Positions 1 to 64,000 of a stretch of 64,000 nucleotides of DNA are shown here, piece after piece. The notes beneath the pieces were generated by a model. The model worked only from the letters and a program-made list of their open reading frames with translations, did not search any database and was not told the DNA's origin. The stretch's first letter is position 1, and each line of letters starts with the position of its first letter. The translations under genes and the position numbers were made by a program. The stretch comes from Gammaproteobacteria bacterium (GTDB taxonomy: Bacteria > Pseudomonadota > Gammaproteobacteria > Pseudomonadales > Azotimanducaceae), in the NCBI GenBank assembly GCA_026707735.1, contig JAPOWH010000012.1, positions 77,990 to 141,989 of the forward strand. Reading direction: 5' to 3'.

Positions 1-523
1 ATTGATGGTGAAGAACCTTGAGCATCTGGAAAGTGTATTTGCGATGGCCAACGATGCTCTGCAAGACACAGTATGGGGAACCAATCACCCAAACTTTGCA
101 GACCGGGGCCAGCAGTTGAGTAGAGCTGCACGGGCATTAAAGATCTGGATGTCGGTTCAGACGTTTGGGATGGCTAAGTTTCGTGCAGCAGTGCAAAGTG
201 GACTGGACCTAGCACAAGAAGCTGCCAAATATGTCGAGGAAAGTCCTTTGCTCGAAGTCATGGCGCCCGTGACGTTAGGTGTCTTGTGTTTCCGTGTCAA
301 TCCAGAAGGCCGTGATTGCAATGAAGCTACTTTGGAATCGGTCAATAGGAATGTTTTGGTTCGTGCCTTCTGGGACGAACGAATGTTTTTTTCTTCTACG
401 TCGCTAAAGGGGATCTTTTCCTTGCGACTCTGCATTTTGAATCACACAACTTCATGGGACGACGTGCGTAGCACGTTGGATCAGGTGATTCAATATGGAA
501 AAGAAGCCTTGGCCGAGTCGTAG
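1..523 (+). CDS. PLP-dependent (group II) amino-acid decarboxylase, C-terminal fragment; the 5' end lies outside the window
   Basis: The frame is open from the window edge (frame of nt 2) to TAG at 521-523. The tail (RAARALKIWMSVQTFG ... CFRV ... SLRLCILNHTT) resembles the C-terminal small domain of aromatic-amino-acid/glutamate-type decarboxylases. Recognition is from memory only. Confidence 0.6.
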   Translation, partial: LMVKNLEHLESVFAMANDALQDTVWGTNHPNFADRGQQLSRAARALKIWMSVQTFGMAKFRAAVQSGLDLAQEAAKYVEESPLLEVMAPVTLGVLCFRVNPEGRDCNEATLESVNRNVLVRAFWDERMFFSSTSLKGIFSLRLCILNHTTSWDDVRSTLDQVIQYGKEALAES

Positions 524-605
524 TCGGCATTGGCAGTAGGGCCGCTAAAGTGCTATCTGTTGATCTCAATCCGCTTGTTGTTTAGAGGTTGGCACTACTG
601 AATTC

Positions 606-628
606 GAACTTATTCTCAGAATGAGTTC
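606..628. terminator. AT-rich hairpin between convergent genes; possible bidirectional terminator
   Basis: GAACTTATTCT-C-AGAATGAGTTC forms an 11-bp stem with one mismatch. It lies between the stop at 521-523 (+) and the stop at 655-657 (-). There is no strong U-tract on either side. Confidence 0.3.
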
Positions 629-654
629 AAATAGTAAGCGAGTAGGAGTAGCTT

Positions 655-1509
655 CTATTTCGGTTGGGTTGAACGTCTTGACTGTCTCTGATTGCGACGC
701 TCCTCCCCCTTAGCACGCAGCAATTCGCGATCCTCTTCGCGAATTTCCATGTACTTTTGCTTCCATTCTCGGCTTGCGTCCCAATGGAATGGAGAGAGCC
801 AGGTTGTTCTGGGTGAGACGACTGTCTCAAGCATCGCAAGTCCCTGCCGTAGATTTCGCTCTTGCATCTCCCGATCATAGGGCTTACCCATAGGGTTGCC
901 CAGTGGGTAATCAGTAAATAGGAATCGTGCCACGCCGCACAATTCCACGACGTCTTTCGCCGATCCAATGATCACCGTAGCTATGCCATTTTGTTCGAGT
1001 ACTCGAGATATCAGACTCACGGTCTGATGACAAACCGGTCACAAAGGGACCATGAGCAATGCGTCCACTTGGTCTTCTACGCAATAGCGCAACACCAAGT
1101 TTGCATCTGACTCAATCGTCTTGCGCTGACTGTATTCTGTAGGCAGAAAGTAGGACCGCTGAGCAAGGCGTCCTATTGAACCATCGTCGGCAAGTTTACA
1201 TAGAAGCTCGAAGGGAAAGTAGGAGCCAGTATCGTCAAGGTGCGTTGCTGCTCGATCCCATTCCAAGTCGTCTGCGAAAAATTTGTTGGGAAGTTCGTTA
1301 TTTGGTATCGCGACCACATGTCGAGGATCGAACATTTTGCGCGGGTATGTCGCTGCTGTTGTAGCCAGACCCACCACTGATTCTGACAACGGCTTTCCTA
1401 GTGGAGCGCAAACGGAGTCGTCATTGCTGGCCCATCTATATGGAGTGGTGAACCCTTGGGCGGCGTAGTAGTTTCGGGTTCGCTCTATGTACTCTACCGG
1501 TCTATCCAT
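655..1509 (-). CDS. GrdB/PrdB-family (glycine/sarcosine/betaine or D-proline reductase B-like) protein with an in-frame TGA at 1039-1041; candidate selenoprotein
   Basis: ORFs 1039..1509 and 655..1020 are on the same strand and in the same frame. They are separated only by the TGA plus 6 sense codons. The joined 284-aa product reads ...DALLMVPL-U-PVCHQTVSLISRVLEQNGIATV..., which gives a U-x-x-C motif. Confidence 0.65.
1010..1028 (-). promoter_or_regulatory. SECIS-like hairpin downstream of the in-frame UGA
   Basis: The mRNA reads UGA-CCGGUUUGUC-[AUCAGAC CGUGA GUCUGAU]. This is a perfect 7-bp stem with a 5-nt loop containing GU. The stem starts 10 nt after the UGA. Confidence 0.4.
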
Positions 1510-1570
1510 GTCTTAATGAGGCAGGTGTGCTCGAAGTCGTTGCACTCCGACTAGCACTTGCACAACGCCG

Positions 1571-2359
1571 CTACACACCGGGGGCAAAGTGAAAGTAATT
1601 TGGCTTGTCTGCAGACTCAGGCTCTGGTACTTCTAGCTTTTCCAACAACACTCCTGAGTTGGTTAGTGAGACTATTGCAAAGTAGCCGCCACGCGCGGTT
1701 GCAAAAGCTTTGACTGGCGAACCGGGATAGCACGCAACCGTGTCGCCAAGCTTGTAGTCTTGCCACACATGGACGTGTCCAAGTGCCAAGTAGTCAAAAC
1801 CCGACTCCGCGATTTCAGTTTCTGAGATAGTTGACGAAACAAAATCTGTGTTGTTGCTCACGACCTGTCCATGGGCAAGCCCAATGTTCCATGGTTGGGT
1901 AGCCTTTCCAGGCACTCCCAGCAGTGGTCGGTTTTCGGGGGTATGTTCTGCCATCGCGCGCCCCCACAAGCTCACGCCAAGTTCTGCAAGCTCTATTGAA
2001 GCTCCGTTTTCCTCAAGCAGAAAATGAACGTTTCTTCCGAGATCTGCCGAGTCAAATCGATTCCAAACTGATTTTTCGTCGTGCACATCGTGGTTTCCAG
2101 GTATCACTACGATAGGACACTCCAAACGATCGAATTGCCTACACACAAATTCGATGTCATGCGATTTAACTCGTGCATGATCGAAAAGATCTCCAACAAC
2201 AAGGAATAGGTCGCAACGTTTGTTTAGAACTTGCTCCACTACGTATGCGAAGGCGGCTTCAGCTACATTTCTAAAGCCATTCACAGGATTGGAGCTGGCG
2301 TTTCCATCCAAATGCACGTCAGACGTGTGGGCTAGCTTTATGCTCGGTCGCGCTTCCAT
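1571..2359 (-). CDS. Metallophosphoesterase (calcineurin-like / SbcD-like fold)
   Basis: Contains the ordered motifs SDVHLD, VVGDLFDH, IPGNHD and GHVH. Confidence 0.8.
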   Translation of the reverse strand: MEARPSIKLAHTSDVHLDGNASSNPVNGFRNVAEAAFAYVVEQVLNKRCDLFLVVGDLFDHARVKSHDIEFVCRQFDRLECPIVVIPGNHDVHDEKSVWNRFDSADLGRNVHFLLEENGASIELAELGVSLWGRAMAEHTPENRPLLGVPGKATQPWNIGLAHGQVVSNNTDFVSSTISETEIAESGFDYLALGHVHVWQDYKLGDTVACYPGSPVKAFATARGGYFAIVSLTNSGVLLEKLEVPEPESADKPNYFHFAPGV

Positions 2360-2364
2360 GTGTG

Positions 2365-2913
2365 TCAGTCAATCAGTTGCAGAAATTCAGCTCTCGTTGC
2401 CGGGTCTTCACGAAATGAACCAAGTAATACAGATGTCTTCATCATCGAGTGCTGCTTTTCGACGCCGCGCATTTGCATGCAGAGATGTTGTGCCTCGACG
2501 AGGACGCCTACACCGCTAGCTTCTGTCACATTCATGATCGTTTGCGCAACATCTTGCGTAAGGCGCTCCTGAATTTGCAGTCGGCGCGCAAACATGTCGA
2601 CGATCCGTGCAATCTTCGATAGCCCCAAGACTTTGCCATGCGGCAAGTAGCCTACATGGCACTTGCCAATGAATGGAAGTATGTGATGCTCGCAAAGCGA
2701 ATAGAGTTCAATGTCTTTCACGATGATAATTTCATCGATGTTTGATTGGTAGAGCGCATTGTTTACGATCGATCCAATGTCCTCGTGGTAGCCCTTTGTC
2801 AAGAACTTGATTGCACGTGCGGCCCGATTTGGTGTGTCGACCAATCCATCGCGGTCGGGATCCTCTCCAATATGCTCGATCAGAACTCGATAGGCTTTTG
2901 TAATTGGATCCAT
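2365..2913 (-). CDS. folE: GTP cyclohydrolase I
   Basis: Contains [17 protein letters not shown] and [10 protein letters not shown]...[12 protein letters not shown] at 2911-2913 is preceded by GGAG. The longer ORF start at 3018 would overlap the upstream gene. Confidence 0.9.
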
Positions 2914-2960
2914 TGCTCCGGTTTCCTTTGTTTGTCGCCGTAGCACCAACCTCGGGCAAC

Positions 2961-4142
2961 TCAACCTGGAATTGGTGCTTCGGGGTCTACGAGTCCTTGC
3001 GAACGCAATTCTGTCCAAAGCGCGGAGGGAATCGCGTGCTGCAAGAGCTGGTAATTCTCTTCAACTTCGCCTGCAGATTTTGCGCCTGGAATAATTGCCG
3101 AAACCAACGAATGCGCCAACTGAAACTGCATAGCAGCGGCAGGCAGCGGAACATTGTACGCGTGGCAAATTCTTCGCAGCGCGTTCGTTTTGCGTTCAAT
3201 CCCTTCGCTAGGTGGGCCGTACATGTAGGAGGGAGATTGATTGGAACTGACCAACCAGCCACCCGCAAACGGTGTGGCGGCGATGACACGAATCCCTCGT
3301 TCTTGGCACAAAGGAAAGACTCGTCGCATCGCTCGAGTTTCTAGTAACGTGTAGCCTCCTGCCACGACAAAGAAGTCGAGATCAACCAAATCGGCAATCC
3401 TTTCGCAAAGTCGTTCGTGCGATTCATTCTCCCAACTAAACGCATTGCGCGACTCAAGATTGCAACCGCAGCCAATTGAGCGAATTGCTCCAGAGGCGCG
3501 CATGTCTTCAAGCGCTTCTGCGCCGCCGCCACCATCCCGGTCCAATTGGTGGAGATATTCTTCTAATTGCTCAGGATCGTGATAGCCATAGTCGATATCG
3601 TGGATAGTGAGACTGTCAACCCTAGCGTGCCCAAGCCTTTGGAGCGATGATTCGTGCTGTCTGCGTATCGCGTCAGCTCCATATTCGTAGTTAACTCGGA
3701 AACCGGTTCTTGTGTCGCGAGGAGTACGTACGCTTCCGTCAAGACAGTATGTCTTGTTGGACTCGTTGCGAATTGGTTCAGGAACCAACGTCTTGCCTAC
3801 CTTTGTGTTGATCCAGAATTTGTCTCGTTGGACATTTAAGTCGCCGAGAGCTTGTCCCAATCGTCTTTCGGATCGACCAATTCCATACCAAGGTGCCGTA
3901 TCGAAAAATCTGACCCCAAGGTTCCAAGCGGCATGGACCGCGGAAATGCAGTGAACTGTTGCAACCTCCGGGCTACCAATGGTTCCGCCACCGAAGCCAA
4001 AGGGACGAATCAAGAATTGGTTTGGTCCAATTGGACGTGCCGAATCGACGTCCATAGCGTAACTAATCACTTTTGCCCACGGCAACGTGTTGCCGTGAAT
4101 CGAATCAGATATTTGGGAGTCCAACCGTGGCTGGACTCCCAA
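2961..4142 (-). CDS. Aldo/keto reductase family oxidoreductase
   Basis: Contains GFGGGTIG and [21 protein letters not shown], with a TIM-barrel AKR-like layout. The start is uncertain: TTG at 4142, or ATG at 4055. Confidence 0.75.
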
Positions 4143-4155
4143 ACTTACTTACTAG

Positions 4156-5796
4156 CTAATTGCCGAGTCGCAGTACCGATCCAGCTCGAGTTCCTGTGTG
4201 CTCCCCATCTTCCAATGTAAGGTGCCCATTGACGATTGTTGCCTTGTAGCCGATGGACTTTTGAATGTAGCGCGGGGCGCCGCCAGGAAAGTCATGCACA
4301 AGCTCAGGTTGACGCTCTGCCACGCGGTCCGCGTCGAATACGTTGACGTCAGCCTTCATACCAACTTCCAATGATCCGCGATCCTTCAATCCCAAGACTC
4401 TCGCCGGGGCAGAGGTTAGTCGTCGGATCCCTTCGCTCAGGGAGTACAGGCCGCTTTCTCGTACCCAATACGCCAGCGTGAAACTGGGCCACCCCGCGTC
4501 CATGATTTGCGACACGTGGGCTCCCGCATCTCCAAGGCTGGGAAAGCAATGTTCGCTCTTGAACAAGTCGCCCAATTCAGTCAAACTCTGGTTGAACATT
4601 CGAAGATTGAAAAGGCCTTTCCCTTGGCTCTCGCGCGACAGCCGCAGGAAAGTTTCGATCCAATGCTCGCCAGCGGCTTCGGCAAGGGACCCTATGTTGT
4701 CTTCTGCTGGCGTTGTGTAGTCCGGAGTTTCGCCTGTGCCAAGGTAATAGACATTTGTCATGGGAAATCTACGCTCGGAGCTCTTGCCTTCTTCAACAAG
4801 TTTGGAGTAGGTTTCAGGATCATTGATCGCCCTAAGACGGCCTTGGAAATCCATCGCGCGGAGCTTGTTCCAGGTTTCGCCGCCCATAGGCAGGTTTGAT
4901 TGAAGACCAAACATAAAGCCGGAGCCTCTTACTTGAGTGATCGCCGTAATGTCTCGATCCTTGCACAATTCCTTTAGACGTTCAGCTTGCGCATTGCCAG
5001 ATCCAGGTTGAGGCCCGGTTCCATAACTGAATAGGACACGTCCCTTTGTCGTGTCAGACATTTGACGCAGTACGTTGAAGTCTGCGCCAACAGCCTGCAT
5101 GAGTCCGTTGCGAGGACCCACTTCTTTTGCGATTTCGACTAGTTCCTTGGGGTCCGCAAAAGTCCCTGGAATTGATCGGCCATCAGGCAATTTGTGTGGC
5201 GGATACCGATTTGTCGAAAATCCGATCGCACCACCGTCCAAAGAACTGCCAACGACCTCAGCCATTTTATTAAGCTCTTCTGGTGTTGCCTGCTCTTCGA
5301 CAGCCCGCTCGCCCATCACATAAAAGCGAACCGCGCAGTGTCCAACCATCCCGCATACATTGACGGCTGGCTCGAGGCGCTCAATGGCATCCAAATAGCC
5401 GCCATAGTCCTCCCAGTCCCAAGGCAGGCCGGTAAGAATCGCATGCTTTGGAATATCCTCTACGGTCTCCATCATGCCGGCGAGAAGTTCGCGGTCTGTT
5501 GGTTTGCATGGTGCAAACGTTACTCCGCAATTGCCCATTAACGCAGTCGTTACTCCATGCCAGCTAACTGGAGTCATGAAGGGGTCCCAACCGATTTGCG
5601 CATCTAGATGCGTGTGCAAGTCCACAAAGCCCGGCGATACGGTCAGGCCCTCGGCATCAATTTCTCGATTGCCTCGTCCCGAAACTTCGCCGACTTCAGA
5701 TATCAATCCATCGTCGATTGCGAGGTCACCGCTTGCCGGTTTGTTGCCCAAGCCGTCATATAGTTGACCTCCGCGTATTACGATATCGTGTGACAT
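4156..5796 (-). CDS. N-acyl-D-amino-acid deacylase (D-aminoacylase) family amidohydrolase
   Basis: The N-terminus reads IRGGQLYDG...DLAIDDGLI. VSPGFVDLHTHLD carries the metal-binding HxH. An AGGAG RBS precedes the ATG. Confidence 0.8.
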   Translation of the reverse strand: MSHDIVIRGGQLYDGLGNKPASGDLAIDDGLISEVGEVSGRGNREIDAEGLTVSPGFVDLHTHLDAQIGWDPFMTPVSWHGVTTALMGNCGVTFAPCKPTDRELLAGMMETVEDIPKHAILTGLPWDWEDYGGYLDAIERLEPAVNVCGMVGHCAVRFYVMGERAVEEQATPEELNKMAEVVGSSLDGGAIGFSTNRYPPHKLPDGRSIPGTFADPKELVEIAKEVGPRNGLMQAVGADFNVLRQMSDTTKGRVLFSYGTGPQPGSGNAQAERLKELCKDRDITAITQVRGSGFMFGLQSNLPMGGETWNKLRAMDFQGRLRAINDPETYSKLVEEGKSSERRFPMTNVYYLGTGETPDYTTPAEDNIGSLAEAAGEHWIETFLRLSRESQGKGLFNLRMFNQSLTELGDLFKSEHCFPSLGDAGAHVSQIMDAGWPSFTLAYWVRESGLYSLSEGIRRLTSAPARVLGLKDRGSLEVGMKADVNVFDADRVAERQPELVHDFPGGAPRYIQKSIGYKATIVNGHLTLEDGEHTGTRAGSVLRLGN

Positions 5797-5870
5797 GTTT
5801 TACTCCTGTACTTCACGTACTTTGCTGTGTGTCATGGCATGTCATCTATTCGCCATCACATACTTTGTCC

Positions 5871-6791
5871 CTACTTGAAGGCAGAGACTATTTCTTCCTC
5901 GACTCGTTGAAACGCTTCGACATCACCGGTCTGTATCGCACCAAACATGATCTCGGAAACGCCTTCTTTCTCAAACTCACCAATTCGATCAATGACGAAG
6001 TTCTTAGGTCCCGCCATTGATCCTCGTCCTAATCGGCGCTGAAATCCATCAATTACGCTCTTGTCGTCCGTGATTACCAATGGCATGAGCAGAGTCTTTT
6101 GAATTTCTCTGGGATCGCGTCCCACGTCGGCACAATGGCGCTCCAAAACACCAACTTTATGCTTGTAGATTTCCATGGACATTCCTTGGCCTGCCCACCC
6201 ATCCAAGTTCATAATGTCGCCGAACATGGCAAGTGTGCGTAGCGTTCTACGCTCGCCGGTGCCACCAACCATAATTGGTATATGCGGCTTCTGGTAGCAG
6301 CCCGGCGACAGTGAGGCTTGATCTAGCGTGTAGTACTTGCCGTAATAGTCGACAGGTCCATCGGATGTGAACATTTTGCGAATCAACTCGCAGGCCTCCT
6401 GAAACCGATCCTGTCGCTCTCTCATGGTTGGAAAATCCCAACCGTAGGCTTCGTGTTCACGCTTAAACCACGATGCACCAAGAGCCAACGTAAACCGTCC
6501 CTCGGACGCTTGATCGAGCGCTGTTGCCATCTTAGCTAGCAATGCGGGATTCCTATACGTGTTGCCGAGAACCAGATGGCCCAACCTCATGCGTTGCGTC
6601 ATTCCTGCTGCTACGGCGATCAAGGTGTACCCTTCAAATGCGGTGTGGTATTCGTCTTCTCGACGACCCGGCGGCAAAAAGTGATCGGCAAACCAAAGAC
6701 TATCCCATTTACCAGACTCCATGGTTTCTATTGAAGTTCGAATTGCGTCCCAGGTTGTTCGATAGCAATTCACTTGTACACCAAATTTCAT
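5871..6791 (-). CDS. Luciferase-like monooxygenase (LLM) class flavin/F420-dependent oxidoreductase
   Basis: Shows the typical LLM sequence pattern: MKFGVQV..., SLWFADHF and RFTLALGASW. An AGGAA RBS is present. Confidence 0.8.
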   Translation of the reverse strand: MKFGVQVNCYRTTWDAIRTSIETMESGKWDSLWFADHFLPPGRREDEYHTAFEGYTLIAVAAGMTQRMRLGHLVLGNTYRNPALLAKMATALDQASEGRFTLALGASWFKREHEAYGWDFPTMRERQDRFQEACELIRKMFTSDGPVDYYGKYYTLDQASLSPGCYQKPHIPIMVGGTGERRTLRTLAMFGDIMNLDGWAGQGMSMEIYKHKVGVLERHCADVGRDPREIQKTLLMPLVITDDKSVIDGFQRRLGRGSMAGPKNFVIDRIGEFEKEGVSEIMFGAIQTGDVEAFQRVEEEIVSAFK

Positions 6792-6826
6792 TGGGAAATT
6801 CCTAATTGATCTGGATTTGACAGTGC

Positions 6827-6854
6827 TTCACCGGAGATCCCTCAATCCGGTGAA
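6827..6854. promoter_or_regulatory. 9-bp inverted repeat upstream of the LLM-led gene array; possible operator or 5'-UTR hairpin
   Basis: TTCACCGGA-N10-TCCGGTGAA, located 36 nt upstream of the ATG at 6791. No U-tract follows. Confidence 0.3.
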
Positions 6855-7316
6855 TCCAATACTGAGCCTGAGGCAAATTCTAGCAGTTTAACTAATGCCC
6901 GATTAAACCTAATGACTGTTACAGAAGGAACAGTTAATTTGGACCGCTGGTTTTGGATAGCCAAGCGAGTGCGCGATTGAGGCGTTCTGTTGGGGTTAGT
7001 TAGTCACCGTTCGAATTTTCGACGAATTTGTACTCATGACCTAACAAGGATCTGTATTAGCCATTGCTAATTGACGCACGCAAATCGCTTTAGTAACATG
7101 AATAAACGTACATATTTTAGTTCTGTTTAAGAAGGTTATCGTGAGAGAGCGAGCAATTTGGCAAATTGGATATTGACGTAGATGTGCGGGAGAGTGTAGT
7201 AGTCTTTCTGCTCCAGTTAGCTTGGTTCAATTTTTGATTTGGAGCTCGAACGGAACGAGCGAAGTTAGAATTGCATTCAATCTCTACAAATATAGTCCAG
7301 TGGTTGCAATAGCCCA

Positions 7317-8249
7317 TTGATTGTGAATTCAATGCATGACGTAGATCTAACGCCGACGTTTGCCGACCTATTTTGCGGTATTGGCGGCTTTCACCTCGCG
7401 GCTTCAGAATTGGGACTGAGGTGTGCGTTCGCATCGGATATTGATAGAGGTGCGTGTGAAACCTACAAGGTAAATTTTGGAATACAACCTTACGGAGACA
7501 TCGTAAAGATTCCAGCGGACCAAGTTCCAGACCACGATATCTTGTTTGCTGGATTACCGTGTCAGCCATTCAGCATTATCGGAAAGCGAACAGGATTTAG
7601 CGATGCACGAGGAAACCTCTTTTTGGAAGTGGCAAGAATTGCAGCGACAAAACTGCCGCAAGCTATAGTTATCGAGAATGTTCGACAGTTCACAACGTTG
7701 GATGGTGGCAAGGCGTTGAGATGCGTAATCGCAACGCTTGAGGCTCTTGGCTATTCAGTTGCGTGGCGAATCTTGAATGCTCTGGATTTTGGCTTGCCAC
7801 AAAAGCGCGAGAGAGTCTTTGTGGTAGCTACTACGGCATCAATTGATTTCGATTGGCCAAATGGCGACATACCAATGCAGCCGCTAGGCGAATTGTTAGA
7901 GTCGAACCCAGACAAGTGCCATTTTGCGTCGGAACGAATACAAAATGCTCGCAAACGCGCACACCGGGCAACTACCAGCCCGATGATCTGGCACGAAAAC
8001 AAAGGTGGAAATGTTAGTAGCCATCCGTATTCCTGTGCACTTCGTGCTGGTGCATCCTACAATTACTTGCTGGTTGACGGAAAACGACGATTAACGCCGA
8101 GAGAGTTGTTCCGGCTTCAAGGATTCCCTGATAATTTCCAATTGCCACGAAGCATCGCAGCGGCGCGCAGACTGACAGGAAACGCCGTTCCCGTGCCGAT
8201 GGCACGTGCAGTCATTGATAGAGTCATGGAGACGTTAACTCATCGTTAG
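7317..8249 (+). CDS. DNA (cytosine-5)-methyltransferase
   Basis: Contains C5-MTase motifs I FADLFCGIGGF, IV GLPCQPFS, VI ENV, VIII QKRERVF and X GNAVPVPM. Start candidates are TTG 7317, GTG 7323 and ATG 7332. Confidence 0.92.
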   Translation: MIVNSMHDVDLTPTFADLFCGIGGFHLAASELGLRCAFASDIDRGACETYKVNFGIQPYGDIVKIPADQVPDHDILFAGLPCQPFSIIGKRTGFSDARGNLFLEVARIAATKLPQAIVIENVRQFTTLDGGKALRCVIATLEALGYSVAWRILNALDFGLPQKRERVFVVATTASIDFDWPNGDIPMQPLGELLESNPDKCHFASERIQNARKRAHRATTSPMIWHENKGGNVSSHPYSCALRAGASYNYLLVDGKRRLTPRELFRLQGFPDNFQLPRSIAAARRLTGNAVPVPMARAVIDRVMETLTHR

Positions 8250-8346
8250 ACTAAGAGACAGTGCCAATGCGTCGCTTGGCCCATGGCCAGTAGGGAACAT
8301 TCCAGACAATAGAGTTATCGCAATCGGCCGGCGAATCGTACACTTA

Positions 8347-8970
8347 ATGGCAGTTGGGCGCACTGACATTAGCGGCAATGACTTCGGGGACATTTTCGCA
8401 AGTGCAGTGCAAGGCACGCATTTTTCAAAGCCGCTCGGCATCGTGGATGTAGAGAACGTGGCTACAGGATGGTCGGTAAAGACTGTAAAAACGCAATCGA
8501 ACCTCGACAATATTCGACACGTGCGGCTAATCTCCGGTCGTAATTCGCCTACTTATTCGACACAACTGGACAATGTGCGTGACGACCCACAAGCGACAGG
8601 CGAAGCCGTACTTGCCATCTGGAATGCACGCTATAGAATCGCCGCTGAAAAATACAACGATATTCGTACGGTTGTCCTCATACGCAATATGGGAACCCAG
8701 ACGTTTCGTTTATTTGAGGTGCCTACAGCACCCTTTCCTGCAGTTGAGTACACGTGGTCATATAACTCAAAAAACAATCTGGAAGGAAGAGAAAAAGGAA
8801 CCGGACAGCATTGTTTTACTTGGCAACCCCATGGAAGCCAGTTTACTGTGATTCGCCATATTCCCGCTTCTTCGCGTCGCTTTAGCATTGACAGAGTCGT
8901 CAACGCGGTTTCTGTTGAAGCGATCCTTGAGTTGTCTAACTATTCAGACGATTGGATAACCATCGAATAG
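8347..8970 (+). CDS. Hypothetical 207-aa protein; putative type II restriction endonuclease partner of the methyltransferase (family unassigned)
   Basis: Lies 97 nt downstream of the methyltransferase on the same strand. D34-x8-S43-V44-K45-T is compatible with a PD-(D/E)XK-type core. I recognise no named restriction-enzyme family. Confidence 0.4.
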   Translation: MAVGRTDISGNDFGDIFASAVQGTHFSKPLGIVDVENVATGWSVKTVKTQSNLDNIRHVRLISGRNSPTYSTQLDNVRDDPQATGEAVLAIWNARYRIAAEKYNDIRTVVLIRNMGTQTFRLFEVPTAPFPAVEYTWSYNSKNNLEGREKGTGQHCFTWQPHGSQFTVIRHIPASSRRFSIDRVVNAVSVEAILELSNYSDDWITIE

Positions 8971-9058
8971 TGTCCTGGGTCTATTTCGGAGGTGAAGCTA
9001 ACTCATCGTGGTCAAACGTGCATGTGGTTGTTGAGGGGATGCACAGGAATTCTGAGTA

Positions 9059-9553
9059 TTAGTCATCAAGTGCTAGTCGTTTTCTCCTTAACCGATTCAA
9101 CAGACTAGACAACGCGTTGGTCGAATTGAGTTCGCACTCCCAAATTACAATCACATCAAATCCCGCTTTGCGTAGATCCTTGAGATTTCGCTTGTCGCGT
9201 TCTTTGTTGTTCTTGAATTTATTGATCCAGTATTCCCTATTGGAGCTAGGTATTGACGCATAGGGGCAGTTATCGTGTCTATGCCAAAAGCACCCATGAA
9301 CGAGAATGACTGTTTGGTACCTCGGCAAAACTATGTCGGGTGTTCCTGGTAAGTTTCGATTATGCAACCGAAACCGAAACCCATTGGCATGCAGAAATCT
9401 GCGGACAAGCAACTCAGGCTTTGAGTTCTTGCTGCGAATGCGCCCCATTATCTCGCTGCGCTTTTGCGTAGTTACCGTATCCAACTTATTCGCCCGAATT
9501 GTTGCGCTCAGACTCGAACAATGTGCAGTAGGTAATGGATCGCGGCAGCCCAA
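9059..9553 (-). CDS. vsr: Very short patch repair (T:G mismatch) endonuclease
   Basis: Contains RSEIMGRIRSKNSKPE, PGTPDIVLPRY..VILVHGCFWHRH and IVIWECEL. The start is either TTG at 9553, which abuts the ppk2 stop, or TTG at 9484. Confidence 0.9.
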   Translation of the reverse strand: MGCRDPLPTAHCSSLSATIRANKLDTVTTQKRSEIMGRIRSKNSKPELLVRRFLHANGFRFRLHNRNLPGTPDIVLPRYQTVILVHGCFWHRHDNCPYASIPSSNREYWINKFKNNKERDKRNLKDLRKAGFDVIVIWECELNSTNALSSLLNRLRRKRLALDD

Positions 9554-10363
9554 TCACTTGTAGATCTTCGGGATTAGGTTTTGTGATTCAAATGGTGGCC
9601 GACTATAAGCTTCGTCTTGAGGTCGTCTTGAGAGTTTTGGAGTTTTTTTCTCAACCTTTTCGTACGGAACCATGCTAAGGAGATGGTGGATGCAATTCAG
9701 ACGGGCGAGATGCTTGTTATCGCCGTCGACCACGAACCATGGCGCGTCCGTGGTGGAAGTACGTTCAAGCATCGTATCCTTGGCTCTTGAGTAGTCGACC
9801 CACTTCAAACGCGATTGCAGATCCATTTCGCTAAGTTTCCAGGACTTGTGGGGTTCATTCACGCGGTTGCGAAATCGTTTTTCTTGCACTTCGTCCGAAA
9901 CAGAGAACCAGTACTTTATCAGTTGAATGTCGGAGCGGACTAGCATGCTCTCGAATAGAGGCACCGATACCAGAAAATCCTCGTATTCTGCTTGAGTGCA
10001 AAACCCCATGACGTGTTCTACACCAGCTCGGTTGTACCAACTTCTATCGAAAATGACAATCTCTCCGCCGGAGGGAAGATGCTCGACATAACGTTGGAAG
10101 TACCATTGTGTGCGTTCTTCCTCATTTGGCGATGGAAGCGCCACGACCCTACAGTGACGGGGACGCAAGTACTCCGTGATGCGCTTAATGCAACTACCTT
10201 TACCAGCGGCGTCACGACCCTCAAAAATGACGACTATTTTCTTATCTTGCTGTATGACCCATTCGAGCATGTCGGTCAATTGAACCTGTAGTCCGTGCAG
10301 CTCTTCCGCGTACTGTGCGTCGGTCAATTGCCTGCGTTTCTTTGCTGTTCGGAGTTTCGACAC
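9554..10363 (-). CDS. ppk2: Polyphosphate kinase 2 family protein
   Basis: Contains VVIFEGRDAAGKG (a P-loop), FQRY and FDRSWYNRAGVE. Confidence 0.9.
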   Translation of the reverse strand: MSKLRTAKKRRQLTDAQYAEELHGLQVQLTDMLEWVIQQDKKIVVIFEGRDAAGKGSCIKRITEYLRPRHCRVVALPSPNEEERTQWYFQRYVEHLPSGGEIVIFDRSWYNRAGVEHVMGFCTQAEYEDFLVSVPLFESMLVRSDIQLIKYWFSVSDEVQEKRFRNRVNEPHKSWKLSEMDLQSRLKWVDYSRAKDTMLERTSTTDAPWFVVDGDNKHLARLNCIHHLLSMVPYEKVEKKTPKLSRRPQDEAYSRPPFESQNLIPKIYK

Positions 10364-10532
10364 GTTCCCGCTCTCCCAATCGCCCTCCTAGCTCATTCTA
10401 CGAGTAGACAATCGCTATTGCTCTTCAAACATTTCAGGCAGACAAGCTTTCCTGAAGTGGCCAAGGCAATTGTCCGTCAGCCGAACTATTGCAATCTTGA
10501 CATTGCACTTGTCGGGATGGTTCGTGAGAAAT

Positions 10533-12191
10533 TTAACTGGGCGCGCTGTTCATGCTCTCATACATTTTTAAAAATGTACTTGAGGAATCACGCTTATTTT
10601 CTTGATATTGAACAATTTTAGTGAGAGACGACTCAATTTCTTTCCGATCCGACTCAAACTTGCTCAGATTGCGTGCGTACAGAGAGTGGTTGAGTCGATT
10701 GATAATGGCTCGAGTCGAGTCGTTCGATTCTAACAACCTAAGAGCAGTGGTTTGCGAAATTTTGAGGTGCAGAGTTAGCCACTCCACCATGCCTGACTTA
10801 ACTTCACGCGCGTCGCCACTAGCAAGCCTTGAACGTATGAATTTGTAGTCGATACTTGCTGTTGAAGGTGCTGCTCTCGGCTGCTTTATGCGCTGGCTGA
10901 TATACAAATAGCCAAATATCAGCGCAAGCGACCATCCTAGTCCAATAACCACGTTTAACCACCACTCTGGAACACTCGAAATTGCTAAGAAATTTCCGTC
11001 TTGCTGTTCTGCATCGGTTGACATTCCCGAAGTCTCGTCGAATGTGCTACCAGCTAGGGGGTCGGGAGCGACGACTAGATTTCGACCGCCTATGACCGTT
11101 TGGACTAGCTCGTCAGTTTCAGTATTCCACCAATAAATTGGAGTATCTGGTACAGAATATTCGCCTGGTTCCGTAAGCAAAAGAGATTCGGATTGTGTTC
11201 GTTTGCCTACGATTCTTGCGATTAGTGCCGAATCCTCTAAACGTGGGGTAGTGGGATATTGTCGGATTGCATCGGGAACGGGAAGATCAATTTCTGGAAT
11301 GCCCGTGCTGTGGGCATCCGTAGCGCTTATAGTTACTTCTCTAATAATCGTGTCGCCTGCATGTAGTTGCTGTAGGTCAGCTACAGCCAGACTATCTGAA
11401 ATCCGAACTTCTCGCGCCGGAAACCAGTCTTGATCTGCAGGAAACTCACTAGGAATTGGCAATATTTCCAGTGTTTCCTGGCTTGACGAGACCGCGAGCG
11501 AAAGATCTCGCGTGTCGAGAGCGACGCGAACGGGAACATCTGTGGGAGGAATCACCATTTCCCCACTTCGTTCGGGAAATAGGACAAAGCGTTGAACTAG
11601 CACGTTGTAGTTGCGTTCTGCCCTAAAGGCATAGGTTCGCTCAATCTCGCCCACAATTACGACCAATGCGTTTTCAATATCAGTCGGCAACGGTATATCT
11701 CGCCGAACAAGCACGTTGTTGGTGTAGTAGAGTTTTCTAGTGACATGTACTGCCGCTTGGACATACTGTCTACGCGAATCAATGTCGGTTTCAAAGAAAA
11801 CGTTCTCCCTCAATTGTTGCTTGATTTCTGCGTCCAATGCCCGAACGATGATCGTAATTGGGTCGGTCTTCTCGCCGCCGACCTCAAAAGATGGAATAGT
11901 TATGGATCCTATGCGTTTGGGCTGCAATTGAATAGAGAACGAGATTTTGGATCGAACCTTGCCATTAACGACGTTCAAGATCTCGTTACTACCTTGACCA
12001 TACGTGCGAAAGTCCATCTCCAGGACTGACCAGTCGGGCGGGTCATTGCCTTGTGTGGTCCCCTGTGACTCAATTGTCAGTGTTATGGATTGCGTTTCGT
12101 CAATGTCAGATTTGTCTACCCACGCGCGCACTGCTGCATGCAATTGAGCCGAAAGGCTCAAGACGATGAAGAAACACAGCGACCTCACCAC
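10533..12191 (-). CDS. BatD-family protein (last gene of the Bat/MoxR-VWA operon)
   Basis: Has a signal peptide (MVRSLCFFIVLSLSAQLHA) and a C-proximal TM segment (WWLNVVIGLGWSLALIFGYLYI). Its position and size match BatD. Confidence 0.65.
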   Translation of the reverse strand: MVRSLCFFIVLSLSAQLHAAVRAWVDKSDIDETQSITLTIESQGTTQGNDPPDWSVLEMDFRTYGQGSNEILNVVNGKVRSKISFSIQLQPKRIGSITIPSFEVGGEKTDPITIIVRALDAEIKQQLRENVFFETDIDSRRQYVQAAVHVTRKLYYTNNVLVRRDIPLPTDIENALVVIVGEIERTYAFRAERNYNVLVQRFVLFPERSGEMVIPPTDVPVRVALDTRDLSLAVSSSQETLEILPIPSEFPADQDWFPAREVRISDSLAVADLQQLHAGDTIIREVTISATDAHSTGIPEIDLPVPDAIRQYPTTPRLEDSALIARIVGKRTQSESLLLTEPGEYSVPDTPIYWWNTETDELVQTVIGGRNLVVAPDPLAGSTFDETSGMSTDAEQQDGNFLAISSVPEWWLNVVIGLGWSLALIFGYLYISQRIKQPRAAPSTASIDYKFIRSRLASGDAREVKSGMVEWLTLHLKISQTTALRLLESNDSTRAIINRLNHSLYARNLSKFESDRKEIESSLTKIVQYQENKRDSSSTFLKMYESMNSAPS

Positions 12192-14026
12192 CGTTGGTCC
12201 GATTCCTTCAGGACGATTTCGCCACGCCGTAGCTTCTGAATTGATTCGTGCTGGAACTTTGCTTTCAGAAGATTTCCAGGTTCATCGGGAATGCGACGCA
12301 ACCACCGGTCAAATGCGTCTGCCATTTCTCGCTGATCTCCCTCCTGGGATGCGGCATCCGGCTGATCTGCTTCGCTGGAGTCTTCATTTGCTTGTTCTGA
12401 CGAGTCGTCTTCTTGCCGCTCGGAGTCCTCTGAGTCGGCGCCAGCATCCGACTGCTCGCTCTCCGGCTCGTCTTGATTCGAACTAAGAGCTTGGTCCGCG
12501 TTACTGGATTGGTCAGACCCTTCACCGTTTCCCTCCGAGGGTTCCGATGTGTCGGTCATTTCCTGTCCGGACTCGGACGGAATTTGCTCAGATCCTTCAT
12601 TCTCATTTTGGCTTGGTTGTCCTTGCTGTTCGTCCACAGCCTGCTGTTGCATTTGCTGCAAGGCTTGAGTCAGGAGATCTCTATTGAACGCGGCATCCTC
12701 ATGGTCCGGGTCCTCGGCCAAAACCTCGTCGTAGACACCAATTGCCTCCACTATTTGTCCAGTCTTGGCTAAGGCATTGCCAAGATTGAATTGAGAACGT
12801 ACGGTATCGTCTGACTCAAACAGTTCCGCTGCTTCTTCAAACTTGTTGCTGCGATACTTCGCGACGGCCTGCCAACTGGGGTTTTCAAATAACCTCTCGG
12901 CATCGTCGTTGCGACCCTCTTCTAACGCGGCGCGCCCCTGATTGTCACGATTGACCCAGAGGTCGTCCTTCCAATCCGCTTGCAATGTTGGACCCAATGC
13001 GATTAGAAAAACAACGACCGCACCTTTGCGTAGTCCAAAAACGATCAACAAAGCGATGGGTATAAGCAGCAGATAGCCGGAATCGTTCCATTGATCAAAT
13101 TCTCGGTCTGCAACCCGTGTTGTCTTGTCGCGTCCAATCCATCCGCCGTCGAAAAATGCCGAGACATCGTTGTCTCCGAGCGCTAGATCGCTGTAGGTGC
13201 CCCGCGTCAACTTAGCCAAAGCGCTTAGTTTCTCACGGTCTAGCTTGGCTATGACAGGGTTTTCCTGCGCGTCCACAACGTGATTGATTGATCCATCTCG
13301 GCCGACTATTGGAATCGGTCCACCTTCTTCTGTGCCGATACCTATGACATGCACAGGAATGCCGTTGAAGTCAATGTCACTCAATTCCTTTGGATCCTCG
13401 ATGTCGTCGGCAAGTACGAGTATGCGCCCATTGCCAGTGGACCCCTTCGCTAACAGTTCAAGTGCAAGCTCCAGTGCCATGCGAGTCTTACTTCCAGGAA
13501 TGGGCATGATTGACGGATCCAACGAGGAGACAAGATGCTCGATCGTGTTGGTATCGTTGGTTAACGGCGTTACGACATGAGCATCTCCGGCGTAGGCAAC
13601 TAGCGCAGTACTTCCCTCGCTGCGATTGCGCAAAATGTCGGTAACCTTCTGCTTGGCGCGAACGACCCGCGATGGCGCGATGTCTTCTGCGTTCATGCTG
13701 AAGGAAAGGTCCAAGACAATCACAAGATCGTCGTCCTTGCGATCAACTGGTTGCGGCAATTGCTCCCAACAGGGACCGGCCAGTGCCAAGACAATGAGAA
13801 TGGCGGAAACAAAGGCGAATATCTCGAATATGCGATGCAACTTTTGAATAGCAGACTTGGGCATTAGCGCTGCGAGCAACTCTGGGGACAAAGCGGCACT
13901 CCAACCACTTGAATTTGTCCTGTATTTCCTCCGTAGGAAGTAGATCACTGGCACGATTGCCAGTCCAAGTAGCCACCAAGGCCTCAGAAAGTGAAAGTCT
14001 TGCAGGCGTGCAATCCAATCGCTCAC
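12185..14026 (-). CDS. VWA + TPR protein (BatB-like) with a long acidic low-complexity region
   Basis: Contains FHFLRPWWLL, the VWA MIDAS-type motif VIVLDLSFSM, a TPR segment, and the conserved tail RWLRRIPDEPGNLLKAKF. The likely GTG start at 14024-14026 forms a GTGA overlap with the upstream stop. The ORF track allows a start at 14080. Confidence 0.75.
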   Translation of the reverse strand: MSDWIARLQDFHFLRPWWLLGLAIVPVIYFLRRKYRTNSSGWSAALSPELLAALMPKSAIQKLHRIFEIFAFVSAILIVLALAGPCWEQLPQPVDRKDDDLVIVLDLSFSMNAEDIAPSRVVRAKQKVTDILRNRSEGSTALVAYAGDAHVVTPLTNDTNTIEHLVSSLDPSIMPIPGSKTRMALELALELLAKGSTGNGRILVLADDIEDPKELSDIDFNGIPVHVIGIGTEEGGPIPIVGRDGSINHVVDAQENPVIAKLDREKLSALAKLTRGTYSDLALGDNDVSAFFDGGWIGRDKTTRVADREFDQWNDSGYLLLIPIALLIVFGLRKGAVVVFLIALGPTLQADWKDDLWVNRDNQGRAALEEGRNDDAERLFENPSWQAVAKYRSNKFEEAAELFESDDTVRSQFNLGNALAKTGQIVEAIGVYDEVLAEDPDHEDAAFNRDLLTQALQQMQQQAVDEQQGQPSQNENEGSEQIPSESGQEMTDTSEPSEGNGEGSDQSSNADQALSSNQDEPESEQSDAGADSEDSERQEDDSSEQANEDSSEADQPDAASQEGDQREMADAFDRWLRRIPDEPGNLLKAKFQHESIQKLRRGEIVLKESDQRW

Positions 14027-15003
14027 GAGCGAATCCACCAAAGAATCAAGAACAGAGCGAACGACGCGCCCAAGGGCCAATGAAACAACGATTTGATGGG
14101 ACGCAAAGTCTCGGGATCAAGTTCGATGGGCTCAATTGCCGCAATGTGCAGGTAGATTCTGGAGAGAGACTCCGTATCGCTTGCTTTGAAGAATTTTCCG
14201 CCAGTCTCGTCCGCAATGCTGCGTAGAGCTTCGGTGTTCATTGCGGGCCCACGAAATCTGAACATTCGTCGGCTACCGAATGTTCGAAAATCGGAAGGCT
14301 CTGATCCAATCCCAATCGTATGGATTCTCACATTGGCCTCCTTAGCTAGACGCACCGCCTCGTCTGGCGAAAGAGTTCCTTCATTGTGGGATCCGTCAGT
14401 CATTAGGATCAATATCCGGTGATCGATGGGTCGTTCTATGAGTCTCTTAACGGCCAGGCCAATCGTATCTCCAATGGCTGTTTGACCTCCTGCGATGCCG
14501 GTTGGAGCATCCTGTAGCAATTCGTTGACCGTCTCCAAGTCGAATGTCAGAGGGACATAGACGTAAGCGGAGGAACCAAACAGAATCAAACCGAGACGGT
14601 CCCCGATTCTCGACAAAATGAATGGCTCTACAACATGCTTGAGCGCTGCCAACCGCGACACCCGATTTCCCTCGATGGACATATCGTCCGTCGTCATACT
14701 TCCGGATATGTCCACAGCTAGAAGCATGTCCCGCCCGACAGTGGGCAAGGGAATCGGTTCACCAGTCCATTGTGGTCGCGCCAGCGCACCAACCAATAAA
14801 ACCCATGCCAAAAAAAGCACAAGAATTTTGAGCCACCTTCGATTGTCAATCCAGACATCTGTTGATGTGGATTCAAATCGAAATGCATCTACATCCGGCA
14901 CTGTTAGAGCAGCGTGTCTGCCGCTTACCCGCAAGGCGGCAAGCCGCATTATTGGAAAGAGAAGTACCAAACAAAACGCCCAGGGCCACAAAAATTCAAG
15001 CAT
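14023..15003 (-). CDS. VWA domain protein (BatA-like)
   Basis: Has N-terminal TM segments, the MIDAS-type motif MLLAVDISGSM, and LILMTDGSHNEG. Confidence 0.8.
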   Translation of the reverse strand: MLEFLWPWAFCLVLLFPIMRLAALRVSGRHAALTVPDVDAFRFESTSTDVWIDNRRWLKILVLFLAWVLLVGALARPQWTGEPIPLPTVGRDMLLAVDISGSMTTDDMSIEGNRVSRLAALKHVVEPFILSRIGDRLGLILFGSSAYVYVPLTFDLETVNELLQDAPTGIAGGQTAIGDTIGLAVKRLIERPIDHRILILMTDGSHNEGTLSPDEAVRLAKEANVRIHTIGIGSEPSDFRTFGSRRMFRFRGPAMNTEALRSIADETGGKFFKASDTESLSRIYLHIAAIEPIELDPETLRPIKSLFHWPLGASFALFLILWWIRS

Positions 15004-15526
15004 TGGCAGTCTTGCTCAATGGCGACGCTCGAAGCAAGGTGGTCTGCACAAGCTCCTGGAGTCCTGAATCCGTAAAGGCGTCTTCGATGTAACGCTTGGA
15101 TCCAAGACAGCGTCCTGCTCCCTCTACGAATGCTCGATTGTTAAATCTCTCTGCCAGAAAATCGAGCCATCGCGAACCGTATAGTTGGGTTGCCTCTTCC
15201 TGGCCTTCAATCTTCACTACAAGTTCCTTGAATAGAAGATTGATGGATGTCGCATACTCAAGCGCGTCTATCGAACCTGCATTTCTCCTGCGGTTCAATT
15301 CCCGCGCTGTCTCTCGAATTCTGGCATAGGGTCGTCTTCGGTTGTATTCCTGAAACAGCACCCATATGCCGAACACAATAATCGCAAGAACCAAAAAAGC
15401 CACTCCCCACCATCCAATCGGTATGGGCCAAAGCCCAGGTGGAGCAGGTTCGTGGATGTCGCGCAGCTGGTCCAGTATCTCGGACAGCGAATTAGCGGCC
15501 GAAATTGATGGGCTCCAAGTCATCAT
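14996..15526 (-). CDS. DUF4381-type membrane protein
   Basis: Contains LRDIHEPAPPGLWPIPIGWW followed by one TM segment. It lies between DUF58 and VWA, as in Bat operons. Confidence 0.6.
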   Translation of the reverse strand: MMTWSPSISAANSLSEILDQLRDIHEPAPPGLWPIPIGWWGVAFLVLAIIVFGIWVLFQEYNRRRPYARIRETARELNRRRNAGSIDALEYATSINLLFKELVVKIEGQEEATQLYGSRWLDFLAERFNNRAFVEGAGRCLGSKRYIEDAFTDSGLQELVQTTLLRASPLSKTANA

Positions 15527-16400
15527 CAGTAGAAAACGACGTAAACATCACATTGTGCTTTAAACACTTAGATCTCAATTCATCGAGTCTGTTGCCAAAT
15601 CTTTTCGTGTACTCGTCCCGCAGTTTCCTCCTACCACTATGGAATTCGATTTGCATCGTGCCATTCGTAACGGCATACATATTCGAGGGAGGCAGTGTTC
15701 TTTCAATCTCGTCATATACATGCACGAGTTGGAGATCGTTGTGACGTCCCCGCGTCAGCAAGCTAGTGATCTCGTCGTCGGCCATGCCTATGAAATCGCT
15801 AATGGCGACTATCCGATGGTGAGCGGGGGACACATGCTTCAACTGGGTCAACGCCCGTTGCCACAGCTTGCTCTTGTCTTGAATATCAGGATTAGTGTTT
15901 TCGGAGTACTTGAGCCTAACATTTGCATCGGCAATTGCACGGAGTAGCTTTACGACGGCTGTTCCGCTTCGAAATGGCTTGATGGTCTCAATTCCTTGAA
16001 TGCCTACGACAAGCCCGCCGACACGGTCTCGCTGGTTCAGAGCCCGCCATGCAAGTCGAGCCGCAATATCTGCAGCTGCAACTGACTTAAGCCGGTTCCT
16101 ACTTCCAAGAAACATCGACATGGTTTGATCGACCATGAGTAGTGTTGGACGCTCCCGCTCTTCTGTGAAGACCTTGGTGTGTGGAACTCGTTTACGTGCT
16201 GTAACATTCCAATCTATATTTCGGACATCGTCACCGGGCTGGTACAGGCGGACTTCATCAAAGTCCACTCCTCGCCCCCGCAGTACAGATCTACGTTCGC
16301 CTGCGACCACAGCTCTACTCTTCCTTCGACGATGTTTCGTGTAGGTGGCGGACGATAGACCAATCAAGTCTTCCAAACTCACATATACGCCGCTAAGCAT
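15492..16400 (-). CDS. DUF58 domain protein
   Basis: Contains LYQPGDDVRNIDWNVTAR and lies immediately downstream of the MoxR ATPase. Confidence 0.8.
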   Translation of the reverse strand: MLSGVYVSLEDLIGLSSATYTKHRRRKSRAVVAGERRSVLRGRGVDFDEVRLYQPGDDVRNIDWNVTARKRVPHTKVFTEERERPTLLMVDQTMSMFLGSRNRLKSVAAADIAARLAWRALNQRDRVGGLVVGIQGIETIKPFRSGTAVVKLLRAIADANVRLKYSENTNPDIQDKSKLWQRALTQLKHVSPAHHRIVAISDFIGMADDEITSLLTRGRHNDLQLVHVYDEIERTLPPSNMYAVTNGTMQIEFHSGRRKLRDEYTKRFGNRLDELRSKCLKHNVMFTSFSTDDDLEPINFGR

Positions 16401-16411
16401 GGACCTTTAGC

Positions 16412-17503
16412 CTAAGGTACCGGCACCATCTTGAGAGTCTCGTCCACCACCGCGTCGGGCGTTGTTCCCTCAGCTTCCGCTTCAAATGAAAGAATTATGC
16501 GGTGTCGCATTACGTCGTGTATGACCTTGTGCACATCATCAGGCGACACGTACTCCCGACCATCAAGCCAAGCTACAGTTCGTGCACTTTGATCTATTGC
16601 GATCGTTGCTCGCGGACTTGCGCCATATTCCACTCCACGTAAAGTCGATGAGCGTGTGTAAGAAACCAGCGCAACTATATAGCGTTCTATGGAGTCTGCC
16701 ATATACAGTTCTGAGATTTCCTTGCGTGCTCCAAATATTTCTGCTTCCGTCAGCACGAGCGGGGGAGGAGTTTCTCTTTCCAAGACTTCATTGCGTGCAA
16801 TCTTGAGAATCTCCAACTCATTTTGCGGCGGTGGGTAGGCAACGCGAATATGCATCAAGAATCTGTCTAGCTGAGCTTCGGGTAGGGGGTAGGTTCCCTC
16901 TTGTTCAATTGGGTTTTGCGTAGCCATCACGAGAAACAATCCAGGCAATTCAAACGTCTCCCGTCCTTGGGTCACCTGATGCTCGGCCATACCTTCCAGA
17001 AGTGCGGATTGGACCTTGGCTGGAGCACGGTTTACCTCATCCGCCAAAAGTAGGTTGTGAAAGATCGGTCCCTTTTGGAAATAAAAGGTACCATCTTCCG
17101 GTCGAAAAACCTCGGTGCCTGTGACATCACTTGGAAGCAAATCTGGAGTGAATTGAATTCGATGAAATTCACCCTCGACACCTTTTGCAAGCTCTTTGAC
17201 CACTCGCGTCTTTGCCAGGCCTGGAGCTCCTTCGACTAACAGGTGGCCTCCGCAGAGCAGCGCAATAATGAGACGTTGTGTCAGAATGGGTTGGCCAACG
17301 ACTCGAGTGTCTAACCAGTCGTTTAGCTCGCGAACTCTCTGGAGTGTCGTGCTCAAAGTGTTCCTGCCAAGTGATTCGTCTAAAACTGGTGCGATTGTAT
17401 TCATGGATGTATCCGACATTCCGTGCATTCGTTGGTTCACTCTTGACAACTCTTTTGACATTTTGATCATATAGATGCCACAAAGAGAAATTAGGCTACG
17501 CAT
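16412..17503 (-). CDS. MoxR-family AAA+ ATPase
   Basis: Contains Walker A GAPGLAKT and Walker B LLADEVNRA. The C-terminal region is typical of MoxR. The start is uncertain because several in-frame Met codons precede the conserved core. Confidence 0.9.
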   Translation of the reverse strand: MRSLISLCGIYMIKMSKELSRVNQRMHGMSDTSMNTIAPVLDESLGRNTLSTTLQRVRELNDWLDTRVVGQPILTQRLIIALLCGGHLLVEGAPGLAKTRVVKELAKGVEGEFHRIQFTPDLLPSDVTGTEVFRPEDGTFYFQKGPIFHNLLLADEVNRAPAKVQSALLEGMAEHQVTQGRETFELPGLFLVMATQNPIEQEGTYPLPEAQLDRFLMHIRVAYPPPQNELEILKIARNEVLERETPPPLVLTEAEIFGARKEISELYMADSIERYIVALVSYTRSSTLRGVEYGASPRATIAIDQSARTVAWLDGREYVSPDDVHKVIHDVMRHRIILSFEAEAEGTTPDAVVDETLKMVPVP

Positions 17504-17527
17504 TTCTCCAGTACTTGACGACCCGGC

Positions 17528-18541
17528 GTGTACACCTTAGTCCGGCCAATTCTCTTCTGGCTACCCCCGGAATGGTCGCATCTGGTTGTATTGAAAGCAC
17601 TGGCTGTTTTCGGGAGCCATGCTAATTCTCCATCCAGTCAAGACACGGTCAAAGTGGGTCAACTCAATTGTGCAAACAGAGTTGGCCTTGCGGCTGGATT
17701 CGACAAAGACGGCCTAGCCATACGAGGCTTGTGCAGCCTCGGATTTGGTTTCTTGGAACTAGGCGGAGTCACCCCTCGACCTCAGTCGGGAAACCGAGCT
17801 CCCCGGATTTTCAGACTCAAAAAGGACTCTGCGCTCATCAACCGCATGGGATTGAACAACGATGGCGTGGATGCGCTTGCAGAAAAGCTCGTGCGAACAG
17901 CGAATTCCACCCCAATTCCTATAGGAGTCAATATTGGTCGGAATTGGGACACTCCTAACTCTCAAGCGGTTGAAGATTACCTCTATTGCTTCCACCAAGT
18001 AAAATTCTTGGTTGATTTCGTTACGGTGAATATTTCATCGCCCAACACTCCAAACCTTCGCGAACTGCAGGACCAGCGACATGTTATGCCTCTCCTGCAT
18101 GAAATCATTGTGGCTAGAGATGCTCTTGCGCATACGAACAACACCTATGTGTCCGTGTTTGTGAAAATCTCTCCCGATATGAGTGTGGACGAGACGAAAG
18201 GGCTGTGTTTGGCTGTGAAGAGCTCGGGATGCGACGGAATAGTCGCAACAAACACTACAATTGACCGAAGTTTGCTAACAGATCGCAAACGTGGGGAAAT
18301 TGGGGGACTCAGCGGTAAACCCCTATTTGAACTTGCGTTGGAGCGTGTGCGATTGGTACGAAAAGTCGTTGGATCAAACTTTACTGTGATCGGATGCGGC
18401 GGTGTGCGGGATGCAAAGTCCGCTTGTCGCATCGTAGATGCTGGCGCTGACCTCGTCCAACTGTACACAGCAATGATTTACCGTGGCCCCGGTTGCATTC
18501 CCGCCATTGCCACAGCTTTGGAGGAGAATTCAGTCGGTTAA
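17528..18541 (+). CDS. pyrD: Dihydroorotate dehydrogenase (quinone), class 2
   Basis: Contains GLAAGFDKDG, NRMGLNNDG and ISSPNTPNLR. Uses a GTG start. Confidence 0.9.
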   Translation: MYTLVRPILFWLPPEWSHLVVLKALAVFGSHANSPSSQDTVKVGQLNCANRVGLAAGFDKDGLAIRGLCSLGFGFLELGGVTPRPQSGNRAPRIFRLKKDSALINRMGLNNDGVDALAEKLVRTANSTPIPIGVNIGRNWDTPNSQAVEDYLYCFHQVKFLVDFVTVNISSPNTPNLRELQDQRHVMPLLHEIIVARDALAHTNNTYVSVFVKISPDMSVDETKGLCLAVKSSGCDGIVATNTTIDRSLLTDRKRGEIGGLSGKPLFELALERVRLVRKVVGSNFTVIGCGGVRDAKSACRIVDAGADLVQLYTAMIYRGPGCIPAIATALEENSVG

Positions 18542-18624
18542 ATGCACCATGGGGAATGTCCCATATGTCCAGGATGCAGGATAGAGGACTTCTCAAAAAT
18601 CCCAGACTAGGGTAGGGAGGGAAT

Positions 18625-19941
18625 ATGTTAGATCAAGTCAATGTGCGGTGGTGGGTGGTACTTGCAATAGTTCTCGCCGCTCCAGCGGCACTAGCGCAGA
18701 CATTGGACACAGGTGATACGGCATGGCTTCTCACAGCGACTGCGCTTGTGTTGTTCATGACGATACCGGGTCTGTCACTGTTCTATGCGGGCTTGGTCCG
18801 CCAGAACAACGTTCTAAGCATTTTCATGCAGTGCTTTTCGATTACGTGCCTTGTAACGATTTTGTGGTTGTTTGTCGGCTACAGCTTGGCATTTGGCGAA
18901 AGCAATGCCGTTGTAGGCGACCTGTCTAACTTTTTATTCAAGAATGTGAGCGAAGACTCGATGTCTGGCTCTATTCCAGAATCCAGTTTCGCTATTTTCC
19001 AACTGACATTCGCAATCATCACGCCCGCACTAATCGTGGGTGGATTCGCTGAACGAATGCGCTTTTCCGCAATTTTGATATTCACCACGCTGTGGGTGAT
19101 CATCGTCTATGCTCCGTTGTGCCATTGGGTGTGGGGCGGTGGTTGGCTAAGTTCCGACGGATGGTTGGGGTCCTTTACAGGAGGTCTCATGGACTTCGCC
19201 GGAGGCACGGTCGTACATATCTCAGCCGGGACGGCTGCCTTAGTTGCGGCGCTCTACCTAGGTCCTCGCCGCGGGTTTCCGACTGCTGCCATGATTCCAC
19301 ACAATTTGCCTTTCACCGTCGTGGGTGCAGGAATGCTGTGGGTTGGTTGGTTTGGCTTCAATGGTGGAAGCGCATTGGCGGCAAATGGAGACGCTGCCAT
19401 GGCAATAGCTGTTACACACATCTCTGCTGCTACGGCAGCATTCACATGGCTAGTCGTCGAGTGGATTCGTTTTGGCAAACCGAGTGTGCTGGGCGCGGTA
19501 ACCGGTATGGTTGCTGGATTGGGCTCAATTACTCCGGCATCGGGCTACGTGGGGCCAGCGGGCGCATTGGTAATCGGCTTGGTCGCCGGACTCGTCTGTT
19601 TCCTTGCAACCAACTTCCTCAAGAGAACTCTTAAGATCGATGATTCGCTTGATGTGTTCCCCGTGCACGGTGTAGGCGGAATACTTGGCACTTTGCTCAC
19701 CGGTATTTTTGCCAGTTCGGCATTGGGATGGTTTGGAGGACAGGAAGAGATTGCCATAGGAAGTCAGTTGCTGGCTCAATTCATTGGGGTCTTGGCGACC
19801 GTAGTGTGGGTGGGTGTACTGACCTGGGTAATTTTGAAGGTCACAGACTTGCTTGTGAAGGTTCGCGTACCTGAAGATGTGGAGATTGAAGGGCTTGACA
19901 TCGCAACGCACAACGAACGAGGCTACAACTTGAACAGCTAG
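18625..19941 (+). CDS. amt: Ammonium transporter
   Basis: Multi-TM protein with DFAGGTVVHISAG and VHGVGGILGTLLTGIFA. A GGGAGGG RBS is present. Confidence 0.92.
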   Translation: MLDQVNVRWWVVLAIVLAAPAALAQTLDTGDTAWLLTATALVLFMTIPGLSLFYAGLVRQNNVLSIFMQCFSITCLVTILWLFVGYSLAFGESNAVVGDLSNFLFKNVSEDSMSGSIPESSFAIFQLTFAIITPALIVGGFAERMRFSAILIFTTLWVIIVYAPLCHWVWGGGWLSSDGWLGSFTGGLMDFAGGTVVHISAGTAALVAALYLGPRRGFPTAAMIPHNLPFTVVGAGMLWVGWFGFNGGSALAANGDAAMAIAVTHISAATAAFTWLVVEWIRFGKPSVLGAVTGMVAGLGSITPASGYVGPAGALVIGLVAGLVCFLATNFLKRTLKIDDSLDVFPVHGVGGILGTLLTGIFASSALGWFGGQEEIAIGSQLLAQFIGVLATVVWVGVLTWVILKVTDLLVKVRVPEDVEIEGLDIATHNERGYNLNS

Positions 19942-19961
19942 CGTTTTGTAAATGCTAGCTG
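19935..19961. terminator. Hairpin between convergent amt and ddl; weak bidirectional terminator candidate
   Basis: CAGCTAGC-N11-GCTAGCTG forms an 8-bp perfect stem that overlaps the amt stop. No clear U-tract follows. Confidence 0.3.
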
Positions 19962-19974
19962 CAACACGCGACAT

Positions 19975-20925
19975 TCAAGTAGTCGATTTGCTGGCTGCGC
20001 GTCTGTGTGCACTCATGACAAGCTGAAGTGCTAGTTCAGCAAGGTCCATTCCGTGAACTCTACATGCATCTGGATACAAGCTCGTTGGAGTCATTCCTGG
20101 CATGCTGTTAACTTCCAGTAGCCAGAAGTCGTTATTTTGTTCTAGAACAAAATCGGCACGAGACAAGTCGCGACAACCAAGTGCTTGGTGTGCGCCAATC
20201 GCCGCATCCTGCAGCTTCTTGTAGGTGCGGTCGTCTAGTTCGGCTGGTATAACGTGCTCGCTTTTGCCTGGTGTATAGCGATTTACAAAGTCATACCACT
20301 CGTTCTCTGCCACAAGAATCTCGGTAACAGGTAACGCAACTGGTTCAGCGCCATGCAGGTCCAAGACACCTACAGTAATTTCACGACCGTGTACGAATGG
20401 TTCAACAAGCATGAAATTGTCGTACTTGAATCCGTTCAATAGAGCGCTGCGAATGTCTCCGCCTTCCTTAAGAAGCGTTATGCCTAGAGCGGAGCCTTGG
20501 TGCCTTGGTTTGCAGACTACATGATCTCCAAAGCTTTCAAGGATTTGCTCAATGCCATTCTCGATATCCGCTTGGGCCACGACAAGGTCCTGCAGCACAG
20601 GTAGATCAAATGTGCGAAACTGCTGCTTAGCCAAGAATTTGTCCATTGCCAGCGCGCTTGCGTGCAAGCCACAGCCAACGTACGGCAGTTCAAGGATGTC
20701 GAGCAGACCCTGCAATGTTCCATCTTCACCTGGTGAGCCGTGCAGAACTGGGAAGACAACGTCTGGACCTAACTCATGCAAATCCAGAGCGATCCGTGGG
20801 GTTAGTTCAATGTACTGGACATTGCAATTGCATTCCAATGCTTCAGCGATTTGAGACGCAGAAGACCTTGATATGTCGGCTTCGTGAGAGGTGCCACCTC
20901 CTAGTACCGCAACTTTCAATCCCAT
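19975..20925 (-). CDS. ddl: D-alanine--D-alanine ligase
   Basis: Aligns by eye over its full length to the DdlB pattern: VAVLGGGTSHE, VFPVLHGSPGEDGTLQGLLD and LLEVNSMPGMT. Confidence 0.9.
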   Translation of the reverse strand: MGLKVAVLGGGTSHEADISRSSASQIAEALECNCNVQYIELTPRIALDLHELGPDVVFPVLHGSPGEDGTLQGLLDILELPYVGCGLHASALAMDKFLAKQQFRTFDLPVLQDLVVAQADIENGIEQILESFGDHVVCKPRHQGSALGITLLKEGGDIRSALLNGFKYDNFMLVEPFVHGREITVGVLDLHGAEPVALPVTEILVAENEWYDFVNRYTPGKSEHVIPAELDDRTYKKLQDAAIGAHQALGCRDLSRADFVLEQNNDFWLLEVNSMPGMTPTSLYPDACRVHGMDLAELALQLVMSAHRRAASKSTT

Positions 20926-22841
20926 GACGCATTCGCTACATCGGCGCGACTAAAGCATTCTGTCGTCAAACCATGGGGATCGATCCCAAACACTCTGGAG
21001 AAAAACACGAACTCTGACTCCAGCGCATCTCTAATGTTTTCAGAAATGCGGAATCCGTGGCCTTCGTGCTCAAATAGGAACAAAGCGGTGGCGATTCCTT
21101 TTGCCGCAAGCGAGTCGAACATCATTTGAGACTGATTGGGCGGCACAATCGCGTCTTCGGTTCCCTGGTAGAAGACCACAGGGCTGTCTAGGTGGTCAAT
21201 ATGGTGTATGGGAGAACGCGCGTCAATTTCGTCCGAGGGAACCAATGCTTCGATGTAGCGGGACTCGAACTTATGAGTGTCATCTACCAGCGCTCTGACA
21301 TCTGCGACGCCATAGTAACTTGCGCCGGCTTTGAACACGTTGCTCGTGGTAAGCGCACGCAGTGTCGTGTAGCCACCAGCACTACCTCCACGAATTGCCA
21401 CTCTGGATGGATCGACCAGATCTTGAGATACCAGGTGCCGTACGCCGGCTACGCAATCCTCCACGTCCACATTGCCCCACTCGCCTATCAGCCGGTTGCG
21501 GTATTGCCTTCCATAGCCAGTGCTACCGCCGTAGTTGACATCCAATACCGCCCAACCGCGTGTCGCAAAGTACTGAACAAGAAAACTGAAGTTTGTGTTG
21601 GAGTTTGACGTAGGGCCACCATGCGACAAAACCAGCAAGGGAGGGCGTTCCCCGGAAGGCGCAACGACGTCGGGGTTAGTTGGAGCGTAGAAGTTGGCGT
21701 ACACATCCTGCCCCTTAGCATTCAAGTAGCGTATTGGGTGCACCTGTGAAACATAAGACTTTGCAAAAGGCAGAACGCCTTGTGTCCGCACGACCTGCAA
21801 TTCATTCTCTCGCGGCGCAAGTTGAACAATCGCGCTCAAGTCATCGTTTTTTCCAGCGATAAACGCGACGCCACCGCCATACTTGGTCAGTGATGCGTAG
21901 CTGGAGAAATCTTCGTTGCATGGGCTGACCAACTGGGTCGAACTATCTACGTAGACTAAGGCGGGGCCGCTTTCCGACGACCGCACTGCCAGCAAAATGC
22001 TGTCCGTCATGGAAACTATCGTCCGCAATGCAAACACCCAATGGGGGAATCCATACTCGGCGTCGTCATTGGCTACGCAGTAAGCGCCCCCGAGTTCGTG
22101 AATGTAGATGTTCCAAAAACCAGATTGATCCGAGACAAATGCGAGTCGCTCGTCCCCAATCCATGTTGGTTGAACTACGGATTCGTCAGTTCCACCTGCA
22201 ATCATCGTCAGGTTGTTCAAGCCGTTAGCTTCGGAAACGTCAGCTTGATATAGCTGTGTTCCATCCCAAGGCATGTTTGGGTGGTCCCAAGCGAGAAACG
22301 CAATGCGCTTGAAATTTGGAGAAAGCCTAGGCGATGAGTAGAAGTCGTGTCCTTCGTGCAAAACGTCAATTTCACCGTTTGATGAACGTATGCGCACTAG
22401 ATCGTTTCGGGGTTCACGGTCGCTTTGATGCTTTTCCCGAATGCAGATCAAATCTCCTTGCGAATCTATGGCAAAGTCCGCAAACCGCTCGTCACGACTC
22501 GAGTCAGTAATTTTTCGAGGTTCCGTTTGATCTGGCGCGATGTGGTAGACATTTTGATCGTCCTTGTTGACGAAGAAAACGTTTCCATTTGCCACGGTGT
22601 AAGAACCTCCGCCATACTCGTGCACCATGGTTCGAACATCGAATTTGTTTGAAGTGACTTCCCTATGGTCGCCAGTATCAGAAGTGACCATGAGAACCGT
22701 GCGTCCTCGATCTGCGGGCCGCGACTCTAGATAGTAGAGGTCCTCGCCGTCAGCACAAAGCTCGCCAAACGACACAAAGCTTGACGCAACCAGTTCTGCC
22801 GAAATTGGAGAAGACCAGGAACCATATGGATATGACTTCAT
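20916..22841 (-). CDS. S9 family serine peptidase (prolyl oligopeptidase / acylaminoacyl-peptidase type)
   Basis: Has an N-terminal beta-propeller-like region, the nucleophile elbow IRGGSAGGY, and a C-terminal HEGHGF. Confidence 0.85.
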   Translation of the reverse strand: MKSYPYGSWSSPISAELVASSFVSFGELCADGEDLYYLESRPADRGRTVLMVTSDTGDHREVTSNKFDVRTMVHEYGGGSYTVANGNVFFVNKDDQNVYHIAPDQTEPRKITDSSRDERFADFAIDSQGDLICIREKHQSDREPRNDLVRIRSSNGEIDVLHEGHDFYSSPRLSPNFKRIAFLAWDHPNMPWDGTQLYQADVSEANGLNNLTMIAGGTDESVVQPTWIGDERLAFVSDQSGFWNIYIHELGGAYCVANDDAEYGFPHWVFALRTIVSMTDSILLAVRSSESGPALVYVDSSTQLVSPCNEDFSSYASLTKYGGGVAFIAGKNDDLSAIVQLAPRENELQVVRTQGVLPFAKSYVSQVHPIRYLNAKGQDVYANFYAPTNPDVVAPSGERPPLLVLSHGGPTSNSNTNFSFLVQYFATRGWAVLDVNYGGSTGYGRQYRNRLIGEWGNVDVEDCVAGVRHLVSQDLVDPSRVAIRGGSAGGYTTLRALTTSNVFKAGASYYGVADVRALVDDTHKFESRYIEALVPSDEIDARSPIHHIDHLDSPVVFYQGTEDAIVPPNQSQMMFDSLAAKGIATALFLFEHEGHGFRISENIRDALESEFVFFSRVFGIDPHGLTTECFSRADVANASWD

Positions 22842-22857
22842 TGGGTTAAATCCTGTT

Positions 22858-23448
22858 TTATGGACGGGTTAGCGAGCTTCTCAAATCCACAAGAGCCCAT
22901 CGTTCATGGTCTCGCCATTGCCCGTCTATGAAGAGAAAATCGTGTGCAAGACCTTCGAACGAAAATCCACAGCGCTGGACTAGCTTCTTTGAAGGTTGGT
23001 TTCCAGGCTGAATGGCAGCTTCTAACCGATGCAATCCCAATACTTCGAAGGAAAACCTGGCGACAAGACTCAATGCTTCGGTCATATAACCATGGCCTTG
23101 GTGGTTGGCATCGACGTAGTACGAAAGGTTGGCGCTTAGGAATGATCCATAAACAATATCGTTGAGGTTTACTACACCGACAATTTCATCGGTTTGTCGC
23201 AGACAGCAGACAAACCCCTCGGCATCCTCTCTTTGGGTTCGCCTCAGATACAGGCGAAACATGTTTGCCGTTTGTGGGGGCGTAATCCACGGGTGGTGCA
23301 AGTGCTGGCTGGAATGCGCCATTGCGATCAAAGCTTGTTTGTCGCTACTGCGCACCTTACGGATGTAAATCCTGCTAGTCATTTGCTCTTCGTCAGACTC
23401 TTCATTGTCTGTTCTCAAGGACTTGCGGAAAAAGAGAGAGCTCACCAC
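22858..23448 (-). CDS. GNAT family N-acetyltransferase (RimJ/RimL-like)
   Basis: Contains HQGHGYMTEAL and NQPSKKLVQRCGF. The probable true start is MTSRIYIRKV at 23382. Confidence 0.75.
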   Translation of the reverse strand: MVSSLFFRKSLRTDNEESDEEQMTSRIYIRKVRSSDKQALIAMAHSSQHLHHPWITPPQTANMFRLYLRRTQREDAEGFVCCLRQTDEIVGVVNLNDIVYGSFLSANLSYYVDANHQGHGYMTEALSLVARFSFEVLGLHRLEAAIQPGNQPSKKLVQRCGFSFEGLAHDFLFIDGQWRDHERWALVDLRSSLTRP

Positions 23449-23664
23449 AGAGACAGTCGAGAATTCGCCAAATGCGTGTTCATGAACCGAGGTGCGTAGC
23501 CTGAATTTGCTGCACAGTCTAATCGAATTGCTAAGAGGTCTAGCCGTAGCTCTTGGCGGGAGGGTTTACCGAGCAAAACTCCTGCAAGTTTGATCATTTA
23601 TGTGAAAGAGAGCTGTAGTCAAGACTTTGCCTTGCACGGATACAATGGTGCCGTTTCAAAGCAA

Positions 23665-24474
23665 ATGTTGAGGTGTCTAGTGCGTTTGTTAGTACGAACC
23701 TACCCGTGGCTACTCGTGATCTTGATGGTCTCGACCAGTTCTGCATTGGCGCAGGCATCCGGAATCTTTGCGGGGTTTCATGGTGCGGTATCGCAGTCAG
23801 ATGCTACCTACGGCAAGACGGTGGCCAACACACTAGACGACGCAGCAACGCCTATTGCCGGAATGTCTTTCAGTACAAGCAACTCCGGTGATGGAAACCT
23901 GGCAAACCTCGGCGTTGTAGCCGGATTTCGGCACGCATGGGACAGACAATTTGCCAGCGTGCAGTTGGAGGCAAGCTTCGGCGCAGGCAGAGTCTCAGGC
24001 TTTGTGCTGGGAGACGGAGTGTCTCGAGAAAGGGCTCAATACGGCGAAGCTTGGCCAGAAACATTCGAAGTTAGTGCCAGCACGGAAATCGGCGTTGTTG
24101 GGAAGTGGGGGCGTGAACTGCTTTCAAGTAACTGGGCCGCGATTACAGGCGTCTACGTTCTCGCCGGAATAAAGCAATCGAGTCTGGAACTCGAAACTCG
24201 CTACGAGCTAGGTTGCTTCATGTTGGCTACATGCTTTGGACCGCAGTTTAGTAGCGGAGAGTTTGAATACACCGCCAAGGGACAGAAGTTCGTCGTTGGC
24301 GGTGGTCTTGAACATGCATTTAGCGAGCGGTTCGTTGCTCAATTGGAACTGCGTTTCGAATCCGCGATAGAGGACGAGTGGCGCGATTCCTACGAGGATG
24401 GTGCACTCACGGTTAATCCCACACTTGAAACTCAAGACATCACGTTCGCGTTGAGTCTTTCGAGATTCCTATAG
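23665..24474 (+). CDS. Outer-membrane beta-barrel protein (porin-family-like), hypothetical
   Basis: Has a signal peptide (MLRCLVRLLVRTYPWLLVILMVSTSSALAQA), alternating beta-strand-like segments, and a C-terminal ...LSLSRFL. Confidence 0.5.
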   Translation: MLRCLVRLLVRTYPWLLVILMVSTSSALAQASGIFAGFHGAVSQSDATYGKTVANTLDDAATPIAGMSFSTSNSGDGNLANLGVVAGFRHAWDRQFASVQLEASFGAGRVSGFVLGDGVSRERAQYGEAWPETFEVSASTEIGVVGKWGRELLSSNWAAITGVYVLAGIKQSSLELETRYELGCFMLATCFGPQFSSGEFEYTAKGQKFVVGGGLEHAFSERFVAQLELRFESAIEDEWRDSYEDGALTVNPTLETQDITFALSLSRFL

Positions 24475-24606
24475 AAGTGTGCTTCAAGTTATTGATGTAA
24501 ACCATAAATTTACAAACGGCATGTCTGTCGCGTTCCAGCCTTGCCCCATAGAAAAACGGGCTACCAAAGCCAACGAGTCGTTGTTCCAATCATCCTAGCT
24601 CGCTCT

Positions 24607-24840
24607 ATGTCTATTAGGCTGTATGTGACAAGCGCTTGTACTCTGTGCGATGAAGCGTTGGACATGCTACTGGAATCTCAACCTCTTGCCGGAAAGGTAT
24701 TGCAAGTCGTGGATATCGCCAACGACGATGCATTGCTGCTGCGTTGGTCTGACAAGATTCCTGTGTTAGAGATAGGAGGCGACCAGTTGGTTTGGCCATT
24801 CGCTGTCGCGGACGTTGTCCAACTACTGAACCGAGAATAG
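24607..24840 (+). CDS. Glutaredoxin-like small protein (DUF836-type)
   Basis: MSIRLYVTSACTLCDEA carries a CxxC. The protein is about 77 aa with a thioredoxin-fold pattern. Confidence 0.6.
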   Translation: MSIRLYVTSACTLCDEALDMLLESQPLAGKVLQVVDIANDDALLLRWSDKIPVLEIGGDQLVWPFAVADVVQLLNRE

Positions 24841-25599
24841 TCTTCGAGCGTTGTCAGACGTAACTTTCGCGACGTGCTCCACGCTTTGGTTACGAGCCTC
24901 GGCTACGGATTCCGCCACGTAGCGCAAATTCTCCGGTTCATTTCTTCGAGACTTGGGTCGTGGTCGAATGGTTCGTGGCAGAAGATAGGGTGCGTCCGTT
25001 TCAATCAAGAGGCGATCATCGGGAATCAGATGCGCTGACTCTTTTAGTTCGGTACCGCGTCGCTCATCGCAAATCCAGCCCGTAATGCCGATATACAACC
25101 CCAGGTCGAGGTACTTGGAGAGGAGTTCGGCGCTACCAGTAAAGCAATGAACAACACCACACAATTGAGTAAATTCAGAGACAATTCTGAGCAAATCCCC
25201 GCCTGAGTCTCGGTCATGGATGAAGACTGGCAAATTCAGTTCGGTCGCTAATTCCAATTGCGCTGCGAATACGTTACGTTGTAATTCACGAGGCGAAAAG
25301 TCTCTGAAGTAGTCCAATCCAGTCTCTCCAAGCGCAACAACGCATCGTTCTTGCACGAGTTCCTTGATCGTATCTTCCCAGCCACTTGTCAGCTTTGCGG
25401 CGTTGTGTGGGTGTATGCCCACAGTAGAGGAAAGTCGATCTGGGTGTTTCCTGCAGATCGAAATGGCTTTGCGACTGCCCTGTAGATCCGTCCCGGTGAC
25501 TATGATGTGGTCGACCCCACTTGCTCGGGAGCGTGCCAAGACTTGATCCAAATCATGACTAAAGGACTTATCGGTTAGGTTTGCACCAATGTCGATCAT
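24823..25599 (-). CDS. TatD family metal-dependent hydrolase/DNase
   Basis: Contains MIDIGANL, HCFTG and ETDAPYL. The ORF-track start at 25656 would overlap slt. Confidence 0.85.
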   Translation of the reverse strand: MIDIGANLTDKSFSHDLDQVLARSRASGVDHIIVTGTDLQGSRKAISICRKHPDRLSSTVGIHPHNAAKLTSGWEDTIKELVQERCVVALGETGLDYFRDFSPRELQRNVFAAQLELATELNLPVFIHDRDSGGDLLRIVSEFTQLCGVVHCFTGSAELLSKYLDLGLYIGITGWICDERRGTELKESAHLIPDDRLLIETDAPYLLPRTIRPRPKSRRNEPENLRYVAESVAEARNQSVEHVAKVTSDNARRLFSVQ

Positions 25600-25627
25600 G
25601 CGAGGCTGGAACGCGAAAGTGGCAGAG

Positions 25628-27520
25628 CTAAGGAATGGTGCGTTCGTGGTCGGCAAGCACTGGAACAGGGATGTCCAAGATTTGGCTATACACCTGCGTG
25701 AACGCGATGACGCTCTTCACGTAGTTGCGCGTTTCAGCAAATGGAATAGTCTCGATCCAAACCCGAGTATCCATACCACTTGCATTCTTGATCCATTCTT
25801 TGACTCTGTGTGCGCCGGCGTTGTAGGCTGCGAAAGCCAGTACACGATTGTCATGGAACTCGTCTAACAGCTCGACAAAGTGATGGGAGCCCAAATATAT
25901 GTTTGTTGCTGGATCAAGTAACGCCGTAGGCGAGGGGCGCGGTGCGCGAATGTTGCTAGCAGTACGACGGGCTGTTGGGAGCATGAGCTGCATGAGCCCG
26001 CGAGCACCTACGGGCGAAACGGCATTTGCATTGAAAGCACTTTCCTGTCGGGTAATGGCGAGCAAAACGGGAAGACTGACGTTGGTCATGTGAGCATTTC
26101 GCTTGAATGCGTCCAGGTAAAGCATGGGAAACCGGGCATCTATCAAATCCAATGCATCAGCAGAAAACGCCGCCTGAATGGCGTCGTACGTCCATCCAAT
26201 ATTTGCGATTTCATGTGCAATCCACGACTTGGCATCCTGGTCGATCTGAGGTAGCAGCCATCGCCACTCCTTCTTGGCGCTTGTTTGGTCGCCAAGAGCA
26301 TAGAGTTCGAAAATTCTGGCAATGCGGGGGTCTCCCAGGTACTTTTCGCGTTGCGCGTGAGGATTGGGCCAAGAAAATCCGTTTAGCTGTATCGGCAGTC
26401 CGAGTTCATCAGCCGCGAGGAACCCGTAGTAAGTACGTTCTGTTGCTAGTGCTTTGAGCGCGCTGCGGGCTTCTTCCCGTCCTAATTTCAATTTGAGAAT
26501 AGAGGACCAAAAACGCCACTTGTACTGAGTTTGTTCGGCGTCCGGATATTGTTCCAGCCATTGGTGTGCCCATTGCCACTGCTCTAGTGCCATTGCCGTG
26601 TCGGCAATCCGTTCAATGGTTTGAGCATCGAAGTCTTGATTGATGGGCCGTATGAGTTGGCCCTCTCTAGCAGCCCAGAACGCCAAGTAGTTTTCCGTAC
26701 CCAGGAGCGTTTCAGTGTCGAAGGAAAACTGCGAACGATATTCATTCCAGAGTTCAAGGGCTTCTAGGCCATTGTCTATCGCATACTCTCTGAGTCCGTG
26801 CACAAGTGCGGTACGTCCCCAATCATCATCCGCAAAACGACGAATGTTCTTCACCAATCCGGGCCTGACGTGAACATCGTAGAGTAGCTGCGCTCGGCTC
26901 CTATCCGCAGTCGGAAAGAACCTCATAAGGTATCTGGCTAATACAAGCGAATCTTCTTGGACGGCAAGTTGCAATCGTTGCCAAGCGATTTCCGACGTAA
27001 CGTTGCCATTGCTTATCCAAGTTCCGAAGATCGGATCGCATTCTTTGGGTTGTGAAACTCCAATAATCCAAAGAGCTGGCACCAGCGACATGGCTTTGTC
27101 CGTTTGTCCAATTCGATGAAGGGCATGCAAATAGCGGCACTCCTCCGCAGCATCGTTCGATGGAAGGTAGTATTGCGTGTAGGTTTGCCATTTGCCCGCT
27201 TTAGCTTGAGCGTCTAGCCATCGTCGAAAAAACTCATCCGACAAAACAGATTCACTAAGGCTGTTTCGAATCTCTTGTGCTTGCTCGGCGGTGCGGGACG
27301 AAAGTCTGACTAGCGCTTCGTGATATTCAAGATATACGTAGAGAGGGTAATCTTGAAGTTCGTCCTTCAATCTCCGATATTCCGTGGTTCGTCCAGAGTC
27401 CCTTGCAGATTTCGCTTGCTTGTACTTCTCCCTAAGCTCGATCAGATCTTGCTGTGCATTGCCGTTTGGAGTGCAAAACAGCAATGCTAGGATGAAACCA
27501 GAGACTGCCAGTGATTTCAT
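25628..27520 (-). CDS. slt: Soluble lytic murein transglycosylase (Slt70-like)
   Basis: Has a signal peptide, a superhelical N-domain, and the catalytic region ESAFNANAVSPVGARGLMQL plus AYNAG. Confidence 0.85.
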   Translation of the reverse strand: MKSLAVSGFILALLFCTPNGNAQQDLIELREKYKQAKSARDSGRTTEYRRLKDELQDYPLYVYLEYHEALVRLSSRTAEQAQEIRNSLSESVLSDEFFRRWLDAQAKAGKWQTYTQYYLPSNDAAEECRYLHALHRIGQTDKAMSLVPALWIIGVSQPKECDPIFGTWISNGNVTSEIAWQRLQLAVQEDSLVLARYLMRFFPTADRSRAQLLYDVHVRPGLVKNIRRFADDDWGRTALVHGLREYAIDNGLEALELWNEYRSQFSFDTETLLGTENYLAFWAAREGQLIRPINQDFDAQTIERIADTAMALEQWQWAHQWLEQYPDAEQTQYKWRFWSSILKLKLGREEARSALKALATERTYYGFLAADELGLPIQLNGFSWPNPHAQREKYLGDPRIARIFELYALGDQTSAKKEWRWLLPQIDQDAKSWIAHEIANIGWTYDAIQAAFSADALDLIDARFPMLYLDAFKRNAHMTNVSLPVLLAITRQESAFNANAVSPVGARGLMQLMLPTARRTASNIRAPRPSPTALLDPATNIYLGSHHFVELLDEFHDNRVLAFAAYNAGAHRVKEWIKNASGMDTRVWIETIPFAETRNYVKSVIAFTQVYSQILDIPVPVLADHERTIP

Positions 27521-27543
27521 GCTTTAAGAGAATGCATCCACTA

Positions 27544-27990
27544 CTAACTGTCTTCGCCGACACGTACGGCTAACACATCGCAAGTGGCTTTCTGAAGTAC
27601 TCCATTCAACGTCGATCCAAACAAGATTGCGAGCCCGTGGCGACCATGGCTTCCAACCACAATGACATCGATTTTGTTCTCGGCAGCGATTCTATGTATT
27701 TCACTCTCGATTCGACCGAATGCGAGATGCTGACGGTCCTTGGAAATGTGGAAGTCGCTGGACAATTCCCGCAAATACGATTCCGCCTGATCGTAAATGG
27801 CTTCGTGCAACGACGACAGGTCCATGGGGATTTCGTCACCGTATGCCAAACTTTGTGGCTCAATAACATGAACAATGTGAAGTTGGGCTTGGTAGAGCTC
27901 AGAAAGAATCGAAGCATGTTCAGCAACATGTCTGCAATCCTCGGTGAGATCTACAGCAAGCAGTACTCGGGAATACTTGGACATTGACAA
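27544..27990 (-). CDS. Universal stress protein (UspA family)
   Basis: Contains VLLAVDL and VVGSHGRHG. Size is 148 aa. Confidence 0.85.
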   Translation of the reverse strand: MSMSKYSRVLLAVDLTEDCRHVAEHASILSELYQAQLHIVHVIEPQSLAYGDEIPMDLSSLHEAIYDQAESYLRELSSDFHISKDRQHLAFGRIESEIHRIAAENKIDVIVVGSHGRHGLAILFGSTLNGVLQKATCDVLAVRVGEDS

Positions 27991-28061
27991 TGCTTGGCAT
28001 GGTCGATTTGGATGGCTTTAATTATGTACAAAATAGATGGGCGAGTGAGCGCTAAGTATCC

Positions 28062-28619
28062 ATGTTTTGGATAATGCTAACAACTGCCGCGCTGTTGGTA
28101 TTTGGCGGACTGCTGGCTGTGCTGCCATCCAAACGGGAACGGCAAATCGGTCAAATGCGGATTGAAGCGAGAAAGCAGGGAATTCACATTGGTAGTGACA
28201 CGCTGCCTAATGTGAACGCGCCGTTGGTTGAGAGAGTTACATCGGGCGGAAAAATCAGGAAACCAACAATTCAATGCGTGGTGTGGGGAAAGCATTACTC
28301 GGACGACTCGGCAACGTTCCCGAGCTGGCGCTTGCTCAAGTCCGATAAAGGTAACACCCCGATTGAAGGCTTCGAAGCCAATCCGCCCCTGGACAACACT
28401 CAATCTAGCCTGAATGGATCGTATTGGATCTCCGTTCAAGAGGTGTTGGACAGTATTCCGAAAGAGATTGCTGCGCTGCAGTGCACACCCCAAAGCGTTG
28501 CGTGGATTGGCGTAGAGAGATTGGATTCATCCCCGGACGAATTTATTTGCCAAATGTCGACGGCACTCGATCGCCTCATGGACTTGAACGTCGCAATAGG
28601 GATGAAAGACAATTCCTAG
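28062..28619 (+). CDS. Hypothetical membrane-anchored protein
   Basis: Has one N-terminal TM segment (MFWIMLTTAALLVFGGLLAVL). I recognise no domain. Confidence 0.4.
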   Translation: MFWIMLTTAALLVFGGLLAVLPSKRERQIGQMRIEARKQGIHIGSDTLPNVNAPLVERVTSGGKIRKPTIQCVVWGKHYSDDSATFPSWRLLKSDKGNTPIEGFEANPPLDNTQSSLNGSYWISVQEVLDSIPKEIAALQCTPQSVAWIGVERLDSSPDEFICQMSTALDRLMDLNVAIGMKDNS

Positions 28620-28865
28620 CGAAGTGACGAGGAATCCGCCAATTGAGCGGATTTGCGTGCTGGCGTTTTGAGGAAGAAAGTCTAGATTGGGGCGAACTTC
28701 TAGCTACGCCATTCGTCTATGGACTCTGTTTACTATTGCAAAACAACTTGCCATTGGAAACCACCAGCGGCAGTTTCGGCGCGTTCTGAAATTCGAGTTG
28801 TGTAAATATATTTGTGCGCGTGGCACCCGCGCAGGGATTTGGATGGTGCTAGATTAAGGAGAGAC

Positions 28866-31580
28866 ATGGATAAGTCACTGGTGATTGTCGAATCGCCGAA
28901 CAAGGCGAGAACTATCAACAAGTACTTAGGCAAGGAGTACGTTGTAAAGTCCAGCAAAGGACACATTCGGGATTTGCCGAAGAGCAATACTCAAACAAAA
29001 AGCGCGAAGCCGGAACGATTGCCGGCAAATTTGACCCCCGAGCAAAAGCTCAAAGCCAAGGAGCGCAAGGCAAGGGCTGACCACATTCGTCGCATGGGAG
29101 TAGATCCTGAACGCAACTGGAAAGCTACGTGGATAGTTTCCCCGGACAAGACGAATGTGGTGAGTGAATTACAGCGTGCGGCGGAAAAGTCGGATTTGAT
29201 CTATCTGGCCACTGACATGGATCGCGAAGGAGAGGCCATAGCGTGGCATTTGCAAGAACTGATTGGTGGGGATTCACAACGATACAGGCGTGTGGTCTTC
29301 AATGAGATCACGCGAAGCGCTATTCAGGAGGCGTTTGCAAGTCCCGTTCAAGTCGACCTGAACAGAGTCAATGCGTACAAGACACGAAGATTTCTAGATC
29401 GTGTTGTGGGATTTGAGCTCTCTCCCTTGCTTTGGAAGAAAGTTGCGCGTGGATTGTCCGCCGGTCGGGTTCAATCGGTTGCTGTTCGCCTAATCGTGGA
29501 ACGAGAGCGCGCGATCAGAGCTTTCGATGTGGAGGAGTACTGGGAACTACATGCTGATCTGAATCGCAACGTTGTGGATATTGAGCGAACCCAGCCTGCA
29601 AACGACGAGCATCAAGACTCTCGTCGATTCAAGGTTGTTAGTCATCTAGGAAAAGCGTTTTCTGCAAAGAATGAAAAAGAAGCCACCGATGCCTTGAGCG
29701 AATTGAATGAGGAAGAGTTTGTTGTAGCCAACCATGAGAAGCGACCTACAGGATCGAAACCCCAACCTCCATTCATTACCTCTACCTTGCAGCAAGCTGC
29801 CAGCTCTCGATTGGGCTACAGCGTTTCCCGGACCATGCGATTGGCGCAAAAGCTCTATGAGAATGGGCTCATTACATACATGCGCACAGATTCGACAAGC
29901 CTCTCCGCCGAAGCAGTTACGGGAGTGCGCTCGTTTCTCGCCAGCGAGTTTGGCGCTCCCTACGTACCACAGGCGCCACTGACCTATGTGACGAAGGCGA
30001 AGGCCGCACAGGAAGCGCACGAAGCCATTCGCCCATCCGACATAGGCGTCAAGGCCGAGGATCTCAACGATCAGGATGAAGGTGAACGTCGTCTCTATGA
30101 CTTGATTTGGAGAAGATTCGTTGCCTGCCAAATGACTAACGCTCGATATGAAAGCGTGACGACGACCGTAAAAGCAGGCGACTACGAACTGAAAATACAA
30201 GGGCGTGTCGTGATATTCGATGGATTTACTCGAGTGTGGTCAACGGCGGCAAGAGGCGATGATGACCAATTGCTTCCCAACTATGAAGTCGGCGAGCTTC
30301 TGCAGAAGGTTCAGATCGAGAAGTCGCAGCATTTTACGAAGCCCCCCGCCCGCTACCGCGAGGCAAGTCTTGTGCGCGAACTAGAGGAGCGCGGCATAGG
30401 CAGACCCAGCACCTATGATTCGATCACATCGACGATTCAGGAGCGCGGCTATGTGACGCTGCGCCAACGAAAATTCTATGCGGAACGAATTGGTGAACTC
30501 GTCACTGATCGTCTCCTTGAAAACTTCAGCGACCTTATGGACTACGAGTTCACGTCGCGGCTAGAGCAGGATGAACTTGACCGAATCGCATTGGGCAACA
30601 AGGAATGGCTGGAAGTATTGAATACGTTCTATTCAGGATTTTCGAGTCAATTGAAGTCTGCAGAGAACGATATGCAGCGCAACGACCCGATTGCCACAAC
30701 GATTAAGTGTGGGGACTGCAGTCGCAAGATGCTGATTAGAGTGGCTAAATCGGGTGCATTTCTAGGCTGCGAGGGGTACGAGCTTCCACCCAAGGAACGA
30801 TGCAAGCACACCATGAATCTTTCACCTATTGAAGAGAGTGGCTCAGATAGCAATGATGAAGATGAGAGCAGATTATTGCGTCTGAAGCGCAAATGCGCTA
30901 GATGTTCGACCGCTATGGACTGCTTTCTAGTGGATGAAAAGCGGAAGCTTCACATTTGCGGCAATCAAGATTGTCGGGGCTACGAGATCGAAGAAGGCAA
31001 TTTCACGCAGCCTGGGTACGAAGGTCCTGCAATTGAATGCGATCGATGCAACAGTGAGATGCAACGTCGAACTGGAAGATTTGGGCCGTATTTCGCATGT
31101 ACCAACGAGTCGTGCGGCAACACGCGAAAGATTTTGAAGAATGGGCAAGTTGCCCCACCACGGGCAGACCCGATACCAATGCCTGAACTTGCCTGTGACG
31201 GCATTGACGATCACTTTGTGTTGCGCGACGGTGCTTCGGGTCTGTTCCTTGCGGCCAGCAAGTTTCCAAAAAACCGTCTGACTCGAGCACCTCTCGTATC
31301 TGAGATCTTGCCGCATGCCAATGAGCTTGATCCGAAATTCAAGCACCTTCTCACCGCACCCGTTGAGGATCCGTTGGGTCGTCCCACTGTGATTAGATTC
31401 TCACGCAAAAGCCAAGAGCACTACGTTCGAACGGACGAGAAGTCAAAACCTTGGAGTGCTTTCTTCAAAGACGGAAAGTGGGTGGAAGCCTCTTCATTAC
31501 AGGGAACTAGTGGGCGTAGTCCACAATTGATCGATATAAGGAAACGTTCTGCGAAGCGCTACTCTAAGGGTCGAAATTAG
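28866..31580 (+). CDS. topA: DNA topoisomerase I
   Basis: Contains the Toprim segment LVIVESPNKARTINKYLG, LATDMDREGE, the active-site region ITYMRTDS, and C-terminal Cys4 zinc ribbons. ATG at 28866 is preceded by AAGGAG. Confidence 0.95.
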   Translation: MDKSLVIVESPNKARTINKYLGKEYVVKSSKGHIRDLPKSNTQTKSAKPERLPANLTPEQKLKAKERKARADHIRRMGVDPERNWKATWIVSPDKTNVVSELQRAAEKSDLIYLATDMDREGEAIAWHLQELIGGDSQRYRRVVFNEITRSAIQEAFASPVQVDLNRVNAYKTRRFLDRVVGFELSPLLWKKVARGLSAGRVQSVAVRLIVERERAIRAFDVEEYWELHADLNRNVVDIERTQPANDEHQDSRRFKVVSHLGKAFSAKNEKEATDALSELNEEEFVVANHEKRPTGSKPQPPFITSTLQQAASSRLGYSVSRTMRLAQKLYENGLITYMRTDSTSLSAEAVTGVRSFLASEFGAPYVPQAPLTYVTKAKAAQEAHEAIRPSDIGVKAEDLNDQDEGERRLYDLIWRRFVACQMTNARYESVTTTVKAGDYELKIQGRVVIFDGFTRVWSTAARGDDDQLLPNYEVGELLQKVQIEKSQHFTKPPARYREASLVRELEERGIGRPSTYDSITSTIQERGYVTLRQRKFYAERIGELVTDRLLENFSDLMDYEFTSRLEQDELDRIALGNKEWLEVLNTFYSGFSSQLKSAENDMQRNDPIATTIKCGDCSRKMLIRVAKSGAFLGCEGYELPPKERCKHTMNLSPIEESGSDSNDEDESRLLRLKRKCARCSTAMDCFLVDEKRKLHICGNQDCRGYEIEEGNFTQPGYEGPAIECDRCNSEMQRRTGRFGPYFACTNESCGNTRKILKNGQVAPPRADPIPMPELACDGIDDHFVLRDGASGLFLAASKFPKNRLTRAPLVSEILPHANELDPKFKHLLTAPVEDPLGRPTVIRFSRKSQEHYVRTDEKSKPWSAFFKDGKWVEASSLQGTSGRSPQLIDIRKRSAKRYSKGRN

Positions 31581-31616
31581 CAAACGTCGACCCAGTCACC
31601 GACTGTCGCACAATCT

Positions 31617-32240
31617 CTAGTCGAGGCGAACCAATCCTACTTTGATACCTTCGATTTCGAAGCCTTTCGATCCGAGGTCTACTACGATTGGCTCGTAGTT
31701 TGGATGCTCCGGATGCAGTTCGATTTTGCCTGGGTCGTCTCCTCGGAAAAATCTCTTGACGGTTACTTCGTCGTCGATCCTAGCGACCACAATCTGGTTG
31801 TTTCGCACTTCAGTCGTTCGGTGCACAGCTAGCAAGTCGCCGTCAAGAATACCGGCTCGCATCATGCTGTCACCCTGTACTGTTAGAAAGTAGTCGGCTC
31901 TTGGCGAGAACAGCGTGTGTGGAATGCTCATGTGGTTATCGATGTGTTCCTCCGAAAGAATTGGGCTTCCCGCTGCAACACGACCAACAACTGGAATGGT
32001 TCTGTCGTCGTACATGCCGCTGACTTGTATTCCCCGCGATGTATTTCTGTTTACCTTGATAACACCTTTTCTTTCTAGAGCTTTGAGGTGTTCTTCGGAT
32101 GCATTGGGCGAACGAAAGTTGAAATGCTCGGCAATGTCTCGTCTCGTTGGTGGGTAGCCGGAGTTAGCAATCCAACTACGGATCAGGTCAAGCACTTCTT
32201 GCTGACGATGGGTTAGCTTTACAGTTTTGCTTCGAGGCAT
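31617..32240 (-). CDS. lexA: LexA repressor
   Basis: Has a winged-HTH N-domain, the cleavage region VAAGSPI, the catalytic Ser in GDSM, and the catalytic Lys in VKRF. Confidence 0.95.
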   Translation of the reverse strand: MPRSKTVKLTHRQQEVLDLIRSWIANSGYPPTRRDIAEHFNFRSPNASEEHLKALERKGVIKVNRNTSRGIQVSGMYDDRTIPVVGRVAAGSPILSEEHIDNHMSIPHTLFSPRADYFLTVQGDSMMRAGILDGDLLAVHRTTEVRNNQIVVARIDDEVTVKRFFRGDDPGKIELHPEHPNYEPIVVDLGSKGFEIEGIKVGLVRLD

Positions 32241-32270
32241 TGCTTTGCCCTCTCATTTCTAAGTTATGTC

Positions 32271-32299
32271 AATGTATACATATGGATACAAATTGTCAA
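32271..32299 (-). promoter_or_regulatory. Sigma70-type promoter of lexA
   Basis: On the minus strand: TTGACA, a 17-nt spacer, then TACATT. The -10 element ends about 30 nt upstream of the lexA ATG. Confidence 0.5.
32273..32290. promoter_or_regulatory. Imperfect palindrome overlapping the lexA promoter spacer and -10; candidate LexA operator with non-canonical spacing
   Basis: TGTATAC-ATAT-GGATACA has arms matching 6/7. It reads as TGTAT-N8-ATACA, whereas the E. coli-type box is CTGTAT-N4-ATACAG. Confidence 0.3.
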
Positions 32300-32465
32300 G
32301 TGTTTTTGTTCAGTAATATACGAAATGACAACCCTGTTGGCAGACAGGTCTAGCGATGGAAAAAGGAATACATTCTCTGCGGAAAGGGTCAGTTTGGCGG
32401 CGGGCAATTCGCACAAACTAAAATTACGCGACTCACACTGAGCGGTTCGCGGTTTCGATTGCACC

Positions 32466-33572
32466 ATGTTGGAATCCTTTCAGAACGTTGTCGTCAATCA
32501 CGGTGGTTGGATGTTGCAAGTGTTCCTGATCGTGACTGCAACAGTAACCGTACACCAGACATTGCGGTTTCTGCTGAAGAAACTGGCCAAGCGTGTGGAA
32601 AGCACCACAACCGAATGGGACGACGCTCTCTATTACGCAGCGAGCAAGCCCCTTGGATGGGCAACCTGGGTAGTAGGGCTGACTTGGGCGGGCCAGGTCA
32701 TTTACGGTGCTACTCGGAGCGATCCAAATGCGCCAACCCAAGTCTTCGAGCATGTGGGAACAATACGCGAGGCGTTCGTTATCGTCATACTCGCATGGTT
32801 TGGTCTGCGTCTCATTACATCGTTCGAGCAAATAGTCAGCAGCTCGAAATCTCGAGACAAGTACAAACGATGGGACATTGCAACTGCAATGGCCGTTGGG
32901 AAGGTTCTACGCGCGTCGGTCACCATTACCGCATTGCTCGTACTGCTCCAGGTATTCGGCTTTAGTCTGGCCGGTGTTCTTGCCTTTGGTGGTATCGGCG
33001 GAATTGCTGTAGGGTTTGCAGCAAGGGACCTGCTTGCGAATTTCTTTGGTGCATTGATGCTGTTCATCGACAAGCCGTTCACGGTGGGTGATTGGATACG
33101 CTCGCCGGATCGTGAAATTGAAGGTACGGTAGAGTCAATTGGTTGGCGAGTTACGCTCATTCGAACATTTGACCAACGCCCCCTCTATGTACCAAATTCC
33201 TCGTTCACCACGTTGTCAGTTGAAAATCCTTCGAGAATGTTGAATCGCAGGATTTATGAAACCTTTGGTGTGCGCTACGACGATTTCAATTCAGTGAAGG
33301 CTATTGTGGACGACATACGTGAGATGCTGCGCAATCATGAAGCTATCGATTTGGAACGAACGTTGATGGTCAACGTGGTTTCCTATGGAGACTTTGCGGT
33401 GGAGTTTTTCGTGTACACCTTCACGAAAACGACGGTGTGGACGGAATTTCACGAAATCAAGGAGGATGTTCTTCTCAAGATTGGAGAAATAGTTCACCGT
33501 CACGGCGCGGATTTTGCCTATCCAACGCAGACTCTGCATCTGGCGGATCATATTGGGCCGGAACGCTCTTGA
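32466..33572 (+). CDS. Mechanosensitive ion channel (MscS family)
   Basis: Has N-terminal TM segments and PFTVGDWI...GTVESIGWRVTLIRTFDQRPLYVPNS. Confidence 0.85.
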   Translation: MLESFQNVVVNHGGWMLQVFLIVTATVTVHQTLRFLLKKLAKRVESTTTEWDDALYYAASKPLGWATWVVGLTWAGQVIYGATRSDPNAPTQVFEHVGTIREAFVIVILAWFGLRLITSFEQIVSSSKSRDKYKRWDIATAMAVGKVLRASVTITALLVLLQVFGFSLAGVLAFGGIGGIAVGFAARDLLANFFGALMLFIDKPFTVGDWIRSPDREIEGTVESIGWRVTLIRTFDQRPLYVPNSSFTTLSVENPSRMLNRRIYETFGVRYDDFNSVKAIVDDIREMLRNHEAIDLERTLMVNVVSYGDFAVEFFVYTFTKTTVWTEFHEIKEDVLLKIGEIVHRHGADFAYPTQTLHLADHIGPERS

Positions 33573-34084
33573 AGAATCTGCCTTCCAATGCGACTTTGCT
33601 TTTTTCGGAATCGCAAATCGAAAAGGCTATCGATCGGTTAGCGGTTCGACTGAACATAGACCTAGCCAACGAGCAGCCCGTTTTTGTTTGCGTATTGAAA
33701 GGTGCGATTCCGCTGACTTGGGATCTCATGCGACGCATGGACGTTGATGTTTCTCTTTCGTGCCTTCGAGTTCGGAGATTTCGTGGCACGAAAGGCGGCG
33801 AACCTCACATTTCAGATTTTGATCCAGAAGAATTTCGCGACAAACTTGTGGTTATTGTCGATACGGTGCTGGACGAAGGTGTCACGCTCGACTTCGTTCA
33901 AGAGAAATTGCAGACGCTTGCCAAGAAGCTTCTAACTGTGGTCCTTGTAAGAAAGCGAACGGACTACCACGGAACCGCAAACTACATTGGACTGACAGCC
34001 CCCAATAAGTTTTTGATCGGAAGAGGCATGGATGTTGACGGCAAATATCGGGGACTACCTGCCATCTACACATTGGATAGCTAA
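33569..34084 (+). CDS. hpt: Hypoxanthine/guanine phosphoribosyltransferase
   Basis: Contains the PRPP-binding motif LVVIVDTVLDEGVTL and ends ...GLPAIYTLD. The start is uncertain: a candidate TTG at 33569 overlaps the mscS stop. Confidence 0.7.
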   Translation: MKNLPSNATLLFSESQIEKAIDRLAVRLNIDLANEQPVFVCVLKGAIPLTWDLMRRMDVDVSLSCLRVRRFRGTKGGEPHISDFDPEEFRDKLVVIVDTVLDEGVTLDFVQEKLQTLAKKLLTVVLVRKRTDYHGTANYIGLTAPNKFLIGRGMDVDGKYRGLPAIYTLDS

Positions 34085-34816
34085 GTGCTGGCATTGATTA
34101 CAGGTACTGCGCTTCAGACGGTATTGCCCGCTCCGTCGGCAGTTTACTATCGAAACACGCCATTTGGCGCTCCTTCTGCGCCCGTTCGCAAGGTTGAGCT
34201 TGGCGGAGGGGAGGTGCTCTCACTCACGCGACACGGATTGGGAGGGTCCATTGCTGCGCATTTGGTTAACTATCGAGCCAACGTCTGGGCACTAAAGGAA
34301 CTTGGCGCCACGCGAATCTTGGCGACAGCAACGGTTGGGGGCATCGACCGATCGCTTCGCGTAGGAGACCTTGTAGTTCCCAACCAAATAATCGACTACA
34401 CCTCCGGTCGCGAACAAACCTATGTGGGGTCAACGAGGATCAATCACTTTGATCTCACTTCTCCCTTTGATGCAATGCTTCGAGATGGGCTGTTGCGAGC
34501 GCTGCCGGGCGACTTTGAAGCACCACAGCATCGAAGCGGAGTCTACGCCGTGACACAAGGTCCCCGCTTTGAGACAGCAGCTGAAATAGACCGCTACCGC
34601 AAGGATGGTTGCACGTTGGTGGGTATGACTTTGATGCCCGAAGCGGCATTGGCACGAGAGCTCGAAGTTCCCTACGCTGCCGTGTGTCTCGTAGTAAATC
34701 CAGCAGCCGGAGTTGAAGCCGGCGACATCGATATTCCGGAAACTGCTGTAGTAACTGAGAAGGCGATTGGGGGACTGAAGCGCTATCTTGAATTAGCCAT
34801 CGAGCTCCTGCACTAA
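34085..34816 (+). CDS. 5'-methylthioadenosine / S-methyl-5'-thioinosine phosphorylase
   Basis: Shows an MTAP-family pattern: ITGTA, HGLGGS, GPRFETAAE and VGMTLMPEAALARE. Uses a GTG start directly after the hpt stop. Confidence 0.8.
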   Translation: MLALITGTALQTVLPAPSAVYYRNTPFGAPSAPVRKVELGGGEVLSLTRHGLGGSIAAHLVNYRANVWALKELGATRILATATVGGIDRSLRVGDLVVPNQIIDYTSGREQTYVGSTRINHFDLTSPFDAMLRDGLLRALPGDFEAPQHRSGVYAVTQGPRFETAAEIDRYRKDGCTLVGMTLMPEAALARELEVPYAAVCLVVNPAAGVEAGDIDIPETAVVTEKAIGGLKRYLELAIELLH

Positions 34817-36019
34817 AGCTTCAAGGTTAGTGGGTAGAGCCAATCTGCGTACCTGTATAAGAATGCCGAACTTTGGATGGTCGAAGTAATGCGTTTCGCC
34901 TAGGGCCATGCGCCGACTTTCGTCGATCAAGTAGAAGAGTAACGGAGCCTCCACTGACTGTTCGCGACTTGTTTCATCGGAGCTGGGCAGAGTTCTCCAG
35001 ATCTTCAAGTCTACGTGGAGAAACCTCGCTACGCTCAAATCCAAAGTACCTTCAATTTCGTACAGGCCATTGAGTTGCGTGTTGCCAAATTGCAAAAGGA
35101 GGCTGTTCTCTGTTCCAGGAGCGAGCGCATCTTGGTGCCAAGCTGCATGACCAATGACTCTGTAGCCTTCGGTGCGGAGCCGGCTCGCTGTACGTTGAAG
35201 GTTTAGCAGACTATCAGGCCTGCGTGTGCCAACAGTAGCCAGGAGTTCAGTTTCATAGTCTGAAAATGCTGCTCTGACCTGAGGCATTGTCAACGGCAAT
35301 TGCACCTCGTTGTCGGGCACTTCGTGGACAGAAAGACGTTCGAATCTTAGAAGCGTCTGCATTTCCTCGTCGCAGAGACCAAGCAACCGGCCTGCGCGCT
35401 TCAAAATCAACTCGCTGGATTCCCAGTCATCCGGCAACCATTCGGGAAGCGTTGGATCACGCTCAAGCGAAGATTCGAACAAGAACGTGCGTGTTTGATC
35501 TTGATCGTCAAATAGGTAGCTTGTGTCATCGTTTTCGTTGCGGAGGCTGGGCGTAGAAATTGTTGAGTCGTTGGGCTCTGAAGTGATCGAGAATAGGGGC
35601 GAATGCAACCAGCATCCAGTTTGAAGAGTTTTAATACTGGGAGAGTCGCCCTTGGATGGTTTCCTTCCCTCTATTTGATCAGTCGCGTACAACCCATCGT
35701 TGGCGTCAACGAGGTCGTGTTCCACAATACTTGATCTTGAAATAGCATGCATGACTTCGTTTTCTGCGAATGTCAACGATCGAATACCGGCTGGATAGGT
35801 GCGTTTGGGAAGTCCATGCACTAGGTGCTCGGACGAGGGAAGCTCGGTTACGGGTTCGAAGACTACAACTTCAACGACGTACCAGGCGTGCTGCAGAAAG
35901 TCTTGTGGGTCGCTATCGGCGTAGATGTCATCGCTGGCGATCCCAAGGAGCAATAGAAGCGACGCGGCAATCGCGTTTCTATGCTTCCATTGCAATTGGA
36001 ATTGATGTTTGCAAGTCAT
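34793..36019 (-). CDS. Secreted hypothetical protein, possibly CsiV family (the type often found next to mfd)
   Basis: Has a signal peptide, an N-terminal WYVVEVVVFEP and a C-terminal HYFDHPKFGILIQV. The family assignment is from memory and is tentative. Confidence 0.4.
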   Translation of the reverse strand: MTCKHQFQLQWKHRNAIAASLLLLLGIASDDIYADSDPQDFLQHAWYVVEVVVFEPVTELPSSEHLVHGLPKRTYPAGIRSLTFAENEVMHAISRSSIVEHDLVDANDGLYATDQIEGRKPSKGDSPSIKTLQTGCWLHSPLFSITSEPNDSTISTPSLRNENDDTSYLFDDQDQTRTFLFESSLERDPTLPEWLPDDWESSELILKRAGRLLGLCDEEMQTLLRFERLSVHEVPDNEVQLPLTMPQVRAAFSDYETELLATVGTRRPDSLLNLQRTASRLRTEGYRVIGHAAWHQDALAPGTENSLLLQFGNTQLNGLYEIEGTLDLSVARFLHVDLKIWRTLPSSDETSREQSVEAPLLFYLIDESRRMALGETHYFDHPKFGILIQVRRLALPTNLEALVQELDG

Positions 36020-39000
36020 CTATCAGTTCTTCGGTAAATGCAAAGCGATCTTGAGGGTCGCTTGGTACTTTCAGCACTCGAATGGCTTGATCGCGAGTCA
36101 ACTGGAATTTCGAGTCATTTGCTTGAAGCAAGGCGGCTATAGCAGAGGAATCAATACGGTCTTGGTTCGAGAACTCTATTCGGCCGCCGTCGGCATTGAG
36201 GACGATCTTGGATATGCCCAATTCCTGAGCTCGCAACTTCACTGCCGTCAATTGGAACAAGTTGCTGGCCAATTCCGGGAGGGGTCCGCATCTATCGATT
36301 AGCTCAATTCTCAATTCGTCAAGCTCCGTTTGCGATTCTGCCGCTGCAATTCGCTTGTAGGTAACCAACCGACCGTGAATGTCGGGAAGGTAGGTGTCTG
36401 GAATCAGGGCTGATACATTGAGATTAACCTCGTGCACCATGGGCATGGGATCGTCGAAGTTCGGAACCAAACCGCTCTTTAGCGTATCCACGGCTCGTTT
36501 GAGCATCGAGATGTAGAGTGTGAAACCTATAGTCTCAAGCTGACCAGACTGTTCTCGTCCTAACAATTCGCCAGCGCCGCGAATCTCAAGGTCGTGCACC
36601 GCAAGAGTGAATCCACTTCCCAACTCGTCAGCCGATTCGATTGCATCCAATCTCTTGCGCGAATCGATAGTCATCGCAGCGTCTTCAGGAGTAAGCAGAT
36701 AGGCATACGCTTGACGGGCAGACCGACCTACGCGTCCTCGTAGCTGATGAAGCTGTGCCAGTCCGAACTTGTCGGCTCGTTCAATGATTATCGTGTTTGC
36801 GTTTGGAATGTCGAGGCCGCTCTCGATGATCGTCGAACATATCAATACGTTGCATCTTCGGTGGTAAAAGTCGGCCATTACATGCTCAAGCTCATGCTTG
36901 CGCATCTGCCCGTGTCCAATTCCTAGCCGCGCATCGGGAACCATTCTGGCCAATCCGTCGTATAGCTCAGGCATAGACCGGACGTCGTTGTGCAAGTAAA
37001 ACACTTGTCCCCCACGAGCGAGTTCCCGTTTAATGGCATCACGCACTACAGTCTTGCTATAGGGCACGACAAATGTCTTGACGGATAGACGCTTTGCGGG
37101 GGGCGTTGCGATGATTGACAGATCTCGCAGTCCACCCATGGACATGTTCAACGTCCGGGGAATTGGAGTAGCTGTCAACGAGATTGTGTTCACTTCCGCC
37201 CGCAGGTTTCGAAGACGCTCCTTGTCCCGTACTCCAAAACGGTGTTCCTCGTCCACGATGAGCAGTCCGAGTTTACTGAAGTCAACATTAGCGTGGAGTA
37301 CCTTATGAGTGGCTATGAGAATGTCGACTTTTCTCTGGTCCACTCGCTGCTCGATAAGCGAGATCTCACTCGCCGAACGAAACCTAGACATCAAGTCGAC
37401 AATAACGGGCCATTCTGCGAATCGATCCGTGAAGGTGTCGAAGTGCTGTTGAGCCAGAATGGTCGTTGGAACAAGAACGATGACTTGGAAGCCGGACTGT
37501 ACGACATGAAACGCGGCCCGCATGGCAACTTCCGTCTTGCCGAATCCAACATCTCCACAAACTAGGCGGTCGGTGGATTTAACGTTTTTGAGGTCCTCAA
37601 GTATTGCTTCGGTTGCCACAGTCTGGTCGATCGTTAGCTCGAAGTCGCATTGGTCGCAAAAGGTTTCGTAGTCGTCATTCACTTCTGGCACAACCACAGA
37701 GCGAGAGGCTTCCCGTCTTGCATAAATGCCTAGGAGTTCTGCGGCAACGTCGAAAATTCTCTGTGCTGCTCGAGATTTGGCTTTAGACCACGCATCTGTT
37801 CCCAGTTTGTGAAGAGGAGCATTCTCGTCGTCTGCACCTGTATAGCGAGATATGAGGTTTAGAGACGAAACGGGTACATACAGCTTGTCACCATCGGCGT
37901 ACTCAAGCGTAACGAACTCCATTAGTTGAGAGCGAATTGAAAGAGTTTCTAGTCCTACATACCGACCAATGCCATGGTCGAGGTGAACTACTGGTGCTCC
38001 AGGATGCAATTCGGTGAGATCGCGAATGACCGTTTCGGGATCGACGCTACGATGCCGAGCTCGATTTCTTTCACTCTCTAGTCTGGATCCAAGAATTTGT
38101 GATTCTGTGAGTAGAACGAATTCTTGGTTCCAAAGTCCCCGATCCAAGGTCCCAATGGTGGAAGCAAGTGTGGGTTGACTCACGAAGAAGTCGACGTAGG
38201 AATCTACTTCCTTTGGAAAAATCCGAGCGCGACCAAGGACTTCATGGAGATGTTGCAGTCTACCGTTGCTTTCCGCGGTGAGAAGAACTGGAACCGAAAC
38301 ATTGTGAACGAATTCCCTAAGTCGTCGTGACGGGTCGCGTCTGCGAACCTCGAGGGTGATATCAGGCAGTTCCTGCCCCAACAATGAAACCGAATGCTTA
38401 GGTGGATTACTGCCACTGTGGAACCGTATGCGCGGAAATTGATTCCAGAAATGCCGCACTTCATCCAATCGAAAGTAGATTTCGAAGGGCGTCAGGAGAG
38501 GACGTTCTTCATCGTTCTTGTGAACTTCAAAGCGTTCGTGCACATCTTCAAAGAACGAAGTAGCAGCCTGCTCGACATCGCGATCCAGAACTACAACCGA
38601 ATCTGATCGCAAGTAGTCAAGCAGAGAACTCGTCTGTTCAAAGAACAAGGGAAGATAACACTCGACACCTTCTACCGGTCTGCCCTCGCTAATGTCGAGG
38701 TAGGTTGAGCATTGCCAAAACTTGGGAGGAAAGTGGCGGTTCCACGAGTTTCTGAATTGAGTGATTGCCTGATCATCGAGCGGATACTCGTGTGCAGGGA
38801 GTATTTGAACGTTCTCGGTCCGCTCAATGGTGCGTTGCGTTTCAGGATCGAAGATCCGCAAGCTCTCAACTACGTCGTCAAACAGGTCAATTCGAATCGG
38901 ACGATGGGAACCAACTGGATAGAGATCGAGAATTGAACCACGAGTCGCGTATTCCCCGTGCTCAAAAACTGTGTCCACTTTGCGATACCCACCTTGCGTC

Positions 39001-39443
39001 AAATGACGTTGATAGTCACTTAGATTGAGCGAATCTCCCACTGCAAGTTGAAACGTTGTTGTCATCACGTAATCTCTTGGAGGCAAACGTTGGACTAGAG
39101 CCGTGATTGGCACAATCACAACACCTGACGCGAGTGAGGGTAATTCCGCCAGCGTCAAAAGCCGTTCAGCAACTATGGCTGATTGAGGCGAAAAGTTGTC
39201 ATACGGCAGCGTTTCGTGGTCAGGGAACGAATGCACATGTAGATTGGCATCGAAAAACGCAAGTTCGTTCCTAATGTTGGAAGCACTTTCTGCGTTCGCT
39301 GTAACGACCAAATAGAGTCGCGGATCTTTTGCTGCAAGCTTGGCAAGTGACGCGCTTGCCAGACTGCCATAGCTCTCAGTCCAATATTGAACTTGCCGCT
39401 TAGGTGGCACTCTGACAGCAAGTCCGTCGATTGGTGTGCACAT
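35979..39443 (-). CDS. mfd: Transcription-repair coupling factor
   Basis: 1154 aa. Contains Walker A GDVGFGKTEVA, LLIVDEEHRFGV and TATPIPRTL, plus a UvrB-homology N-domain. Confidence 0.95.
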   Translation of the reverse strand: MCTPIDGLAVRVPPKRQVQYWTESYGSLASASLAKLAAKDPRLYLVVTANAESASNIRNELAFFDANLHVHSFPDHETLPYDNFSPQSAIVAERLLTLAELPSLASGVVIVPITALVQRLPPRDYVMTTTFQLAVGDSLNLSDYQRHLTQGGYRKVDTVFEHGEYATRGSILDLYPVGSHRPIRIDLFDDVVESLRIFDPETQRTIERTENVQILPAHEYPLDDQAITQFRNSWNRHFPPKFWQCSTYLDISEGRPVEGVECYLPLFFEQTSSLLDYLRSDSVVVLDRDVEQAATSFFEDVHERFEVHKNDEERPLLTPFEIYFRLDEVRHFWNQFPRIRFHSGSNPPKHSVSLLGQELPDITLEVRRRDPSRRLREFVHNVSVPVLLTAESNGRLQHLHEVLGRARIFPKEVDSYVDFFVSQPTLASTIGTLDRGLWNQEFVLLTESQILGSRLESERNRARHRSVDPETVIRDLTELHPGAPVVHLDHGIGRYVGLETLSIRSQLMEFVTLEYADGDKLYVPVSSLNLISRYTGADDENAPLHKLGTDAWSKAKSRAAQRIFDVAAELLGIYARREASRSVVVPEVNDDYETFCDQCDFELTIDQTVATEAILEDLKNVKSTDRLVCGDVGFGKTEVAMRAAFHVVQSGFQVIVLVPTTILAQQHFDTFTDRFAEWPVIVDLMSRFRSASEISLIEQRVDQRKVDILIATHKVLHANVDFSKLGLLIVDEEHRFGVRDKERLRNLRAEVNTISLTATPIPRTLNMSMGGLRDLSIIATPPAKRLSVKTFVVPYSKTVVRDAIKRELARGGQVFYLHNDVRSMPELYDGLARMVPDARLGIGHGQMRKHELEHVMADFYHRRCNVLICSTIIESGLDIPNANTIIIERADKFGLAQLHQLRGRVGRSARQAYAYLLTPEDAAMTIDSRKRLDAIESADELGSGFTLAVHDLEIRGAGELLGREQSGQLETIGFTLYISMLKRAVDTLKSGLVPNFDDPMPMVHEVNLNVSALIPDTYLPDIHGRLVTYKRIAAAESQTELDELRIELIDRCGPLPELASNLFQLTAVKLRAQELGISKIVLNADGGRIEFSNQDRIDSSAIAALLQANDSKFQLTRDQAIRVLKVPSDPQDRFAFTEELIDDLQTSIPIAMEA

Positions 39444-39749
39444 AGTCTAGTTTGCGGTGACCGGAGACGAAGAAGGCGAGGGTCTAATGTAGGCTTTGAT
39501 CAAGCCACGGCAATAAGCTGGAAGGCTTTAGCCGCAACATATTTTAGAGCTTGACACTGGCCTAGCCTCCAATCGCCAAACGAGTGCAAAGATTTTCCCC
39601 AGCGACCGGATAATTGTCCCCTTGTACGCGAGGTCTTTGCACACAGACAGATTTGCTGCCAATGTGGTATTATTCGTGAGATTACTCTGTCGAAGACTTA
39701 CTGGACAACCACTCTACCAGCGCCCTCTGAGCAAACAATCTAACAATTT

Positions 39750-39763
39750 GTGTTCTAGAACAC
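39750..39763. promoter_or_regulatory. Perfect 14-bp palindrome upstream of korC-like gene; candidate operator
   Basis: GTGTTCTAGAACAC, located 45-55 nt upstream of the candidate starts (GTG 39808 / ATG 39817). Confidence 0.35.
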
Positions 39764-39807
39764 CAAATGTGCTCCCGTGAGTTGACATATCTATCGCTCA
39801 AGGACGA

Positions 39808-41598
39808 GTGAATCCCATGAAGCCTACCAATATTCACGACCCCAACTACTTTCACAAGGTAGTGGATTGCCAATGGGCGTGTCCAGCTCACACGCCGGTT
39901 CCCGAGTACATTCGGCTCATTGCGCAGCAGCGTTATACGGAAGCGTACATGGTCAATTGGGAATCCAACGTATTCCCAGGCATTCTTGGCAGAACATGCG
40001 ACCGTCCCTGCGAACCAGCATGTCGACGCGTTAGGACTGAAGAGAAGCCAGTGGCAATTTGTCGGCTGAAGCGTGTCGCCGCAGATCACAAGGGGGACAT
40101 CACGCCCTATCTGCCACATGTACCAAAGACGAAGAATGGCAAGAAGATCGCGCTATTGGGAGCTGGCCCAGCTTCACTGGCAGTAGCACGCGACCTGCTT
40201 CCACTGGGCTATGAGATCGACATGTTTGATCGGGATCCTGGGGGCGGTGGCATGATGCGCAGTCAGATTCCCGCCTTTCGACTGCCAGCCGACGTGCTCG
40301 AAGAGGAAGTCGATCTCATAGTAAACATGGGCATTGACGCGTATTACAACCACGAGATCACGAGCATGCGGGAAATGCTCGAAATGAACTACGATGCATA
40401 CTTCGTCGGAACGGGCGCACCTCGAGGAAGGGACCTCGATCTGCCTGGGCGCAAAGAGGTTGCCGACCATATTTCAATAGGCATCGATTGGCTATCGAGC
40501 GTTGCTTTTGGGCACACAACCTCCATTTCCGGCAAGGTAATCGTCATGGGAGGTGGGAATACCGCCATGGACTGCTGCCGAACTTCCAAACGATTGGGCG
40601 CCGAGAACGTGACAGTAGTGGTTCGCTCTGCTTTCCACGTCATGAAGGCTAGCGAATGGGAAAAGGAAGATGCAATGGCGGAGGGCATTCCGATCCTCAA
40701 CAACCGGCCGCCAAAGGAATTCGTACATGAGAATGGACGTCTGAAGGGAGTTGTCTTCGAACGAGTAAAACCAATCGAGGACAACGGTAGACTGAAGTAC
40801 GTCCCGACCGGAGAACCGGATGTCTTTATGGAGGCCGACCACATCCTGATGGCGATAGGTCAGGAGAACCACTGCCCGTGGATCGAACGGGACTTGGGCA
40901 TTGAGTTCGACAAGTGGGACTGCCCGATATTGGACGAGGACACATTGCAGTCAACGCATCCCAAGATCTTTTTCGGCGGCGATTCCGCATTTGGTCCAGA
41001 GAACATTATTTGGGCATCTGCGCATGCACACAAAGCGGCAATTTCGATCCATCTGTTTTGCCAGGGCAGGGATCCCAAGAAGGATAGGCCGCCCGATGGT
41101 GTAAACCTGATAAGTCAGAAGATGGGGATTCACGAATGGAGCTACGACGCCGAACATGATCCTTCTCAACGCTACATCGTCCCACATGCCAATTTGCGGC
41201 GTTCGCTGGACAACATCAAGGTCGAAGTCGAATTGGGTTTTGATGAGCAACTGGGATTCAAGGAAGCGCAACGGTGCTTGAACTGCGACGTGCAGACCGT
41301 GTTTACCGAAAAGCTTTGCATCGAGTGCGACGCATGCATGGACATATGTCCCATGGATTGCATAACCTTTACGGAGAACCGTGACGAGGAGGAGCTAAGA
41401 GCAAATCTACTAGTTCCAGCCGAGAATAACGAACAAGATCTGTATGTGTCCGACCACCTTGATACAGGCAGAGTTATGGTCAAAGACGAAGATTTGTGCC
41501 TTCACTGTGGGCTGTGCGCCGAACGGTGTCCAACAAATGCTTGGGACATGCAGAAATCCGTCGTACACAATCCACAATTGAGCTCGTACGCGGAATGA
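39808..41598 (+). CDS. GltD-like NAD(P)H flavoprotein fused to a C-terminal 2x[4Fe-4S] ferredoxin domain (KorC-like)
   Basis: Has an N-terminal Cys cluster (CQWACPAH...CDRPCEPAC), dinucleotide folds GAGPASLAVA and GGGNTAMDC, and the C-terminal motifs CIECDACMDICP and CLHCGLCAERCP. Confidence 0.75.
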   Translation: MNPMKPTNIHDPNYFHKVVDCQWACPAHTPVPEYIRLIAQQRYTEAYMVNWESNVFPGILGRTCDRPCEPACRRVRTEEKPVAICRLKRVAADHKGDITPYLPHVPKTKNGKKIALLGAGPASLAVARDLLPLGYEIDMFDRDPGGGGMMRSQIPAFRLPADVLEEEVDLIVNMGIDAYYNHEITSMREMLEMNYDAYFVGTGAPRGRDLDLPGRKEVADHISIGIDWLSSVAFGHTTSISGKVIVMGGGNTAMDCCRTSKRLGAENVTVVVRSAFHVMKASEWEKEDAMAEGIPILNNRPPKEFVHENGRLKGVVFERVKPIEDNGRLKYVPTGEPDVFMEADHILMAIGQENHCPWIERDLGIEFDKWDCPILDEDTLQSTHPKIFFGGDSAFGPENIIWASAHAHKAAISIHLFCQGRDPKKDRPPDGVNLISQKMGIHEWSYDAEHDPSQRYIVPHANLRRSLDNIKVEVELGFDEQLGFKEAQRCLNCDVQTVFTEKLCIECDACMDICPMDCITFTENRDEEELRANLLVPAENNEQDLYVSDHLDTGRVMVKDEDLCLHCGLCAERCPTNAWDMQKSVVHNPQLSSYAE

Positions 41599-43418
41599 CC
41601 ACGTACAACGAATTTGTTATACGGTTCGCAAACGTAAACGGCTCTGGATCCGCCAGCGCGAACGGCATGTTCGCCAAGTCTTTGTTCCGCATGGGCATTC
41701 CTGTCGCAACACGGAACATCTTTCCTTCGAACATACAAGGACTACCCACGTGGTTTGAGGTGCGCATTTCCGAGCGGGGCCATTTCGGCCGCCGTGAGGA
41801 CATCGACATCATGGTCGCCATGAATGCGGAGACTTACGAGGAAGACGTTGCATGTCTTAGACCCGGTGGGTATCTGGTGTACGACAACACTCGTGGTCGG
41901 CCAAGAAGCCTACAGAGAAGCGACATTGTTGATGTAGGCATTCCCATCACCAAGCTGATTCTGCCCGAATTCAGTGATCCAAAGCAACGTCAACTGTTCA
42001 AGAACATAGTCTATTTGGGTGCAATGTCAGCATTGCTGAATATCGATTTCAGCATTCTCACAGGCATGGTTTCTTCCCAGTATCGTGGTAAAGACGCACT
42101 CATCAAGCCCAACATCCATGCAATGGAGATCGGGCGCAACTATGCCTACAAGTATCTCGACTGTCCCTTCGACATGCAGGTTCGCCACTCGGAACTGGCA
42201 AAAGGAAAGATCTTCGTTGACGGCAATGAGTCCGCGGCAATTGGAGCGGTCTACGGAGGCGCCACGGTTTGCGCGTGGTATCCCATTACACCGTCAACAT
42301 CCGTCGCTGAAGCCTTCGAAAAGCACGCCCTCAAACTGCGAACAAATCAAGATACAGGCCGTAAAAACTTTGCAGTGATACAGGCCGAGGATGAACTTGC
42401 CGCACTTGGCATGGTGATTGGAGCGGGGTGGAACGGTGCAAGAGCGTTCACAGCCACCAGTGGTCCTGGCATTTCTCTAATGAACGAGTTTCTTGGACTT
42501 GCCTACTTTGCCGAGATTCCGGCAGTTCTGTTCGACATTCAAAGAGCGGGACCCTCTACAGGCATGCCAACCCGAACGCAACAATCTGATTTGCTGAGCG
42601 TAGCATTTGCGTCCCACGGAGATACTCGACATCCGATGTTGTTTCCCTCGAGTCCAAAAGAGTGCTTTGACTTTGCTTCTGCCTCGTTTGACATATCCGA
42701 GCGGATACAGTCGCCAGTTGTAGTAATGAGCGACCTCGATCTCGGAATGAACGAGATGACTTCGGATCCGTTTGACTGGGAAGATGGCCGAAAGTACGAT
42801 CGAGGGAAAGTAATGTCCTTCGACGATCTGGAAGAGTCCGAAGCATTTGGTCGCTACGTGGATTCCGACGGAGACGGAATCGGCTATCGCACGCTACCGG
42901 GCACACACCCATCCAAAGGTTCCTTCTTCACGCGCGGAACCTCTCGCGACGAATATGCAGTGTATACGGAAGCACCTGAAGCATACAGCGAGAACATGGA
43001 TCGACTGGTCCGCAAGTGGGAAACCATCCGTGAACTAATGCCTAAGAGCGAAATTTACGAAGCGAATCACAGAGCAGGCATCCTTTTCTACGGAACATCC
43101 GCCACCCCGATGAAGGAATCGCTGGACATGCTTTATGAAGAGGGGGTGGAGCTCGACACGCTCCGGATTAGATCGTTCCCGTTTGGCCACGAGGTACAGG
43201 AATTCATTGATAGCCATTCCACCGTGTTTTTGGTGGAACAGAATCGAGACGCACAAATGAAAACGCTGATCGTGACTGACCTAAACGTGCACCCGGATCA
43301 AATCCAGTCCATTCTCTACTATGGCGGAATGTCGATTTCGGCCGATTTCATCGTAAATGCGGTGCTTGAGGCCTACGAGAGAGACAAGCTACCGAGGCTC
43401 CGGGAGGTTTCCTCGTGA
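41595..43418 (+). CDS. korA: 2-oxoacid:acceptor oxidoreductase, alpha subunit
   Basis: The N-terminus MTTYNEFVIRFANVNGSGSASANG is the typical gamma/alpha-fusion N-terminus. ATG 41595 forms an ATGA overlap with the upstream stop. Confidence 0.85.
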   Translation: MTTYNEFVIRFANVNGSGSASANGMFAKSLFRMGIPVATRNIFPSNIQGLPTWFEVRISERGHFGRREDIDIMVAMNAETYEEDVACLRPGGYLVYDNTRGRPRSLQRSDIVDVGIPITKLILPEFSDPKQRQLFKNIVYLGAMSALLNIDFSILTGMVSSQYRGKDALIKPNIHAMEIGRNYAYKYLDCPFDMQVRHSELAKGKIFVDGNESAAIGAVYGGATVCAWYPITPSTSVAEAFEKHALKLRTNQDTGRKNFAVIQAEDELAALGMVIGAGWNGARAFTATSGPGISLMNEFLGLAYFAEIPAVLFDIQRAGPSTGMPTRTQQSDLLSVAFASHGDTRHPMLFPSSPKECFDFASASFDISERIQSPVVVMSDLDLGMNEMTSDPFDWEDGRKYDRGKVMSFDDLEESEAFGRYVDSDGDGIGYRTLPGTHPSKGSFFTRGTSRDEYAVYTEAPEAYSENMDRLVRKWETIRELMPKSEIYEANHRAGILFYGTSATPMKESLDMLYEEGVELDTLRIRSFPFGHEVQEFIDSHSTVFLVEQNRDAQMKTLIVTDLNVHPDQIQSILYYGGMSISADFIVNAVLEAYERDKLPRLREVSS

Positions 43419-44470
43419 CATTTGTTGCAAAACCCAAGATTCACCATCCACTGCTCAAGGTGAATGAGATTGGATTGAAGCGTCGGGACTACGAAGGGCT
43501 TGTCTCAACGCTGTGTGCGGGTTGCGGACACGATTCCGTGAGTGCGGCACTGATCCAGGCATGCAGCGAGCTCTCACTGCCGCCACACAAGTTTGCGAAG
43601 CTCTCTGGCATTGGTTGTTCATCAAAGACGCCGAGCTACTTTCTCGGAAACTCCCATGGATTCAATTCAGTTCATGGACGAATGCCTTCGGTTGCAACCG
43701 GCGCCAATATTGCCAATCGTGACCTGATCTATATCGGTGTTTCAGGCGACGGCGACAGCGCTTCAATTGGGCTGGGCCAATTCGCCCACGCGGTACGCCG
43801 CAAAATCAACATGCTCTACATTGTTGACAACAACGGCACTTACGGACTGACGAAAGGACAGTTCTCCGCCACCAATGACCGCGGTTCTACGAATAAGAGA
43901 GGCGTGCCGAATCTGTACACATCGATTGACTTGGTGAGCATGGCGCTGCAGATCGGCGCGAGCTTCGTTGCGAGGAGCTTTTCCGGTGACAAGACTCAGT
44001 TGGTCCCGCTAATGAAAGCCGCGTTGTTGCATCGAGGATTTGCGTTTATAGATGTGATTTCACCTTGTGTGATGTTCAACAACCACGATGGTTCGACCAA
44101 GAGCTATGGCTACATAAGAGACCACTCCGCACCAGTTGTCGATGCTGACTTCATAGCTCCCCAGGAGGAAATCGAAATTTACTACGCACCAGGCACCGCA
44201 GAGACTGTGGCGATGCCCGATGGGTCCTCATTGAGATTGCGCAAACTTGAAGATAGCTACAACCCTCGCAATCGGGTAGACGCGCTTGCCTATGTCCAAA
44301 ATGCGTTGGATGAAGGCGAGGTAGTTACTGGACTGCTTTACGTTGAAGACGATTCGGTGGATTGCCACGAAGTCTTGGAAACTCCGGATGTTCCTCTCAA
44401 TTCGCTTGATGAATCGGTGCTTTGCCCAGGTTCAGCGGAACTGGCAGCCGTAAACGACAGCTTCCGCTAG
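43415..44470 (+). CDS. korB: 2-oxoacid:acceptor oxidoreductase, beta (TPP-binding) subunit
   Basis: Contains CAGCGH, SGIGCSS and GVSGDGDSASIG. Forms a GTGA overlap with the korA stop. Confidence 0.85.
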   Translation: MTFVAKPKIHHPLLKVNEIGLKRRDYEGLVSTLCAGCGHDSVSAALIQACSELSLPPHKFAKLSGIGCSSKTPSYFLGNSHGFNSVHGRMPSVATGANIANRDLIYIGVSGDGDSASIGLGQFAHAVRRKINMLYIVDNNGTYGLTKGQFSATNDRGSTNKRGVPNLYTSIDLVSMALQIGASFVARSFSGDKTQLVPLMKAALLHRGFAFIDVISPCVMFNNHDGSTKSYGYIRDHSAPVVDADFIAPQEEIEIYYAPGTAETVAMPDGSSLRLRKLEDSYNPRNRVDALAYVQNALDEGEVVTGLLYVEDDSVDCHEVLETPDVPLNSLDESVLCPGSAELAAVNDSFR

Positions 44471-44584
44471 TAGCATTTTCCGCTCACTGGCACATTGCCT
44501 CGTCCAAAGCCGGCTATGCTAAGAGCCTGTCCCAGAAAGTGCATCGAACTCGTGTGCGAGCATCGTGCCATGGACTGCTAAAAG

Positions 44585-45691
44585 ATGTCTTCAGTCCCTT
44601 CAAATTCTCCTAGATTGAATTTTGATCCCGAACGTGCACTGCCGGCGATCGCGTATCGGGATTCAGAGTGGATGGCGGCCGAGATGGCGCGAATCTGGCA
44701 CAGCGATTGGGTCTTTGCAACTACCGATGATGCTTTGGCGTCGGTCGGCGATCAAGTACCAGTTGTAGTCGGCGAAGAACAGGTTCTTCTGCTGCGCAAC
44801 AAGCAGCAAGAACTCGTCGCGTTGTCGAACTTGTGCGCTCACAGAGGTACGCTGCTTGTCGAAGAACCAACCAACGCAACGCGCATCCAATGTCCCTATC
44901 ATGCCTGGACGTACGATGATGGCGGTCGACTGATGGGTGTGCCATTCGCACCAAGGAACTGGTCCGACAGGACGGCACACTTTCTGCCCAAATATCGCGT
45001 GGAATCTTGGCATGGACTAGTATTCGTAAGCCTAAATCTGGACGTTGAGCCGCTAACTGAGCGATTTGCCTCGATCGAGCCCTATCTGACCGAATATGGT
45101 CTCGACAATCTCGTACACGATGCGAGATCTCAAAATTCTGAAATCTGGGAGTGCAACTGGAAACTCTCGATGCAAAACGCAATGGAGAGCTATCATCTTT
45201 TTAAGGTTCACGCGAAGACGCTCGAACCCGTTGCACCTACAAAAGACTCTTACTACATCGCAGGATCCGCGAAAGCAACGATAACTGGCGGCTCGACCAG
45301 AGGTCAGTCGGACTATCGCCTACTTGGTTTGCCTCCCAATTTCGTTGGGGTGATTTCCAAAGACGGCTTCTTCTGGCTGGCAGTGCACCCGAAGGAAGTC
45401 GGACAATGCGCCGTCAGTACTGGAGCTGCAATTGGTCGACAACAAGAGTCTCTTGGTCGAGTTGGCAACTGGCTTTCTCAAGTCGTTGAGAGCTTGTACT
45501 CCCAGGCCGATTTTCTTCCAGAGGACAAAACAATTTGCGAGCGCGTTCAGCGGGGTTTCACTGGCAACTTCACCCCTGGTAGGATCTTCCCTATAGAACG
45601 GGTTGTTGCGGATTTTGGACACTACCTCAATTGGCGACTCAATGAGGTCAATCCGCCTCTTTTCTACACGGAACCTACTTCGTCAAGGTGA
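44585..45691 (+). CDS. Rieske [2Fe-2S] non-heme-iron oxygenase, alpha-subunit type
   Basis: Contains the Rieske motif CAHRG...CPYHAW. The catalytic-domain region includes ESYHLFKVH. Confidence 0.8.
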   Translation: MSSVPSNSPRLNFDPERALPAIAYRDSEWMAAEMARIWHSDWVFATTDDALASVGDQVPVVVGEEQVLLLRNKQQELVALSNLCAHRGTLLVEEPTNATRIQCPYHAWTYDDGGRLMGVPFAPRNWSDRTAHFLPKYRVESWHGLVFVSLNLDVEPLTERFASIEPYLTEYGLDNLVHDARSQNSEIWECNWKLSMQNAMESYHLFKVHAKTLEPVAPTKDSYYIAGSAKATITGGSTRGQSDYRLLGLPPNFVGVISKDGFFWLAVHPKEVGQCAVSTGAAIGRQQESLGRVGNWLSQVVESLYSQADFLPEDKTICERVQRGFTGNFTPGRIFPIERVVADFGHYLNWRLNEVNPPLFYTEPTSSR

Positions 45692-45769
45692 CACGATGAA
45701 ACAAGAAAACACAATTTCAGCGAAGGCTAGCCGCCTAAGACAACTCCTGTAGAACACGACAGAATTGGC

Positions 45770-48379
45770 CTAGAAGTCGTGAATTTGCACGGTTCCTTGA
45801 TTGCCATCCACCGTTAGCATGTCTCCGGTACTAATCCTTCTCGTTGCGTCACCGAGTCCCAGAACCGCCGGAATGCCATATTCGCGTGCGATGATTGATC
45901 CGTGAGCGAGCAATCCTCCAATATCGGTCACTAGTGCAGATGCAAGTGGAAACAGTGGAGTCCATGCAGGGCTGGTCGCTGGACAAACCAATACGCAGCC
46001 GGGTTGCATCTTGTCAAAGTCCTTGGTGTCAAGAATCACACATGCAGGTGCATCAATTACCCCTGAACTCACTGCCGATCCCTTGAGAACTGCAGGATCG
46101 AGATCTTGAGCACCTGGAGGATCGGGAAAGTTTGGGTCGTGCCCAATACGTAGCGGTGGATTGAGGAACTTTTGCGCTTCCCGCAGAAGCTTGCGATTCG
46201 CGGCACGTTCTTGCAGTTCTGCTGCCGTAGCATCCGCGGCCGTTGCTGACCCAATTGCTTTGGAAATCTCATCCGTTGTCAAATAGAAGATGTCCTCTGG
46301 TTCCGAGACCGTTTGTCTCTTCTTTAGTCGCATTCCCAGTTCCAGTGCAAGTCGCCGCAGCGCGGGCCAGGCCTGACCAAGGTAGCTGAGAGCTTCCTCG
46401 CGCAGGTGATAGTCGCGTTGCACGCGAAGCAATAGGCGGCGGAACTGCAGTCGTTGCAGCGGCCCAAAGTGTGCGCGAATTCGTGCAATAGTCTCTTCTC
46501 TATGCTGCTTAAGTTGCTGTCGTCTGGCGTCAAAGTCGTACTCTGCGTCGACTACGAGCGAGAAGAGGTTTCTATATGTGGGAACAGGATCTTCGATCGG
46601 TGCTGGCTCTACAAAGTCAAGGGTGAACACTTGCCTGCCGTAGGATTGCAAGTAGGTTTGAATCCGTTGTAAGACGTCATCACTCGCTTCTCTCTGCAGT
46701 ATTTCTTGAATGCGTGCAGGACCTCCAAGCAAAACCGAACGAAATAGCGGCTCCGACGAGCGAATGCTGCGAGCAATTTCTGACAATTCGACCTGAGCGT
46801 TCAATGCGAGTGAATCAAACCCGCTTAGTAATTGGCTGCTCGTAAATCCGGCGTTCTTTGCATGTTTTTCAAGAAATTGGTTGAGCCGAATTTCGTGATT
46901 GCGATTCAACGCTACGCCAAAGTAGATTCCATTAAACCAATGGTCGGCTTCGCATCGTGCCAACGCCCATATGCCCTCGAGAAGCTCGGTGGATTCAAGG
47001 TGGCTTTCGTTCATTTCCTCCCAGTATTGCTTGGTTTTCAAGTATTTGGGAAGTGCGCTCTTCATCCATCGTCGTATCCAGCGTTTTCTAAGTCCAATTG
47101 TTGCCCGCCAACGCAGGAGTCTTCTCTTTAGAGGGTTGCGTGGCGGCCTGGGGGCTTCCATTTCAGGTGGGATCTTTGGTGTTCCCACACGCTTATACGC
47201 ATATCCATTCACCGTGGGATGAACGATAAAGCACCAAGGAGGTTGTGAATGTTCGAATGTAAATGTATTGGGGTAGTTCTTTGCTAGGTTCCTGCCCCAG
47301 GCTTCCTGCAAACCCACTTTGAGATAGGTCTCCTCGAAAAGTGTGCATACCGGACCAGCCACGTGTTCCACAAGTTGATGCCTCAGAATCAGTGCGTTCT
47401 CTTCCGGTGCTTTCCACTCGATATTCTCAATTGGCACGGGAGGTAGTCCCGTAATGGGACGAGATTGGATGACGTAGACGTTGTCGTTGGCAATTGCCCA
47501 TTCGATGTCTTGAGGCTGGTTGTGGAATGTGTGTTCCACACTCAGTCCGATGTCAGTCAGTTTCTTTAGAGACGACAATGACAGCGCAGGCTGTTTTTGC
47601 TTGCTTATTTCAACGTCCTCCGTAAAGACGCCGCCTCGTTGATTTGCTATCGACATAGTCTTCTTAGCATGAATCTGACTTTCAATGACTTGCCCTGTGT
47701 GTCGATCGACCTTGTAGAGATCCGGGTCTACATCGCCGCTAACTATTGCCTCTCCCAACCCAAAGCTTGCGTTTATCAGTAGTGAGGAACGATCTCCCGT
47801 GGCGGGATTGGCGGTGAACGCAACACCAGAGGCTTCGCTGGGAATCATTGATTGAATTACTACAGCCATGGCAATTTCAATGGAGGAAATGCCCAATTGA
47901 TAGCGATACATCATGGAGTTTGCACACCACAGCGACGCCCAACAGCTCAGCACAGCCTGAACTAGCGCATCGTCGCCGACCACATTCAAGTGTGTTCGGT
48001 GTAGTCCTGCGAAAGATGTGTCTTTCAGATCTTCGGCCGTAGCCGAAGATCGTACCGCCAATGGAGTTTGAGTTCCCAGCTCGCCGCTTGCTTGAGCTAG
48101 ACAATCCAATACCGCTTTTGGAAGAGTTCCACAGCGGAACAACCTGCCTATTTTTTGTTCAGCATATTCAAACGAGATGGTGCGACCGGCAACTTGGGGA
48201 ATACTCAATTCCTTGATTTGATCATCAAGTTCGTTTGCTTGCACAAATTCAAAATAGGCGGATGTGGTGAGCACGACGCATTGCGGCACAGGCAATCCCG
48301 CCTCAATCATTCGTGCGAGAGAAAGCGCTTTTCCTCCAACGGAATCGAGGGCCGATTCCTTTTCAAGCGACGCTAGCAT
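45770..48379 (-). CDS. PEP-utilising enzyme with PEP/pyruvate-binding (ATP-grasp) N-domain and C-terminal swivelling His domain (rifampicin-phosphotransferase-like architecture)
   Basis: The N-terminus carries GGKALSLARM and the C-terminus carries TDIGGLLAHGSIIAREYGIPAV. The 869-aa protein has a long central region of unknown specificity. Confidence 0.75.
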   Translation of the reverse strand: MLASLEKESALDSVGGKALSLARMIEAGLPVPQCVVLTTSAYFEFVQANELDDQIKELSIPQVAGRTISFEYAEQKIGRLFRCGTLPKAVLDCLAQASGELGTQTPLAVRSSATAEDLKDTSFAGLHRTHLNVVGDDALVQAVLSCWASLWCANSMMYRYQLGISSIEIAMAVVIQSMIPSEASGVAFTANPATGDRSSLLINASFGLGEAIVSGDVDPDLYKVDRHTGQVIESQIHAKKTMSIANQRGGVFTEDVEISKQKQPALSLSSLKKLTDIGLSVEHTFHNQPQDIEWAIANDNVYVIQSRPITGLPPVPIENIEWKAPEENALILRHQLVEHVAGPVCTLFEETYLKVGLQEAWGRNLAKNYPNTFTFEHSQPPWCFIVHPTVNGYAYKRVGTPKIPPEMEAPRPPRNPLKRRLLRWRATIGLRKRWIRRWMKSALPKYLKTKQYWEEMNESHLESTELLEGIWALARCEADHWFNGIYFGVALNRNHEIRLNQFLEKHAKNAGFTSSQLLSGFDSLALNAQVELSEIARSIRSSEPLFRSVLLGGPARIQEILQREASDDVLQRIQTYLQSYGRQVFTLDFVEPAPIEDPVPTYRNLFSLVVDAEYDFDARRQQLKQHREETIARIRAHFGPLQRLQFRRLLLRVQRDYHLREEALSYLGQAWPALRRLALELGMRLKKRQTVSEPEDIFYLTTDEISKAIGSATAADATAAELQERAANRKLLREAQKFLNPPLRIGHDPNFPDPPGAQDLDPAVLKGSAVSSGVIDAPACVILDTKDFDKMQPGCVLVCPATSPAWTPLFPLASALVTDIGGLLAHGSIIAREYGIPAVLGLGDATRRISTGDMLTVDGNQGTVQIHDF

Positions 48380-48570
48380 TTGGGGAACTGCACTTTGTTG
48401 TCTGATGCGACAGGTAAGCCTCTATAGGCGTCGAAATTGCAGACAGACCGCAACATTTTCTCGAAGGAATTTTATGCACGACTCATCGTTTGGGGCATAA
48501 AATCCACTTTACTAACATGCCGTCCATGGCTATCATGCGCGCACATCCCACCAACCAACGGTAACTTCCC

Positions 48571-50052
48571 TTGGCCTTAGAAAGTCTCGACGCCTATTTT
48601 CCAGATTGGAAAGAACGCGAAGCTCTCGCGGAAGCGATGATTCCGCTCATTGGCACGTTGTATCGCAAGAACGTGGTCACCTATTGCTTCGGTCGCGCTT
48701 TGTACAACCAAAGCGTCACGGACATCATGCGTACACATCGTTTTGTGCGGCAAGTGGCGGAAAATGAACTGTCCGAATTCGAGAGCTATCCCGTGCTCAA
48801 GGCGATTTCAAATCTCGATCTCGGTCCAGCGCATCTCGATCTAGGTCAGATAACGACAAGACACATGGAATTGTGCGAGAACGGAAATGGTGCTCCCAGC
48901 GTTGAGGAGTATGTGGCCAAGGAATGTTCCCACGTCATTGGACGACATGTTAAGCCGTTGGCGCAACCTCAGGACGTCGTTCTCTATGGATTCGGTCGCA
49001 TAGGAAGATTGCTGGCAAGATTGTTGATCGAGAAGACGGGCGGTGGAGATCAGCTGCGGCTACGAGCCATAGTACTGAGAAGTGGACCAAAGGACGACTT
49101 GGAAAAGAGAGGAAGTTTGCTGCGTCGCGACTCTGTGCACGGTCCATTCAAAGGAACCATTCGAATCGACGACGAGAACCAGTGTCTAATCGCCAACGGC
49201 AACGTCATCCGATTGATCTACTCGGACGATCCAGGCACGATTGATTACGAGCAGTATGGAATCCATAACGCGTTGATTATTGACAACACAGGTGTGTGGC
49301 GCGACGAAGAGGGATTGAGCAGACACCTGCAGAGCAAGGGCGCAGACCGAGTGATAGTTACTGCACCTGGCAAGGGCACGGTTCCAAACATAGTGTCCGG
49401 AATAAACTCCAATGATTTGTCGCACAATCAGAAGATTCTGTCTGCATCGTCATGCACTACGAACGCCATCGTGCCTGTGTTGAATGTCGTGGATGAGAGG
49501 TTTCGCATCGCTCATGGACACATCGAAACCGTGCATGCGTACACCCCTGACCAGAATCTCACCGATAACTTTCATAGGAAAGACCGACGAGGACGTAGCG
49601 CGCCGCTGAACCTTGTGATAACTGAAACGGGAGCTTCTAAAGTAGTAGCGCATTTCCTTCCGCGTCTTGAAGGGAGACTAACCAGCAACGCAATTCGCGT
49701 ACCGACTCCAAACGTCTCGCTTGCGTGCTTGAACCTTACATTGGAGTCCGATACAACCAAGGAAGAGCTGAACACTTTCTTGCGGGACGTGTCTCTGTTT
49801 TCGCCAATGCAACGGCAGTTGGACTACACCCAAGGCACTGAAGTTGTATCGTCAGATTTCGTAGGTAATCGACATGCATGCGTTGTTGATGGACGCGCGA
49901 CTATCGTCGATGGAGGCAACCGTGTACAAATCTATGCTTGGTACGACAATGAATTCGGCTATTGTTGCCAAGTTATACGCGTCGTACAAAAATGGGCAGG
50001 TATCAAATATCCCCTAGTTCCGGTTGGTATAGAGGAAATGGGCTTCGCCTAG
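48571..50052 (+). CDS. gap: Glyceraldehyde-3-phosphate dehydrogenase, long form with N-terminal extension
   Basis: Contains GFGRIGR and the catalytic SASSCTTNA. An extra region of about 130 aa precedes the Rossmann fold. Uses a TTG start. Confidence 0.85.
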   Translation: MALESLDAYFPDWKEREALAEAMIPLIGTLYRKNVVTYCFGRALYNQSVTDIMRTHRFVRQVAENELSEFESYPVLKAISNLDLGPAHLDLGQITTRHMELCENGNGAPSVEEYVAKECSHVIGRHVKPLAQPQDVVLYGFGRIGRLLARLLIEKTGGGDQLRLRAIVLRSGPKDDLEKRGSLLRRDSVHGPFKGTIRIDDENQCLIANGNVIRLIYSDDPGTIDYEQYGIHNALIIDNTGVWRDEEGLSRHLQSKGADRVIVTAPGKGTVPNIVSGINSNDLSHNQKILSASSCTTNAIVPVLNVVDERFRIAHGHIETVHAYTPDQNLTDNFHRKDRRGRSAPLNLVITETGASKVVAHFLPRLEGRLTSNAIRVPTPNVSLACLNLTLESDTTKEELNTFLRDVSLFSPMQRQLDYTQGTEVVSSDFVGNRHACVVDGRATIVDGGNRVQIYAWYDNEFGYCCQVIRVVQKWAGIKYPLVPVGIEEMGFA

Positions 50053-50054
50053 AC

Positions 50055-50071
50055 AGCAACTACTGGTTGCT
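50055..50071 (+). terminator. Weak hairpin after gap
   Basis: AGCAAC-tactg-GTTGCT followed by AAATCCTATTT. The stem is short, so this is tentative. Confidence 0.25.
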
Positions 50072-50164
50072 AAATCCTATTTCTAGGTATGCCCACTTGT
50101 AGGGAATTCAGGCACAATAAATTGTCTAAGTGCACAAACTGACGTCACAGGTTCATAGGAATCC

Positions 50165-50563
50165 TTGGTGTTTGTATCCATAGCTCTACTTGTTGCTGTA
50201 CTCGTCGTGGCGATTTGGATTGTCACCACTCGCGATTCGAGGAAACGTTGGCTATCAGAGTTGGACCTCCTAGGTACTTGGGATCTGGATACCTCCGGAA
50301 CCGATGCCCCCAAAAGCAGCCTATGGTTTAGGGGAGAATTGGATTCCGGAAACTATGTCTATCAATCTGGTGAAACAAGAACTGAGGGGACTTGGCGGAT
50401 TGAAGGCTCGTCCCTGATTCTCACAGACGATGAGAATTCGGATCGCGAGTACGAAGTACGGATATTTGAGCATGGCACGATAGGTATCCACGGACCTGAT
50501 CGTGATCGACAAGTATTCACCAAACGAGCTGAGAATATCGTTCCACTACGTCGTCGTTCTTGA
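50165..50563 (+). CDS. Hypothetical small membrane-anchored protein
   Basis: Has one N-terminal TM segment (VFVSIALLVAVLVVAIWIV). I recognise no domain. Its 3' end overlaps the convergent symporter gene by 18 nt. Confidence 0.35.
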   Translation: MVFVSIALLVAVLVVAIWIVTTRDSRKRWLSELDLLGTWDLDTSGTDAPKSSLWFRGELDSGNYVYQSGETRTEGTWRIEGSSLILTDDENSDREYEVRIFEHGTIGIHGPDRDRQVFTKRAENIVPLRRRS

Positions 50564-51973
50564 CGACAAGCTTTCTTCGAGTTTTTCAAAACGCTCGATG
50601 GCTTCTTCATCAGATTTCAGCTTAGATATGAGAACTAACACTCCGCTTGCCAGCAGAAACGCAGGCAATAGCTCATAAACATCAAAGATTCCCCCTTTCA
50701 GGTAGTGCCACACTATGGTCGTTGCAGTACCAGTCACAATGGCGCCTATCAAAGCGATGCTAGTGGTTTCTCGATAAAACAAGCTGAACAAAATGCACGA
50801 GCCAAAGCTCGAGCCGATTCCCGCCCACGCGAATGCCACGACGTCGAAGATGCGACTCTCTTGATCCAGTGCGAGCAATGCAGCTATTGCCGCAACTAGT
50901 ACAACGCTAAGTCGACTGTAGAGAAGTAGTTTGCTGTTCGGGCTGGCGACGTCGTTCACCAACACTGTGGACACAACCATGAGTTGCGAGTCTACGGTGC
51001 TCATCACCGCGGCCAGAATGGCAGCAATGACTATACCAGCAACCCAAGGACTCAGTACGAGATCGCTCAAGTAAATTAAGGCCGTCTCTTTGTCCTCCAG
51101 CAGTGGCAAAGCGGTCATTGCAGCGAATCCGACTGCAACGGCGCCAACGCTAGAAAGGATCATCCAGGACATACCAATAGTGCGAGCCGTTGGAATTGCC
51201 TGCGGGTTTCGAATTGCCATGAATCGCGCCAAGATGTGGGGCTGACCAAAGTAGCCCAATCCCCACGAAAGCAATCCAAGTACGCCTAAAAACGAATACG
51301 CCTCCCAATTCCATATATCGCGAGTAGCGTCCACCAGTGATCCTGGTGCGCTCAGGTCCATATTCAGAGCCATTGTTGGCACAGCAACCAAAACAACCAT
51401 CATTAGCAGAGCTTGGAATGCGTCTGTCCAACTAACGGCAAGAAACCCACCAATGGCTGTATAAGTCATGACGATGACCACCCCAATGGAAAGGCCGAGC
51501 AGGTATTCCACTCCAAGCACTGATTCGAACAGTTTTGCACTCGCAATAAATCCCGCGGATACATATACCGTAAAGAAAATGATCAAGACTATGCTTGCGA
51601 CGATTGGGAGTGTCTTGGTCCTGGCTGCCGTTCGGAGTGAGAGCAACTGGGGAATCGTTATTGCCTCTCCGTACAAAGTGCTGGCAATGCGAAGGCGATT
51701 GGCAACGTACGTCCAGTTGATCCAAGCACCTACCACCAATCCGATCAGAATCCACCCCTCAACCAGACCGGTAAGGTAAATCGCACCGGGCAATCCCAAG
51801 AGCAGCCACCCCGACATATCACTTGCGCCCGCTGATAGCGCGGTAACGGAGCTCGACAGTGAACGGCCTCCAATTGAGTAGTCTTGCATGGTTGATGTCT
51901 TCATACCAGCGTAGACCGCGATGGCGACAAGCACTAAGAGGTATCCAATGAAAGTGGGCAGCAATTCGAGCAT
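50546..51973 (-). CDS. Sodium:solute symporter (SSS family, PutP-like)
   Basis: Multi-TM protein. The N-terminus FIGYLLVLVAIAVYAG...DYSIGGRSLSS resembles proline symporters. Confidence 0.75.
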   Translation of the reverse strand: MLELLPTFIGYLLVLVAIAVYAGMKTSTMQDYSIGGRSLSSSVTALSAGASDMSGWLLLGLPGAIYLTGLVEGWILIGLVVGAWINWTYVANRLRIASTLYGEAITIPQLLSLRTAARTKTLPIVASIVLIIFFTVYVSAGFIASAKLFESVLGVEYLLGLSIGVVIVMTYTAIGGFLAVSWTDAFQALLMMVVLVAVPTMALNMDLSAPGSLVDATRDIWNWEAYSFLGVLGLLSWGLGYFGQPHILARFMAIRNPQAIPTARTIGMSWMILSSVGAVAVGFAAMTALPLLEDKETALIYLSDLVLSPWVAGIVIAAILAAVMSTVDSQLMVVSTVLVNDVASPNSKLLLYSRLSVVLVAAIAALLALDQESRIFDVVAFAWAGIGSSFGSCILFSLFYRETTSIALIGAIVTGTATTIVWHYLKGGIFDVYELLPAFLLASGVLVLISKLKSDEEAIERFEKLEESLSSRTTT

Positions 51974-52086
51974 CGATCAACCTTAGGGCAGGGTAGTGTG
52001 ACGATTCTAGAAGGATTCCCAAACCAGTGCTAATGACTTTGAGAACCTTACGTTATATCCGGCGCACTTCGTAGAATAGCGCACCT

Positions 52087-52980
52087 ATGAGCGAGCGCTT
52101 AGAACGAATTCTCGAACGGGCAGACGAGCTGCTGTCCCGAATGGAGCGCATGCTGCCTACTACAGAAACAATCGATTGGTCGGCAACCTATGCTGCAACT
52201 TGGAGCAGCAAGCGCGGGCGCAGCAACTTTCATCCTGTCGGCCATATCGACACCATTCAGCTCGATGATCTTCTTGAAATTGACCGTCAGAAAGACTCAC
52301 TCATTCAAAACACAGCACAATTCTGTGCAGGACTCCCAGCAAACAACGTTCTCTTGTGGGGTGCGCGTGGCACCGGAAAGTCCTCGCTAATCCATGCGTT
52401 GCTGAACGCTTTCGCTGAACGCTCTTTGCGGCTTGTTGAAGTAGACAAGCGATCGCTAGCAGATATAGCGATACTTGCAGAGCAACTTCAACAAGAGCCT
52501 TTTCGCTTCATCGTGGTGTGTGACGACCTATCCTTCGATGCCACCGATACTGGTTACAAAGAACTCAAGAGTTCGTTAGAAGGCGCAATTTTTGCGACTG
52601 TTGAGAACGTCCTGGTCTACATTACGTCCAATAGACGACATCTGATAAGTGAGCTTGCAAAAGAAAACCAAGAATTGCAAGAGTTGCACAGTAGTGAAAC
52701 CGTGGAAGAAAAGATATCGCTTTCCGATAGATTTGGACTCTGGCTTTCGTTTCACCCCTTCGATCAAGAGCAGTACCTACGTGTTGTACAACACTGGGTC
52801 AAACACTACGCCGAACAATGCAACTTTGAACATTCATTTGACGATGAAGTGCGAACCATCGCATTGCGTTGGGCATTGAATCGAGGCGTGAGGAGTGGCC
52901 GTACAGCCAACCATTTCGCGCGTGCCTGGGTCGGAAGCAAGTCTTTGGAGATTCTTTCACGGGAGAGCGATGGCCAATAA
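52087..52980 (+). CDS. DUF815-type AAA+ ATPase
   Basis: Contains the P-loop WGARGTGKSSL and Walker B FIVVCDDLSF. Size and layout match DUF815. Confidence 0.7.
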   Translation: MSERLERILERADELLSRMERMLPTTETIDWSATYAATWSSKRGRSNFHPVGHIDTIQLDDLLEIDRQKDSLIQNTAQFCAGLPANNVLLWGARGTGKSSLIHALLNAFAERSLRLVEVDKRSLADIAILAEQLQQEPFRFIVVCDDLSFDATDTGYKELKSSLEGAIFATVENVLVYITSNRRHLISELAKENQELQELHSSETVEEKISLSDRFGLWLSFHPFDQEQYLRVVQHWVKHYAEQCNFEHSFDDEVRTIALRWALNRGVRSGRTANHFARAWVGSKSLEILSRESDGQ

Positions 52981-53944
52981 TCAAGACTTAGCGCGAATTG
53001 CTATTGTCGCTTTCCTTGCCGTAGCCGGCGTTGTTCACTCCGACGAAGTCGTGTTCAAAAATGGTGACCGCATTTCGGGAGATCTGCAAAGCGTTGCAGG
53101 CGAAACTGTCACCATTAGGACTTCATATGCGGGCATCCTATTCATAAACAAAGCAGAAGTAGAGCGCATACTGACTGAGGTGCCGTTCGTCGTCGTCTCC
53201 AAGCAAAACGGCGAACAGACCATGAAATTGGACGAAACGGTCGATCTTGCGGATATTGTTCAAGTTCGTGCTTCTAACAGTGTTGTCGCACAAATAGCCT
53301 CTTCGTGGGCTAAGCAAATCACGTTTGCGCTAGCTGGGACTCGTGGCAATAGCGAGACTCAGAACTACTCGGTACATGGTCAGTCTCGGTTAGTCCGTCC
53401 GCATGGCGAACATCTGTTGCGAGTTGACTACTTGCGAGAGCAGGTCTTCGACGAAACTCGCAAGAACACTCTAGACGTTAAATACGGAATTCGGTGGAAT
53501 CGAGGCAGCAAATGGTTTAACACCGCCAACATGGACTATTTTCGTGACCCGCTCAAAGAGGTATCGTGGCGGATATTGGTCGGTCTCGGGGGTGGAGCGA
53601 AGCTCTATGACCAACCTCATCAACACTTATCATTCGAAGCGGCCGCAAGTGGTGTTTACGAGACGCTCGATAGTTTCAGCGAACTTTCTCCAGCTTTAAG
53701 AGTCGGATCAGACTACCGCAAATGGCTCTATGGAGGGCGTGTAGAGGCCTATCAGAACAATCGCTTACTGTGGATCACGCAAACCGACAATGGAGTTTTG
53801 GATAGTTCAAGTGGCATTAGATTGGCTCTTTCTGCGCAGTTCAACTTCGATATGCGGGCAACGATACAGTACGAGACACATCCGGCGGAAGGTGTACGAA
53901 ATACGGACTTGACATACTCCTTCGGCATAGGGGTTGTTTTTTGA
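52970..53944 (+). CDS. DUF481-type outer-membrane protein
   Basis: Has a signal peptide, the N-terminal VVFKNGDRISGDLQSV motif, and a beta-barrel-like C-terminal region ending GIGVVF. Its ATG overlaps the upstream gene by 11 nt. Confidence 0.6.
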   Translation: MANNQDLARIAIVAFLAVAGVVHSDEVVFKNGDRISGDLQSVAGETVTIRTSYAGILFINKAEVERILTEVPFVVVSKQNGEQTMKLDETVDLADIVQVRASNSVVAQIASSWAKQITFALAGTRGNSETQNYSVHGQSRLVRPHGEHLLRVDYLREQVFDETRKNTLDVKYGIRWNRGSKWFNTANMDYFRDPLKEVSWRILVGLGGGAKLYDQPHQHLSFEAAASGVYETLDSFSELSPALRVGSDYRKWLYGGRVEAYQNNRLLWITQTDNGVLDSSSGIRLALSAQFNFDMRATIQYETHPAEGVRNTDLTYSFGIGVVF

Positions 53945-53955
53945 TCCAATAATCG

Positions 53956-53983
53956 TTGACCTCGCATAGCAAAACCGTAAAAT
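53956..53983 (+). promoter_or_regulatory. Sigma70-type promoter for tRNA-Glu
   Basis: TTGACC, a 16-nt spacer, then TAAAAT. The -10 element ends 11 nt before the mature tRNA 5' end. Confidence 0.45.
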
Positions 53984-53994
53984 GCTCGCCCAAC

Positions 53995-54070
53995 GTCCCC
54001 TTCGTCTAGTGGCCCAGGACACTGGGTTTTCATCCCAGCAACAGGGGTTCGACTCCCCTAGGGGACGCCA
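53995..54070 (+). tRNA. tRNA-Glu (anticodon UUC), CCA encoded
   Basis: 76 nt. The acceptor stem pairs GTCCCCT with AGGGGAC. The anticodon arm is CTGGG-TTTTCAT-CCCAG, and the T-arm contains GGGGTTCGACTCCCC. It is near-identical to E. coli tRNA-Glu. Confidence 0.93.
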
Positions 54071-54164
54071 CCTTCGAACAATTTCCTTCCAAATGGCGGC
54101 TCAGCGCACGTGTTCGATCGGCGTTGCGATCTGGATGGTCCACAGTAATTGGTCAAGTTGAACG

Positions 54165-57100
54165 GTGTTCTACGTGCGTAAGACGCGAGAAATGCACTTT
54201 CGGCGGTGGATCATTGTCGTTGCCGTGTGCTGTCTTGCGTGCGCATGCAGCCGAGACATACCCCAGAGCCTCATTGAGATGAATGACCGAGGCGTCGCGC
54301 AAATGGGTCAGTTCGACTATGAAGCTGCGCATGCAACGTTCTCTCGGTTGGTCGAAGAGCGACCAGATTGGATTGTGGCCAGAATAAATCTAGCTATCGC
54401 CACACTGAATCGACAAGAGGAAGTAGACGAACGCAAAGCGTTGGAAATTCTCGCCTCCGTTCTAACAGAACAACCTGACAACGTTCGAGCTCTGTATACA
54501 TCAGGCGTCATTTCTTTCCATCTGGGAGATACCGATAGCGCCCTCGACTTCTTCACAAAAACAGTGGAGTTGGACCCGCAGGATGCTTATGCCTCGTATT
54601 TCTTGGGTCAAACGCATTTGCAATTGCAACAACACCAAGATGCTCAACGTTGGCTGTTGCGGTCGATTGAACTGGATCCCTACCTAACGAGTGGCTATTG
54701 GGCGGCGAATCAGGCTTCCAGAAGACTGGGCGAAGTTGATTTGGCCGAAGAGCTGGTCACAAGCTACAACAGACTCAAGGCAAATCCCGCAGCGCGCACG
54801 GCATCCATCGCTTATCTAAAAATGGGTCCGAAAGCCGAAGCAAAGTCCATGAACCTGCAATCCTCAGTTTCCCTACCCATTCCAATGGGAGAGATATTCG
54901 GCGAATCAATTCTATTGAATGAAGTCGACATTAAAAATCATGGTATGGCGCTCTTTATTTCTGGAACCTCGAATTTTGTTGATCTTTTCTTAGCAGGTGA
55001 AGAGACTGTCTCGTGGTACCAAGCAGAATTGCAAAAGCCCGGTCTGCGTTTGCGATACTCAATTGCCGTGAATGGAGTCCATGCCATGCTAGTCGGCGAC
55101 TTGGATAACGACACCTACACCGATTTGGTCTTGTGTGGTGCTACCGGAACCCATTGGATGCCTATCGAAAAAGCTACTGACCCAGATCAATTGGTTCCCG
55201 ATTTGCTTAGCGAGCACTCCTGTCATGCCGCCGTGCTCATTGACGCGGATCACGATGGCGATCTGGATGTTGTGTATTCACGAGATCGTGGCGTATACCA
55301 ACTAACAAACTTAAGGGACGAAGGCTCAAATTTTTCTGAAGTTGTCCTGATGGATGAGAGCAATGACTCAACAGTAATGTCCATCGTTGCATCTGACATG
55401 GATTCGGATCGCGACATTGATTTACTACTCTTGCAGGAAAGTGACATTGCATTTGCGCTTCGAAATGATCGAACGTGGAACTTCTCACCGTTTGCTGGAC
55501 TAAGCGAAGCCATTGCCGAAACGGTGGCAAGTGCAGTTGCCGGCGACATAGATGCGGATGGCTTTCCAGATATTGTCTATTCCACACCAGACGCTCGCGT
55601 AGCAAAAGTATCTTTCGATGGCACTAAATGGCAAAAGAGCGAGTTAGGTCCTTTAAAAGGCTTGCTCAACGTTGAAGAGTCAGTGTTGGCGGACGCTGTC
55701 ATCTCTGAACTAGCTCTTGCAGACGTTACCGGCAATGGACAAATGGAGCTCTTGATTACGTCAAAGGATTACTTATACGCTATCGACCTCAATTCGTTGC
55801 AGTCGATTGCGACGATCGCGACGCCAAACCTGATTTCTGCCATTCCTGTATACGTTGACGAACGATCGGGACCGGGTCTGTTGACCTTGAGTGAAGAAGG
55901 CTTGCAGATTTTTCCTCCCGGTCAAGGGAGGTTTGATTTCCTAGCGATTGATCCCGTAGGAGAACGCGATTCGAGTCAAATGCGTAGCAACTCGTCTGGG
56001 ATTGGCACACGAGTGAAACTGCGCCAGGGAGGCATGTGGTCAGTTCAAGACCGAATTGACAGCCATTCAGGTCCTCACCAAAGTCTCATGCCGCTCATGT
56101 TTGGAGTGGGCGGAAACGAATCAGCAAACAATGTTGTCTTGGAGTGGTCGGATGGTGTCTTTCAGACAGAGCTTGACTTGAGCGCGGGAGCCATTCACAG
56201 ATTGCAAGAAACAGAACGTCAATTGGCTAGCTGCCCTGTAATCTTCGTGTGGGATGGCTCGGAGTTTGCGTTTGTTTCCGATGTGTTAGGAGTAGGGGGA
56301 CTGGGATTCTTTGTCTCCCCTGGTACTTACGCAACTCCACGCCCAATAGAACGATATCTCCTACAACCCGGCATGCTGCAGGCTCGAAATGAGCGATATG
56401 CCGTGAAAATTGCAGAACCCATGGAGGAAACGCTATATCTGGATTCAGGATTCTTGGAGGTTATAGACTTGCCTATGGGATGGAGTCTGACCATCGATGA
56501 GCGTATGGCTACATCCGAGCCAAACCCCATGGGCAGATTAATCGCATTTCGCAACGAAACCATTCCCAATCGAGCCACAGCGACGGACGATGTTGACATC
56601 ACAGAAGAAATCCTGCATCGCGACTATGTTGCACCCGATCCAGGCGTTTTAGACAATCGATTCATTGGTCGTTTGGCAGGCGATTACTCGGTAACCCTGT
56701 GGTTTGATGAGTCGATCCCATCGCATGACCAGGTGCTTGTTGCGGATGGTTGGATAGAGTATCCGTATTCGCAAACCGCCTTCAGTGCGTGGCAAGCAGA
56801 CGCTGATTACAGACCTCCCACTCTTGAAGCACTGAACGAGCAGGGCCATTGGACTGTAATTGCCGAATCATTTGGGTATCCGGCTGGAATGCCCCGGGAG
56901 ATGGCATTTCCATTGCCACCTTTACCGGATCGTACTGTTGCGCTCAGAATTACGACAAACTTGGAAATTTATTGGGACCGCCTACGGCTAGTCACGGAAG
57001 AGGCGCCGCCCGACGAAATGGAGGTTCAGAGACTTGTGCCAATTGATGCGAGTGTTCAACGGACTGGATTTGCGCGACGTACTACCGGCAATCAGCGACT

Positions 57101-57458
57101 ACCACATTACGACTACACCGCACGGTCGACTTATTGGGACGCCAAATACCAGGAAGGAACCTATACAAGATACGGCGATGCACTGAATCTGGTCAAGGAG
57201 ACCGACGGAGCTGTCGGCATTATTGGCAGCGGCGAGGAAATACACTTGGAGTTTCCACTAGCACTCCCTCAATCGCCGAGTCACCAGAGATTCTTCATAC
57301 TCGAATTTCGCGGTTGGGCACGTGATATGGATCTCTACACGAATCATGGGGAAACAGTCGAACCATTGCCTTGGCTCGAAGAACTCGAAACAGATCAACT
57401 GAAGCGCGTTCGACATTTGCACGAACGCTACAACGTACGATTCGAAATGGGACTTTGA
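54165..57458 (+). CDS. Large secreted TPR + FG-GAP/VCBS-repeat + ASPIC/UnbV-domain protein (CRTAC1-like)
   Basis: Has a signal sequence (probable start at MHFRRW, 54192), TPR repeats, and Ca-loop-like DADHDGDLD, DMDSDRDID and DIDADGFPD. SNSSGIGTRVKL is ASPIC/UnbV-like. A C-terminal region of about 430 aa is unassigned. Confidence 0.7.
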   Translation: MFYVRKTREMHFRRWIIVVAVCCLACACSRDIPQSLIEMNDRGVAQMGQFDYEAAHATFSRLVEERPDWIVARINLAIATLNRQEEVDERKALEILASVLTEQPDNVRALYTSGVISFHLGDTDSALDFFTKTVELDPQDAYASYFLGQTHLQLQQHQDAQRWLLRSIELDPYLTSGYWAANQASRRLGEVDLAEELVTSYNRLKANPAARTASIAYLKMGPKAEAKSMNLQSSVSLPIPMGEIFGESILLNEVDIKNHGMALFISGTSNFVDLFLAGEETVSWYQAELQKPGLRLRYSIAVNGVHAMLVGDLDNDTYTDLVLCGATGTHWMPIEKATDPDQLVPDLLSEHSCHAAVLIDADHDGDLDVVYSRDRGVYQLTNLRDEGSNFSEVVLMDESNDSTVMSIVASDMDSDRDIDLLLLQESDIAFALRNDRTWNFSPFAGLSEAIAETVASAVAGDIDADGFPDIVYSTPDARVAKVSFDGTKWQKSELGPLKGLLNVEESVLADAVISELALADVTGNGQMELLITSKDYLYAIDLNSLQSIATIATPNLISAIPVYVDERSGPGLLTLSEEGLQIFPPGQGRFDFLAIDPVGERDSSQMRSNSSGIGTRVKLRQGGMWSVQDRIDSHSGPHQSLMPLMFGVGGNESANNVVLEWSDGVFQTELDLSAGAIHRLQETERQLASCPVIFVWDGSEFAFVSDVLGVGGLGFFVSPGTYATPRPIERYLLQPGMLQARNERYAVKIAEPMEETLYLDSGFLEVIDLPMGWSLTIDERMATSEPNPMGRLIAFRNETIPNRATATDDVDITEEILHRDYVAPDPGVLDNRFIGRLAGDYSVTLWFDESIPSHDQVLVADGWIEYPYSQTAFSAWQADADYRPPTLEALNEQGHWTVIAESFGYPAGMPREMAFPLPPLPDRTVALRITTNLEIYWDRLRLVTEEAPPDEMEVQRLVPIDASVQRTGFARRTTGNQRLPHYDYTARSTYWDAKYQEGTYTRYGDALNLVKETDGAVGIIGSGEEIHLEFPLALPQSPSHQRFFILEFRGWARDMDLYTNHGETVEPLPWLEELETDQLKRVRHLHERYNVRFEMGL

Positions 57459-57513
57459 ACTAGCTTTGGTTTAGGTTCGCCCTTTCAATAATAAGCGGGC
57501 TAGTTGGTCCAAC

Positions 57514-58101
57514 CTACCGCAATTCGTCTGGTGTCAGGATGCCGTCGTCGTTCTTGTCTGCTGCATTGAAGCGCTGTTCGAGGCGTTGCTTCAAATTCTC
57601 GTCGGTTGGTTGCGTGGTGCTTTCTTCATTCTCGCTTGTAGCTACGCGCCCCTGCAGCCTGCGCAAAAACGCTTGAGTGAACTCGTCAAGAGTGACTTCG
57701 TCGTTGCCGTCTGCATCCAACGCTTCGAACATTCTTTCTCTACTTGAACCGCTTTCTTCTCGAGAGACCGTATTCGCCTTAGTGATCTCGTCGATTGTCC
57801 ACATGTCGTCGCTATTCGTGTCAACAGCATCGAATCTTTGACCGATTGCCTCACGAAGCTCTTCCGGATCGGTGTTAGAAACTCTGTCTTGCTCCAATCC
57901 CTGGCTCTCCCTTAGACCACTTACGACGTAGGCGACATATTCGCGTCGGCTGACCTTCCCATCTTCATCTGAATCCATGGTTGTGAACTCATCCTCAATG
58001 GATTGTTCTTCGTCCGACCGTTGCACGTCCTCTTCAGCGACAGCCCAAATCGCGAGAGAACTTAGGAGAAGAATGCATGCGCAATTTGCTAGATTCTTCA
58101 T
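57514..58101 (-). CDS. Secreted protein with four EF-hand Ca-binding loops
   Basis: Has a signal peptide (MKNLANCACILLLSSLAIWAVA). The four loops are DSDEDGKVSRRE, DTNSDDMWTIDE, DADGNDEVTLDE and DKNDDGILTPDE. Confidence 0.7.
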   Translation of the reverse strand: MKNLANCACILLLSSLAIWAVAEEDVQRSDEEQSIEDEFTTMDSDEDGKVSRREYVAYVVSGLRESQGLEQDRVSNTDPEELREAIGQRFDAVDTNSDDMWTIDEITKANTVSREESGSSRERMFEALDADGNDEVTLDEFTQAFLRRLQGRVATSENEESTTQPTDENLKQRLEQRFNAADKNDDGILTPDELR

Positions 58102-58305
58102 ATGGAAAAGCTCCCGGTGAAGCAGCATTAAGCCCGTGAATTATACGCCCCTGATTTGCAAGAATTCTCAAATTTAAGGAGTTAGGGGAAATCGGAATGC
58201 CATTGCCCTAGCAACCGGTTGATTGGAAATTAGATTGTGTTGAATGAGAGTTCATGTACTGGCATGCTACATTGAACGCCTGTCACGGTATAGGCGAGCA
58301 ATCTA

Positions 58306-59262
58306 GTGAACAGCAATACCTTTAACCAACCTCTTTCGGGCAACGAAATGCCCCGGTTTGGAGGTCCCTCAACATTCATGCGATTGCCGGAGGGCAGCAA
58401 TTTCGACGAAGTCGATGCAGCCATAGTAGGTGTTCCTTTTGACATAGCAACATCAAACAGACCGGGAGCTCGCCTTGCACCTAGAGAAATTCGAGATGAA
58501 TCGCGTTTACTGAGACCATACAACATGGCAACGGGTGCCATGCCGTTTGACTCCATTCAAATAGCCGACTTTGGTGATGTTCCTATCAATACTTACAGCA
58601 TCGAAAAGAGCATTCAAATCATTGAAGACTACTTTCGCCGTGTGTATGGGAGTAGGTGTGTGCCATTCACAATAGGGGGCGACCATTCCATAGCATTGCC
58701 GATACTCCGCGCGGCCAAGAAACAATACGGTCCTGTGGCCATGGTTCATGTTGATGCTCACGCCGATTGCAATGAATCGATGTTTGGGGAGAAATACACT
58801 CACGGCACGCCGTTTCGACGAGCTGTTGAGGAAGAGTTGCTGGATTGCGAGAGAGTTAGCCAGATCGGGCTTCGAGGAACTGGCTATGATCCAAGCGACT
58901 TCGATTGGTCACGAGAACAAGGATTCACGGTTATCGAGGCCGATGAGTGTTGGCATCGTTCGATGCAACCGCTAATGGAGAAATTGCGTTCAAGAGTAGG
59001 AGATCGACCAACCTACTTGAGCTTGGATATCGATGGACTCGACCCGTCTTGTGCTCCCGGAACGGGCACCCCTGAACCTGGTGGACTCACCACAACCCAA
59101 GCACTTGAGATTATTCGGGGATGTCGTGGATTGAACATTATCGGTGCCGATGTTGTGGAGGTAGCGCCACCTTTTGATCTCTCTCGCAATACTTCGCTAT
59201 TGGCAGCAAACCTGCTTTATGAGATGGTTTGTATCCATCCCAAGGTTCGCCATCGTTCCTGA
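58306..59262 (+). CDS. Agmatinase / guanidino-acid hydrolase (ureohydrolase family)
   Basis: Contains the Mn-binding motifs GGDHS, DAHAD and SLDIDGLDP. The substrate cannot be decided from the sequence. Confidence 0.85.
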   Translation: MNSNTFNQPLSGNEMPRFGGPSTFMRLPEGSNFDEVDAAIVGVPFDIATSNRPGARLAPREIRDESRLLRPYNMATGAMPFDSIQIADFGDVPINTYSIEKSIQIIEDYFRRVYGSRCVPFTIGGDHSIALPILRAAKKQYGPVAMVHVDAHADCNESMFGEKYTHGTPFRRAVEEELLDCERVSQIGLRGTGYDPSDFDWSREQGFTVIEADECWHRSMQPLMEKLRSRVGDRPTYLSLDIDGLDPSCAPGTGTPEPGGLTTTQALEIIRGCRGLNIIGADVVEVAPPFDLSRNTSLLAANLLYEMVCIHPKVRHRS

Positions 59263-59387
59263 CTCTCAATGGACAGCAGCTGAGCGATCAACATTTGAAA
59301 CCATCCATTGCAAATCGGCCTATAGCGAGCGCGTTGGGTCAAGGTCGTCCCCTGCCTCAATACTTTGTGGGCATTAACGCACGAAAA

Positions 59388-59885
59388 TCAGTCTTCATCG
59401 TTTTCTGATTCAAGCGTTTGTTCCCTCAAATCGTTAAGCCGGTCCCTGAGGAGCTGTTCGTCCCTTGCGGTTGATTCCGTTGGTGGTGCATCCCCTAGAT
59501 CAAGACGCCTAATCGCATACTCATTAGGATCAACCACGTAGCTACGTATGTCATCTGCGCTTTGGGGAGATGGTCTTATCGCGAGAATCGAGTATTTCTC
59601 TTGTAGTGCCGTGAATTGATCACTTTGTTGTTTCGCATCTGCGTGCAAACTGTTTTCGTACTCTTCTATTGATTTTGCGATAGGAGACAAGGCTTCGACT
59701 TCATTTTGATTCTGAGGCTCGTCTGTAACGGGTTGCGTAGGCAAGACAGAGCTACACCCCGCAAGAGACATTGAGCCGAGGCTGCACAAGAGCAGCATGG
59801 GTAGCAGTCGGAGCTTTCTGTTGGCGAGTGAGAGCACGCTTGGCATGGCAGGCAACACACTCGCTAATTCTATTGCTTTAGACAC
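59388..59885 (-). CDS. Hypothetical lipoprotein
   Basis: Has the lipobox SLAGC after a hydrophobic segment, followed by an acidic, coiled-coil-like mature part. Confidence 0.5.
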   Translation of the reverse strand: MSKAIELASVLPAMPSVLSLANRKLRLLPMLLLCSLGSMSLAGCSSVLPTQPVTDEPQNQNEVEALSPIAKSIEEYENSLHADAKQQSDQFTALQEKYSILAIRPSPQSADDIRSYVVDPNEYAIRRLDLGDAPPTESTARDEQLLRDRLNDLREQTLESENDED

Positions 59886-59939
59886 AAACAGTCCAAGGAA
59901 GATTGGGGTAGAGTGTTGGATTGAGTCAGTTCGCTCGCG

Positions 59940-61301
59940 CTAATCTGGAGTACCCTCCATTCGCAACGCAGTTAGGTTCGTGACCAGAGTAAATACTAGA
60001 ACAAAGACACACATTCCCGCTACACTGCTGCTCAATGTTGCTATAGCAAGTGGCTCTCGAAACGAAAAGTCAGCTATTGATCGAGCCTCGGCCAGGGTGA
60101 GCCTCCTTTGTTGCAATGTTGCCACCCCAATTTCCTGGAAGTATTCGCGGAAGAATCTTCTTGCCTGGTTTTGGAAGGTTTCGGCACGTTCAAAGCCCGA
60201 TCCCGATATTGCCTGCAACATGCGAAACGCTGCTGTCGAAGGCGAAACAAACTGAATCGCGTTCAATAGTCTCAAATCGGCACTTAGTTCATCTTGGTAC
60301 TGATCAAGCAAGGTGCCAACGCGTTCGTTGACACTGGCATTGGACAAGTAGGCCCTGCGATAGTAGTCAGAGAAATTCTCGACCGACTGTGGAAGTTCTG
60401 TTGCATGTTGTGCAATGAAAGCTTCTTCTCTTTGGTCCAAAGTTCCCAACGCATCTGCCTCAGCAGCTCGGGCAACAGCCATCAACTGGACCTTTGATGG
60501 AGAAGCGGCAATATTGGAGACAGTGAACTGAAGCAGAGCCGGAAGCACTACAACGAGGCCAATCCAAACCGTCACCGAGGACAGCGCAGCACTCAATGAA
60601 TTTCGGCTGCAAGCAGCTATCAAAGCACAAAGCGTTACCCAGAGCATCCAATACAAGGCAATCCCAGAGCACCACCACACGAGACTCAGGCAAGTCTCCC
60701 AATTGAGTTTTCCAGCGGCAAGCGTGCCGACAATGGATGCCAAAAGGAGAACGATCAAAGATGGCAGGGAGCAGTAGAACACCCTGGACCATAACAATGT
60801 AATGGGTCTCACTCCCTGTACTAACAAGACTCGCAAGCTTCCGCGCTCGCGATCCCGCGCGATGTGATCGTAGTTTAGGACGCAGAGCACTAAAGGCAGC
60901 AAGACAACTACAACAAAGGTCAAGTCCAATCTGCCATGCATTAGCGCTGTCGGTGCTTCGAGTTCGTATCGCCGAAAAATGAGCGCTTCATTGCTAAATC
61001 CGTTGATCGTACCTGCAGACGGGTACAAGTCCTCCCGGCTATAGCCGAATTGCCCCAACACGCCTGGAGGACGCTGCACAAGAACAGCTAGGTTCATGGG
61101 ATGGGCCAAGGCAGAAGAAACAGGTAATCCTGCCTGTGCATCCTGTAGTGATTTGAACCAAGCCTCTTGTGTTTCGGCATGTTCCAAGTGAGGTCTGTTT
61201 TGCTCCTGAACCGTGGCATGTTTCCAGTAAAGTCCGCTAATCACGGCATAGATGGCTACGCATCCGAAAAAGGAAGTCACCAGCAATGGTTTGAGGGACA
61301 T
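59940..61301 (-). CDS. ABC-2/DUF3526-type transporter permease
   Basis: Has multiple TM segments with a large extracytoplasmic loop. The probable start is MSLKPLL at 61301. The ORF-track start at 61409 overlaps the upstream gene. Confidence 0.6.
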   Translation of the reverse strand: MSLKPLLVTSFFGCVAIYAVISGLYWKHATVQEQNRPHLEHAETQEAWFKSLQDAQAGLPVSSALAHPMNLAVLVQRPPGVLGQFGYSREDLYPSAGTINGFSNEALIFRRYELEAPTALMHGRLDLTFVVVVLLPLVLCVLNYDHIARDRERGSLRVLLVQGVRPITLLWSRVFYCSLPSLIVLLLASIVGTLAAGKLNWETCLSLVWWCSGIALYWMLWVTLCALIAACSRNSLSAALSSVTVWIGLVVVLPALLQFTVSNIAASPSKVQLMAVARAAEADALGTLDQREEAFIAQHATELPQSVENFSDYYRRAYLSNASVNERVGTLLDQYQDELSADLRLLNAIQFVSPSTAAFRMLQAISGSGFERAETFQNQARRFFREYFQEIGVATLQQRRLTLAEARSIADFSFREPLAIATLSSSVAGMCVFVLVFTLVTNLTALRMEGTPD

Positions 61302-61339
61302 GGATCGCCGTCGGCTTCTCCATCCAAGAAACCTAGCAC

Positions 61340-62770
61340 TCACTCCAATTTTCCCCTGAATTGTCGTCCTAGCACAGCGCAAGCGAGAGAACCGGCCAAT
61401 ACCAGCCACGCGAGGAGAGTTGCTATCTCAAACCGGTAGTAGTGCAACACCTGTGATAGCGAGGGAGTTTCGTAGTCGAAGTCGTCTATCGTTTCCCAAA
61501 GAGAACGATTTGCTGCGTACCCAAAGGACTGGTCTCCAGCGTGATACATCATGTCTTCGTTTAGCTGCTCTACGATTTTGCGACGGTGTTCTTCTGCGGA
61601 CTTGGCGAACAGTACCTGAGTATGAGTGTCGGTCCCACAGATTCCTCGGGAAATGCGCTGCAAAGCAAGTACAGGAGAAAGGGCGGAAGCCATTCGCAAT
61701 ACTTCCTCCTGCTTGATGTGCTGGTCGTAGAGATCGCCATATAGGCGGTCATAGACTCGATTGGCAAACCGTTCATGCGCCTGCAACACCAGAGCGTCGC
61801 GATTGAGATCAAGAGAAGTACGGTCCACGGCTCGGTGCTTGGTCAATACTTCCGCCTCGTAGAGAGCCACCTCTTCGTATTGCGCTGAACCTAACCAAAA
61901 AGGAGCCTGCGCTTCCTGTTGAATCGCTGAAGCAAAACTGCGGGCGCGCGGCGTAGGATGTGCGTCCTGTGCAATTTGAGCTCCCGCCAAAGGTACGCAG
62001 AAAGCCATCAGAATCCACAAAATTGTCGCGGTCCAAAAGGATTTATAGCCGGACGTTGCACAGCTTGATACGAGCAGTACGACTCCTGCAATCGATGAGT
62101 AACCCAAGAGAAACGCTGCGACCAAAGCAAGTGCGCGCGGGAATTCAATGTCCAAACTTCGATAGCCGAACACGGGAAGTAGCGCAATCGCGACCATCGC
62201 GACAGCAAGTAGAAGCGCGATTACAATCGCGGCAACTCCTTTGCCCAGTAGCAATTGCCACGCACTTGCGTTCTGAGCGACCAAGACGCGCAGGCTGCCG
62301 GTCTCACGTTCCAGGGCAATGGATCCAAACAAAAGAGTTACGAGTGCCAAGGGAACTATGACGGCAAGTACCCAAGCCGGTGTAACTGTTGCAAATGGAT
62401 ACGAAAGCAGCTTGGTTTCCGCAGCTCGATTTGCGGGAGGGTTTTGGAAATGCGCCTCCATCCAAACTGTAGCACCTGCAAAGTCAAATACTCCAGAGTC
62501 AAACGCGCCGAGGGGCGGCACAGGCCTGAGTGCATATCTGCCAAAGTGTGCGGCATCGTGCGGATTGGCTTCTCCTTGCTCCAACCAGGTAGTCTTGTCT
62601 GTGCGTTCCGCGTCGGACCGGATCGTATGTGCGTGGGAAATTTGCTGCCAAGAGCCCAATCCGGCAGCAATCGTGATAGCTATAGCAAGTACACAGAGAA
62701 TCAGAAATCGCCGATCACCAACGTACGTAAGGAGTTCCTTTTTGGCAACTTCGAGAATCACGGTCTGCAC
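61340..62770 (-). CDS. ABC-2/DUF3526-type transporter permease
   Basis: Paralogous layout to the neighbouring permease, and lies directly downstream of the ABC ATPase. Confidence 0.6.
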   Translation of the reverse strand: MQTVILEVAKKELLTYVGDRRFLILCVLAIAITIAAGLGSWQQISHAHTIRSDAERTDKTTWLEQGEANPHDAAHFGRYALRPVPPLGAFDSGVFDFAGATVWMEAHFQNPPANRAAETKLLSYPFATVTPAWVLAVIVPLALVTLLFGSIALERETGSLRVLVAQNASAWQLLLGKGVAAIVIALLLAVAMVAIALLPVFGYRSLDIEFPRALALVAAFLLGYSSIAGVVLLVSSCATSGYKSFWTATILWILMAFCVPLAGAQIAQDAHPTPRARSFASAIQQEAQAPFWLGSAQYEEVALYEAEVLTKHRAVDRTSLDLNRDALVLQAHERFANRVYDRLYGDLYDQHIKQEEVLRMASALSPVLALQRISRGICGTDTHTQVLFAKSAEEHRRKIVEQLNEDMMYHAGDQSFGYAANRSLWETIDDFDYETPSLSQVLHYYRFEIATLLAWLVLAGSLACAVLGRQFRGKLE

Positions 62771-62784
62771 ATCGATGCGAACAA

Positions 62785-63510
62785 CTAGGAGGGCTGGGAC
62801 ATGCGTTCTAGATAAAGTTTCTCCAACTCATAGGCACCAAGCTCTGTCGCTTCGACAAGATCAAGTAGCCGACCGCTCCGTAGCAAACCAATCCGGTTTG
62901 CCATGCTGCTCACATGGAAGAGATCGTGAGTGGCAACCAAGATAGCGGTTCCAGATTCCTGCAGCCAATGGATACGAGATACGAACTCTGCGGCAGCGCC
63001 TGGGTCAAGACCTGTCAAAGGCTCATCTAGAAATATAACCTCGGACTGCTTGGCCAGTGCAATTGCGAGTCCTACTTTCTGTGACATTCCCTTGGAGAAG
63101 GTCTTCGTTTTCTGATTGTGGTGATGCTCCTGAAGGCCGACATCCAGAAGGCATTGTTGAAAGTATCCTGTCTTTCCTCGATCAGGGCCAAATGAATTGA
63201 AGAACTCTACGTTCTGAATTGCTGACAGTTGCGGGTAGAGCGCGACTCTTTCCGGTACATACGAGACTCTCTTGCGCGCTTCAACGGGGTCGATCACCGA
63301 ATCGACCCCAAAAATCAGAGAGCTCCCTGAATCTGGTTGCAAAAATCCCAGGAACACACTGATCAGTGTCGTCTTGCCAGCTCCATTCGGTCCCAGCAGA
63401 CACAGCACTTCTCCTGGTTCAACGCTTAGACTGATGCCTACAAGCGCTGGCACATCCGCAAAACTCTTGCTGACATCGATTGCCTGCAGAGCAGCAATGC
63501 CATCAGCCAT
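62785..63510 (-). CDS. ABC transporter ATP-binding protein
   Basis: Contains Walker A GPNGAGKTT, the signature-like FSKGMSQK, and Walker B VIFLDEPLTGLD. Confidence 0.9.
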   Translation of the reverse strand: MADGIAALQAIDVSKSFADVPALVGISLSVEPGEVLCLLGPNGAGKTTLISVFLGFLQPDSGSSLIFGVDSVIDPVEARKRVSYVPERVALYPQLSAIQNVEFFNSFGPDRGKTGYFQQCLLDVGLQEHHHNQKTKTFSKGMSQKVGLAIALAKQSEVIFLDEPLTGLDPGAAAEFVSRIHWLQESGTAILVATHDLFHVSSMANRIGLLRSGRLLDLVEATELGAYELEKLYLERMSQPS

Positions 63511-63709
63511 TAGAGAGTGCTCCCAAGAATGCCGAATGATGTAGCCAACGAGCGTACTTCTTGTTTGACAAAATCACGCATAAAAGGATAGAGTTAATGT
63601 AGGATTCATGATAGTGGTTGAATGCAACTAATGACCGGCAATGAGCCGAAACCTTCATGACATTCTGTGCCGTGCCATTTCAAAGTTGCAGCTAATCAGG
63701 GGAGAATCG

Positions 63710-64000
63710 ATGTACCGCATTTTGCGATCCAGCCTCATGCCGTTAGGTGTGATCCTGAGTTTTGGCTTGAGTGCCGAAACGACGACTTTAGAAGACCTTT
63801 TCGCTGAACCGATCATTGAGAAAATGCTAGTTTCGCCCGACGGCAAGCACTTGGTCGGGGTCGGACCCTATGCCTTCCAATTCATGGACGCCGACACTCT
63901 GCAAATGACCTCGAAGCGCATTTCTGTGGATTTGCGTGCCAGAGAGAGCATGATGGACCTTGTTTGGGTCAATGATGAGCGCGTCCTCTATACCGTTGAC
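63710..64000 (+). CDS. Secreted protein, N-terminal fragment (possibly a peptidase beta-propeller N-domain); runs off the window end
   Basis: ATG at 63710 follows AGGGGAG. Has a signal peptide (MYRILRSSLMPLGVILSFGLSA). The frame stays open for 97 codons to nt 64000. It is absent from the ORF track because no stop codon is reached. Confidence 0.45.
   Translation, partial: MYRILRSSLMPLGVILSFGLSAETTTLEDLFAEPIIEKMLVSPDGKHLVGVGPYAFQFMDADTLQMTSKRISVDLRARESMMDLVWVNDERVLYTVD

Follow-up and report, generated by a model that had tools for sequence, protein, structure and literature searches.

The window, by which we mean the whole 64-kb stretch of DNA analysed, carries near its start two open reading frames (ORFs) on the minus strand that are parted by an in-frame TGA. 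A sequence-only reading of this DNA had proposed that the two ORFs form a single gene in which the TGA encodes selenocysteine (Sec), with an RNA hairpin shortly downstream. The features of the locus are the following.

655..1509, minus strand: predicted full coding region for a PrdB-like selenoprotein of 284 residues (ATG 1509..1507, Sec codon 1041..1039, stop codon TAG 657..655), based on translation, homologues and TIGR04483
1039..1509, minus strand: N-terminal fragment in the gene-caller version, 156 aa, from the ATG start to the TGA at 1041..1039 (ORF listing)
655..1020, minus strand: C-terminal fragment in the gene-caller version, 121 aa when started at an internal GTG, and in frame with 1509..1039 (ORF listing)
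1039..1041, minus strand: in-frame UGA, the putative Sec codon, residue 157; a Cys column in full-length homologues, aligned with U151 of Terrisporobacter PrdB
1030..1041, minus strand: predicted U-P-V-C redox motif, U157 to C160, followed by the invariant H161-Q162-T163 (alignment, model, annotated PrdB)
1010..1028, minus strand: SECIS-type hairpin with 5' arm 1028..1022 AUCAGAC, loop 1021..1017 CGUGA and 3' arm 1016..1010 GUCUGAU, beginning 10 nt past the UGA
1020..1037, minus strand: competing hairpin CGGUUUG-UCAU-CAGACCG, the RNAfold MFE choice in a 66-nt context, mutually exclusive with 1028..1010

The two ORFs had been described as sharing strand and frame and as being parted only by the TGA and six sense codons, and every coordinate matches the ORF listing and our translation. 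The six codons between 1509..1039 and 1020..655 (18 nt) are CCG GTT TGT CAT CAG ACC and encode PVCHQT. Translated straight through, 1509..655 yields 284 residues with codon 157 as the sole internal stop, and the surroundings of that codon in the read-through product, ...LLMVPL-U-PVCHQTVSLISR..., contain the U-P-V-C motif that had been placed near residue 157 (...MVPL-U157-PVC160-HQTV...). A genome-wide reassignment of UGA was ruled out, as TGA is the terminator of 17 of the 49 genes in the window and is internal in the PrdB-like gene only. Five pairs of TGA-joined ORFs were seen in the window, falling for the most part outside annotated genes. Translation of the three pairs whose halves are longest gave nothing that resembles coding sequence, and a further selenoprotein gene in this stretch was rejected. 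A promoter and terminator scan of 400..2500 gave counts at chance level.

A homologue search with the joined protein returned 211 matches, nearly all of which are uninterrupted chains of some 290 aa that share 43-49% identity with the query across 94-100% of its length and cover both ORF halves. In the alignment, the TGA column is occupied by Cys in every full-length homologue, within the sequence PL-C-PVCHQT, and the residues that follow (P158, V159, C160, H161, Q162 and T163) are invariant among the 70 sequences aligned and constitute the most conserved motif of the family. Two matches of 156-157 aa stop exactly at ...VPL; their contigs (L001 and L002) carry a TGA after VPL, then a conserved in-frame continuation, and match the window in gene order. 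The column is thus Cys throughout the full-length set and chains terminate here only where TGA is also present, which is the pattern that the sequence-only reading had suggested looking for.

A genome scan added five more loci, with TGA in all of them and identities down to 47%. The closest, at 91% identity and with the same synteny, lies on OZ242170.1, a complete MAG chromosome of 3.17 Mb assigned to Candidatus Azotimanducaceae (Pseudomonadales, Gammaproteobacteria), and the host of the window is a marine Pseudomonadales gammaproteobacterium close to this group. With 80 further loci from a metagenome scan, the motif-bearing sequences number 87 (86 related loci and the window), of which 62 carry TGA and 25 carry TGT or TGC. 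The 62 Sec forms, at 44-94% protein identity, are related sequences, so that counts made on them overstate the number of independent events; the covariation of stem pairs and the codon control within the genes, both described below, are independent of this.

All 62 TGA forms retain an open frame of 103-135 codons beyond the TGA, and dN/dS between the window gene and its relatives is 0.10-0.13 downstream of the UGA and 0.12-0.15 upstream. Since the frame is open and the constraint is the same on both sides of the UGA, the downstream part is translated and under selection, which rules out both a pseudogene and two independent genes. Inactivation of a Cys-type PrdB-like gene by a nonsense mutation from TGY to TGA could have been suspected, as TGA is one base from TGT and TGC, Cys forms are common (25/87) and the Sec machinery is not seen in the window. 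However, such a mutation would have to account for the same TGA at 62 loci across the above range of protein identity, for a downstream frame that is always open and as constrained as the upstream half, and for a TGA-specific hairpin that is kept by synonymous-site constraint and compensatory change. We therefore regard the pseudogene reading as effectively refuted and its probability as vanishingly small.

The locus could also be taken to encode two small proteins, one of 156 aa ending at the UGA and one of 121 aa starting at GTG 1020. This split form is the one that gene callers report. The exact 156-aa product appears as a separate gene call on 9 public contigs, and the 156-aa and 121-aa calls stand together in all four places shown. 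Scaffolds longer than 1 Mb, such as ERZ23496890 scaffold_2, also bear the identical gene. Protein databases likewise hold many half-length cluster representatives: in a search of 1.84 billion of them, dozens of matches end at profile position 158-159 or start at 162-167. However, the six codons omitted between the two calls are those of the PVCHQT motif, the Cys homologues are single polypeptides, and annotated PrdB is a single chain with Sec at the same site. In addition, the AlphaFold2 model of the joined protein (pLDDT 88.8, pTM 0.89) folds as one domain in which the strand before the UGA (150-154) and the helix after it (159-173) belong to one alpha/beta unit, with U157 in the turn between them. 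Two separate genes are thus extremely unlikely. As the dN/dS downstream equals that upstream and the omitted codons are the most conserved of the family, 655..1020 is a fragment and not an independent gene. The expectation that automated annotation would mis-split the gene was borne out in every public copy inspected, and the same error recurs in the dozens of cluster representatives; the remedy is to merge two 'hypothetical' ORFs into one selenoprotein gene.

The 7-bp hairpin AUCAGAC-CGUGA-GUCUGAU, reported earlier at 1010..1028 and 10 nt after the UGA, is present with exactly that sequence and those coordinates. When 66 nt around it are folded, the stability does not exceed that of shuffled sequences (RNAfold, z = -0.74), and in a shared 48-nt context the competing hairpin reaches -8.9 kcal/mol and the SECIS-type hairpin -7.9 kcal/mol. 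Because the two exclusive hairpins are only about 1 kcal/mol apart, the single sequence cannot choose between them. Taken alone, the hairpin is unremarkable, and it is the comparison of TGA with Cys forms that lifts it above chance.

In that comparison, the loop CGUGA is invariant in all 62 Sec forms. The Val codon of the loop (position +7) is GTG in 62/62 Sec forms and in 6/25 Cys forms, and the Ser codon of the stem (+8) is AGT in every Sec form, whereas the Cys forms have AGT in 2 and AGC in 22 of 25 cases. All seven stem pairs can be formed by 56 of the 62 Sec forms but by just 2 of the 25 Cys forms. In the remainder of the same 62 Sec genes, AGT accounts for 73 of 1,211 Ser codons and GTG for 549 of 1,489 Val codons; since both are far from universal there, the invariance at the hairpin is not due to codon bias. 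Five divergent Sec forms of an HQSVSLT subgroup lack the standard stem and have a shifted stem with a GUC triloop and the same GUGAGU core.

The alignment of Sec forms provides a further line of evidence. The helix 1028..1010 is paired in 96% of cells, and every slid register of it falls to 15-32% pairing. Two stem pairs covary (CG 41, UA 7 and UG 2 in one; GC 44 and AU 9, without mismatch, in the other), and the change from GC to AU consists of coupled synonymous swaps, CAG to CAA (Gln) and CTG to TTG (Leu). The covariation score is 0.152 compared with 0.081 in shuffles, none of which (0/500) scored as high. The competing hairpin at 1037..1020 was rejected as a functional element: its 84.9% pairing equals the shuffle mean, it shows no covariation, and among the 53 distinct Sec-form sequences 33 cannot form one of its pairs and 18 cannot form another. 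The hairpin at 1028..1010 is therefore kept in TGA-bearing orthologues, where compensatory changes are seen, and degraded in Cys forms, in favour of the sequence-only reading. No Rfam model matched it at gathering or permissive thresholds. Two Cys forms still have the hairpin sequence. The 62 Sec and 25 Cys forms together offer a clean natural experiment on SECIS-imposed synonymous-site constraint and compensatory change within a coding sequence.

Bacterial SECIS elements are short stem-loops within the coding sequence, some 10-11 nt past the UGA, whose apical loop has a conserved G and U. The position and size of the hairpin and its conserved, G/U-containing loop fit this description, and conservation of the loop sequence in 62/62 Sec forms suggests recognition by a protein rather than mere stability. 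By analogy with the established bacterial mechanism, the UGA at 1041..1039 would be recoded to Sec during translation, with the mRNA hairpin at 1028..1010, 10 nt downstream, acting as the SECIS through which SelB-GTP-Sec-tRNA(Sec) is brought to the ribosome.

Read-through of the UGA without Sec, by near-cognate insertion of Trp or Cys or by hairpin-promoted stop suppression in an organism lacking the Sec pathway, would also yield the joined protein. Downstream hairpins are able to stimulate read-through, and tRNA-Sec, SelA, SelB and SelD were found neither in the 64-kb window, which is about 2% of a genome of about 3 Mb, nor in the fetched flanks (ARAGORN, tblastn with E. coli SelA/B/D, Pfam), a coverage too small for this negative to be informative. 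However, PrdB has its catalytic Sec at this site and the homologues have Cys there, a classic Sec/Cys signature, and the hairpin fits a bacterial SECIS in its placement, its size and its invariant, G/U-containing loop. The marine datasets in which the family has been listed as a selenoprotein moreover contain abundant SelD (PMC2398784). We consider read-through without Sec highly unlikely, and these comparisons very strongly favour the internal UGA coding for selenocysteine. With Cys at the TGA column, an open and constrained frame and a TGA-specific hairpin, we are likewise strongly confident that window 1509..655 on the minus strand is one gene whose product is a 284-residue selenoprotein. 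The central claim of the sequence-only reading, one Sec-decoding gene rather than two genes or a pseudogene, is thereby upheld.

GrdB and PrdB are selenoproteins in which Sec lies in a U-x-x-C motif. Among the NCBIfam models, the best match of the joined protein is TIGR04483 (PrdB), with E 1.8e-17 and 63.6 bits, which does not reach the equivalog cut-off of 300 bits. GrdF (E 5.8e-8) and GrdH (E 1.4e-7) follow, the GrdB-type matches being weaker than that to PrdB, and all NCBIfam scores fall under their curated cut-offs (TIGR01918, 22.3 against 65.45 bits). Pfam gave only sub-threshold noise for the joined protein, with no match to GRDB (PF07355) at E < 1; some homologues bear precomputed PF07355 matches. 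For a direct comparison, annotated prdB genes were located by tblastn against plasmids, and in BLASTP the PrdB annotated on a Terrisporobacter petrolearius plasmid shares 30% identity over 222 residues (E 3e-26). In this alignment U157 falls on U151 of the Terrisporobacter protein and C160 on its Cys, and the window sequence VPL-U-PVCH and the annotated ...LLTAG-U-GTCH-RSAVLV... have U-x-x-C-H in common, column for column. The Sec of the window protein is therefore homologous to that of PrdB. Within the GrdB/PrdB superfamily, we class the product as a standalone member. The earlier assignment to a GrdB/PrdB-family reductase thus holds as regards relatedness, the U on the Sec of PrdB and the U-x-x-C motif; the relationship is distant (63.6 of 300 bits) and no PrdA was found in the window or the related loci, and the term reductase is carried over from the family.

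CxxC redox centres are placed at the N-terminus of a helix, and the position of U157 in the predicted structure resembles them. In the mechanism that we propose, Sec157 and Cys160 would form a U-x-x-C pair at the helix N-terminus, homologous to the catalytic Sec and the resolving Cys of the D-proline reductase PrdB, and from this homology the most likely chemistry would be selenol/thiol redox catalysis with a selenenylsulfide (Se-S) intermediate between U157 and C160. A sequence search of the PDB gave no match, either from the single sequence or from a profile, and Foldseek of the model against the PDB returned no usable analogue and no solved GrdB/PrdB-type structure (best E 0.044, TM <= 0.28). 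With a score far under the PrdB cut-off and Pfam GRDB unmatched, the catalytic function is extrapolated from distant relatives, and our confidence in any specific enzymatic function of the window protein is moderate to low.

PrdB proper has the pyruvoyl proprotein PrdA as its partner. In the reference prd locus of Terrisporobacter, prdA, one small ORF and prdB stand in a row, and the window gene might be thought to encode a genuine PrdB subunit of D-proline reductase whose PrdA gene lies at another site in the genome. PrdB is indeed its top NCBIfam match, its Sec and Cys positions are homologous to those of PrdB, and JGI as well as the selenoproteome literature call members of the family 'D-proline reductase PrdB'. 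Against this stand the low score relative to the equivalog cut-off, the extra conserved segments at both termini, and the motif PTEYSQRKT in place of the MGGGGNQQKF of annotated PrdB. In addition, whereas prdA lies just upstream in real prd loci, no PrdA homologue was found in the 64-kb window (Pfam on 48 ORFs, no PF09338) and no match in 436 kb of 88 related loci. The hosts of the family include marine Pseudomonadales, Bradyrhizobium and Roseomonas, which to our knowledge are not Stickland fermenters. Since the pyruvoyl partner is absent from the window and the related loci, the window protein is probably not a D-proline reductase, and a genuine PrdB subunit with a distant PrdA is very unlikely.

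No neighbouring gene is conserved across the family. The non-self clusters found around the 88 loci are each limited to 9 loci at most, and the same-strand run in the window (genes for luciferase-like, amidohydrolase, aldo-keto reductase, FolE and metallophosphoesterase proteins) is common only to the closest relatives. In a sister Cys subfamily, recurrent fusion to adenylate-forming (AMP-binding) domains was observed, which hints at a carboxylate-activating partner; no AMP-binding, kinase or PrdA domains were found beside unfused family members in the related loci. We lean, by a little more than even chance, towards the view that the PrdB-like selenoproteins which stand alone in marine and soil bacteria are a separate enzyme family with the ancestral U/C-x-x-C-H centre, acting without a pyruvoyl partner, and are not subunits of proline or glycine reductase. 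If this is true, a selenoprotein family that ranks among the most abundant of the surface ocean has been functionally mislabelled since 2005. The finding also sharpens the question of what role a PrdB-like selenoprotein without PrdA plays in marine bacteria.

Several known systems invite comparison. The SECIS of E. coli fdhF and the hairpin of the window gene are both short stem-loops about 10-11 nt after the UGA, within the coding sequence and with G and U in the apical loop; the loop CGUGA and the perfect 7-bp stem without a bulged U set the window hairpin apart. PrdB of the Clostridium sticklandii type (TIGR04483) shares the homologous Sec in U-x-x-C-H, and the annotated Terrisporobacter prdB has a hairpin soon after the UGA as well, also of 7 bp; when nucleotides are numbered from the U of the UGA, its 5' arm spans nt 18-24 and that of the window gene nt 14-20. 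The window protein differs from annotated PrdB in about 30 extra N-terminal and about 40 extra C-terminal residues, and its family differs in occurring in other taxa and habitats with no adjoining prdA or prd operon. To GrdB, GrdF and GrdH (PF07355) there are weak but significant matches (E 6e-8 to 5e-5) in the C-terminal third, including the Sec region; the window protein is about 150 residues shorter than these proteins and lacks their N-terminal two thirds, and GrdA, GrdC and GrdE were not found near the gene (Pfam, window ORFs).

The closest counterpart is found in marine metagenomes. In the Sargasso Sea selenoproteome (Zhang, Fomenko and Gladyshev 2005), a 'proline reductase PrdB' with a UXXC motif and 42 genes ranked third in abundance among selenoprotein families (PMC1088965), and the GOS selenoproteome (Zhang and Gladyshev 2008) listed 235 Sec and 110 Cys forms under pfam07355, again with a UxxC motif (PMC2398784). 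Both studies named the family after its nearest characterised relative and did not address the absence of PrdA, and later reviews treat D-proline reductase under TIGR04483 without setting the marine proteins apart. A literature search for standalone PrdB-like or GrdB-like proteins found no characterisation, only unrelated work on Synergistota. The marine family and the window gene are alike in their marine bacterial origin, UxxC Sec motif, PrdB/GRDB homology and occurrence in Sec and Cys forms, and the window gene most probably belongs to the same family as the Sargasso Sea and GOS PrdB, a match made by motif, habitat and annotation rather than by sequences. The family and its Sec recoding are thus already known, and the window gene is an added member.

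Two members of the PrdB-like family that carry a cysteine codon (TGT) at the motif column nevertheless retain the Sec-type hairpin sequence in full, CACCAGACCGTGAGTCTGGT, with both the GTG and the AGT codon that are invariant in Sec forms:
L049, 3454-3501: Sec-type hairpin in a Cys form (TGT), CACCAGACCGTGAGTCTGGT present
L050, 2029-2076: Sec-type hairpin in a Cys form (TGT), CACCAGACCGTGAGTCTGGT present
Judged by sequence, these two related loci look like recent Sec-to-Cys conversions in which a "fossil" SECIS has been left behind.

A subgroup of Sec forms without the standard stem is marked by the motif U-PVCHQSVSLT. The predicted fold here is a shifted stem, in which CCGUGA pairs with UCACGG, with two further pairs and a GUC triloop, and it is built on the same GUGAGU core as the standard hairpin. 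It occurs at five loci:
L021, 2685-2732: U-PVCHQSVSLT Sec form, shifted stem
L022, 3475-3522: U-PVCHQSVSLT Sec form, shifted stem
L033, 890-937: U-PVCHQSVSLT Sec form, shifted stem
L037, 665-712: U-PVCHQSVSLT Sec form, shifted stem
L080, 944-991: U-PVCHQSVSLT Sec form, shifted stem
These predicted folds suggest that remodelling of the SECIS took place inside a single family.

A sister Cys subfamily with the motif VPN-C-PVCHQ is found fused to other domains, in the following homologues:
P0125, 805 aa: N-terminal AMP-binding (adenylate-forming) domain (Pfam)
P0123, 514 aa: N-terminal AMP-binding (adenylate-forming) domain (Pfam)
P0124, 403 aa: 108-residue N-terminal extension without an assigned domain
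P0138, 480 aa: Ser/Thr kinase domain
These fusions may hint at the function of the PrdB-like family; no AMP-binding or kinase domains were found beside unfused family genes in the related loci examined. On a Roseomonas haemaphysalidis plasmid (NZ_CP061179.1; L092, 6968-9353), a Cys-form gene annotated as [quoted passage not shown] and the gene of the protein adenylyltransferase SelO are arranged tail to tail.

The neighbouring PLP-dependent decarboxylase gene (window 2..523) has an intact orthologue of 467 aa in L093 (2987-4390), and is split into 303 + 148/158 aa in L094 (2987-4419) and L095 (2987-4389). In L094 the cause is an insertion or deletion of one base, some 477 nt from the start of the gene; the split is a frameshift or an assembly error and does not reflect recoding.

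Elsewhere in the window, three ORFs lie between PPK2 and a luciferase-like gene (7317-9553):
7317..8249, +: Dcm-type C5 cytosine methylase
8347..8970, +: 207-aa ORF without a Pfam match
9059..9553, -: Vsr mismatch endonuclease
Because the relative L001 has Vsr alone at this position, the methylase and the 207-aa ORF look like an inserted cassette of restriction-modification type. The glyceraldehyde-3-phosphate dehydrogenase ORF (48571-50052) is listed at 493 aa from a TTG start, with no Pfam domain before residue 135; either the real start lies further downstream or the protein has an unusual N-terminal extension. A set of genes reminiscent of a 2-oxoacid:ferredoxin oxidoreductase system lies on the plus strand at 39808-44470, three in a row, coding for a pyridine nucleotide-disulphide oxidoreductase that has 4Fe-4S domains, a POR/POR_N protein and a TPP-binding subunit.
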